From assembly GCA_025786725.1 (NCBI GenBank), contig JAHLTZ010000014.1, positions 124,001 to 188,000 on the forward strand: a stretch of 64,000 bases of DNA, written 5' to 3'. The position numbers and the translations under genes are program-made. How positions within the stretch are numbered: position 1 is the first letter of the stretch; each line of letters begins with the position of its first letter. Below the pieces are notes generated by a model, which was not told where the DNA came from, made no database searches, and saw only the letters and a program-made list of their open reading frames with translations. The DNA is from Syncephalis fuscata S228. Lineage: Eukaryota > Fungi > Zoopagomycota. This document shows, piece after piece, positions 1 through 64,000 of the stretch.

Positions 1-100
1 TTTTGTCATACATTATTGTTTTCTTTACTATTATTGTGCTTCTACAAGTGCTCTCCTTTTTCCTACTGTTTTTTATTTACATGCACTACAACTAGCTATT

Positions 101-2049
101 ATGTCTATTCGAGTTATTCCATTGGGTGCTGGCCAGGATGTCGGCAAGAGCTGTGTTCTTGTCTCTATCGGCAATAAGAATATAATGTTTGATTGCGGCA
201 TGCATATGGGCTTTAACGATGCCCGACGCTTTCCCGACTTCTCCTATATATCCAAGTCGGGCCGCTTTACTGAGCTGCTAGACTGTGTTATCGTATCGCA
301 CTTTCATCTTGATCACTGCGGTGCACTGCCATTCTTTACTGAAATGTGCGGCTATCACGGCCCGGTCTATATGACCCATCCAACCAAAGCAATATGTCCA
401 ATTCTACTTGAAGATTATCGTAAAATTATGGTGGAGCGTAAAGGCGAGCAAAATTTCTTTACAGCTGAAATGATACGAGCCTGCATGCGTAAAGTGGTGG
501 GCGTCAGTTTACACGAAACGATACGTGTCGATGACGAACTTGAAATTAAAGCTTACTACGCTGGACATGTACTGGGTGCAGCCATGTTCCACGTACGGGT
601 GGGCCACCAATCGGTCGTTTATACCGGCGACTACAACATGACACCTGATCGACATTTAGGTGCAGCATGGATTGATCGCTGTCAACCCGATCTACTTATT
701 ACAGAATCAACCTACGCCACTACTGTACGTGATTCTAAACGGGCCCGTGAAGCTGATCTTCTTAAAAAGGTACAACGCTGTGTGGAACAAGGCGGCAAAG
801 TACTTATACCTGTATTTGCACTGGGCCGTGCTCAGGAATTATGTGTACTGCTTGAAACTTACTGGGACCGTGTCCATCTAAATGTGCCTATCTATTTCTC
901 GGCTGGTCTTACCGAAAAGGCCAATCACTACTATCGTTATTCATTGGATGGACAAATCAAAAGATTAAAAAAACATTTGCCGATAGAAATGCTTTTGATT
1001 TCCGTGGTATTAAAGCATGGCATCCGGCCTATTTCAACCAAACAGGTCCTATGGTATTGTTTGCTACACCGGGTATGCTACATCAAGGCACTTCATTGAA
1101 GGCATTCCAACAATGGTCTGCCGATCCACGCAATATGGTCATTCTGCCTGGATATTGTGTTACTGGTACAGTTGGTGCCAAGGTATTGGCTGGTCAAAAG
1201 AAAATAGATATCGATGCATTTACTACGATTGAAGTGAATCTACAAGTAGAGAATTTGTCATTTAGTGCACATGCTGATGCCAAGGGTATTTTACAACTAA
1301 TACGTCAATGTAAACCACGACATGTTTGTTTAGTACATGGTGAACGACGTAAAATGGAATTACTTGCTGCAGATATTACACGTACACTTCATACACCATG
1401 CTTTTATCCGGCTAATGGATCAGCGATCACCATTAATGGACATCGTGAAATACCCATACGTGTAGCTAAACGCACTTTATTACGAGATCGACTAAAACAG
1501 CTCAATAACAACAACAATAACAACAACGATACAGCAATGGCAACAAATCTACCCAATATTATAACTAAAAGCAGTAAAGAAGCTGCCGGCAATACAGAAG
1601 AATTGGTTAAAGGTATTGTACTGCTTGAAGGTAACGATGTTCAATTAGTATCGTTAGATGAAGCCTCTTATAAAGGACAGAAACATGATGTAAAATATAA
1701 ATTACGTATGATTTGTCAACCATTGTCCAGTTCAGGACATATTGATAACTACAATAACGATAATACGGTAAATACAACATCAATGATAAATGAACTGATA
1801 AATCGTATACATGACACATTATCATCTGCTTCTTCTATGACCAATTGTAAGATACAAACTACAAATAATACAATAACTATTAATGATGTGGCAATTCAAC
1901 TTGTTACATCCTCTACAAGTCCTACAGCTGATATCACTTTTGAGGATAAATACTATGCTGAAATTAGCTGGATTCACTCGGATTATACACTTGCTGGACG
2001 TGTAATACAAATGATACGTCCCTTTTTTGCAGAATCTTTTATGGACTAA
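101..2049 (+). CDS. INTS11: Integrator complex subunit 11 (CPSF3L), metallo-beta-lactamase/beta-CASP RNA endonuclease; intronless; one apparent frameshift near 937
   Basis: [62 protein letters not shown] and SFSAHAD. GQDVG (not GQEVG), MTPDRHL and the [14 protein letters not shown] segment match INTS11 rather than CPSF73/Ysh1. Adding one T near 937 restores [17 protein letters not shown] and joins ORFs 101-1099 and 1051-2049. Confidence 0.92.
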
Positions 2050-2187
2050 GCTATTAGTTGTTACTTGTAAATTAAAATTTTGATTTAGAATGATTTAAAC
2101 TATATTGTATTTATTATTAGTCAGTGGTGCCTATTTGTTATTGTATAGTTATAGTATATCCACTAGTATTACAGTTGGTTAATGTCA

Positions 2188-3123
2188 TTAAACTAAAACA
2201 CCCGAGTAAATGGCTCGTGGGTATTTATCTTTTAATGTTGGCCATTGTACGACAAAACAATCCACTGCTAAATAGAGAATACGGCCTGTAAGTGAAAGTG
2301 TTTGTGTTCGAGCAAATGATTCGACATAGACTATTTGTGTATTACTTAGACCCAGTGCCTATATTATGAATATTAACATTAATATTAGATTGATATTGCT
2401 ATTATTGCTTAATTACTTACTCGATATATTAATATAATGACACAGACTGGAACACAACTACCTGGCCCATTACAAATAAACTAATTTTGATTATTCATTC
2501 ATTTAATTAGACTGGCTAGTATTATTGATTTATATCATTACCAGATCAGGTGATTGTTGCCAAATAATACTAATAGCTGCTATTGCCGACTTGATAACAC
2601 TCCATGGTGTAGTTAGAAAGCTTTGTCCAACCTTACGGGCTCGTGGTAATGAACATATTGTATACTGAATGATGTTAGACGTATAGTTGATCAATTTATA
2701 CGAATACTTACATTCTTTACCGTTTGTGTTTGTGGTTGGTTTGCTTCCCATCGTATGGCACGCCGCTCACTTAGTGTATCTCCTTCAGTAATAATATAAG
2801 TGCGTGGTGTATACCATTGCAGGCAAAGTGCCTGTAATAATGCCAACATTTCAGTTGTATGACCACCTATGTGTATACATGTGTATTAGAATAGATAGTC
2901 AACTAGTAGCTATTGTATTTGCTATTTAATAGCACAATACTATGCTTAACCTACCTGAACCAAGCAGAATTGTTACGCGACAAAAGTGCTTAGTAAGTTG
3001 AAGTGGTTCAATGGGTCCTTTGTGCAGACCAGATATAATATACCATAGCCGTAATGCTAAAAGCAAAGCAACATACAACACCGCCTAGTATATAGATTGC
3101 CGTATAGACCAAATAAAAGCCAT
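2188..3123 (-). CDS. ALG14: UDP-N-acetylglucosamine transferase subunit ALG14 (multi-exon; N-terminus disrupted)
   Basis: Exons read LLGS/GGHTTEML, LPRARKVGQSFLTT, NGPGSCVP and YVESFARTQTLSLTGRILY..FVVQWP..KYP, ending at TAA 2188. The start is uncertain because of an in-frame TAG at 3085. Confidence 0.88.
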
Positions 3124-3170
3124 TACTACTACAACCAACGTGTTATGTAAGTACAAACGGAGAACCAATG

Positions 3171-3172
<2 letters not shown>

Positions 3173-3206
<34 letters not shown>
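3173..3206. repeat. (TG)n microsatellite in the ALG14/PAN6 divergent intergenic region
   Basis: Run of about 15 tg units read directly. Confidence 0.95.
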
Positions 3207-3210
<4 letters not shown>

Positions 3211-3404
3211 AACGAGTAGAGAGAGCATGTGAATACAAATAATCGCCAACAGAAATAACTAATGACCGATTTAAGTGCATGGCGGAGCTTAGATTTACAA
3301 TTTGTATATTAGTCAGGGTATATTTTTCTGTTAGTTCTCAGCTTTAGTTTCATTTTCATTTTATTCACGAATAGTTCTATTTGTTGTTGTCTTCTTGTAT
3401 CAGT

Positions 3405-4462
3405 ATGACATTTCCAGAAATAAACGGTAAGTATAGATAAAAGTGCCAGGACAGATATACCAACTATTATTATGATAAACGCTGCAGATAGCTCTGATCA
3501 GTCTGCACCTTTTGTAATTCAGTCAGTCGAATCTTTACGTCAATGGAGACATGAAGCTCTACTAGCAGGCAAAACTGTTGGTTTTGTTCCAACTATGGGT
3601 GCATTGCACGAAGGCCATTTAAATCTTGGTAGGTGTAAACAGTGTTGGTATTTTAGTTGTTAATAACCATGCTTATTATGATAATTAGTTCGTCAAGCAA
3701 GAGTAAAATGCGATTTGGTTGTAATAAGCATTTATGTTAATCCGTCACAGTTTGCACCCCATGAAGATTTGGATGTCTATCCACGTACGCTACCTCAAGA
3801 TATTAAACTACTAAGTGGCGAATCTGGTCATCGACCACTAGCTGATGTGGTATTTACACCCAGAACAATCGATGTCTATCCAGATGGCATCACCACTGAT
3901 CGGTTGAAGCAGCATGGCGCGTTTGTAGAAGTGCTGGGACTTTCACATCAAATGGAAGGTGTTTCACGGCCGCATTTCTTTCGAGGTGTTGCCACGATTG
4001 TTACCAAACTACTGAATCTAGTGCAGCCAGACACTGTATTTTTTGGTCAAAAAGATGCACAGCAGTGTGTTGTGGCGCGGTCGCTGATACGTAATCTTTG
4101 CTTGCCAGTTCAAATGGAAGTGGTACCAACCACCCGTGAGCCGATGGTGTGGCTATGAGTAGCCGCAATCGTTATTTGTCAGCCGAGGAACGCGAGGCAT
4201 CCCGTGTATTCTATGCGGGACTAAGCAAGGCACAAGAAGCATTTGTCGCGGGAGAACGTCAACGCGATGTCTACTATCACTCGTACAGACGGAAATTGAA
4301 AAGGCGGTCTCAATCATTGAGTTGGAGTACTTGAGCCTGGCCCATCCGCATACTTTGGAAGAGTTGGCTGTAATAGATGATATGGGCGCTATTCTTTCGG
4401 GCGCTATCAAGCTATCTAGCGCTCGTCTAATTGATAACGTGCTATTAAACTGTGAACTGTGA
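3405..4462 (+). CDS. PAN6: Pantoate--beta-alanine ligase (pantothenate synthetase); 2 introns; apparent frameshifts near 4145 and 4280
   Basis: VGFVPTMGALHEGH, SIYVNPSQFAPHEDLDVYPR, EGVSRPHFFRGVATIVTKL, FFGQKDAQQ, AMSSRN and RLIDNV. Confidence 0.95.
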
Positions 4463-5811
4463 ATTTAAATAAGTATTAAATAAATAAGGCTTATTTGCTT
4501 TATGATAACGACCATTGCAATTGTGCTATTTGCAGTATAATAACATAAAAATTATAAAAATAATGATACTTGCTCAGTATACACAATTTATAGCTTTCTA
4601 CCTAATTGATGTATAAGATAATAATACCGAGTTACTCGAAATAGATATATTGGACACATGCTTATTTTATTGTTCTGCGTACACAACTATAACATGCTTT
4701 ATGAATATAATAAAATTTACCTGATTAATTTATTATCTTTCATCCATTATACGTTCATTTAAAGTTACTACAGTTAATTTATAAAAAATTGAGTGTCTTT
4801 TAGCTGATAATGGTTAATTTATTTATTATATTTCTAGCTATTTATGTATTCATACTGCTGTGTATCGTTCTATCATATAATAGCAGTGTTTTATTTACAA
4901 CTGCTGTTTGTTTATTGGTATATATATTTACTATGGAGTTTGTTTACTTCGAGTATTGCCTTCATTTCATCACACACAATATAATCTTACTATTATTATT
5001 CATTATCCTATATTATTATATATTGCATTAATAAGTATTATTTGCAATTCAAACTTGACTCACTTGATCATATACACATAAATTATATTTATGACCAATA
5101 TTCATGCACTTTTTTGTCTGCCGCACTCTAACAAAGCAAGAAGAGTTGTTTTTCAAATTATAGCCTACAATCACTTATCATGCATAGAAAAGAAACAAAC
5201 GTAATAATAGCGAGTTGAACACTACACTCATTATGTTAAAACATAGCGACTTATCTTAGAACTCATCGCCTTTTGACATTCAAACACCTAAAAGCCTGTA
5301 GAAAAAGCAGCTTCTGTTTTGTATGAACTAAAAGAAAATGACATAATCATGCTGGGAGTAAAGAAATGGCAAATTGCATCACAAATATACAGCTATTCTT
5401 TCCAAATAAACCAATAGTATCTCGGCTGTTTAGCGGTGTTTTTTTTGGTTTGTTTACATCTGCTATTATTTGCTACTATTGGATTTGTGACATGAAACAA
5501 TTCACGCTATTGAACAAAACAGGATAAATGAGATGCAATATTACTTAACATAATCTGCCAAAACAAGGGGCGTTTTGATTTAGAAACCAATTAAACTACG
5601 GTGGAATGTATGTTTAGAATACCTTGTAAAACGTTACAATTTTTTGTAGCTATTCAGTATATCATGCAGATATAAAAAGCACGATAATTTAGCCTAGATT
5701 ATTTGCTCGATACTGACGATCCATCCTCTTCTCTGCTCTCTGCTCTCTTCTCCACTTTTCTTCTTTTTTAAGCCAACACAGCCTTTTTTCGTTGAACGAA
5801 TAGATTTTATC

Positions 5812-6270
5812 ATGATCTCAAACAGCTATTTCAGTTTAAAGACTGTTACTGCCATCTGCATGGTGGCTCTACTTGCTTTCCCTTACGACGCAGTTGCATC
5901 GCCCATTATTAGAAACACCAATACAGCAAATTTGCAGCAAACCCAAGATCCAAAACTTGCAGCTATGATGAACCAACTTGCAAATACTCCGGTAACCAGA
6001 AATTCTGCTCGACCGATCAATAGAAATCAGCAGACTACTGCCTCAGCTCAAATGCAGCAAAGCCAAGATGCACAGCTTGCAGCTATGAGACTCCAACTTG
6101 CAAACACTTCGGTAACCAGAAAGTCCACTCGACCAATCAATGGAAATCAGCAGAATACTGTCCCATTTCGATTGCATGAAAACGAAGATGCACGACTTGC
6201 TCTCATGAGAAACCAACTTGCAAACACGGCAGTAACCAGAAATTCTGCTCGATCAGCTAGAGTAAACTAA
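5812..6270 (+). CDS. Small secreted protein with three 40-aa tandem repeats
   Basis: Hydrophobic N-terminus (TAICMVALLAFPYDAVA-SP). The motif D.xLAxMxxQLANTxVTRxSxR recurs at exact 120-bp spacing. TATAAAA lies near 5670. Confidence 0.8.
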   Translation: MISNSYFSLKTVTAICMVALLAFPYDAVASPIIRNTNTANLQQTQDPKLAAMMNQLANTPVTRNSARPINRNQQTTASAQMQQSQDAQLAAMRLQLANTSVTRKSTRPINGNQQNTVPFRLHENEDARLALMRNQLANTAVTRNSARSARVN

Positions 6271-6529
6271 GAAACAAAAGCTCAACCGAATCTTTACACA
6301 GCTCGATTACAACAGCAATTAAACTAGCTGCCGTTCACATTTGGCGCACGACCAAGTGTTAACTAAAAGTAAACGCAAGTTGGATGGCCGAATTTGTACT
6401 GTAGCATTACTGCTTCATGGCAAAAACTTCTACATGTCATTGAAGATAGCATTTGATTATCGAATAAACACTTTTACTCCAGATATTTGGCAAAAAATTA
6501 ATGATAATCATATTAGAGTGTAGCAAAAA

Positions 6530-7804
6530 CTATTTAAGCCATGGGTGCCACATCATCTCCTTCATCGTTGGCCGCTTTGACGGATCGATTGTCATAAGTA
6601 GTGCAATAAATTCTTTTGCATGTTTACTACAATTTAAGGGCGCATAACTATGTTGCTGATGGTCAAGCATTTCACGCATGAAATTCTCTCGCTTCTCCAT
6701 TGGCCACTTAATCTTTTTTTCATTTTCGTCGTAATCGGCCTCGTAAGCAACACGATTTGCAAATAATGAATAGAGGTGGCGCCTAATGACCAGCTGTCAA
6801 CTGGTACTAAATCTACCGGCTCCCATAAATATATTTCGGGCGGCGTGTAACCTGGTACGAGGCCATATGGCATATCCCATCCATCTGCAGTCGGCAAAGA
6901 AAGATTAAAATCGATCAGTATTACTTGAATTTGCGGTTTTCCTTTAGTTCTTAATGGTGCGATTTGTACCATAATATCTATTGTCATATATTATACATCT
7001 GTATGTTAAACGCAATTTATACATACTATTTGGTTTAAGGTCGCCGTGGATCCATCCTGCACGATGTAAATAGGCAAGAGCTATAAATAAACAGTTACAA
7101 ACAAAGTTTACAATTCATACCATTCGCTTACTAATAAGCAGTTGCCGCGCAACATCGCGCAACTCGGTATCTTTTTGAAGCGGACTAAGCCGTCGTGCAT
7201 ATTCTCTTAATGTAATTCCCTCGACTAACGATAGCACAATGCATCCGTAGCCGTCAGCAGTGCGGAAATAGGTTAAAAGCTGATTGATAAGATTTTGTAA
7301 TGGCATGGAGCTGGAGTAGCCTGCCCATGCAGGTATTGTAAGCATTTCTGGATCTAGCTTATTGAGTTCCTAACCAATGCACATATGTAAAACACAATCG
7401 CTTATATTATGTTTTTTTTCTTACTAGTAGAGCAGCAACTTCGCGGTCGTACCAGTCAAGGTGGTAAGTACATTTAAGAAATCCAAGCTGTTGATTATAG
7501 TTACATATGCTGTAAAATCGCTCATGGCTCCTCCGCCGGTGCGTTCTTCGTTTAGTATCAATCCGGGCACACCAAGTGCCTCTTCTTCTCCAATATCCGG
7601 TATTTGATTGAATATAGCAAATGGCATAAATTCATCAATTGGACTTGTATCCCCGTACAAATTATATTCCATTGAAAGCCATAGTGAGGATGTCAACGAA
7701 AGACGACTATGGTCTGGAGAATAAGATGGTGTTATGCCAATAACTAGATGGTTACTGACATCAATGATTGTCCATATCAAGGGTAAAATTCTAGTTAGCC
7801 GCAT
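6530..7804 (-). CDS. Putative secreted Ser/Thr protein kinase-like protein (4 exons; frameshifts near 7497 and 6775)
   Basis: Signal-like N-terminus. After splicing: GFLKC (subdomain II Lys), REVAAL, ALAYLHRAGWIHGDLKPNNIMV, LIDFNLS, GYTPPE, DSWSLG and LLMTIDPSKRPTMKEMMWHPWLK*. Confidence 0.85.
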
Positions 7805-8635
7805 AGTTTACAATTATATGACAGTATAACTACAGTAAAATAGAAGAATAGACAAAAAGTTACAGTGCTTGCGTGTGTATCTGTGAGCTGTGCATTTGTC
7901 GTTTTGATGTTGCGTTACGTTGGTATTACCATATGGTTCAGCAAAAAACCAATCATGTGCTATTGCAATCTCATGTGAACAATCAGCAGTCACGTCAATA
8001 CTTGCATTGTTTTAAACGTTACAACTAGCATGAATAGACAAACAATGAAAAGATTCAGCTTACATATTTATAATATAATATTAAAAATAGCGTTTGGAAA
8101 AACACAGTGTAAAATTGAATAGCTACATTATAAATATGACCAACCTAGATACTATGAATGGTCTACAGCGTGTGTATTATTAAACGTGTATCATATAATT
8201 ATTAGTATTTTGAGCCAATAGTATAGTTTATGAATCATTAATCTACTCTAAATTCTAATTTAATTACATTCTAATAGCATAATTTAATTTTCAGCCTTAT
8301 TTATATGTATATAATTTGTAATTTCTTTATATAGCAATCATGCTTTTAATGCAAATATGTAGCCATTAGTAGCAAAAGAAGTGGCTATAATTTAACTATA
8401 GTCAATTTCTCAGCTATATCCTTTATAAAATTTGCATTGTCTCTTTTTTTAAATTGACATGTTTATTTATTGGCATAAATTACTTGAATAAATATTATAA
8501 TAAGCACAAAAGATTTAATTTTTTGTCCAACTATTAATATCAAGTGTAAAAAATATGCTTTAATTTTATAAATTCTAATAACTATATATATAGCTTAACT
8601 ATAGGCTTTTACCGCAGACGCACAGCTGCAATGAA

Positions 8636-9895
8636 TTATAGAGATGGCAGCACGCTATGTTGAAGCAGTTGTATTGGAGTTTGCCGATCTTCTGGGCTGG
8701 GCATCATAAGGTCGCTCATAAATTCTCTCAAATCGTAGATGCCAGCTACAGCCGCATATTCCTCCAGTTCATGCGGGATATTTAGTGGAAGACAGCGATG
8801 TTCATTTGTCTGATAGACATCAATTAAAATTCTTCTAGACTTTTTATAACTCATATAACTGATATTGCCATCCGCCAAAATGTACTCTTCATAGGGGCTT
8901 ATATGATTGAAAAAAGCATACATAGTTGCTGCAATAGCCCATGAATCAGCCAAACAAAGTTTAATTGGTACTGGGTTGTATAGAGCTTCACGGTGCGTCT
9001 CTCTTATAAATGTTTCCGGCCCACAAAATCCCTGTGCCTGCAGTACATGGGCTGAATGGCACCATTGCGTAGGTCAAGTGACAAATCAAAATCTATTAGC
9101 TTAATAGCCGGATAATTATTGCGCGTTATCTGTATGAGGATGTCTGTAAATTGCATTCTGTGAGTATTTAACATCAACTAGAGACTAGAACTTACTTTCT
9201 GGTTTAATGTCGGTATGGGCAATATCAACGCAATGTAAATAGGCAACACCTAGCAATGGTGTTAAAAATTGTATTAGCATTATTTTACTTACTTACTTGC
9301 TAATATTTGCTCAAAAATATGCGCGGCATGTTCATACCGAGTGATCATCGGAGTTGTTTCAATATATTCTCTAAGGTCTGTTATGTCTTTTTCACTGGAT
9401 AAAACAATGCAGTTGTAAGCATTACTTGTTACAAATGTGTCATATTGTTGCAAGAAATAATTCATGGAATTACCAAGCTTTGAGCATTCTTTGGAACTTG
9501 TAATGGCTATTCCTTTTTGAATTCTCTAATAAATGATAGTTATAAATTTGTATATAAATGCATGGCCGTCAACTTACCGAAAGCACATCCAATTCTTTTT
9601 TGTAACTATCCTCCTTTTTCATACATTTTAAAAATGCTGGTTTTTCATTAAACGTTACTTTAGATGTGTAAACACCTTCCTTTCCATCTCGATCCCATTT
9701 TTTAAACACCAATCCATTACGCTTATTCACTATTGGTGCATTTGCATCTTTGGCCACAGGTACTTGAATAGAGTTTTTTAAACTGACCCTTGAGTTCAGC
9801 GATTTACTCAATAAATTGCCGGAATAGCCCAATACATTATAATTTAGAATCGCAATTGCATGGATTAATGTCACAGACAAAAAACGGCCCTGCAT
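8636..9895 (-). CDS. Putative secreted Ser/Thr protein kinase-like protein, paralogue of the 6530-7804 gene (4 exons; frameshift(s) near 9030)
   Basis: Signal-like MQGRFLSVTLIHAIAILNYNVLG, then AFLKC, VAYLHCVDIAHTDIKPENILI, LIDFDLS, GFCGPE, ADSWAIA and LMMPSPEDRQT. Its three intron positions are equivalent to those of the neighbouring kinase. Confidence 0.85.
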
Positions 9896-11130
9896 CTTTA
9901 TAAATGGGTGGATGCGATTAAGCTAAAACAAAATGTGCGGCTGTAAATTGAAAATGTATTTATGAAATATTTTTTATATTAGCGTGCGTATTTTTATATT
10001 TAATCTCAAATATTTGATAGCTTGGCTGTCTATTAGTTTTGGTTTTGGTTTTGGTTTTCTATAAAAATCATTGCAACTTGTTTCTAGCCAATATGATTAC
10101 CATAAATAACCAAAAATACAGGTTAAATATCTGAATATACACATTGGGCTTGACAAGGTTCAAAATAGATGGTAAACGTGCAGTTGAACCCAGTCTATGG
10201 CATAATTGTATATAACAATAAGCATGTCATTTATCTATTTTCAGTTTATAAAATTTAGTGCATGTGTTATTATATGCTACTTATAACTATATAATAAAAA
10301 ACAGGAAATGATTTGTGAGATTGCCCAAAATAGAAGTTACTACAACGTGAAAAATTAATTCAATTTGTATTGTACAGAATTTTAGTAATCTTTTAATTAT
10401 CGGTATATCACTACTATTTTCTAAATGCATTGAATTCCATACTATTGGTTCTAATTGGTTTGAAAGCAAATTCAAAGCTATTCCCAATGATTTTAACGCT
10501 TGTAATGTAGCGTATGCATTATCTATTATAAATACTACAAGTATAATTTACAATCCTATTTTGTATAATCTAATGTCCAAGCACATGGCCAGATGTTTTT
10601 TAATTTATTTTTACCAGTCTGCTTGCTAGTAGTACCACATGGGCCCTCGTGTACAACTATTTGAAGCCTGATAAACAAAAAAGTAATTTCGGTTTAATTT
10701 GCTATTGAGAAAAGTCCTCATGATCGAGTGAACTCTTTAGATACTCAGCCATCGATATGAGAACGCCACGTGTCAGCATCTGTCCCGTTTAGAAGAATAG
10801 GCTAGATGTTTAGCTAGCAACACAATCTAGAACAAAGTTTGTAGTCTGAACCATATTGTACACTGTATTAACATAAAACATTAACCAAATGCCAAACCAA
10901 CGATGCTAATATATTGAGTTTATATTAATAGAAAGTAGTAAATTACAATATAAATCATTAGTTATTCATTTAATTAAACACTGCTTTGTTTACAAATCAA
11001 CGTTAATATAAATGCCATTATATATTATTGATATTGCATTATCAAACCTTGCAATTGGTGTCAACATCTTTTATTACGTTATTTAATCCGCTGCATCATA
11101 TTGCTAATATACTTGTAGCTATGAACAGTA

Positions 11131-13123
11131 TTAGACGGCGCGTGTAATACGATTGACCATCTCCTCTTTGTTAATCAAATGTGTCGTCTTTTCCACCAAA
11201 TCCATAAGGCGATCTACATCACGCGACCAGTCATTCAGAATCTGCACTGGATCACGGCTAGTGGCAAAGGTAATAATACCGGCTGGTCGATCAACACGCG
11301 CATGGACCGTCTTGGACACAACCAAACGACATAGGAATTCTTCGGCTTCCTAATATTTATTATATTAATACTTATTACTTGTACCAGTAGCATCATTTAT
11401 ACGTACTTCGTGGTCAAGATCCAATAATTGCGCCAAACGAAGCATAGTAATTCGTGTATAATATTTAGCCACCACGCGAATATTCTATCCATTATAGTAT
11501 ATATATATGTGTATATATATATACACCATTAGTAAAAAGGTCGTTGTTAAATGACTATCTCTTACATGCTCCACAATGCGATGATGCAAATCCTTCCAAC
11601 GCTTTGCTCCACCATCCACTTCTGTGCCAAATACTGAAGTTTGACGAAGTGTATGTCCATAATAATCCTCGATTCTTGGCCATCTCATAATCTCATCGGT
11701 AATGAAATTTTTGACCAGCGAACTAATAGCATTCATAACTTTAAATTCATATTATATTCATGTCATCTGCTCATTAACTCACTGGTAATATGGCAATTTG
11801 GCCAATGCCGGATCTTCATAAATACGATGCAGTAAATCTGACTGTTCATTGTCATATGGAGCTAGAACGGCAAATAAAACCGTATTTTGCAACACTTCCT
11901 TCCATCTTTCTTCATCCTCCTTAATGGAGGGCGTGTCATAAACCTGACGATAGAATTTGCACACTTCAAGATGCTGCCCTTCGTGTAAAGCATGACGAAT
12001 CATCAGATCATAATAGCGCAGTTTAAGATCCTGATTCGCTGTATCGTTGAAAAAGCGCGTATTAATCTTACGACTAATAATCTGTGTTCGGACATAGTCC
12101 TGTCTGGCCAAACATAATCGCATTTGCTCAAGAATAAAATCAGTTTTTTCACGACGTTCCATCGAGCCAAACGTCTCAACCTATATCCAATTACCACCGT
12201 GTAACAATAAATAGAAATACAAGTTATTATTATAATCCACGCTTAATCGCCATCATCACAATACCTGAAGTTCTTGCAAAATATCCGCGGCTTTCTCCAA
12301 ATCACCTTCATCTTCCTTGATTTTAGCCAGCATTCGAGTCAATCGTGCTCGTTCCACTTCAACATAGATCTAGAAACACACATATCAGTATCAATATACA
12401 AAAATACCATCCAATTAACCAGCTATCCTACCTTGCCTTCAGTCACTGTGCGCAATGCAGTAATGAGTGCCAAATGAGTTGGTGCATCGTCAGTCAAAGA
12501 TGACAAATAGGTCATTGCTTCTTGAACCATACGTGTAATGGCCTAGATTCAATAATATTAGACTATTTAATGTACCACTCTATTGGCTATATCGTACCTG
12601 TTTTAACTGGCCATGCTTCTTAGCCAAAAGAATAACATTTTCGTTAAGTGTCTCCCAACGACCAGCTTGTTTACATAGACGACATATATGCACCAATAAG
12701 CGCGTAGTAGAAGCAAGATCTGCCGACTAGAGAAAATAAAGTAGATAATAGCAATAGAAGCCGTTCATCATTTGAATACACCAATTAGTAGCATAATAGA
12801 ATAGATTAACGAAAGTAATCTATATATTCATCTAGAATCCATAGAACTACTAACAAGATGACTCGACAATCTATGCATACATACATCTATAGTTGTATGT
12901 ATATATGCATAGATGCATAGATGTATAAATGCATCCATCAACTCAGCTCATCGCTTACCTGGCGTGTTTGTTTCTCCAGTAATAACAAACGTTCTAACGC
13001 AGCATCTAGTTGATCAGGCTGTGCTTGAACCAGTGACTCTGTCTCCGCAACAAGAGCTTCTGTCTCAGCCGTAAAATCCTTTTCTTTAAGCCGATTATCG
13101 GCCATATACGGTTCAGTTTCCAT
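11131..13123 (-). CDS. RPN5: 26S proteasome lid subunit Rpn5/PSMD12 (multi-exon)
   Basis: [58 protein letters not shown], and PCI-domain [18 protein letters not shown]. Confidence 0.96.
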
Positions 13124-14306
13124 AGTAGTCAGTAATACACGTAGATAGATGTGAAGGAATAGTTAGTTATAAAGATGTCAATCAGTGTCGTGTATAGAGA
13201 AGATACAGTCAATGAACAATCAACCACCACCTTTCAACGACGTAGAAAGAATACAACCAACAGTCAAGATGTGGTGTGTTCTGTTCAGTAGTAGTAGTAG
13301 TAGTAGTTGGAAGAAGAAAAGTTGAAAGAAAAGACAGATAGATGTAGAAAGAGAAACAGTGGATGACGTATAGATCAGTAATAACAATTCTATGTAATCA
13401 CCGCTATAATACTAATAACAACAATAATTGTAATAACAATAAATGATTGACTATAATTACTATTCCATGTCCCATATATTACATATTATTTAATTTTTAC
13501 ATTTATTAATAGATAACATTTTTATCTAATTACTAGTAACCGATTAACAATGGTAGAGTATCAATTGAAACTATAAAGTACTCTTTTCTCAAACAACGGA
13601 TAAATGGCCTCTACCGATTTTATTGTTTTAACTGTATCAGGTCATCGTGCCATCCTTGTAAATTAAACAGCAATGCTTTGTAGATCTATTTTGATATCAT
13701 TATTTTTCAATAAATACAATTCAATTCCTTAACCACTAACCATCCTTGATACTATCATTTATACTAATAATTACTATTATGAAAATAATATTATTGATGT
13801 ATATCAATATTAATATTAATATATTTGTCGATATAGATGAATAGGGATGGGTGGCTTGTGTGTGTGTGTGTGCCTGTTCTTTAATCCCCGCCACTATTTT
13901 ACACTTGGCCTTGTCCCTCCTCTCCTCATACACGCACACACACACACTCATCTTTTACGATTAACCATTTCTATAAAAGATTGTCTGTGGTGGTCATAGT
14001 GTGATATGATTGTGGTTATGCCTTTTTACCGTAAGTAGTAGTAGTTATCGTTGTTATTCACATTACTTTACTGCTTTGTGCACGCGTTCGCCCTTCTATT
14101 CTACATCGACTTTATTCCTTCACTCACTCTCACTCTCACTCTCTCTTTTACTCATTTACTCTTACTCTCTCCTCATTCACACTGACTCCCCTGTAGTACA
14201 TTATTGCTTACTACTATTACTACTTACTTGCCATTCTTCTACTGCCACATCATCTTATTTAAAGTGCGTTCTACGCCATCATTATTACTGTTGTCGTTGC
14301 TGTCTT

Positions 14307-14380
14307 CTATCTATCTATCTATCTATCTATCTATTCTATCTATTCTATCTATTCTATCTATTCTATTCTATCTATTCTAT
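14307..14380. repeat. (CTAT)/(CTATT) compound microsatellite upstream of the kelch gene
   Basis: ctatctatct...attctatctattct array read directly. Confidence 0.9.
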
Positions 14381-15245
14381 TGAACTATTTCCGTTTTAAC
14401 GGCCTCTTTTCGTCTTCTACGAGTGCCATCGTTTTTTAGTTTTCATCGGCTGGCCGGTAAGTATTATATCAATGAGATAGGGCGATTAGAGAGCAAATAC
14501 TTAAATAGCCATGCTATAAGCCATGCATTCATAATCGATGGTATCTATGTTATAATATAACCAGCCAATCAATTAATACTATCGCGGTGTTATCATGGTT
14601 ATGGTATTTGCTATTATAACAATGGGCAAGTGTACAGCATATTAAACTTGTACTGCGTGATAGTATCATGTTATGGTGTTGGCCTTGTACAGTACAGTAC
14701 AGTACAGTAAAATATTCATCCTGTATAACAGAAATACAAACAATAGTACAGATGGTTAAAATAAGCACTTTTACCAAACAAAAAGTACAACCTCGACATT
14801 TGGTTATTCAGTTTGTACTGCCTATTGTAACAGATATAAACACAAGTGTTTCATAAATATTAATATTAACTATTAAATTTTATATTACACTATTCTAGTT
14901 GACCGCCTGGCAATTGTTGGGCGTAATCGCCGTTGCTATTTTCTAAATCGTATACTACTTACTTTATTTGCGCATTTTTGCCCCTCATAGGGAAATAGTT
15001 AGTTAGTTAGTTAAAAGAAGAACAGAACAGGACATACACCATATATATCGCCAAGGTGATATTATAGCAGAGATTATAGCAACTACTACCAGTCGCAATA
15101 ATAGCAGCATTGACTACAGCCTTTCTTGTTAATCATTGCCTTCATTTAGTATTGATTATCATTACCATAAAAGTATAGCGAACATCGTTTTTATTGAATA
15201 TTTTTGAATATTATTACATTGTCGATCATCGACCACAGTTAGTAT

Positions 15246-18200
15246 GTGAAGATTAAAAATAAGAAGAAGGAAAAGGAGCGCAAGGAGCAACAGCGCGAAC
15301 AATGGGAACGTGAACGGCAACAAGAGCGTGAACAACGCGAAAGAGAACAGCAATTATTACGTGATGCTGTTGTACGTACCACAAGTCCACCCGTACAATC
15401 ACCACCCGGTAATGTGGTTCGATCTATGAGTCCACCTACACTTGCTGGTGGATCTACAGGACCGGTGCCATCTATTTCAGCTGCCATAGCATCTACAGGC
15501 GGTCCATCACCACCACCACCAGGCAGTGGACGTCCTTCACCGGCCAATTTGAATGGCCCACCCGCACCACCACAGCCTACAGGCTCACCTTCCAGAGGTG
15601 GACCTGCACTTAGTTCACCGGGGGTAGCACCAGGTAGCAGTCCACGTGGCCGTCCACCTTCTTACCCCTGGTCAGTCCGTCAATTACAGCAATTAACGCC
15701 ATTTCCCCGGTGTGACTATGCACTATGTAGTGTAGGACCGCAAGAGATGTGTCTATTTGGCGGTCTATGCAAAGAAGGTCCACAGAATGATGTCTATCTC
15801 GTGGATACACAGTCACTTATTGTCACGCCTGTTCAAGTGAGCGGTGATATACCTATGCCACGTGATGGACATACAGCAGTATGCTCCAATCATTGGGTCG
15901 TCGTATTTGGTGGCGAGTCTGATGATGGCAAATGTGAAGACAGTCTATATGCACTTAATTTGGAAACACGTCGATGGTTACGTGTTAATGTACAAGGCAA
16001 CATTCCACTACGTAGACGTGATCACACAGCAGTGATGGCCAATGGTGTGATGTTTATATTTGGTGGCCAATCCGATGGCTATTTCTTTAATGATTTGATG
16101 GCATTTGATACACGCACATTGACGGCACCGACACCTCGATGGGAATTCTATGAACCAGCGAATGATGGTCCTTCAGGTAGAGCGGGTCATTCAACGACTG
16201 TCTATCAGGATCGATTATATGTGTTTGGTGGTACTGATGGTGAAACGTTTTTTAATGAAATGTGGTGTTATGATCTACATACTTGTGAATGGGAATTACT
16301 AAATGTGACTGGCCACACACCACCTGGTAGAGCAGGACATGCCGCGGCACTCGTAGATGATTGTATTTATGTCACAGGTGGCAAGAGTGCATCGGGTAAA
16401 AATCTAAGTGATGTGGTAGCCTTCCGTATTAGAAGTAAGTAGTCTATATAGTATTTGTGGGATGAATTAACTAATTGTACTGATTAGCTATGAGATGGTA
16501 TACATTTCAACGTATGGGACCGGCCCCTACATCAAGATCGGGTCACTCCATGTGTGTATTTGGATCCCGTGTATTTGTACTAAGTGGAGAAGCACGCGAA
16601 GGAGAAGATCCATCAGCCATCCATGTACTTGAAGCAGGTAAATAACAATAATATATTAGAATATAACGGGTTATTAATACATTTATTATTATAGGCAAAA
16701 TTCGTTATCCAAATGCTCCTGCTTTACAGCCACGGCCCTCTAATGGTGCGGAGGGTATTCGACAATATCCAACTAAACCATCACAAATAACATCTGGTAA
16801 TATCAATCCTATTCATCAAGAAGTTACATCTCCATCAGGTGGCTATACTCCAACTACTCCTCCACCTAATCATCAACGTCGACTATCTACAGACCATCAA
16901 CAGTCAACGCCACCACCACCACCACACATTATGTCACCGCCTATACGTCAAGGTATATCACCTCAACCATCACCTCAATCACAAGCAAGTGCTTCTCAAC
17001 GATGGCCAGGTGTATCTGGTGGACCACAGCCACCCACTTCAGCATCTTCAACATCTGCCAATCAGCCAGGTAACAATAACAGTGGTGGACATCGTTATAT
17101 GGATTCACATGGATCCACATCAGTCCACACTAATCCCAACTCATCTATGCTGGGTGGAGCAAATAACAATGATTTACAAGATCCAGTCATGTTACGATCA
17201 CGACAAGATACATTTGGACATGAGGCTGAATTATCTGATGTATTACGTAATGTCAATGATTCTAATAGATCCGATACAGTGGAGAGACGTGATTCACAAG
17301 GACAGACCGATTATCATAATGGTAATCAACAACAACAACAATATAATAATCACCAACCATCTCCACCTCATAGTGGTCAACATACACCGGGTATGAATTC
17401 ATCTCGATCCTACGAACGACATGATACATCGATACATCAATCAGATACAGAAATGAACGTAGATACAATGAATGATAGATCAGATTATAATAATTATAAC
17501 CAACATAATATCAATAATAATACCAATAATAATAGTACACGTTATAATCGACAAAGAGCAGATTCACAAAGCTCTATTACTAAAGGTCATGTTACTACGA
17601 TGGATAGTGTTCATTCTGTACCTTCTACGCCACATGAACCACAGCCACCTTCATCATCCTCATCCTCTACACATCGACGACCTGCACCATCTTCATTAGG
17701 ATCTAATCAAGATCGATGGAATGATCAACAACAACAACATACTAGTAATACAGATGTGCAGGATGATGTGGATAGATATCAACAACAACAACGTAATAAC
17801 AAACCATCTCCTCGTCAACCAAATCCACCTTATTCTATAGGTAGTAACAGTAGTAACAGTAATAGTAATCATGGTCAATACCAACGAACCTCACCTAGTC
17901 ATGAAAGAACAGGTTCACAATCAGCACGTCATATCGATTTAGATACTGGATTAGAATTACCCGAACCTATTCCACGTATTGAATTGGATCATGTAGAGAA
18001 CTATGATCAATATGATCAAGGATCTGTAATGGATGGTAGTGAATTAAGTGAAGAGGACCATGATGATGAACAGGACCAACGAGCTGTTCATAGTAATAAT
18101 GATGGACAACATAGGTCTTATTATGATGATACATTGGATCCAGAGACACCGACATCTGCTTCATTACGTTCACCAGTCAGCCCTAGTTATCGTAAACGGG

Positions 18201-20075
18201 AAAGCATACTCTCTCATCGTAAAGAGAAGCGTACCTCTCGTATTGGTATGAATCAAGGTGGCACAACAAATCCCTATAGCCAACAACATAATAATGGTAG
18301 CAGTGGCGCTATTGGTGGAGGCAAGATGGCTCGACGTCGATCTAAACGACTATCAACGCATCGTCAGTCAACAGGTCCTTCATTAACGATGATTGTTGAT
18401 AAATTACGCACAAAGAGACAAGAAATTGAATCAAGATATCAGCAAGATTCACCGGATGATACAAATCGGGATCATGGATTTAATCAACGTTTATTGCACT
18501 ATAGAAGTGATAGTAATGGCAATAATAGAAGCCATGACGATGGATTACGGGCACCGGTTGATTGGCCAGTGGTTCATTGGCTGGTTTAATTGCTACTGAT
18601 GAGATTCCTGTATTGCCAGCATTTGCTACTGAATTGGAAGCAGATTCAAACTTTCAAGCCGAACTGGGCCCATCCGATGGGGCACGTCACACCCTTTATC
18701 GTAGTTTTGTGCAATTAGCCAAAGAGCTACAACAAGCAAAGGTAGGTTAAAAAGTTGTTGTTGTGTTAATAGATGATGGATAATTAACGAAATGTTGTAG
18801 ACGGCAGTGGCGGAAAGTGCTAGAGAGGCTGCAGAAAGAGTGCGAGAGGCGGAAAAGGTTAAACAGAGTGCTTTACACGAGACGGCCTACTTGAAAGCAA
18901 AGATGGTAGCGCTATCGAATGGATCGACTCAAGAGCTAAATCGTTTGGGCGAGGAAAGAGCAGCAGATTTGGATAGAAAATTGACAGCTGCTCTGGCCGA
19001 TAATGATCGTCTAAGGACAGAGTTGCTAGAACGTGATCGAGTAGCACCACGGGATGCTGAATTGCGTCGACGGGCCACTGAGTCAGCCGAGGAAGCGGCC
19101 AATCGCATTCGGGAACTTGAACGACTACACGCCGAAGCCCGTGATCAAGCAACTAAAGCACGTGAAGAGCTGGCTCAAGCTACGGCGGCCTCGCGTGATG
19201 CCGTTACTCGTTCACTAGCGGCTGATCATGCAACGGCCAGTAAAGATACGCAGTTGGAAGAGCTAGAACGACAGCTGGAACAACATCGACGAGCAGCCGA
19301 TGCAGCAGCTCAAGCAGTCCGTTCAGCCAATGCCCGTGCTGATGAATCGGAAAGTTTATGGCAACAAACGGAAGAGCGGACCTCTCGCCTTGAATTAGAA
19401 TTAGACGAGGTGCGAGGCGAGTTACAATCAAAGACGGCCGAGCTTGAGCGACAACGTAAACGTACCGAGGACATGGAACGTATGTGGCAGTCAGCACGTA
19501 ATCAAATAACCGAACTTAAATCAGTTCGCGATATGTTTGGCGATATTTCATCTATTAAATCAACACCACCATCAAGCTCGCGTGACATGAACAACACTAC
19601 AAGCCATGGCGAAGGTGGAAATGATGGCCATTTGGAGCAGCAATTAAGATCACAAGAAGCTAATATTGAGCAGCTGAACGATGCTATTCGACGAGCTGAA
19701 GAGACGCGTCAAGACACCGAACGACGAGCAGTACAAGCGGAAAAACTGTACGCTAAAGCACAATCGGAATTGGCCGCATTCCGTCGTCGATCCGTCTTCC
19801 GCCACGACCAACAAGCGAACATGTCAGCCGAGTTGGCAGCGTTTGAATCGCGTATACGCGCAAAACAATCCGAATGCGACGAGGCACAAGCGAGAGCATC
19901 AGCGCTACTCGCTCTTATGAATGACTCGCCACCGCGTGGTATGGATGCCGATACACATGCCTTAGTCGATCGACTTATTCACCTGGAGCGTGAACGTGAA
20001 CAATACGAATCGTCGATGAGTAGCCTACGGGCTGATCTATCGCGATTGCAACATGAACGTACCGGTTTTATTTAG
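15246..20075 (+). CDS. Kelch-repeat cell-polarity protein, Kel1/Tea1-like (kelch propeller, long N/Q/S/H-rich linker, C-terminal coiled coil); start codon uncertain; frameshift near 18560
   Basis: Kelch repeats (PRDGHTAV..VVFGG, RRDHTAV..FIFGG, GRAGHSTT..YVFGG). Introns at ~16435-16487, 16638-16694 and 18742-18800. Coiled coil includes AL.ETAYLKAK and LDRKLTAAL. Confidence 0.85.
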
Positions 20076-20244
20076 AGATATATTCATTTCTTATGTTTTA
20101 ATAAGAGTTTTTATTAGTTTTATTATTAATGTCGTTATCAATGTTGTTTATTAATTTTTGTTTATTAATTTTGTTATTTCTCCTTTTATAACTATTTATT
20201 ACTTACATCTCTAATAATAATACCACGTGCTACATCCATTAGCT

Positions 20245-22790
20245 ATGTCTTTGTCTAACCATAGCAATAATAATAATGATAGTCGTCATGGCTGTAATGG
20301 CAGTGGCCATGGGCACGGTGTATTGAAACGACCACTTCGCGTTACTTTTAGTACAGCCGACGAACTGGTTAGACTCGTTCAGACTGTAGTTTATGACAAA
20401 GGAAAGCCGCTAGTTGTTAATATGCGCGAATCTTGTTTAGCACGGTCAGGAGTGTTCTCATTAGATTGGTTAGAACGCCAATATGGCACTAAAAGTAAGT
20501 ATTATTAGATAGATATTAACATTAACTAATTTATAATTATAGATATTGAATTATATAATATAAATACGCAAGAAACCTTACAAGACTGGTCAATAGCGCG
20601 ATTTATTACATATTTACGAGAACAGTCCTTATCTTCATTGCAGCCGTCTTTACCAACTATTTATGCTAAAGATATGCGATGTCCACTAGAATGGAAACGA
20701 CAATTAAACGCATTGTTACCTAGTCATTTAACTTATTTAGGGCCTAATGATTTAATGAGTAAGTTAATTAAACTATTAATAAAGTATTAATCAATATTAT
20801 TATAGGTCATATGCCTAAAGAATATAGAGTACAGAATTTAATGTGCTATCTTGGAGGAGAAAAGACATTGTAAGAATGACTTAAATAACTGGTGATTTAG
20901 TTATTAATAAACTATTACTAATATTGTTATAATTACTATATAGTACAGCGGGTCATGTTGATCTGTGTGGAAGTATTGGTCATAATATTATGATGAATTC
21001 TGAACCAGGTATTCTGATAGTGTAAATAAATGTATAAATGTATTAATGCTAATTACTTGATATATATAAATATATATCTATCTATAAATAATAGGTGCTA
21101 AAGCCTTGTGGTTTATTGCTAGTCGTGCTGATAAAGATAAAGCTTCACAATTCTGGCAATTACATTCAAATAATAAGCACTCATTGGATTTAGACGACTA
21201 TTTTATGCCAATTGATGTTTTAAAAACAGCACCATTTCCTATTTATGTTATCGAGCAGCGTATAGGTGATTTAATAGTGGTAGGTAGAAACAAATAGATT
21301 CAATAGTACAATAACCACATAGCATATTAGTTACCTTCAGATGCTGCTCATCAAGTAATCAATCAGGTAATAAAGGTTAGCTATTGTATTCATTATTATT
21401 TATAAGCTTTTAGGGGGATGGTCAATTAAAGTAGCATGGAATCGAACAACAACTGAATCACTTGAATATAGTATTAATCATGCATTGCCATTGTATAAAA
21501 AGTACGTATTATTATATAGCTATATAATATTGTATTTAATTATTATTATTATTATTATTGATATTTAGATTATTGAAACCTGAAGTGTATCGATCAAAAA
21601 CTATGGTTGAATATGCATTACGGGCATCAATTAAAGGTTTAAAAGAGATGAATGAACATAGTAGAAAAGATTTAAATAAGAATAGGATAGAATATCAATT
21701 GAAAGAACATTTAATACTATTGAATCTGTTACGTCGACAATTAGCACAAGAATGGTTTGAATTGAGTGAAGTAAAGATAGATATGCCAATTACACGATCT
21801 GTTGAACTAGAAAGATTACGTAAATGTGATTTCTGTCAAGCTGATATATGGAATCGATGGTTTCATTGTAAATCATGTAGCGTCGATACTGTATCCACTA
21901 CGACAAATCATCATGATTATGACCGACCATTAATGGACACTGAAGATGGCTATGATTTATGTATAACATGCTATTCTCTAGGAAGAAGCTGCCATGATCC
22001 AAAACATTTACAACTTTGGGAATATCAATGGCCAATGACTTTTATTCAATTATATCAATGGGGTATTGATATTTATAATGATTGTATTGCACAACAGTCA
22101 TTGCCATTAGCCTTATTACCAAGTTTTAATCCAACTCGGTAAGTAGTTATTAATAAATGGATAAATTAATAGTATTTATTAATAATAATAATGGTAATAG
22201 TGATTTACATGGATTACAACGATCACCTATGAGTGTAGCCTACCAGATTTATGGTCATATTAGAGATCAAGTATGTAGTATGGATCAGTATAGAGTACTT
22301 AATCAATATCTAATAGATTGTATAGAGATTCGGTGGGAAATGTGAACGTTGTAACCGTAAATCTAATTATACACTTGTTTGTAAACGACATGGAACCATT
22401 TGTGCTCAATGTCTTTGGCGTCAATATCATGAACATTTTTTTATACTTTTATATGAACGCCAAAATACATGTCCCAATTGTAGAAAAATAATGATAAATA
22501 ATAAGTCTAGAAAGATATCACGACTTATTCGTTATAGCTTGCCAGAAGAGAATCCAGTTCATCAACTTAGTATGATTGATCAAGAGCAATGGTTATCACC
22601 ATTAGTAAGTCGCCGTATTTAGTAGTAAATATTGAAGTGCATTTTATTTATTGTAGTATAAATAGCCATCGCCTAAACATGAACAAACTGATACCGTTCT
22701 AGCTGAAGATTGGCCACCACTTGAAATATGGAAGAATACTTCAGTAAGTTATGATAACAATTAACTAGAAACGATTACTGATATTTAATA

Positions 22791-22822
<32 letters not shown>

Positions 22823-23451
22823 CTATCTAATAGTTAAGTAGTGCATTGACCTGTCTCTCTGATGAACAAGGCATGCATTTTTGTGCCTTTTTAGTACAAT
22901 ATCACTTTGAACAAACATTAACCATGCTTATTGATCGAATTGAACTACGTGAATGTAATTATAAGCATCTATTTCTATGGCATAGTTATCTATCTCAGTT
23001 ACCATCTTCTACGGCCCAGTCATTTGCCCGTATACTATCCAATGAAGCGTGTACACTTTACGGTAAAACTGATATGTCCCAAGCCAGTAAAGATGCATTA
23101 ATAACTCATAGTGTAAGCAATACTAGTACTACTAATACTTAATCGATAGAAATAGACTAATAAATGTAGATGACATCGAGATTACCGATTAATGACAGAG
23201 AGAAGCAACACTTGGCCGTCTTTCTTATTATACATCACTTTAGAAAGAGTATTGCCGCTTATCCAAATACACTAATAACGCATCCACCCACATTTAAAGA
23301 TATATTTTATTGGCATGGCATACTGGCCAGTTCAACCTTTAGTTACATTGAACAACTACGTGTAGTATTTGAACACGAAGCCCAATTGATTATGAAACAT
23401 ACGCCCTCTCTACCACTATATACAAATGATATGATTGATCCTATAGAATAA
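20245..23451 (+). CDS. JmjC-domain protein (putative histone demethylase) with Cys-rich zinc fingers; many exons
   Basis: IYAKDMRCP.EW, NLMCYLGGE, TAGHVDLCGSIGHNIM (HxD), ALWFI, EQRIGDLIVVPS.AAHQVIN and KVAWNR. Zinc-finger-like CDFCQADIWNRWFHC..C and YDLCITCYSLGRSC. Confidence 0.85.
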
Positions 23452-23473
23452 CCATAGGCTATCCTCTACTATC

Positions 23474-23951
23474 ATTTAAAAGACTATAGATAGTTATAAT
23501 AGGGAGACATGACGTATTACCATGTACTTGTTTGTTCATGACATACGCGATTATAGCGCTGTTTCGTTCTGCCGACGTCTCTATATAGTAATAAATATTA
23601 GTAAATTATCTAAAACCATCACTACTATATGATATACTTACGGTCAAAGGTAATCGGGTCACTATCCCCGCAGCTACTTTGAGGCAATGATGTTCTATTA
23701 CTGTTTAGCGAGGCTTTTCGCTGACGCTCTTCATGTCCTTCCTTGCTATGGTTCTTGTCTATATTCGTATGGGTATCACTAGGATTGGACCGCTCGCTAG
23801 TTGGAGAGGTAGAAGCGCGCGGTAATGGTCGACCATTCCATAGTATTTCACATCGTACATGTCGTGCACCACCAGCTGTTGTTATTGTCTCTTTACAACG
23901 AAGAGACTCGGTTGGTGCATCATCTTTGTCACCACAATAAACATTTTCCAT
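23474..23951 (-). CDS. Small hypothetical protein, probably 2 exons
   Basis: 108-aa ATG ORF with a GTAAGT donor near 23641 and a plausible second exon. No family recognised; 3' end approximate. Confidence 0.35.
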
Positions 23952-24190
23952 ATTGATATCAAGAATGGTTACACTTCAATTGTCAATTAATCAAAAGTAG
24001 TTAATAAAAGCAGTAAAATGGTACTGGATAATGGTATGTTTAACAACAATTTAGTCTGAAACCCTTAGTAGTAAGTATTTCTTATCAAACTCAAACCAAA
24101 ATCACATGGGTTTAAACATGTTTGACTTTAACTTTTCAGATGTATTAATAAACTATATTTACCCACACCATTATGATTTGATAATAACAC

Positions 24191-24221
<31 letters not shown>

Positions 24222-24237
24222 TGGCATGTTTGAATGA

Positions 24238-25005
24238 TCAAGATGTGGCAAACTCCGTCCAAGGTCTTTCACTCCGTTCTGTATCTTCAAGCGAATCTTG
24301 CTGGCTAATGGCGCGTAGAACTGCCTTTTTACTCGATTCTTGTAATTCACCTGTTACTAGCAATTCTTCTAGAACAAAATATGCCTAATACAAAGGGTAA
24401 TAGGAATAAGTAACATGCAATTCAATAGTAGTAAATACTTACTTTTTGGAAATTAAAGATCAGATCAAGTTCACAAACCTATTCATATAACATTAATAAA
24501 TATAATGGAGTGATGATAATAGATGACTACTAACATTGCCGAAATAACGATCAAGTATCTCAACATAGCGATGTACAATTTCTAGCGTAATAAGCTCGTT
24601 ATCATCTTGATCAATACCGGCCATAAAGAATAAACTAGCATAGCTATAATATACACACACATATATATATATGAATACATAAATATCATTAATGACATTG
24701 CTATAACTTACCGTCTATAAACAACCTTTGTATCTATAGCCATAACTATTAGAACCGTCTCTATTTAGTCTCATTCTAAATTGGCACCTACCTTTATACT
24801 CGATTATATTGCACATTTTCGGTTTACGTGCCAGTACAAGTTGAGTGACATCTTTAGTAATCTTGTTGCGATCCCGTGGTGATAGTGTTTGATACCATTT
24901 GGACAGACGCACTTTGCCCTGTTTACTTACAAGTAAAACAAAGTTAATCTAGTAACATACTATTTAGTATATACATCATGTGGCTCAGCCACTACTTACA
25001 GCCAT
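24238..25005 (-). CDS. APS1: AP-1 adaptor complex sigma subunit
   Basis: [75 protein letters not shown] and [19 protein letters not shown] and YASL are sigma-1 type. The 3' end is approximate. Confidence 0.92.
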
Positions 25006-25158
25006 AGTATAAGGTGTTTAAATGTTAAAGTGATGGTTGGAGGAAAGTGAAGAAGCAGCATGAGAGTCTACGTGGCATTCTGTCGCTTGTCTTTAACCAA
25101 CTGCCTTCATATCAATACGCCCTCTATTGTCTACACTCGTACCATTAATTACATTCAA

Positions 25159-27131
25159 ATGTTCTCACAGGTATTTATTCTCAATGAAGAGGGAACACCT
25201 TTACTACGCAAAGACTGTAAGTATATCGTCTACTGACTGGGTAATATACTAAGCAATAGCCATTGGTATATTGTTTGTCTCTATAACTTATTAGACCGTT
25301 ATGATACACCGTCCGATACACTTTTCCTACTAACTGACCGGTTACTCGAAAAGCTGGATACACCGCCGGTCTATCTTATTGATGACTTGTATATTGTTCA
25401 TATTCTATATGGTGAACTGTATATTGGAGGCTGTTCTCTTAATAAACCCTCGACTACTGAGGCCCTTGAAACGTTAACTCGACTGGGGCAACTTATTGTT
25501 GGTGTGTGTGGTGCACCAGAAGAAGCACTAATACGCAAACACGATACACTAGTCTATGAGTTACTCGATGAAGCACTGGTAAGAACATATCTATAATAAT
25601 ATAATCATACAATAATACAATAATACAATAATACAATAATACAATATTAATAGACTGATGGATATCCTACACGAATGACATTATCTGCTTTATCACAACA
25701 ATTAACTACAAATCATACAAAGCCTTTATTAAAATCACCATCACAACAAGGTGTTATGTCAAAATTATCACATTTTCTTACGGTAATACTATTTAATGTA
25801 AATAACTTATGAACTAATCTAATTTATTTAATCAATTAATAGGAGGATAAACACCAACAAGCACCACCAGCTACATCAAGATCAGCACTGGCCACAACAA
25901 CTGAACAATTTGAAGATGAAACATTGTATTTAGATATTATTGAACGAATCCATTGTATATTTGATGAAGATGCAAGTACTCTACTCATTATGTATTTATA
26001 GTGTTAACATTAATAATAATTACAGGGAGAGGTTATTAGATCAGTAGTGGACGGTGTTATTAAAACAAAGTGTTTTCTTGGTGGTAGATCTTTATTAAAG
26101 ATACAATTATCACCTAGATTATGTATTAATAATGCATCGGGCCAACCATTAAGTAGTTTATAATAACAACTAATATCGATTATTACTAACTGTCTTGATA
26201 GATTTGAACAAGAGTATAGATGCAGGTGTGGTACAGTTACGTGATTGTCGTCTACATGATAGCGTGGACCGTTCAGGTAAGAATATAATAATAAGCAACA
26301 ATGATATACTCAATAGCCAGTAATTAGCATTTGAAGAAGATCAAGTACTTAGTTTATATGCACCAGCCGGTGAACTAGTTATAGCCAGGTAAATAGTATT
26401 TGTATTAAATGTATATTAAATAGACTAATAACACCATTAATACTAGTTATCAAATAACTGATGATTTTATTGCACCCTTTCAAATTATTCCTATACTTGA
26501 GACATCCATGGAGGATCCACGTCGTATAACCATTCGTATACGTATTCGAGCTGATTTTACTTCAGAACGTACAGCAACTCAATGTACCATGACTATTCCA
26601 TTACCACGAGCAGTCACTAGGTAATTAGATTATATATAAATATGTATTTGTGTATATTGACATTTGATTATTAGTGCTTCTTCACAACTTGATGCTCTAT
26701 CTGAATTAACACGGAATATTATATTTGATCGAGAACAATCAAGACTTGTATGGCGTATGAACAATATACATGGTAGTACGGAAAGAACACTTACAACATC
26801 GGTAATGAACACTTTAAGGATTAAATATCTATTGCCATCGTTGTTAGTAACTAACAATTAACACATGTTATTTGTAGGCACTACTTGATCAACCGTGGAA
26901 AGAAGCTTTTCATAGTGAACTTAAAGCTATTCGGTAATGAAGAATAAGGATGATAGATTATTATTTTACTTATTACTATTGGCTATTAGATTGGATTTTG
27001 AAATTGCTAATTATACTTGTTCTACTATGGCGGTTACTCGTTTACGTATTCTTAATCAAGCAAATAGTACACCACCTCAACGATGGATACGCTATACAAC
27101 AACAACAGAAACATATCATCGTCGCTGGTAA
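25159..27131 (+). CDS. AP4M1: Adaptor complex mu subunit, most similar to AP-4 mu (divergent; many exons)
   Basis: MFSQVFIL, VYELLDE..DGYP, LYLDIIER, VDGVIKTKCFLGG, LRDCRLHDSV, FEEDQVLSLYAPAGEL, RIRADF, IPLPRAVTS, LDFEIANYTCS and PQRWIRY. The SQ.FIL start, K.FL.G, LPRxVxS and TCS motifs are mu-4-like. Confidence 0.72.
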
Positions 27132-27224
27132 TCGTCTGTTCATACTGAATATATCCACTATATCCACTATATCCATTATAACTATTATAGCTATTATAGC
27201 TATTCTTATTAGTATTACAATAAT

Positions 27225-27841
27225 TTATCCAAATAAACCGTCATCATCCTCATCCTCATCCTCTTCATCATCTTCTGGATAATTAGCATATCGATTAGCA
27301 GAACTGGTATTTTTATCATCGTCGTAGTTTTCATCGTCTTCTTCATCTTCTTCATCGTCATAACCACGATCTCTTGTAACACTGCTACTTGTTTCTCTTC
27401 CGTTTCCACCTCTTAGATCATCCTCATTATCGCGACGTCGACCATAAGCGGATTGATCATGATCATCTTCCGCGTAATCTTGTCGTGAATCCTCTTGTTG
27501 AGCTGCTTCACATGCATCAATCCACTCGGAATAAACATCAACTGGTTCTGATAAATCTATATGCTTATTAACAAGTTTTTATTGTTATTAATAGACGCAA
27601 GTACTTACAATTGATAGAAGTTTGCCAACTAGCTGAGCATACACGACATAATACGTTTCCAACTTTACTTTCTTTGTCACTTTATAAATCTGCTTATTAA
27701 TCATTGTTATCGCGTATTTATACGATCTTACAGTTTAACATCAATAGATTTTTCGTGATTACAAAAAATACAGCTGAATTGTTTATCAAGCTTTTGACGC
27801 ACACGCGTCATGGGTTTACGTGCCGATTTACGCTTGCCCAT
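27225..27841 (-). CDS. ELF1: Transcription elongation factor Elf1 with acidic C-terminal tail
   Basis: [26 protein letters not shown] and [16 protein letters not shown]. Confidence 0.95.
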
Positions 27842-28106
27842 GCTGAATAAAACACAGAAATAGCAATAGAGGAAATGGAAAGAAAAATAAGTGTAGAATA
27901 GATGAAGAAAGTGAATCTAGTAAAAATATAATATAACAAAGCTTCAAGCTAAAGACCACGTGTTGGCGTATTCTTTGGCTATTTTGACTTTATCAAAAGG
28001 CCGCCATTTGTTACTACTACGCTTATAGTTACATTCTTTGTCATTGATACTAAGTCTGGTTGTAAACAAGTGGGCACCAGGTCACTACCTGTTGTTTAAT
28101 TCATCT

Positions 28107-29587
28107 ATGGGCGTGCGCGATCTAACGCGTCTTTTGCAGCGCTTTGCGCCTACAGCAATTAATGAACACCATGCCCATCGATACCGTGGCTGGTCGGTAG
28201 CAATCGACGCAAGTCTTTATATTCATCGCTTTGTTTATGCCGGACATCTACAGTACGCATATCCACATGTTGTAGGATTCTATGGTTTGTGTCGTCATTT
28301 GCAGGCCTGGAAAATACGTCCGATATTTGTATTTGACGGTGAGCAACGCGCCGAGACAAAGCTACGCGAAAGTGAACGTCGTCGACGTTTAAAGGATCAA
28401 ACTGAACGAGAACTGCATATGGCTCGTGAAAGAGCCGAACGACTAAATCGTCTTAGTGTATTAATGAATGACATCGATCGTCTTAATGAATCGGATAAAC
28501 GTTTATTAAGTTACCGTGCCAAAAAATGCTGGTATGAGGTTACTGGAGAGACACCAGCACATCCAATTATGTCATCAGAATTAGATAGTGAGGCTGCACC
28601 GGCATCGGTTGAAATAGCTTTAACGAATTTACGAGAATTAATACAGGAAGCATCGACGGTATCGACAACTAGTAAAGTGTCAACAACACCCACCACCGGT
28701 GAGCTACATCGACAACGAGCAGCAGCAACAGAAGCTTTACCACCAACAAAAACTTACAAATACTTGGAGGATTTGAACAGCGTTTACTAAAGGGATTGCC
28801 TTATAGCACAGTAGCTACAGATGATACATCGACCCAGGAGAAGTTTAAACAGCGTATGGAACGTATTATTACAGATAATCACAATACATTAGTATCATTA
28901 GAGAAACGGGCAGCCTATGTTACAGGAGACCTTGTAGCCGATGTTAAACGTTTAATTGAACTATGGGGCTTTCTTCATATGAGTTCGGGCAGCTATGAGG
29001 CCGAAGCAATGTGTGTTAGTTTAGCAGCAGCAGGTATTTCGCAAGCAACCGTTTCAGAAGATACAGATGCAGCAGCTTTTGGCGATTATCCGCTACTGCG
29101 CTACTTTTACGTACGTGACCGACCTGTACTTGAAATGAACTTTGGCCTTGCCCGACAAGCATTAGGCATGACAAAAAGCCAATTTCTTGATATGTGTATT
29201 TTATGTGGCACTGATTTCTCTAGCACCCTCGAGGGTATTGGACCAATTCGAGCGCTAAAACTAATCCAGAAACATGGTAGCATTGAGGAAGTTATTAAGG
29301 CAGTAGGAGGAAAGCACCCGCCCCGAACCGGATTTGATTTTGAGCAAGCACGTCGTGTTTTTACCAGTTTGCCACCCATTCCTCAAGAACTATTTCTTCC
29401 TGCTGGTTCAGGCAGTAGAATTCCTGTCCAGCCAGAAAATGCCGAACTTATGGCTTTCCTCGAGCAATTTGAAGTAGAAACTGATATTGAACTAACGGGT
29501 AATGCTTATTATGAAGGAGCCGGTTCAGATTTCGATGGTATCGGGCCTGATCCATTTTCATCGTCTGCATCAGTGTCATTATCGTAG
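28107..29587 (+). CDS. FEN1/XPG-family 5' nuclease with a long N-I insert; intronless; frameshift near 28790
   Basis: MGVRDL, VAIDASLYI, PIFVFDG, YEAEAMC, VSEDTDA and H3TH motif FLDMCILCGTDF...GIGPIRALKLIQKHGSIE. Confidence 0.88.
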
Positions 29588-29679
29588 TTTTATTCATTAA
29601 ATTAAAGTGTTTTTTAGTAACTTTTCTCCTTCTTTTACCATTTTAATTTGTAGTGCTTTTATAACAACACTTTATATCA

Positions 29680-30770
29680 ATGCACTTATTGATGCGTCAA
29701 AGACAATTAAATTATCGTATAGTGTCGATAATAGGAATGAATTTGAATGGTTATCGATCAATGAATAGCAATTTATTAAGAGTAATACCAAAAAATATGT
29801 TTAATAGACCAATGAGTACAGCATCAATGGTAGCCTCGATTGTCATAGGTGTTCCGCTAACTGTATACTTGTACAAATGTCTTGTTATGACATTGTTTCA
29901 GCGACGTATTATTTACGTATCTTATCTACCACCTGGCGCGCGTCAACCAACACCTTTAAGTGAATTATCTAAAACAAATGAGTTGGGCAGCTTACGTGGT
30001 GAAGAAGTATTATTAAAGTCAAGATATAACACTCGCTTGCAAGGCTATGTATTTAATCAGTCTAAAACTCCATCAATTAATAATACATTGAATCGACCGC
30101 CAATTATTATTTACTTTCAAGGAAACGCTGGTAATATGCTTCATCGTATTCCAGTATTTGAGCGAATACTTTCACCGCTACCCTTTGGTACGTGTATTGT
30201 AGCAATTCATACACGTGGATATGGTGGGTCTGGTGGGCGACCAACTCAGCACGGTATACGTAATGATGCACTACGTATTCTCGACTATACTATCGAGCGA
30301 TATCGTGACCGCCACTATTTATCTATGGACATAGTCTAGGCGGCGCTGTAGCTGCTCATCTAGTGCTTGATACACTTGGCCAGGTCCGTGGTCACTCAAT
30401 CCGTGGTTTAATACTTGAAAATACATTTACTAATATGGAAGCGCTAGTTGCTGCTGTGTTTCCTCGCTGGATGCCTTATAAATATCTTGCTCGTATTTTC
30501 TATACGATCGATGGGATACCGAACAGGCTATAAGTAAAGCATCAACATCACTGCCTCCTTGTTTATTTTTATCGGCGATAAAGATGAATTAGTTCCTTCG
30601 TGGATGACTCGTCGACTTGCTCATTTAATAGAAGCAACCAATTCACCACGACCGATAGTGCATCAGTTTGTACTGGCCTACACGAAAATACATTTATGCA
30701 ATCGGGCTATGGTAAGGCAATTGAACAGTTTATTCGAAATACTATGCTGAAAAATAATACTAAGCCGTAA
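29680..30770 (+). CDS. Bem46/ABHD13-like alpha/beta hydrolase (several frameshifts after 30315)
   Basis: FQRRIIY, IIIYFQGNAGNM, RGYGGSGG.PTQ.G, YGHSLGGAVA, LILENTFT and FIGDKDELVP. Confidence 0.85.
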
Positions 30771-31211
30771 ATCATATGTAATTGAGCGAGTGAAAGTGCG
30801 TGAATATCATTGATTAATTTATAATGTGCACGATAGCGAAATGAATCAAATTTATAATAAATATAATTAGCGATAAACAAACAACTTTCCAATACTCAAA
30901 TCTTGCTTTGATGTATACATCTATAATAACTAATTTTCTAAACATACATATACAAGTAGAAAATAATGATTAAAATGTATATTTATTGTTTAAATATATA
31001 TATAGTGGTGTATGTTGTAATTGCTAATATAATAGAAAATGCGTAATAGTCATGCATGTAAAAGTCTTTCTCGATCTACGAAGCAACTGCCAAATTACTA
31101 CATAAGTTACTAAATCATTATTAAACAGCGTGTATATTAGTATGTAATGTACATATAATACACTGCAGTATTGAGCTGACAGTTATGCACCAGTATTAAT
31201 ACAATAATAAA

Positions 31212-32532
31212 TATTTTTGTAGAACCAGCATATTTAATTTGTATCGCATGGTCAGGTTGTATATAACGTTAAAGTAAACACTAATAAATGCATTTCTACC
31301 ACCTGTAATGGATGATTGACATTGCCGCGCCATCTGTGTAATTGCCGGACAAATTGAAGTGAAGCTAGCATTGCATTGGTATGACATTGATATATTGGTA
31401 TACGTATGCTTCAAGCTTGATATGCTAACTAATGACTGTTTGCCGATGTGTAATGGGAAATTAGATCTTCAGATCATGGTAGGTTTAAACCAAACAATGG
31501 ATAAAATATTACACTGAGAGTGCTTATCTGCTAAATTTACATTAATAAAAGATAAATACAATAAGAATAAATGATTAATGTCTAATTAACTACGGTTTGT
31601 ATTACCAATCTAATGCTACTAGATTGTAGGTTGTACTTTAGATTAAACAGGTATGTGTTACACATATGCTATGCACTATGTGTGTTAAATAGCCTGATAT
31701 TAATAGAATGCAAGTGAGACTATATAATAATCATATGCCATGTATTGTGTGTTTAATAGTCTGGTATTAATAGCTCGTAAGCAGCATTGTATATTGACTA
31801 ACATATACGCTAAATATGCGATATGTACTGTATATATTTAACAACTCGTACCAATAGCTCGTAAGTGGCATTGTGTATTAGTTGACTATGCGCTAATTGT
31901 ATACTACTTACTGTGCGTGTTTAATATCCTAACATTGATAGGTTGTAAGTGGCACTGTGTATTAATCAACTATACAATAATTACAAGCCGTGTTTTTAAT
32001 AACAATATTAATAAAAAGCAAGTGTAATTGCATATCACCAATTTATACACTAATTGCATGCCATATATTGTATATATCTATGACACAGATTAACCAAGTC
32101 TTCAAGAAATTAGTATTGGTGGTGTAATTGGATTACTATTTCAATATATTTTAGGTATACTTTGGTGAAGGTCAAGACCATTTGGCAGCTGCCATTCAGT
32201 CCATTCACATATCAAGTTCTACCTAATGCTCTGATTTATCCATTTCTAATTAATGACGCCAATATATTACCGATAGGCCTGTATTTAGCTGTCTATTATG
32301 TTGATATTATGGCAATATGTTTTTGCAATATAGTCAACTATATTTATACATTTTCTATAAGCAACATCTTAGCTATTATTGTAATATAGCCAGTATGGTA
32401 TTATATTGGCATTAACATAGAATATTGTCACTATATAATATAAAAGTATGTGGTGAAATAGCCTATTTATTAGCATTATCATACTAATGTTACTGTAGCC
32501 ACGTGAATGTAAATATCACACAAGACTAATCA
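31212..32532 (+). repeat. Copy A of a ~1.32-kb inverted repeat (non-coding, AT-rich)
   Basis: Reverse complement of 49928-51242 along its length. Examples: 31241 gtatcgcatggtcaggttgt vs acaacctgaccatgcgatac near 51194, and 32511 aaatatcacacaagactaatca vs tgattagtcttgtgtgatattt at 49928. Confidence 0.95.
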
Positions 32533-32762
32533 TCTTTACGATGCTCATTTAAGCACTATTTTATTACAGTTTACTACTTTATTTAATAATAAAACATTTT
32601 TAAAAACTTATTAGCAAGAATAAACCTTATTTTATCAGTTTTTGTTTATAAAGACATTGCTTGTTTAAATTATTGCACAAAAGAGTAAAGGAAAAGAAAA
32701 ATAAATAACAAATAAAACGCAAATATGTATATTTAATAAGTCGAAGTATTGTGACTTGTTGA

Positions 32763-33822
32763 TTAAATACGAAGGCTTTTGATACTTGATACCAGTTTAC
32801 GAACGGTAGGTGGACATGTAAATTTGACATAACGATCAAGCTTAATAATATTACCCAGAAACAATAACGGGCTCAACTTTGCTTCAACTGTATAATCAAC
32901 GTGTATCGGCTCAACATCACTAGAGCCTTGAACGCCACAGTGCTCCAAAACATGCGATAAAACTTGCTCAGACTCGATGGCATCCGGGTGTATCGATTGG
33001 TCCAGTTTGAACTGTAGCGTAAGCGGAAAGACCACCTCGACTGGTTTGTCAAGAGGTATATTGAGCTTTGATAGCGTGCCATTGAGCACCTTTACTTTGT
33101 AATCGCCAACCGTACCCTAAAAACAATTAGTTTACATTCACCGTATCGGATAATAAATAACTTACCAAAACCTCAATGTCTTCTAGCTGAATGCCATAGT
33201 ATCCTTCATTTGTGATACTTAGCCGTGCCTCCATGTTAATTCGTACTAAACCGACCGGTGATGATAGAGTACCCGATTCCAATGCTATATCATTTTTGCC
33301 ACTAGGTGTACGTGCTATCTCTAGCGATACAAGTTTGAACTGCGGCTTGCGTGGATAAAGAAAGAAGCCGCCTATCCCTAGTGCTACCAACAGTATGAAT
33401 ACAACAAAGAAAAATAGGCCTGCTGCACGACGAGATTTGAAATGAAGACAATGCAATGTTCGGTATCCATTCGATGATGCTGATTTTTTGCTATCTGGAA
33501 TAGTACAAACAATATCGTTAACATTGAGCGTATTTACTTGTGTATCCTCGCTAAAGCTTCTAGCTCCTGTGTTGAGAATAGGAAAAGAAGCCAATGACGA
33601 TGAAAAACTCGATTCATGTTGTATCCGGTAACTATGTTGATCGGTTAGAGCTATTACAACGGTTGAAATACTGCCAAGAGAAGCACGAGAATCCGTCGGG
33701 CTTACTGGGAAATCCAGACTATAAGTATCACTAGAAAGCGCTGTCGTTGCTTTATTAGATACATTATCGTGTGCAAGGCCGTTTTCCATGGACATTCGTA
33801 GATAGAGTTGCTTAAACTTCAT
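32763..33822 (-). CDS. Type II single-pass membrane protein with a LEA_2-like luminal domain (2 exons)
   Basis: S-rich N-terminus, then TM segment AAGLFFFVVFILLVALGIGGFFLYPRKPQF, followed by ITNEGYYGIQLEDI and C-terminal HCG...FTCP. Confidence 0.65.
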
Positions 33823-34581
33823 GTGTGGTATGCTATTGTAGAATTGTGGTGCTTTTCTTTAACAAATGTTTGCGTAATTCAGTCACGTATTAATAAAATT
33901 ATAATGCTGATAATAGGAAAATGCTGAAAAAAGTATGATAATGCCAAGTGTCAACAAGCTGCATCAGTCTAGTTGTATGGCATTTATATAAACTTTTACT
34001 TGTTTCAATAGAACTCACGATTCTTTGTCTACGCACAGTGATATTTTATCACGCTACTAATTTTGTTATCTGCACAAGACCCAGATAGCGTTGATGTTAA
34101 CTATTGTCAAGGACAGACAACCACAGCTGTATCAAGACCTGTTTTACAGAATGTAGTATAGTTGCACATTTAATGTATTTATAATGTCACAAAAATAAAT
34201 GGCACTATTTACTGACAAAGGAGTGTTTAAAAATAGATGAAAATACCGGTTATACTTGTTGCACACATAAACGCATGATTTTCTATCTTATAATAAGGCA
34301 TTAGTATTCGCGCTAGTAGTAGAATGTAGTCGATAGAAATGTAAAAACATTACAATAAACAATATGAAAGCAACACCATGTATTTAATATGCCAAAAAAC
34401 CTAGCAATTCAATTGGTAGGCAACGTGTACAAGTGGATTAAAGGAAAGAAAGCGAAAAAAAGAGAAGAAAGGTTGGCATGTTGGTGTAGAAAGTAGCGAT
34501 TTGGCAAATAATTCAAAGACGACGCACGCACATAGAGACATACAGACGAAAAGAAACAGCTTAGCTGACCACTATTGGTGT

Positions 34582-35295
34582 TTAGTCGGAATAGGTGATA
34601 GCCTGGGGACATTTTTCGTACTTGGTCTGTTTGCCATTGTTGCCCGTGTTCAGCGTCCAGTAAAGTGTGCCACCGCGATCAAAAATACCAATACCAACAT
34701 GTGTATTTGTTGCTTCATCATATTATCATGATGAACTATATAGACAATCGAGTAGATTAGTATTGCCAATCATTGTTGAGCAAAATAGTAAACTTACTTT
34801 GTGATCCCATCCACGTGGAAAACACTTCCTCAGGCGATTTTTGGCCTGCAGCAATATTCTCCGTTGGATCTTGGTAAAGATTGCCGCTTACAGTACGAAT
34901 ACGATCTATGTACGTCGATTGATTTGAACCACGGTGGCTCATCAGGCTGTGAGTTCCCAAAAAGTTACTATGGCCCATGGCAGCCGCTGTTAATCGTCTA
35001 TCCATAAATGAAAATGGTTCATTAGTTTGTAGTCGTTATTAAACACATAGTCTACTTACTGGCTGAGTCCTAAAATACTAAGATTGTTTCGGGCACGCTC
35101 TTCATTAATGAGACAAAGCAAACGACAGGTGTGGCTATCAAAATTGCGTCGTTGAAGCTTAGCCATGTTATGGCCTTCGTGTGGAGCAGCATCGACCAAG
35201 GCATATTGTTGAGATCCAATGTTGGCAGTGAGTAGCAAGCTACTCATAGCGACCACGGCAGCGGCAGAAGCGAGGCGATCAAGACCGAGCAACAT
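34582..35295 (-). CDS. Secreted CAP/SCP (PR-1-like) domain protein (3 exons; frameshift near 34715)
   Basis: Signal peptide and a QRR Kex2-like site, then LCLINEERAR, LTAAAMGHS, SHRGS, ENIAAGQ.SPEEV..WMGS..H..NM and HVGIG....YWT. Confidence 0.88.
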
Positions 35296-36680
35296 ATTGA
35301 AGTATTAATTGATAGTGTTATTTCTTCTCGTTTATCAAGGAATTATATTTTGCAAAAAACAACGACTAGCACAACTAGAGATTACACGGGGATGGATATA
35401 ATGTGTCAGTAGCTATTGTGCATGCCAACATCTCCTTTTAAACGTCGGCGTTTATCTTTTTCTACTTACGTGTATTTAAAATATATAGCAAAAATTGACA
35501 GTGTCACTGGGTGGCGGCAGTATTATAGTACGCGTGTATAAACAACGTGTTGATTACAGTTATTATAAGCTAAAGGATGTGCAGTGTAGATTAATAAAAA
35601 GGAGCAGAAATTCCAAGTAGAATCTAAGGATGTACTGTGTATATGTTTAGGACGATGTTGCGCCGTCGCCGCCACTGCTACTCAAGGAGCTCATTTTAAC
35701 TGTTCTCGCCAGGGGGGTCGGCGGTAGGCAAGAACAAGAACGAAAGCCCAAGAAAGACTGAAAGAACACGCGCGAAGCATGCAAGTAAGTGTACATGCTG
35801 TGTAGCCGTGTTTAACCGCCTTGTCCGAACAACTGCAAGTGAAGACACGTGAGCTATGTATCCAATGAAATAAACAAAAACTATCCGCAAAGGCCATCGT
35901 GGCTGGTGATCTTATCCGTCAGGTACAAATGGCAACGATGGCAAACTCACTACCAGTATTATTATCAGCACCATTGCCTGCACTACTGCCAATAATAGTC
36001 GTGTCAACGAGGATCTTGAAGATGATAGGCGGGATAGGATTGAAATATCAGCGTAAGTCGTTTGAACATTGTAGCTGTGACTGCGATGCAGCAGGCTGCA
36101 TACGACTGACTTTACACAAGTAGCAATGATGTGTTGTTGCAGTGTCATGTTGAATACTGGCATTGTAACGGCTGTAGCCTACCACATGGCGATAGCGCAG
36201 ATGATTGGCGCTCGATTGTACCTATCACGAATGATAGATATGAGTAAGCAGACAAACAGAATTGCTTTCATTGCCAAGAAAATTCAAACTATTGCCAACC
36301 ATCATCAGTTGAACAACATAGCCATTGTTACGTTCCAAGTAAAGAAACTAACTATGATGTATACAATTTATATAATTTAATTATACACAAAATGTTATAA
36401 CACACACACACGTATATGTATGTATATACGCATAAATACATACAGCAATACATAGATACACTTATAAAATGCTTATTCTATGGGTGATTTATTGTTAGAA
36501 TAATAATTTATTATTAATACTGGGAATATGGGTCGGAACTATAGCCCATTTTGCCGCTTATTCGGTACCACCGTGCCGAAATGTGTTACATATGAAGCCA
36601 TCGACTACGAACTAGACGATTTTCTTCCCCATATTTACTGCCACGTACCGACTTTACTACTTTCATTCTTTGTGGACATT

Positions 36681-36712
<32 letters not shown>

Positions 36713-36718
36713 ACCGTC

Positions 36719-38138
36719 ATGGATATTAACACGCTTTTCAACGTTAAAGACAAAGTTGTCCTTGTGACCGGTGGTAGCCGCGGGTAAGTAGGACGCGCGT
36801 TTATCGCTTTATCTCTTGCTCGTTCGCTCGTTCGCTATTAGCTGCTACTTTGTACGTCCACATAGGCTAACAGAACGTTATATTTCTGGTTTTTTTGCAT
36901 ACGCGTGCAGTATTGGTCTAATGATAGCACAGGTAAGTTTGCGCGTGTACGGCAGTTTATCTAACCAGTAGTATGGACACGTATACACGTCCATAAAGTA
37001 ACAGCGCTTGCTAATACCAACCCTATTGTGTTATCCATAGGGATTCATTGCCAACGGAGCACGTGTCTATATCTCTTCGCGCAAGGCCGATGTGTGCAAT
37101 AAAGTGGCCGCAGAACTGACGAAGCAGGGACCTGGCAAATGTTTTAGCATTCCCGCTGACCTCCAAAAACTAAGCGAAACGCAACGACTTGCTAAAGAGA
37201 TGCTAAACACGAGAAGCGTATGTAGTATTAATTGCACAATATTAATTGTTTAATAACATTTATTAATTCGTGGTCATTTAGACCTTCATATTCTTGTAAA
37301 TAATGCCGGTGCTAATGTAAGTAACACCACATTCATTTCCATGGTCCAACTAACCATCCAACTGCATATCTAGTGGGCTGCATCCATTGAAGAATATCCA
37401 GACGATGCTTTCCAAGTAAGTTGGTCACGCAGCCTATAGGACATAGTGTACTGATGCATCTCTATCATTGGTAGAAAGTTATGAATCTAAACCTGACACG
37501 TGTTTTCAGCTTAACACAGGCGTAAGTCAAAGCGTGTTTATAGATGCAGCTACTGTACAACATCTACTTACCTACTGCACCCATTGACAGCTGCTTATCG
37601 CTATTGGAGACTGCAAGCACGCCTGAGGACCCAGCTCGTGTCATTAACATTGGTTCCATTCATGGTAAGTATTAATAATATAATTGGTTAATATGCACCA
37701 CTAACGATGACTCACACAACGACGACGACGACGATTATACACGATAGGTATCCGAACGGCTGCACACGAAACGTACGCCTACGGTGCTAGCAAGGCTGCT
37801 CTACATCATTTATCACAGTTTATGGCCGGCCATATAGGATCACGAAGCATTACGGTGAACGCCATTGCACCTGGTCCATTTATGAGTAAAATGATGGAAG
37901 AAACGCTAAAGAGGCAACAAGATATCATTCTGGCTGGATGTCCTCTTGGTCGTATTGGCGAACCAACCGACATGGCAGGCAAGCTATTGAATGCATGTGC
38001 GCCAAATCGTGTAAGCTAACAAAGTAAAACTATGCATTAGGTGTGTGTCTATTTTTGTCGTCCAAGGCTGGTTCCTACATTACTGGCACAGTTATTCCAG
38101 TAGATGGCGGTATTATCGTCGGTAAAGCAATGCTTTAA
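36719..38138 (+). CDS. Classical short-chain dehydrogenase/reductase (RhlG-like; many small exons)
   Basis: VVLVTGGSRGIG, LVNNAG, INIGSI, YGASKAA, VNAIAPG and TGTVIPVDGG. Confidence 0.93.
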
Positions 38139-38285
38139 TAACATTTGCATTCAGTTGACGAATATGACAATAAACAAGTAATTAAACTAAATTAATGTTA
38201 TAATGTTTGGATTGCTTATATTAAACACTTTAAAAATGCTACTATGATAGCTACAAAGTAACTAGTCATCCGGCTGTTTTATTTA

Positions 38286-39696
38286 TCACTTGTACGCCCA
38301 TAGTCGTAGCTGACTGTCAAACCCGCCTGTGGCAAGCTGTACTCCCGCTGCAGTGCTATCGATGGTCGTAAAGCAACGCACAGTAGATGTATGTGCCTCC
38401 CAGCTTGCATGAGGTGTTTGCTTGCCGACCTGCAACACATAGACTCGCTTATCGCCGAGCGAAACGAGTAGGCGACGTCCTATCCATCGGCAGTAGGAGC
38501 GAGATAGATCTGGTGCGGCAGCAACATACCAACCGGCCACCTGTCTTTCTTCACCGCAAGCAAATACTGCTACGTAGCTTAATGGCGTTTTATCCGTCGT
38601 CACGGCCAAGTAGCGGCCACATGGCGACAAAGCCATATCCATAATCGAGTAGGAGACGTGAGTATTGCGTGGGTCGCCGTTAATACTAAATCGCTTCTCG
38701 TCACCTGAATCTAGTTCAATGTACCGGAAATGTAGATCGGATCGTAGAGTCACGATAACCTTAGCCGTATCATTCGCATCTTTAAGCGGTATGATTTCCA
38801 TTGCTTCAATAGGTGCACGGAACCGCTGTTGACGATGGAGTTGATATGGCTCATTCTGTTCTGCTGTCTTTTCTGTTGTATTTTGTTCAGCTTTTGTCGT
38901 ATGCTTATAAACATTCAATAGACCATCGTGGCCAATACTTACTGCCCAGTCATTTTGACCGGCTATTGGTGACGCAATAAATCGTGCACTCATGGCATAT
39001 TTTGAATGGTTCTCCCATTGAACTACTGTTTCACCAGTTAGTAGATCAATGATAAATACGTGTCCATTCATGCAAGATGCCAATAACCAATTTGGATGAT
39101 GTGGATGTACATCCATGTGAAGTACTACCGCCTTCATAGAAAGCGGAAATGGTGTGGTCATGACTATTGTTGTGGTTGCTGTTGTTGCCGTCGTTTCATT
39201 GCTATCGTTGCTGTTCAATATACTCAATGGTGTAAATCGTAATTTACGATCGACATGCGATGATACAATGCCCGGTACTGGGCACGACACTTGTTTAACC
39301 GCAATAAGATTGGTTGAAAGATCATAGGATATTCTGTTTATCAAGGGCAAAGGATCCTCGGGATACATCAACGATTCGTCTTGCAAACTAGACAGCATAA
39401 GTAAAGTCGCTGATCAATTCTAGTAATAGCTGTGCTATCCACTATGCTAATTACCTTACTTCGCCTTTAAGGAATGATATCGATTCATTCGGGGCAGATG
39501 GCGGCGTATCTTTCTGCTGAGCTATACATACCAAGTCTTCTAGCGGTGTTAGTGGCAACGTCGTCTCGGGAATCTCGGCCATAAACTCTGGCATCTCTGC
39601 TTTAAAGGCCTCCAATGTGCTTTCATAGCCATGAACCCGCAAGAATTGCAGTACAACTTGGTGTGCCTGTATGTACACTTGGTCAGAATCTGTCAT
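38286..39696 (-). CDS. LisH + WD40-repeat protein (2 exons)
   Basis: LisH motif VVLQFLRVHGYESTLEAF. WD-like repeats include WENHSKYAMSARF and WEAHTSTVR..LATGGFDSQLRLW. Confidence 0.8.
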
Positions 39697-41711
39697 GATG
39701 CTACTGCAATTGTTATTTAGATAAAATGATAATGATGCTAATAATAAATTAATTTAAAGAGTTATAGTACTTTGACTCCCACATCTTTTATTTACTCATT
39801 TTACCATTTTTTTCTTATCGCTACTTATTGTTCTATTTAGTGCTATATTATATAATCATACCGAATATAACAATATAAATAGCATACGTATTTGAACATT
39901 AATAAATAACACTATTCAATCCTTGGTCTTTATTTCTCTTATTTTACATCAACACCTGTTCAAGTAACCTCAACGGTATGCTGTATATTCTGGTTACAGC
40001 TGTCGCCACAAGATCTTCCTGATGAAGACACTCAACCTATCATTATTGCATATGGTAAAAGCTATTTGCTTCATTAATGGTTGGCAAATAATCTGCACCT
40101 ACCAAGTTGATATCAAGAATACTCAAGACAATGGTGAACATCAGAAATGCTAGTCGTCCTACCTTTTTGTCATCATAAACGAGTATCTTACATCGCAAAT
40201 ATGCTCAAATGCAACAGTAGAAGATTGGAAATAGAAAAGATCATTTAGATGCGATAGTCTACGCTGTACGTAGTAACAACAATAACTGGCCTTATAAATT
40301 TCAAAGTATTCAAATGAAAACATTATGACTATGTTTTTTGTACATAACAGCATGTTTTTAATTGAGGCCAATTTTGCTTCGAGGACTCAAAATATGAAAG
40401 TCAAAGTAAAATTGGGAATTTTGAAAAAGCTAAAAATGCCTGATAACGAAAAAGGTAATTACAATAGATGCAACAATTTCAATTTAAGACTTTGTTTATT
40501 TATGTAATTTAATTACTTGTAGCAATATTAACAGCAATGCTAATTGTGTTTTATTCGGCAAAAGACTTCCAACAATTACTGGGGCAAATGCAACTAACAA
40601 ACACAATACAAAAACATTATCTGTAAAAATTAGCATTAATCATGTTGAAACACTTTTTAAACCGATATGTTTTTTATTAAGAGCAAATACAAACTACTAA
40701 TGAAAAACTATAAAAAACATCATTAAAAAGTGTTTAAACTGTGATGGACGTCATTACAAGAAGACAAGGTGTGATATGGACGAAAACAATTTAATTAATA
40801 ATTTAGTAATTTAAAAACGTGTATTTTTAAATTTCCCCTTTAATAAACTTTATTTTAAAAAGTTTATACCGCTTATTTTTAGCGGCAATGCTAATAGCTT
40901 AATACTATTGTTGCTACTAATACTTTAATAAATTGATGAGTTATCAAATTGTGTGTAAATGTTATTTTATTCAATAGTATTATTATTACTGTATTTTAGT
41001 TAATTAGAAAAATGATAGTTAGCTATAAAGCAATAAACGCTGTGAATGTCATATTAATTTGGTATTCAATGGTTGTAATTGTTTAAAATATTAGATTTTT
41101 AATTTGTGCTATTTTTATAATCAATAATAATAGTTTATAACAGCTATTATAGTAATGTTGATGCTATAATTAGCATGAAAATCGATTTATTTTATTAATA
41201 TCGGTTAAACCAGTTTAAAATATTTTATCAATGATCCACTGTCAATACAGATCTGTTAATATAGGCCTGTTAATAAAATTAAATTGCTGTTAAAGGGCCT
41301 TATTCAAACTATACATAGCCTTTTATTTTAACAGTTTTATGCCACTTACAATGATTGTCAATAGCAATTCTACATTTCACTATATTAATTTGAAATAAAT
41401 ATGTTAATAGTAGAACTAGCAGCATAACTGGCTATACAAGAAATAATACAATACTTTATTCTACATAATAAAAAAATACAAAGTAAATTGATTATTAATG
41501 CATAAGGTTAATAAAAGGCCTCATGTATCACAGAAAACAGGTTAAATCAGATATTCGGCGCAGGTTATGCATCTTATTAACGCTGGTTTAAAAAAGCAAG
41601 CTATGAATTGTAATACAATATAAAAGCAACCCAATATTCGGTATCAACTTTATTAAAACATCTCCCACTATTACCCATAAACATTACTAGCAACTCATTC
41701 ATCCATTCATC

Positions 41712-42216
41712 ATGAAGATTATTTCATACCTCGCTGTTGTCGGAGTACTGTTAGCCACTGCCAACAAAAGCGGTGCAGTAAATAGACAAGATTTAGACGG
41801 CAAAACCGTTCATGTGGCTCTAGACAACCGCTGCCTTGTTGATAGTCGCGGTAATGCATGGTTTGGTTCGTGTGCCAACACCTTTGTAGAAGGCACAGCG
41901 ATGAAATGGATACTACAAAGACGCGGCGGCTATTACTTATTCGTAAACGCCGCTTCCAAAAAATGTATCAAGCAAGCCTCAGAAGCTGTTGATCTGACCG
42001 ACTGTAATGCCGAGCCAAAACAACTATGGCGAATATATACTGAACCAGGCTATCCAGCACATAGATTCAAAATTGTTTCCAAATTTAGTGATGATAAAAA
42101 CAACGGAAAATGGGATTGTATAGAATTCAGTACTAAATTCCCTCGGACGGGCAAACCATCACAATCAATGCAATAAGAGCAATGATGGTCAGTACTTTAG
42201 AGTTGTTGTTTTGTAG
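41712..42216 (+). CDS. Secreted ricin-B/beta-trefoil lectin-like protein (frameshift near 42150)
   Basis: Signal peptide. Three Cys-paired subdomains: RCLV..C..MKW, KCIK..DC..KQLW (QxW) and DCIE..QCNKSNDGQYF, the last in the shifted frame ending at TAG 42216. Confidence 0.75.
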
Positions 42217-43094
42217 GAGCAATATCAAAGTTTATAATTGTTTTATTGCAAATCAAATTACTTATTTAGATCTATTGATTTTAATTATACATTTTAATAA
42301 ACCATTTTAAAGAAATTTAAAAGAAAAACTTTAAAAATCCTTTGTTTTTTAAATTTATTTAATTTTGAATTATTAAATCATTAGTAGAGACTTTAGCTCA
42401 TTTTAATATTTTCTATTCATATACTTCGTTATTGTGTTGTATGCCACAAGTAGCTGCAATAGTCTAACTGTATCTTTCAATTACATGTAATGTTGTTACG
42501 CTTCTAGTTTTAGAAATCGCAACTTAGATGACCAAGCAACATCTTATCCTGTCGCTATCCTTAACGTTAATTTCTGATGCTTATTAGCGCTTACCTTAAC
42601 GTCAGAATACAATGTGTTGTTTGGTTGTATTGCTTTTATAATAAAATTATTCTTATTGGCATTAATTACCACAGTTTAACTATAATAAACTGAATAACTT
42701 GTATGACACTAAGTAGAAATAATTTGGACTAGAAACTTGATTATTCCTTTATTGATATGAATAAAGATAACATTAAATAGTAAATATGGCTAATAATAGA
42801 ACTGGAATGCCTTGTAGTATTTCATCATTAGCGCAGCATATTAGTTCAGGTGACTGCTCATATGCTCACAACTAACAAGTAGCTACTCGTCATATTGTCG
42901 TAATAGGCATTTGCTACTAGTAATCGGTACTAATATCCAATAGATATATTATTCTTGTGATCGATCACATGCGACTTTAACTGGTGATCCAGTCACATAG
43001 TATAGCTCTTGGTCACACTTTCACAAGACCCTGCCCGGAATTATAGAACAGTAACAATACAATTTAATTAAGTTTATCAATTATAATATGGTTT

Positions 43095-44110
43095 GTGATT
43101 AAAATGGCTATTTTTAATAACACTCAATCTATTGAACATGATAATGGGTGGTGAGTGACATCAGTCATCAAATATTCATCATTGTAGATTTATTATCCAG
43201 TATGTATTATTACTATGTATACCCGCCATTTTGCTTGATTATCATTAAATTGTAACTAATTGACATGATCTAGTTTATTTATAAATAATCATAATAAAAC
43301 ATAACTCCGTTTATATTCATATCATTTGTTCTATCAATGTAACTCAGTGAACAAACTAAGTGTGATATGTCAATTTTTATTAATAAAATAGTTAAAACTA
43401 TACCAAAAACGGTTATAGACAGCGTATAGCCAATATATAATAAAATGATAAACATTATACTAAATGCACAATATTGAACGAGATTAGCAATGTTCAAGTT
43501 ATTGAGCAGATGACCGACATTAGTCAAGCTTTATTAATAATAAAACTAGAACAAAGGGGACAACTATAATAGCTATCACATAGTTACTAGACAATAAAAT
43601 AATATGCAATATAAAGAATATACAGTATTGAACGAGATTAGCAATGTTAAAGTTAATGAGCATATATGCATGATCAATGAGCAGAATTAGTCGACATTTG
43701 TTAATAATAGTGCTAGGACAAAAACAAAAGTAGTTTTGGATAGAGGAGGATAGGCGAGTATATAATGGTATATAAAATGATAAATGTACGGTAAGATAGC
43801 ATATAAATAATGTTAAAGTTATCGTGCATATAATGCAATGAGTAGAATGAATGAAGCGTAATGGAACACATAAACAATAGAATGTGTCTAGTATATCATA
43901 GAATAATATATAGTAGTGTAGTATATATTGGAAGCGATATAAGTGAATAGAGTATATACGTGTACTGAATATATGTATATTGGATAGTAAATCCATGATG
44001 ATGCGTATTTTGGACCCTGGTGTAAATTACTCCTAGTTTCATGTTCAATAGAAAGAAAGCTTAATTTAAAAGTATGAATATTATTAAATATAGTCATTTG
44101 ACATCCAAAA
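43095..44110. mobile_element. Degenerate foldback/MITE-like element with diverged inverted arms and an internal ~155-bp tandem duplication
   Basis: tctattgaacatga (43128) is the exact reverse complement of tcatgttcaataga (44039), within ~120-bp diverged arms. tattgaacgagattagcaatgtt is repeated at 43472 and 43626. Confidence 0.5.
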
Positions 44111-44322
44111 CAAACAATAATCATTAATGAATTGCAATGGATTGCGTAAAAAAATTTAGTGCTCTGGGGGACTCAAAGTAGATGTTCAACCATTATCATA
44201 ATGCTAATAGCGTAATAAAATATGGTGATTAACACCAGTTTTAAAAAACATAATGATAATTGCTATTACTCGATGTCACTTCGTGCCATTTGATGGTAAA
44301 CACACTACTTTAACACTACACT

Positions 44323-47300
44323 ATGAATGTTTTGGGTCGTTTTCTTTCAATTCCTCTTAAGCAAGGGCAGGCCAATTCACTTGCGTCCAAGCTAAAGCAA
44401 TATGTTATTGAAAACAAGTCTGGCGAACTAAATGACTTACATACGCTTGATACTTTACGCGATCAATGTATTCATTTACGCGTTGAATCTAGTTCAATAG
44501 ATTGCTTACAAAAGTAATTACTAGTAGCTGCAATTGTTTAGAACTAACTACAATTAATTATGCTTATTTCTACGTATAGTTATCAAGCACAATTGGTTTT
44601 TGCTTTGACAAAATTCCCTAATAATGTAGGTGAATTTATTTAATAAATATTTATCTTATAAAAATAATAGATTGATCTATCGTGTTGTTGGTCTAATGCA
44701 TTCGGACCCAAAGAGAATATTGGTAAGTGTAACTGTTAGATTAAAAGTATAACTAGTGGATAGATTCATTAATAACTGTTTATAGCGAATCAATCTACAT
44801 TAGCCTATGAACGTGCCAGTGTTCTGTTTAATTTAGCTGCTGTGTACGCAGGACTGGGAGCACAAGAAGATCTAACTGACCAAGAGGCTATTCGACGGGC
44901 GTGCCAATACTTTCAGGTACTTGAACATTAATATCTAATTAATTAGCTAGTTAATTTACGGCTGTGATTCATATTAGCATGCTGCAGGGCTATTTGAATT
45001 AGTATATAAATCAATGGAAGCAAATATATTATCCAGTGCTTTAGTTGATTTTTCTGAGCCTGTTTTACGAACACTTATACATATAATGCTGGCACAGGCG
45101 CAAGAATGTTTTTACATCCGATCTGTATTAAGTAAAAAACACTATATCTAGTAATGCAATTTATTAACCAAATAATCAAAGATAATAGTAAAAATACTAT
45201 TGTTATAAAATTAGCCATGGCCAGTGCTGATTTATATGAAGACGTGGAAAAACAAGTTAGAGCCCATTCATTGCACAATATAGTTGGCAAGGTAGTCGCA
45301 ATGTTTGATATTTACATTTATTTATTTATTCATAACAAAATGTTAACTTTAGAATGCAACGATTTCTATAAATAATAAATATAGATTTTATCGAGCTATG
45401 GCATATCAACGGATGTCCATAGAGCATTATAATACCAATGAGCATGGTAATCGCGTAGCTTGCCTGCAATATGCCATTGGTCTTTTAAATGGTATTGCGC
45501 AAATATCAAATTTAGATCCAGATATAAGTGTAATTATATGTATATAATATAAAAAACATACTAATGACAATAATTTAATAGGAATTAAAAGATAAACTCG
45601 ACAAAGAAATTGTGCTAGCTGAAAAGGATAACGATATGGTATACTTACAGCCAGTTCCGGCCACTAACGATATTACACTGCCCGCATCAGCTGTTATGGT
45701 GGCAGCACAACTACCACCTAAAGTTGCACACCCGACAATTGTATAGAAGGCGTAGGCCGGCGACTGTTCGAACATTTAGCACCAGCTATTGTTCACGAGG
45801 CTCATTCACTATATCAGAAACGACGCGACATTCTTATTAATAATCCAGTTGAAAATATATTACAACAATGGCCATTAAAGAAAAAAAGGTAGGTTTGAAT
45901 CAAATGTAAAGTTAAAACTAATATATATGTATTATGTTTATAGATTACTGGAAGAAACAAATGCAGATGGCTTATTGGAAGCTGCAAAACAAACTATAGG
46001 ACTACCCCCATCTCTGTTAACCGGCGCAAATGAGATTAGACAGCAAGGGGGTATGGCGCTCTTAGATCAACTATATGAAAAACTAGCTAAGCTAAATGAA
46101 GCTAATCAGCAGTTAATACAACAGGTATAGTAAACTAATTTAGTATACTATATAGAATAATAAAAGCTAATGGCAAATGTATAGAGCGATACCATTTCAA
46201 ATAACCTGAATCAATGCAAAATAACGATACAGCTGAACGATTGAAGCAGTTAGTACTCAAACTAAATGTAGCTACACAGCACGATGTAGCGACACAAAAA
46301 CAAATGAATCAATGGCGAAACTATATTGAAACACTTGGACAGGATGTGGTAAGTTCAAATAATCAGCTTTTATAACTATATTGTTATTATCGTTATTAAT
46401 TCGAATAGGCGGAACTTGAAAAGAAAATTCCAGATTATAAAAAAGCATTGACTACGCAAGAACAAGAGCAGTTAATAGAGCTACGAGCGACAATGTACCA
46501 ATCAGCAGTGTTAGATAAACGTAACGATGACTACAAACAGCAACTAGAAAGAATGATTAAATGGACAATATTAGTGAGTGTATGAATAAACATATAATTG
46601 ATATAAACTAATTATAACAAATTTACAGTACCACGGCTATTAAACAAGTAGATACACTAAGTGATCTGCGTGTTAATAGACTAAGTAGTTTTGAGGCATG
46701 TATTGATGCACAATTGACTCAATATCAGCCATTGCTATTGATGATATGCCAGTTCGGCGATGAACAGACAGAATGGCTTCAAAAGATTAAGGTAACTCAT
46801 CTATTTTATAATAATGAATGATAACTGTATTAATATTGGTACAAGATACAATGTAATACGTTTCGGCAATCTCGTCAAGAAAATTTGTTAATAAAATCAC
46901 GAGAGACTGTTTTACGTGATTATTCGATGGCTTATACGGCATTTATGGAAATACATACAAATATCATTGAAGGAATAGAGGTAAGTTGTATAGCGATTGG
47001 ACTAATCAACAATAACATTACTTTTATAGTTTTACAAAAATTAAGACAACGTCTTGAATTGTTGTAAGTTACTGATGATTCGTATAATAATTAACTAATA
47101 AATTGCTCTATAAAGGATTGGTATTAATACAACTATCACAGATAATGCACAGCCATCATTAGTAAAGTATGAAGTAGATGTAGCATCTAAAAAAGATAAC
47201 AAAGCCGAGTTACCAGCCATTTGGCAACCTGGTATGCCACTTTATTATTCTGATGATAGTTCTACTACATCAAATACTAAACCAATTATTAAAAAAGATA

Positions 47301-47359
47301 AGAAAAGTGTAGTGCCATCTGCTTGGAATCCTAATCAGCCATTAATATTTGAAGAATAA
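44323..47359 (+). CDS. BRO1-domain protein (ALIX/PalA/Rim20 family; many exons, frameshifts)
   Basis: FLSIPLK, WSNAF, YERASVLFNLAAVY, ACQYFQ.AAGLF, MLAQAQECF, AEKDNDMVYLQPVP, GLPPSLL and NIIEGIEFY. Confidence 0.9.
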
Positions 47360-47412
47360 ATTATAATTAATCTAATTAATAAATATTGTTTTAATAAAAT
47401 GTTATATCTGTT

Positions 47413-49619
47413 TTAATGTTTATTATTTAGAATTGTTATTGATATTATTAGTATCTTTGTTATTATTTCACTTTCTTCTCCTTCTTCTTCTTCTTCTTCT
47501 TCTTCACTGCTTTCGTCACTATCGTCTTCATCCTCACTTTCCTCTTCTTCACTCTCTTCTTCTTCGCTTTCTTCTTCTTCTTCATTCTCAGATTCTAATG
47601 TTAAACGCTCCAATGCCTCTAGATGCCATCCAATAGCATCCTTTTCAATTTTAGTTTGATGTAACTCACGTGCCAGCGATCTTAATGTTGTATCCCTAGT
47701 AAAACTAATTTATTATTAATTATTAATTACTTTCAAATTCATTATCGTTACCTTGCTTGTTGTAACCAGATACAATAATCGGTCACATACAATTGGCTAT
47801 AAATATGATAGATATCGTGTTGATCAAGCATTTGTTTAACCGCTAATAGCGCCTTTAATAGTGCTCTTTTGCCCAGTTTAAATAAAACATAAACATCTGT
47901 CCATACTTTTTCGGTTAATTCCCAGTGTCGATAAAGTGGATATGCTAAAGCACGTCGATATCCTGCAATCATTACTTCGTCTAGTGTTGTAAATGACTAT
48001 ATTAACAGTATCAATTTGTATATAAATCCAATATGTCATAATCATCGCTTTTTCTTATCTCTTACCTCTAACGATGACAGTGTTGCGCTAGTCTTACAAA
48101 GTGTCCATGCCGACTCTACCGTCAATTCCCCTTCAGAGATACGATGGTCATAGCTGTAGGCAAATATTATGTCTACTAATCCTAAATATATAGATTTCTC
48201 ATCGGAAATTAAGTCTAAATGGCAAGAATTGGTTGACTAATATTTAAATCATTAAACTATACATACACTGTTTATTAGGCAGTTCTTGTAGCATCTTTTC
48301 TTCATCGGGAGTAAATTCAAGTTCTGGTACTAATAATGTGGTTGAATTTAAGTTAATTGTCTTTATCATATTTGCTTGTTTATTATCTAGCGACAATTGC
48401 TCCATACTACTATCTAATAAATCTACGTATATAATAATAAATTTAAAACAATAAATACTATACTATACTTACCATGATCATTGCTTTGTTGCTTTACTGC
48501 TTTTTGGCGTTGACGTAGTTCATCCCACCAAATAGTGCGATACTTTATTAGGCGGGCTATTTCCCCCTCGTCTTCCTCGCCTTCTTCTTTTTGCCACTCT
48601 TTTTGCATAAAATCAGATCTGAATTAAATCAATAACAAGTAATCTAAGGTATGCTATTGACTTACATATAATAGTCGTCATCAAATTTGTTATTCTCTTT
48701 CTTTATACGCTCAGTTCGCCTCGACTCTATTGTGCTTTGTTCAGGAAGGTCAATTTCATTAACGTCATTGCCAGTCTCAGTCCAATAAGTAAAATAGCCT
48801 TGATACTGCTGGTTAAAGCCATAAAAGCTCGATAATACTATTGTCTGATATTATATAATAAATAATCTGTAGTATAAATAGCTATTTTCTACTATCTTAC
48901 TGTTTGTGCTATTTCTTGTGGAAGCTGCCAATCAAATGCTTTTGCTATAACAATAGCAATGAATTAATATATTAATAATAAACCATTAGAGTAGTATTAA
49001 GTAAACCTACCTTCCTCTATAGCCTGTACCTGTAACGCTGCTGTATCTGTTGCTTCGTCATCCTCTGAAAGTACCTCAATTAATGGTGCACCTGCACGAC
49101 GACTGCTAGAAGATGGCTTATTGTTGGATGCAGAGTGTCCGTGTTGTCTATAAGACTTTTTAAGCTACTATTTGCTGTGTCCTCTCCTCGTCGAGCAAGT
49201 AATTTAGGTAGTATTTCCAAATCAGGGAAATGTTCGCCTGGAGTTTCTTTTGGAATCTTGGCGGTAATTTTTCCTTCGGTAACATCATAAGTTGCTGAAG
49301 CACGTTCATCTTCAACCAAGTTTCCCGGTAAGTGTAGACTAGTGGTTATTAATTGATTAATACTGGTAGATAACACATATCGTTTAGCTTATTATTAGCT
49401 TACCGAAGAAAATACGGCTTTACATATAGCTTGAATTCATCGCCTGATATAAACATATCGACCTCTTGAGCCTGGTTATAGCATTCTACTGCATTAGTAT
49501 ATTACACCAACATAAACACAGTTTAGGCCGCTTCTGCTACCTACCCGAATATGTGGCGTATAAATAACAATTGTTACAAACAAGTCATCTTGTTCCAAAT
49601 GAAAAGTTGGCGTAATCAT
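47413..49619 (-). CDS. SHQ1: H/ACA snoRNP assembly factor SHQ1 (multi-exon; acidic tail)
   Basis: MITPTFHLEQD, KPYFLRLHLPG, PKETPGEHFPDL..LLAR, YGFNQQY, FAYSYDHRISEGELTVESAWTLCK and RRALAYPLYRHW. Confidence 0.95.
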
Positions 49620-49927
49620 GACGAACAATAATAGTTAAAATAATAGTAAAAAAGAAAAGAAAATTTAAAACCGTCACAGTGGTTTAATACATTTTTTTTA
49701 ATACATTCACTATTATACTGAATATATGTTCTATAATAATGAGTAGTTTCGGTGTCAAATAATTTTATTCTTGATGCATTTACTATTAATCTGTTCTATG
49801 ATGTGCCGACATGTTGAATAGATTGACTTTATTATTTACACGTCATTTATTAATAAATTGTTAATAAGTATGGACGAAATTACAAGGTTACAGTCACTTG
49901 ATGATTAAACGCATGATTAGATTAATG

Positions 49928-51242
49928 TGATTAGTCTTGTGTGATATTTACATTCATGTGACTACATAACATTAGTATGATAATGCTAATAAATAGGCTA
50001 TTTCACCACATACTTTTATATTATATAGTGACAATATTCTATGTTAATGCCAATATAATACCATACTGGCTATATTACAATAATAGCTAAGATGTTGCTT
50101 ATAGAAAATGTATAAATATAGTGACTATATTGCAAAAACATATTGCCATAATATCAACATAATAGACAGCTAAATACAGGCCTATCGGTAATATATTGGC
50201 GTCATTAATTAGAAATGGATAAATCAGAGCATTAGGTAGAACTTGATATGTGAATGGACTGAATGGCAGCTGCTAAATGGTCTTGGCCTTCACCAAAGTA
50301 TACCTAAAATATATTGAAATAGTAATCCAATTACACCACCATACTAATTTCTTGAAACTTGCTAATCTGTGTCATAGATATATACAATATATGGCATGTA
50401 GTTAGTGCATAAATTGGTGATATGCAATCACACTTGCTTTTTATTAATATTGTTATTAAAAACACGGCTTGTAATTATTGTATAGTTGATTAATACACAG
50501 TGCCACTTACAACCTATCAATGTTAGGATATTAAACACGCACAGTAAGTAGTATACAATTAGCGCATATCAACTAATACACAATGCCACTTACGAGCTAT
50601 TGGGACGAGTTGTTAAATATATACAGTACATATGCATATTTGCGTATATGTTAGTCAATATACAATGCTGCTTACGAGCTATTAATACCAGGCTATTAAA
50701 CACACAATACATGGCATATGGTTATTATATAGCCTCACTTGCATTCTATTAATATCAGTCTATTTAACACACATAGTGCATAGCATATGTGTAACACATA
50801 CCTGTTTAATCTAAAGTACAACCTACAATCTAGTAGCATTAGATTGGTAATACAAACCGTAGTTAATTAGACATTAATCATTTATTCTTATTGTATTTAT
50901 CTTTTATTAATGTAAATTTAGCAGATAAGCACTCTCAGTGTAATATTTTATCCATTGTTTGGTTTAAACCTACCATGATCTGAAGATCTAATTTCCCATT
51001 ACACATCGGCAAACAGTCATTAGTTAGCATATCAAGCTTGAAGCATACGTATACCAATATATCAATGTCATACCAATGCAATGCTCAGTCTTTGCTTCAA
51101 TTTGTCCGGCAATTACACAGATGGCGCGGCAATGTCAATCATCCATTACAGGTGGTAGAAATGCATTTATTAGTGTTTACTTTAACGTTATATACAACCT
51201 GACCATGCGATACAAATTAAATATACTGGTTTTACAAAAATA
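49928..51242 (-). repeat. Copy B of the ~1.32-kb inverted repeat
   Basis: Reverse complement of 31212-32532 with scattered substitutions and small indels. Confidence 0.95.
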
Positions 51243-52012
51243 GTAGCAATACATTACTAATCTTTGCTGTTGCTCCTACCGGCAATTCCAATCTCCAGTA
51301 TCTGTTTGTATTTCAGACATCGCTTGACGTCAATACAATAGTAATACCAACATGTTGCTCTTATTTTTATAGGTATACGCTAATATCTATAAACTAGCTG
51401 TAATTCTAAGCCATGAAATATACGAATTGGTTCGCAAATCCATTCAATTTGACATTTCAGTTTGGTTAATGAACGAGCAGCTAATTTTAGCACAATTTTA
51501 CCTATTGTTGGTACAAGCTGTGTCGCTAATAGTTAATTGACGGCATTAAGTATTGGCTATTGCATAACAAATCTTTATAATAACTATTGTACTTGCATAC
51601 TGACGCCATTAATTGTTTGATCATAAAACAATCTAAAAGCACTAGACTGCGTTTACCAGACCATCTCAGTCAAATATGATTGTTGTAATGCTGTTTGCTA
51701 TTGGTAATACACAAAGATTTATTGTTATGTTGGTATTGATGTATAATAATTGTTTTGCTTGAATAATCACATTTAAAAGGTTATTTATCATAATGCACAC
51801 ATCGAATTACCATTAATTTAATGCAAATTACATTTGAGCGAGATTGTAATATCTAAACTTGGTAATAGTATTGAATTTCATACACATCTCATCAATTTGA
51901 AAATCAATCACAGCATACTAATGAAAGCTCAAGAAATACTATATCTAAAATCTAGTTTTTTCTAACTTCGTTATTAATTAATATTAATTTTAAATCATCA
52001 GACTTTTACAAT

Positions 52013-53247
52013 ATGAATTCGCTACACATTCTTAAAGCAAACGGCACCTCTAATGACCATGTTGAAGATAGTTCCATTGATTTGGTGCAGCTATATATAG
52101 CTGCTTTCCTTTACGTCGTTTTAAGCGGCCAGATTTAAACTCGTCCTGGTTATCATTAGCTAAAGGTAAGCCGGAATGAGACAGGAAATACTGAATAATA
52201 ACTAATTACATATAGATATTTCTATGGTTATTGTTGGGCTACGGCAAGTAGTAGTAGTAGTAGCAGTATTTGAAAAGTATCAGCCATCTAACAATTTACT
52301 ATAGTTGTGCTATTTTGATCGACCAAGTAACAATAAGCTTACGTGAACTTGAAGATGTAGTTAAAAAATTATCGCTGCAGGTTGGTTTATTGCACAACTT
52401 ATATATAACTATTATCAACTAGAACTAGTTTCCGGGCTATCCAATACTCTGTAGCATTAATATAAAAGATTATGTAGTATTTATAACTAGTGGTAAGAAA
52501 AACCAAGGTACTATTGCACATACCATATTAATTGTTTTACTGTTATAGTTGAACAGTTACAAAAACGACTAGCTTGTAATATAAAATGTACACTCGATTC
52601 GTTACAATTTATATTGGTTGATCGTGCTTATAAACATCCTTGTATGGTATGTAGTTTAGCGATTGATAAAGGTTAAACTCATTATAATCAACTATATAGC
52701 TTGATGACAAATCCTACCAACAATTTACAGATACATTTAATCAAATAGTCTGTAGTTTGCGGCATTGTCTAGAATCACGCGCACCAGACATGTACACAAT
52801 AGAAGCAACATCATTTATAGAGTATGCTACTGTATCATTTATATGCTAAACATGACTAACATTAATATATAGCGAATCTATAATGATTGCTTTTACAGGA
52901 TGGATACTTGAATATCCAGCCATTTATGTACAAAAAGATTTAACTGGTGGTAATTGTTTAGCTGTCGAATCATTATGGTTGGTACGCGCATTTGCGTTCC
53001 ATGTTAATGACAGGTAACTATTTGTAATCTCAATAATTTAATATTAAATACAATATAACAATCTAGTGAACAAGAACATTTATTGCATAGCTTTAGTATC
53101 CCATGTGCACTTCTCGATGATGACACGCCCGAGACATGGATCAAACAATGGCGTGCAAATTGGCATAATCGAATGAAACAGCAATTGGTATGGCATAAAT
53201 TACGCATTTCAATAGAACAAGTGACATTGCCAGCAGTAATTTTGTAG
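52013..53247 (+). CDS. DUF4504/C1orf74-like (UPF0739) protein (multi-exon)
   Basis: DISMVIVGLR.AILID, IAFTGWILEYPAIY, NCL, LHSFSIP and C-terminal EQVTLPAVIL*. Confidence 0.65.
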
Positions 53248-53328
53248 TAGTTTGTTTCGTGAACACATTTATTTGTACACTGCCTCCACAGTTGTAATAA
53301 ATCATTTGGAGGTGGCTATTAGCAGACA

Positions 53329-54421
53329 CTAGGCCAGTTTCACCCGTTTAGTATGCTGGATTAAAGGTGTTGGCTCGATGTATTTGCCAGTATTTACGCT
53401 GGCCGTAGGGCCTTCGTTCTCCTTGTTCTAGTGTCAATGTCAGAGCCGACTATAAATTCTCCAAGGGTTATACATACTAATTCTATACGAGCGTAAATCT
53501 CGTCCATTTCCTCAAGTACGCGTGCAAGTTCTTCCTGTGCCTCTCGTAGTTCACGGCGTTTTATATCAAGTGCTACTAAATTTAAGCTACTAATACTAAG
53601 CATTATCATCAATTCTACTTACCAACCATAGGCTAATAGAATGTATATATGACAAATAACAGATCAGTTACAGGTAAATAGGCTGTTTAACACTTACATC
53701 CTCGCGTTTGGGTAAAACAATAGCTTGCCATTCTTCGCAATGTATTTCGTAGCTAATTGCGTTTAGTATTTATCATGACTGTGACGCAAATACTTGTAAC
53801 TTACACATCTTTATTGTATTGAATACGCCGTTTAATCTCTTCACGCGACAATTTATCTATCACACAACACTATTAGCTTATCTGCCACCCTTTTATCACT
53901 AACAAATCATCACTTACTGCCAGTATTAACAATACAGTTATTTTTACGCTTGATTTCTGGCCCTTGTTTCGCAGCATTGATTGCCCCAATGGCCATGGGA
54001 TCCAAATGAAGACCGGCAAATTCTAATAAACAGTCATCATAACATATATCTATAGCACATAAACAAGTGCTTACCAGCGGTACTTTGCTGTCCTAATAAA
54101 CGCTGCAATTGTAGATTCATCTGTGCCACCGTTTTACCTGGCAGGCAGCCCGAGTCGACTATTTTAGCCCAGCTACCAATGCCGAACTTCATAACCGCTT
54201 TACGCAGGATCTCAGCCTCATCCTGAGACCAACCTACAGGTGATTATACAGTTATATACAACAATACAATCCAGTTGAACAGACTCTAGCCCACTCAGTA
54301 GACCAAACAGCTACTTACCTGGAGAATAGGTGCAATTCCACAGAGAGGGTGAATCATTGGCACGGATAACATTTCGCTGTCCAGTAGGCATGCTACGTGG
54401 TTTTGGAGCAGTAGAAGTCAT
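53329..54421 (-). CDS. Myb/homeobox-like p1 (AMTP1) subunit of the MTA1c/AMT1 DNA N6-adenine methyltransferase complex (about 8 exons)
   Basis: Spliced translation: SPSLWNCTYSPGWSQDEAEILRKAVMKFGIGSWAKIVDSGCLPGKTVAQMNLQLQRLLGQQSTAEFAGLHLD...KRKNNCIVNTGNKLSREEIKRRIQYNK..YEI....IVLPK. A coiled coil and terminal TKRVKLA* follow. This matches the remembered ciliate p1 pattern SLWNYTLSPGW..FGIGKW..SGCLPGK..QRLLGQQS..RKNNCIINTG. Confidence 0.85.
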
Positions 54422-54667
54422 TGTTTCAGAGTAGACAACCGTAGAAGAAGGCTTAGACTAGATAATGACGCGTACAAGCAGTGTATTTCACGAAAGGTTA
54501 AGAACGACGATGAAGAAGAAGAATGGCGTATGAAGAAAACATAGATTAAAATTCAAATAGGCGGCCATTTACTGCACACAAACACACTAAAAAGAAGTGA
54601 CCAGAACGCGAAACAGACGCGTTTTCTTCTCTTCCCTTTCTTGTATATCTCTTTTCGCTTTAATAGC
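54422..54667. promoter_or_regulatory. 246-bp bidirectional promoter (p1/FANCL) with MCB- and SCB/E2F-like boxes
   Basis: ACGCGT at 54468 and 54617, and CGCGAAA at 54607, between divergent ATGs. Confidence 0.55.
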
Positions 54668-56386
54668 ATGGCTGACCAGGCTACGCTAAAGATACAACTA
54701 GTACCGCTTAATGCTCAATGTACACTGTATCATGGCCTTATTAGTTCTGTGGTAAGACATCGCTACACCGCCTATTTTTTGTATCTGATTAAAAACAAAT
54801 ACGATAGTCGATGGAAGGACAGCTAATACTTGACGTTGGCATTAATCCGACAACAAACCGTATGCAAGGTGTACGATGTATCAGCTGTAATGGACTTGAT
54901 CAAAAAACGAGTGAACGCTTAGATGCAGCCAGATCAGTTAGTACAATATATATATATAGTTAAATAGACCATTAACCTATTTACTATTTACCAACTACAA
55001 TATACATTTAGGCACTGGCATTATGTGAATCTATGGATGCTGTAGATACGGAATTACGTGCTGCATTGGTAATATACATTACATTGCTTATAGTTAAGTA
55101 GCTAACAACTCATTATATAAACCTGAAGGCCATCGAATCAGCACCTACTAGTATGATGGGTGTAGCGTCAGTAAATTCAGTTTCAGCAATTAATAGTCAA
55201 TTTTACGCAGCATTGTTAAGTGAATTATCAAATGTTAATTGGTCATATATACACAAATTAGTTTATTCGCCGTGTCAAGTAACCTTATGTGCCAAGTAAA
55301 TAGCGAATATTGGTATTAGCTACTGATACTTATAGTTTATCAATAGAGATAGCGCCAATCATGCTCATTATCTTACCGTGCAATTACCAGAAGCATTTCC
55401 TGACCTGCCACCGTATATTGTAGACAATAATCCATTAAGTAGAGCAATAACTATGGTGCAGTCCATCCCTGGTTGTTGGCTATCCAATTTAGTTGGTCAA
55501 ATGCAAAAGGTCGGTAAAGTATAAAGTAATAGAGCTGTATTAGAATTATTGTTTAGAAAATAGATGAATATGCGATTGTATGGCAACAATTACATGATGC
55601 CGATGAACAACTGTGGACATTAGACAGTGCCGATGAATTGTTCAGTCGACGTATTATTATAGGTGAGTAATTGTTGTCTTTTTGTATTAGTAATTAATTG
55701 ATGAATACTGATCATTAATAGGCAATCTTGTTTCCTTGGACATTACATTGAATGAGGCGGGGACACTGCCAGAATGGCGATTCTTTGGAGCAGAAACAAG
55801 TGTTGCGCCATTACGCAGTCAATTCTATCATCATTTATCACAATGGTATTTATTTTATATGGTTCATTATTACAATATGCAAATATTAATCACTTTTATG
55901 ACAGGGATACTCGTGCTTCAATTAAACAGAATTTAGAACAATTACTACAAATAACCCTACCTGCTCGATCAGATACCACCGATGGTCAGGCCAGTGGCCA
56001 TGAATGCGGTATTTGTTATGCTTACTGGCTAGAAAGTAGCGACACTACCAACCATAGTACATCTACCAAAACAAATCGTCATATTCCTGATGTTACGTGT
56101 CGGCATCCTGATTGTAGCCGCCCTTTTCATCGTGCCTGTTTAGTAGAAGTTAGTAAAAGTAATCAATTCATCAGTAACATTTACCAACTAGTCTTTATTT
56201 AATAATAGTGGTTACGTGCCGATACAAATGCACATCAAACGTTGGGTGTTGTATTTGGGTCATGTCCTTATTGTGCTCAGGTACGTAACACTTACAGTAA
56301 TAGCAATCATAGCAATCATATATTAATTATATTTTATATAGAGTATTAGTACAAATACACTTGTTCAGCCCATAACAAAGCATTAA
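54668..56386 (+). CDS. FANCL: Fanconi anaemia E3 ubiquitin ligase FANCL (multi-exon)
   Basis: LVPLNAQCTLYHG, LPEAFP..PP, RRIIIGN.VSL.I, LPEWRFFGAE..V.PLR and QNLEQLLQITLP. FANCL-type RING: ECGICYAY..PDVTC..PDCSRPFHRACLVEWLR..VFGSCPYC. Confidence 0.92.
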
Positions 56387-56519
56387 CACTAAACGTGTAG
56401 TCACTATCTATTTATTTGCATTATTATTATTTACATAATTGATCAATTGAATTGACCGACAAATAACAACTAGCATACAGCCAACTGATCCAACTAATCC
56501 ATCAGTACAATGTATGCAG

Positions 56520-56938
56520 TTATACTCGAATCGCCTCTTCAATAGCCGTTATCTTTTCTCGATAGGCGCCACATAGTGTGCGTATGGATCGTAGACTATT
56601 CCATAGATTGGTTAGACTAGGTACGGGTGAATGTACCTGTATAGTCTCTACAACCTCGACTAATCGACCATTCCATGGACTAACGATGCATACTAGTTAA
56701 TGATATTCATCTCTAATGGTATATATATATATAAGTTACTATTTAATTAAGGATACTATACAGGAGGTGGCTCTACCCAGCCATAGATAAGTGAACGATA
56801 CCGTGTAGGCGGTGTATCATGGTACTTTAAAGCACGTACGACAGCCACCAGTTCAGTATTGTCCAGATAGAATTCCATAGCCAATTGCTCACTCAATGGT
56901 GGATCAAATGACTGTAATTATGATAAGTTAATAAACAC

Positions 56939-56972
<34 letters not shown>

Positions 56973-57908
56973 ATTACCTCGGTATGATGAGGTCGTTTAG
57001 GAAACATCAAATCAGGAGATGGATTAAATGCCACCAACACATGGTCTATTTGTTTAATTAATGTGTACATTATCTATTACGTATTAGTGTTTGGGCTTAG
57101 TATTTTATTATTAATACATTTTATTACCTTTTTACCCTCTTCCAAGCTTTTGGGACAAGATAGTTTTTTGATTAATGCCTCCAATAAGGTGGCTTGTTGA
57201 TGTATTGTAGCAATCTAATCGTCACCCATAAATACATCTACCTACAATTAACATACCATTACGTAGACATTACCTGAGTAAGGAATAAGGCTGATTTGAA
57301 GGAATGCCGTTCGAATAGGCTGTCCTCTATCTACACTTGATAGAATAGCTGCAATATCCTATTTATCATTTTAGTTGTTTATTACGTAACTACCATCTAG
57401 CTAACTCATTACCCCTTTGCCTATCTCGGATCCTTTTAATCGAACAAATCCTTTAAGATTTTCTGAACTACAAATAATATAGTGTATTAGTGTATAGATA
57501 CATATACATATTATTAGAATGGATTTTAGATCATTTACTTTGGTGTAGACAGCACCAGTGTTTCTCCTATTAATAGTAATAGCAATTATTATTGTTACTA
57601 TTGTTATTGATTTACCAATGGTTCAATTACCTTGAGAGTCGAAAGGTACACGATCCTATAAACATTGATACGATATTGATTATATTTAACCTATTCCCAA
57701 CTACCAATACAACTATTCCTACCTGGCATTCACTCTTTAGTTCCATACTTAGAGTATCGAATTCAGTATTTAACAACCAATCTGTCTCTGCATTCTATAA
57801 CCACATAGTCAATAAACTATAGTTTAAATACAATATACTACATACTAAATCTTCTAATTCATCTTGAATCAATTCAGCCGCCGTAGAATTCACCGGAATA
57901 GGCAACAT
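56520..57908 (-). CDS. RAV2: RAVE complex subunit Rav2 / Rogdi-like protein (multi-exon)
   Basis: ETDWLLN, NLKGFVRLKGSEI, FDPPL and GRLVEVVETIQVHSPVPSL, followed by a terminal helix. Confidence 0.75.
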
Positions 57909-58886
57909 ATTGACAGTAGAAATAGTCAAACAAATCAATAACAAGTGATGGGTGAATAGAATGTATCCAGTATAGGATAGATAAATAGATAGATAGATAG
58001 ATAAAGATGTAGTATAGAATACTAATAAGCGATTTGATCACTGATGTCACCTACCACTCAATTCATATTTAATAGACAGCGTGTAGTTTATCGCATGGCT
58101 ATGACCAAATGGTTACATTGACCCCCAGTCACACCAAATACTTAATCAATTGCTTATAACAACAGAATGCACTGTGATGCAGTTGAACTGAATGACTATC
58201 AGATGATATCAACGTGGAGACCATGCTTTATTAAAAGATAAGCGATCATGCGTGTATTTATAATAACGAGCACATGTTGTTCGCGTATTATTAACACCGA
58301 GATGTTGTATGACTTTTACGGCCCGATGATCTGTTGAACTTGTAATATAGCTCATGACAACATTATGATGTTATTTGAATTCAGATCATAGTAAAGAAAT
58401 GGTTGTATTTACGCGGTTATATTATTCAAGTAATAGTAATAGTATTACATTATAGTATTAGATTAGTATTATATTAACATTATAATTATTATTAACGCTA
58501 TTAGTACCATTATTACTAGTATAAACCATTGTTATATCAATATCAAGCACTACTTATTAACACTATCCATTGGTACACATGATGAATAGAATTAAAGAAG
58601 CCTTTAAAAGAATCCTTGAAAACATGTGTGCACCACTTTCTTGCTTGCACTTCGCCTTCAGTTCACTCTTTCACCTCACTCTCACTCTCACTCCTCTCAT
58701 CACGCCTACTCTGTGTGCGATATTCGCGTTGGTGTACTTGCTATCTGTTTCTATCGGTTGCCGTATCCTTTCCAGTTCAACAGCAGCAAAGAGTGACTGT
58801 ACAAGTCCTTTATTTGTCATACTTGCATCTTGTCAACTTGACTGCACAATCTCGCTACTGTATCCATTGTCATCATCCTCATCATC

Positions 58887-60298
58887 ATGAGTTATACCGG
58901 CACAGTCTATACAGTCAAGTGTAAGCATCTATACTATGTATACTGAACACTACTAACCTATAACATATGTACAGGCAATTGTGCGGGCGATATACGTCGT
59001 ATGGTATTTGCTGCTCTGCCTACACTTAACGAGTAAGTTGAAACACCACCCAATAGACTACGTGCACTTTAGTAACAGGTATTTATAGTGTAAGAGCCGC
59101 GGTCAATCGTTTGTTTGCCGCCCAGCTATCTGCCCAACCCGACTATCATATTCTCAAATATCTAGATGAAGGTAAGCAAGACACGTATAATATAAGCAAA
59201 CCTGTTTATCGTGCAACCTAGATGGCGATTTGGTAACATTGACAGATGACACCGACATCCACACAGTCTATCTTACAAATAAAACATTGAAGGTCATGGT
59301 CTATGGTAAGTAACTAGTGGACTTCATTGATGTTACCGTCGATCTTACTTGTTATATGTAGATCGTGAACGGTTCCCTCCTCCATTGAATGTAGCATTCC
59401 ATGGACCGGATATGAAGCATGAATTGACCGAGTTACGTCAACGATTGGATGCATTATTAGTTGCTTTGCCCAACCATAACTATACAAGTAGGCTACTGAC
59501 CATTTATAATAGACAACGCTAACTGTTGTCATTAGGCAATACAAACACTACTGGCTACACCAATACAGCGAATCCACCTGCTTATCCACCTCGACCATCC
59601 AATAGTAATGGCCCGAATATGACAAGTAGTCCTATTCCACCTACTTCTCCTATTGGTGCCACACATCCCACACCTGGTACAAGTGGCAATACAGCCAATG
59701 CAGTATCTCCGGCCAATAACAATAACCAGTCCTATGACACTGCTTCATCTACGTATCCACCACCTGGTGCATCTGTCTATCCACCACCTCAACAGCAGCC
59801 ACCTTCAAATACATCAGCATCTGGCAATAATACAGCTGCCAATGCTCCTTATCCACCTAACAATGCGGGCAGTGCTTATCCACCACCTGCAGGCACGGCA
59901 ACTACATCAGCATCTAGCAACAATGCAGCTCCTAATGCTCCTTATCCACCGACTAACACCAGTGGTGTATATCCACCACCTACAGGTGCAGCTGGCACTA
60001 CAGCTGGCACTCAGCTGGATCGGGTGCCTATCCACCTATGAACAACGGATCGGTCTATCCACCACCTAAAGCCACTGGTTCGCCTAGTTATCCTCCACCA
60101 CCACCTATTGGTCAAACACCTTCAGGTAATGCTGGCAATAACAACAATGCTATGTCAAGCAATTATGCCGCACCTAGTTTGCCAAATGGTTATGCGCCTC
60201 CACCTGGTGGTGCGTATCCACCGCCACCACCACCTAATGGTTCAGGACAGAATAATAAGCCACCATCTGCCTATCCACCTACGCCAGCCTATTATTAA
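58887..60298 (+). CDS. TFG-like protein: PB1 domain, coiled coil and P/Y/N-rich low-complexity tail (frameshift near 60010)
   Basis: TVKCNCAGDIRR, NRLFAAQL, LKYLDEDGDLVTLTDDTDI and LKVMVY (PB1). MKHELTELRQRLDALL (coiled coil). More than 10 YPP(P) repeats. Confidence 0.7.
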
Positions 60299-60456
60299 GC
60301 ATACAATTTATGAAAGCTATTATATTTGTTTACTCCAATAGAACATATAAATAAATAACTAAAATCCATATTTACATTAGTCTGTGTTAATATTAGTTGC
60401 ATAATTATCAAGTTTATTATTGCTTAAAGGCAAGCATAACTAGTTGTAAAAAATAA

Positions 60457-61281
60457 TTATCCATAACAGCGAATGGCATCTTTACAACCTTTGGTTGAGC
60501 ATTGTCCACCCTAATAATATTAATATTAATAATATTATGCGTGTTATTAATTGGCTAATTAGCAATCACGTCATTTAATCAAGTGATGTGCTCACCTTTT
60601 CCAAATACCGCTGATGGTAATCTTCAGCAGACCAGAATTTAGAGGCCGGTACAATTTCAGTGACAATTGGTGTATTGAGTCGGATTTGTTCTTGATCTCG
60701 GCTAGCAATAGCCGCATCGCGTTGTTCATCCGAGTGGTAAAAGATGGCTGAACGATATTGAGTGCCAATATCATTTCCCTAAATGGATTAAATTGATTAT
60801 TAATATATATTAGTACTATTATGTATGACATTATCATATTAAGATATTAGGCATTACTTACTTGACGATCCTTGGTCGTTGGATTATGCTTGGCCCAAAA
60901 GGCGGCAAGTAGCTTATCATAGCTAATGACCAATGGATCAAACTTTAGTTCAACTGCTTCAGCATGACCAGTATCTCCATTACTAGTAAGCATTTAGTAT
61001 ATATAACTTTACTAGGCAATATAGACTTACCAAACCTCATTGTAGGTTGGATTGTCTTTCTGGCCGCCTGTATAACCGACTGCTGTCGATACAACACCTT
61101 CTAGCCGCTGAAAAGCAAGCTCGACACTCCAGAAACAACCGGCAGCAAAGGTAGCCTTCTCAGTCATAGTAGTAATAAACCGTTGACAAGACAAGTAGTA
61201 GCGATACTGGTGAAGAAGGTGATGACGGTTAGTCGTCGAACGTTGAGATAAGTAGCGTAGTGAAGAGTGTATACCAAACAT
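60457..61281 (-). CDS. MSRA: Peptide methionine sulfoxide reductase MsrA with a probable mitochondrial presequence (4 exons)
   Basis: [56 protein letters not shown] and terminal IRCYG*. Confidence 0.95.
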
Positions 61282-61478
61282 AAGTAGCTGTAAAGTTATG
61301 ATGAGACTTTTATCGAGTGACGTTGCTCATGGAGATTAGTAATGAGTGTCACACGGTTATAAACTGATAGTTTATAGCAATAACAGTTTTAACGAACCAT
61401 GATATGTGACGCGCGTCTTTTCTTTTAGTGGTCAACAGTTAGTTCGCTTTTTTTAAACAAAACAAAAACACTCAACTA

Positions 61479-63823
61479 ATGACGGAACAGATCGAGCACT
61501 TTGACGCCATCTATCTGGGCCATCAGGATACTGAAGCGGCCAATTTCGATTGGCGGCCAGTGGTCTTGGTTGGAAATCACCCACCGGACAAGTATTTACG
61601 ATACGGCGTGAAGATCTACGCAAAACACAATGGCTACGGGCCGCCCGTGGCTATCAGCTACGTATCCAACTAAAAGATGGCACTATTGTAAAATTTGACG
61701 GATTTCAGGAAGACGTAAGTAACTACTATAAGTTAGCTGATTGGCATAGGTTGACTGATTCATTGATCATTCGCTATAGGCATTCGAACGACTAAAAGGC
61801 AGTATTAAGCATAATTATCATTTGCCACTAGAACTTAAAGAACTTTGCCTAAAAGGTTGGAATTGGGGCAAGACTGAATTTAATGGTAAGTTGACTATAA
61901 TGAATTAAAAGCGTCATAGTAACGGTGTTTTATTAAACTATTATGATATTCTAGGCAACTATCTTCAGTTTAATGTGGCCAATCGTCAAACCTTTGAAGT
62001 ACCATTAAGTGAGGTATCCAATTCGAATGTTAGTGGCAAGAGTGAAGTTAGTATTGAACTTGCATTGAATGAAGGTCCAGGCACGTCAAAAGAGAAGCGA
62101 GAACGGGCCCGACGACGTGGTGATCAGTTAATGGAAGTACGGTTTTTTGTACCAGGTATGGTACAGGCCGATGATGGAGAAGGTGACGAAGAGCAAAGTG
62201 CAGCTCAGGTAATTATTACTTTATATATTTATATATATATTGCATTATACTATACTAATATTTGTATTATAATAATAATATAGCTATTCTATGAAACAGT
62301 CAAGACAAAGGCGGAACTTGGTCAAGTGGCGGGTGAATATGTTGTTCGCTTTCATGATGTATTTAGTTTATCACCACGGTAATCAATTAATTATTTCTAT
62401 CTATTTAATAGCTAACTATATGGTTATATAATAATTAGTGCACGATTTGAAGTTGAATTCTTTCCTACTTTTCTACGCATGCGTGGTAAAACTTATGACT
62501 ATAAGATATTGTATGATACAATTACGCGTATGTTCTTGGTACCACGCCCCGATGATATCCACGTTTACTTTGTGGTAAGTAGTTATAAATATATACATAT
62601 ATGTATATATGTATGTATTAGTTAATGAATACTTGTTAATATATATTTATATAGATCGGTATTGATCCACCTATTCGACAGGGTCAAACTAGATATCCAT
62701 TTTTAGTATTCCAATTTTTAAAAGAAGAAGAAATTGATGTTACACTTAATATGGATGAGTAAGTTATTAAATAGAGAGAGAGGAGAGAAAGTACATATTT
62801 AAATGATACTAATGTTATATAATATCTATTTAGACAAGAATTGGCTAAATATGAAGGAAAACTTGAAAGCAGCTATCACAACTTTACTTATGTTATTGTG
62901 AGCACCATATTAAGAGCATTAACAGATAAAAAGATTACTGTACCGGGTAATTCATTTAATAGGTAAATATAATCATATAGACTATAATAACCACTAATTA
63001 ATTAATTAATTAATTAATATAGCCACCATAATCAAAAGGGCGTAAAATGCTCGTTAAAGGCCAATGAAGGTTTTATTTACCCACTTGAAAATTACCTACT
63101 TTTCCTTCCAAAGCCTGTAACATTGATACCATTACGGGATATAACTACTGTTGTATTTTCACGGTAATTGATAGGATACAATTAGTTAGTTAGCTACTAC
63201 GTATTAATATTGGTAATTAGTGTTGGAAGTGCCATAACAAGTTCACGCTTTTTTGATGTCAAAATTAATACACGATCTGGTACAAGTCATCAATTTTCAA
63301 ATTTAAATCGGTAAGTATTTAAATAATACGAATAATATAACTATTATTATACTAATTAAACTAACTGATCATCAAAGTGAGGAATATACCAATTTCTTGG
63401 AATATTTGAATACAAAGGGTGTCAGTGTTCGTAAAGATCAACCTGAAGAAGTAAGCTATTGATTAATAGTTAATCACCAATAGTCAACCATTAATCATTA
63501 ACTAATTTGTTATTAGATCACATCCTATGCAGGTATGGATGGTGCCGATAGTTCATCTGAAGATGAAGGAGCAACACCAAGGAAACGTATACGCGGTGCT
63601 GATGACGACGAGGATGAAGATGAAGAAAGTGGTTAGTATAGTATACACAACACTAACAACATACGCTTAATTATTACTAATACACTATTTAGCCGATGAA
63701 GACTTTGTTATTGAAGATTCAGGCAGTGATGTACCCGAGGAATTTGACGAGGAATATGAAGGAGCCGATAGTTCTGAGAATGAAGGAGCACCAGCATCAG
63801 GAGCAGCGGCCGATTCTGATTAA
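61479..63823 (+). CDS. POB3: FACT complex subunit POB3/SSRP1 without an HMG box (multi-exon; frameshift near 61540)
   Basis: [51 protein letters not shown] and [15 protein letters not shown], ending in an acidic tail EES.DEDF. Confidence 0.96.
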
Positions 63824-64000
63824 GACTGAATACTATATCGCGCCCACTCTATCTCTGCATGACTATTAAAATAAATACACATTATCATTTATGTTTAACT
63901 TTAATATATTTTATTACTAGTCATTATAGGGCTGGCTGTAATGAACAGTATAGAACAAATAAAATTAGTCGATATAGGAGGCACGTGGAGATAGTCGAAC

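Follow-up and report, generated by a model that had tools for sequence, protein, structure and literature searches.

The Syncephalis fuscata gene for a P1-family protein: a corrected model with a conserved 10-nt micro-exon and a predicted Mta1-docking helix

MTA1c is an MT-A70 complex that writes symmetric N6-methyladenine (6mA) at ApT. For early-diverging fungi it has been described as a complex of Mta1, Mta9 and P1, with P2 in addition in some species; the fungal P1 binds Mta1 and occupies 6mA-rich regions, is needed for symmetric 6mA in Mucor, and is essential in Rhizopus (PMC11258239, PMC12019607). Mucor is without p2 (PMC11258239). The co-occurrence of AMT1, AMT6/7, and p1/p2 is widespread across eukaryotes (PMC12695648). 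In Tetrahymena thermophila, p1 (AMTP1) is a protein of 360 aa with an SLWN..SPGW arm, a Myb/homeobox-like domain containing SGCLPGK and QRLLGQQS, an RKNNCI.NTG extension, a C-terminal helix, and a long acidic low-complexity tail. The helix is at the MTA1-binding motif, residues 152-183, which is helix-turn-helix-like and intertwined with the N-terminal helix of MTA1 (PMC9852454).

The window considered here, a stretch of 64,000 nt from Syncephalis fuscata S228, contains a minus-strand gene running from 54421 (the A of its ATG) to 53329 (the last base of its stop codon), whose predicted product likewise has the arm, the domain with both motifs, the extension, and the C-terminal helix. With a probability of roughly 0.88, it is the S. 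fuscata orthologue of P1 (ciliate p1/AMTP1), the Myb/homeobox-like DNA-binding subunit of MTA1c, with a full product of ~225 residues and a C-terminal helix that would dock Mta1. The gene fits the published pattern in which early-diverging fungi with high 6mA carry Mta1, Mta9, and P1, and in this sense the biology is not new; the useful new point is the corrected gene model with its conserved micro-exon.

The gene has eight exons (Table 1) and seven introns of 47-85 nt, all GT..AG, with the reading frame kept throughout on inspection of the sequence. The first-pass annotation had listed a set of protein motifs and proposed a compact p1 of ~220 aa; translation of the individual exons recovered all of the motifs from the minus strand. 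Exon 1 encodes SLWNCTYSP, with a G|W pair divided over its joint with exon 2; exon 2 contains KFGIGSW, SGCLPGK, and QRLLGQQS, exon 3 RKNNCIVNTG, and exon 8 KRVKLA with the stop codon. The micro-exon is required because frame continuity needs it. Exon 7 has a tandem acceptor 3 nt upstream (53575), also in frame. In intron 7, which is 50 nt long, the donor is GTATGT and the acceptor TAG, and CTGAC forms a branch-like site; an exon 7 running on without this intron is possible but disfavoured, because the resulting hydrophobic tail has no counterpart in orthologues, while the spliced tail matches that of Thamnocephalis. Homology searches were made exon by exon with the exons unjoined, and the figure of ~225 aa refers to a predicted product.

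Table 1. Exons of the P1 gene and intron 5 (window positions), and MT-A70 loci of the S. fuscata genome (genome G000, contig and position).
Feature	Location	Strand	Description
Exon 1	54319..54421	-	ATG and N-terminal arm KPRSM..RNVIR..SLWNCTYSP; ends phase 1
Exon 2	54075..54233	-	Myb/homeobox-like domain: KFGIGSW, SGCLPGK, QRLLGQQS
Exon 3	53918..54022	-	Post-domain extension, ends RKNNCIVNTG
Exon 4	53805..53856	-	KLSREEIKRRIQYNKD
Exon 5	53698..53752	-	YEI..EEWQAIVLPKRED
Intron 5	53633..53697	-	Retained in RNA contig and in deposited gene model
Exon 6	53623..53632	-	10-nt micro-exon: Pro-Met-Val and one base; flanks tattag| and |gtaagt
Exon 7	53478..53572	-	Amphipathic helix, predicted MTA1-docking helix
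Exon 8	53329..53427	-	Hydrophilic tail ending TKRVKLA; stop TAG 53329-53331
L001	G000:C306:340561-343827		METTL4-like MT-A70, DPPF in place of usual DPPW
L002	G000:C223:501758-503058	-	AMT1/MTA1 clade, DPPW present
L003	G000:C308:89972-93220		MTA9/AMT7-like, DPPL
L004	G000:C328:778307-781543		MTA9/AMT7-like, DPPL

The assignment to p1/AMTP1 in the first-pass annotation was borne out by the structural database, where the best matches were chains of Tetrahymena p1 and not generic Myb or TRF proteins. Exon 2 (52 aa) matched p1 chains 7f4l_E, 7yi8_C, and 8xyl_C at E 1.3e-15 over residues 25-74, with about 62% identity over 50 aa of the domain, and the next PDB matches, SNAPC4 (1.3e-5) and c-Myb (2e-4), were ten orders of magnitude behind. 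Exon 3 matched the same chains over residues 78-109 (E 0.003), collinear with exon 2. Exon 1 had no match in the PDB because the query is too short, and was placed later by a family profile. This profile (A1) is an alignment of 30 relatives, and itself matched Tetrahymena p1 at 2e-71, followed by TRF2 at 8e-6. Exon 1 occupies its positions 8-39 (E 2e-14) and exon 3 positions 94-127 (8e-17), while hhalign placed exon 5 in columns 154-169 (P 1.4e-6) and exon 7 in columns 182-203 (P 1.4e-3); exon 4 is 81% identical to a relative (P0021).

The exon pieces are thus collinear on the family profile, and they carry 16 of the 17 invariant columns and all 15 of the near-invariant ones in the 30-member alignment. 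The missing invariant column is a Gly whose codon is split between exons 1 and 2. A chance match is excluded by the strength of the exon 2 match, the collinearity of exon 3, and the retention of the invariant columns. Both the FG.G.W, CLPGK, QR..GQQS signature, with the SLWN..SPGW arm ahead of it, and the post-domain extension EF.G.H.D ... RKN..I.NTG (exon 3) are present. An exhaustive, library-wide HMMER search with exon 2 as query found 472 clusters, of which 142 reached E<=1e-10; full-length family members have one common architecture, and those with names are almost all from early-diverging fungi, including the experimentally studied P1 proteins of Rhizopus microsporus (P0170) and Mucor lusitanicus (P0060). 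On sequence comparison, the protein belongs to the P1 family along its whole length.

Pfam sees only Myb_DNA-binding (PF00249, 3.3e-8, in exon 2), and the weak PDB matches include TRF1/2, SNAPC4, and CDC5, as might be expected if the protein were a common Myb/SANT factor with a single repeat, or one of telomere type, and had no tie to adenine methylation. Generic Myb/SANT proteins (c-Myb R2R3, TRF1/2, SNAPC4) do share the three-helix fold class and the Pfam family, but they have no SLWN arm, GQQS/RKNN extension, or docking helix, and their scores are at least ten orders of magnitude weaker. The p1 match also takes in exon 3 and the C-terminal helix, both outside the Myb domain, and partner MT-A70 genes are present in the genome, so that a generic factor is very improbable.

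For exons 6-8, support comes from three independent lines of comparison: a full-length orthologue from another genus, a syntenic relative, and a motif common to the family. The closest full-length orthologue is THASP1DRAFT_27965 of Thamnocephalis sphaerospora (P0197, 227 aa), annotated only as a hypothetical Myb-like protein. It is ~90% identical over exons 1-3 and collinear through P-L-V-A at the position of the micro-exon, which corresponds to the same P-h-V tripeptide (h, hydrophobic). Exon 7 matches it at 58% identity over 31 aa (E 6e-8), and exon 8 matches its C-terminus at 58% identity over 33 aa (E 6e-5), where it ends TKRVKL-GQ. Exon 8 had shown no homology to the first 150 relatives, and a match came only with this orthologue. 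The second line is a syntenic metagenome contig of a relative (L007), with 68% nucleotide identity and the same intron positions. At the corresponding place it has a 10-nt micro-exon whose splice flanks are also conserved, although the adjoining introns have diverged. Finally, 44 of the 180 relatives of full length, Rhizopus P1 among them, contain a junction motif, LPK.EDP-h-h-h-LE.K, and its P-h-h is supplied by the micro-exon.

The helix columns of the family alignment correspond to residues ~159-181 of Tetrahymena p1, which fall within the 152-183 motif; in S. fuscata, the micro-exon and exon 7 together encode the equivalent helix. Because of this alignment inside an MTA1-binding motif, the segment that the first-pass annotation had called a coiled coil is better read as, most likely, a predicted Mta1-docking helix. 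The KRVKL end, described there as a nuclear localisation signal, did stand: it is conserved in Thamnocephalis and is likely to have that function. The N-terminal coiled-coil exon of the S. fuscata MTA1-clade gene was searched against the PDB for a p1-binding helix, and matched only designed coiled coils.

By analogy with the ciliate structures and with genetic work in Mucorales, the part encoded by exons 1-3 (N-terminal arm and Myb-like domain) would sit on the substrate DNA, the C-terminal helix (micro-exon 6 and exon 7) would pack on an N-terminal helix of Mta1 and so tether P1 to the enzyme, and the basic KRVKL tail would carry the protein into the nucleus. The known P1 proteins differ in some respects. 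Tetrahymena p1 is much longer, with its acidic tail, and its Lys44/46/47 patch is only partly kept in S. fuscata (S, A, K). The P1 proteins of R. microsporus and M. lusitanicus (the latter OAD01843.1) have the same architecture, including the LPK.EDP-h-h-h-LE.K helix start, but are also longer (290-301 aa), their basic or acidic tails being extended.

A further difference is in the recognition helix, which has Asn-x-x-x-Asn in Mucorales P1 and Val-x-x-x-Asn in S. fuscata, where the sequence is V-A-Q-M-N and the first of the two Asn residues (WER N106/N110 equivalents) is Val. The two Asn are reported to read AAC in fungal P1, with the Zoopagomycota as a named exception, which the substitution in S. 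fuscata matches. With the first Asn replaced, the DNA sequence preference may differ. Since ciliate p1 is without both, the Asn pair marks a subgroup and is not diagnostic of the family as a whole. With the S. fuscata gene, the published set gains a case from the Zoopagales in which the recognition helix differs from that of the Mucorales.

The first-pass annotation had described the gene as hidden, whereas it is already in GenBank, in shortened and unnamed form. BDF19DRAFT_440873 (P0241), a 167-aa "hypothetical protein" of S. fuscata, is 100% identical to exons 1-5, with its residues 1-34 corresponding to exon 1 and 141-158 to exon 5 (both 100%). Its C-terminal end is exactly the nine residues that result from reading into intron 5, before a stop codon (TAA, 53668-53670). 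The 187-aa model for Syncephalis pseudoplumigaleata (SYNPS1DRAFT_17890, P0205) likewise continues past LPKRED into the following intron and is without the helix, and its annotation probably misses the same micro-exon.

RNA was represented by one run containing the locus (X1; Logan contigs, 2017), whose contigs have zero differences from the assembly and are spliced, and therefore derive from RNA. One of them covers 54317-54406, over exon 1. Introns 1, 2, and 4 appear as exact joints, both introns flanking exon 2 being confirmed in this way by contig 3, and intron 3 is represented through a 13-letter loose end in contig 2. Contig 2 is then unbroken from 53752 to 53616, with intron 5 and the micro-exon unspliced. 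No X1 contig covers 53404-53615, which includes helix exon 7, and the X1 contigs contain no joint for the exon 5-6-7-8 splices; 53329-53403 is covered by a contig common to the convergent neighbouring gene. Minor forms are lost from such contigs, and missing cover is not evidence of absence. The RNA supports exons 1-5 and the deposited read-through form, and neither shows nor excludes exons 6-8.

It could be, then, that the real product is the deposited 167-aa protein, the DNA-binding half only, with transcripts that keep or end in intron 5 and exons 6-8 in disuse. The unspliced stretch of contig 2 and the uncovered region beyond it, the GenBank model, which is exactly of this kind, and the similar read-through in S. 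pseudoplumigaleata would all agree with this. Against it, the frame of exons 6-8 is open and their splice sites are canonical, the identity to Thamnocephalis is 58% up to the TKRVKL end, and in L007 the micro-exon has kept both its length and its flanks between introns that have diverged. Gene predictors commonly miss 10-nt exons, and the caveat on contig cover applies here as well. A product restricted to the DNA-binding half is accordingly considered unlikely, and the full ~225-residue protein is preferred.

Both forms might also be made. The deposited model and the sole RNA contig in that region stop before the docking helix, and inclusion of the micro-exon could act as a switch, in which retention of intron 5 would give a 167-aa DNA-binding P1 without the Mta1-docking helix and nuclear signal. 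Splicing would then tune 6mA deposition, or the short form would antagonise it as a decoy. This is a decidedly speculative idea; if true, a micro-exon switch or decoy would regulate 6mA deposition in a mycoparasite. On the preferred reading of a full-length P1, the public models in two Syncephalis species end before the segment expected to hold P1 on the methyltransferase, apparently because the 10-nt exon escapes gene callers, and surveys of MTA1c conservation or expression constructs based on these models would lack the docking helix and nuclear signal. With the complex itself already published, it is only this early end of the public S. fuscata model, ahead of the enzyme-docking part, that is new.

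Partner genes were sought in a scan of the 29.4-Mb genome with Pfam MT-A70 (PF05063), which returned four loci (Table 1), a lower bound. L002 belongs with the catalytic subunits of the AMT1/MTA1 clade: one of its exons matches Tetrahymena MTA1 at 1.7e-14, with 80% identity over 35 aa, vs. 2e-3 for METTL3. L003 and L004 represent the non-catalytic MTA9/AMT6-7-clade partner (MTA9/AMT7 chains 2.3e-9 vs. METTL14 2e-3). They are inverted copies, 99.5% identical, with neighbouring genes duplicated too, and differ by nine substitutions, all transitions, and ~8 internal indels of one or two bases, one of them at an exon start. The pair could be a recent duplication, uncollapsed haplotigs, or a product of long-read errors. 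L001 matches an Arabidopsis METTL4 chain (2.4e-15), and no METTL3- or METTL14-like locus was returned in the scan. The ciliate complex also needs p2, and a search of the whole S. fuscata genome with the P1 family profile for a p2-like paralogue returned p1 itself and, beyond it, only a Myb gene with multiple repeats. Of the MTA1c partners predicted from the first-pass annotation, MTA1-clade and MTA9-like genes are therefore present, the former with a one-base frameshift in the assembly, and p2 was not found by this search.

This frameshift counts against the favoured interpretation; the MTA1-clade gene is single copy and the apparent loss is in its catalytic domain. One T is missing from a T run (L002 ~2040-2055), and the frame shifts between ...LQSDGLI and FIWVINAKY.... 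No second genomic copy of MTA1 or p1 was found. Alternative splicing as a way around the frameshift was rejected, as the only candidates depend on introns of just 9-26 nt or on the loss of conserved residues. The P1 gene might thus be a relic of a decaying system, its MTA1 writer a fresh pseudogene and P1 persisting alone or in another role, and the 1-nt indel by which one of the two MTA9-like copies differs at an exon start could be taken in the same way. The other MTA1 exons are, however, all intact, including the one so similar to that of Tetrahymena, and in a PacBio genome one-base homopolymer deletions would be the usual residual error.

The organism does have 6mA, as the first-pass annotation had proposed: the published PacBio SMRT-based value for S. 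fuscata S228 is 1.07 %6mA (PMC11258239, Fig. 1 source data). In view of this value, an assembly indel in L002 is judged more likely than a pseudogene, and decay of the system improbable. In the literature searched, no main text mentions both Syncephalis and 6mA, and Syncephalis is absent from the Nature Genetics supplements.

The P1 gene is closely flanked on both sides. Downstream, an RNA contig for the plus-strand neighbour covers 52883-53403, with the coding part ending at ~53247; as it reaches into P1 exon 8, the two genes are convergent with overlapping 3' ends. Upstream (window 54422-54679), a divergent plus-strand gene begins ~250 bp from the P1 ATG, with an RNA contig starting at 54679, and from the shortness of this gap between divergent starts, the two would share a short bidirectional promoter region.
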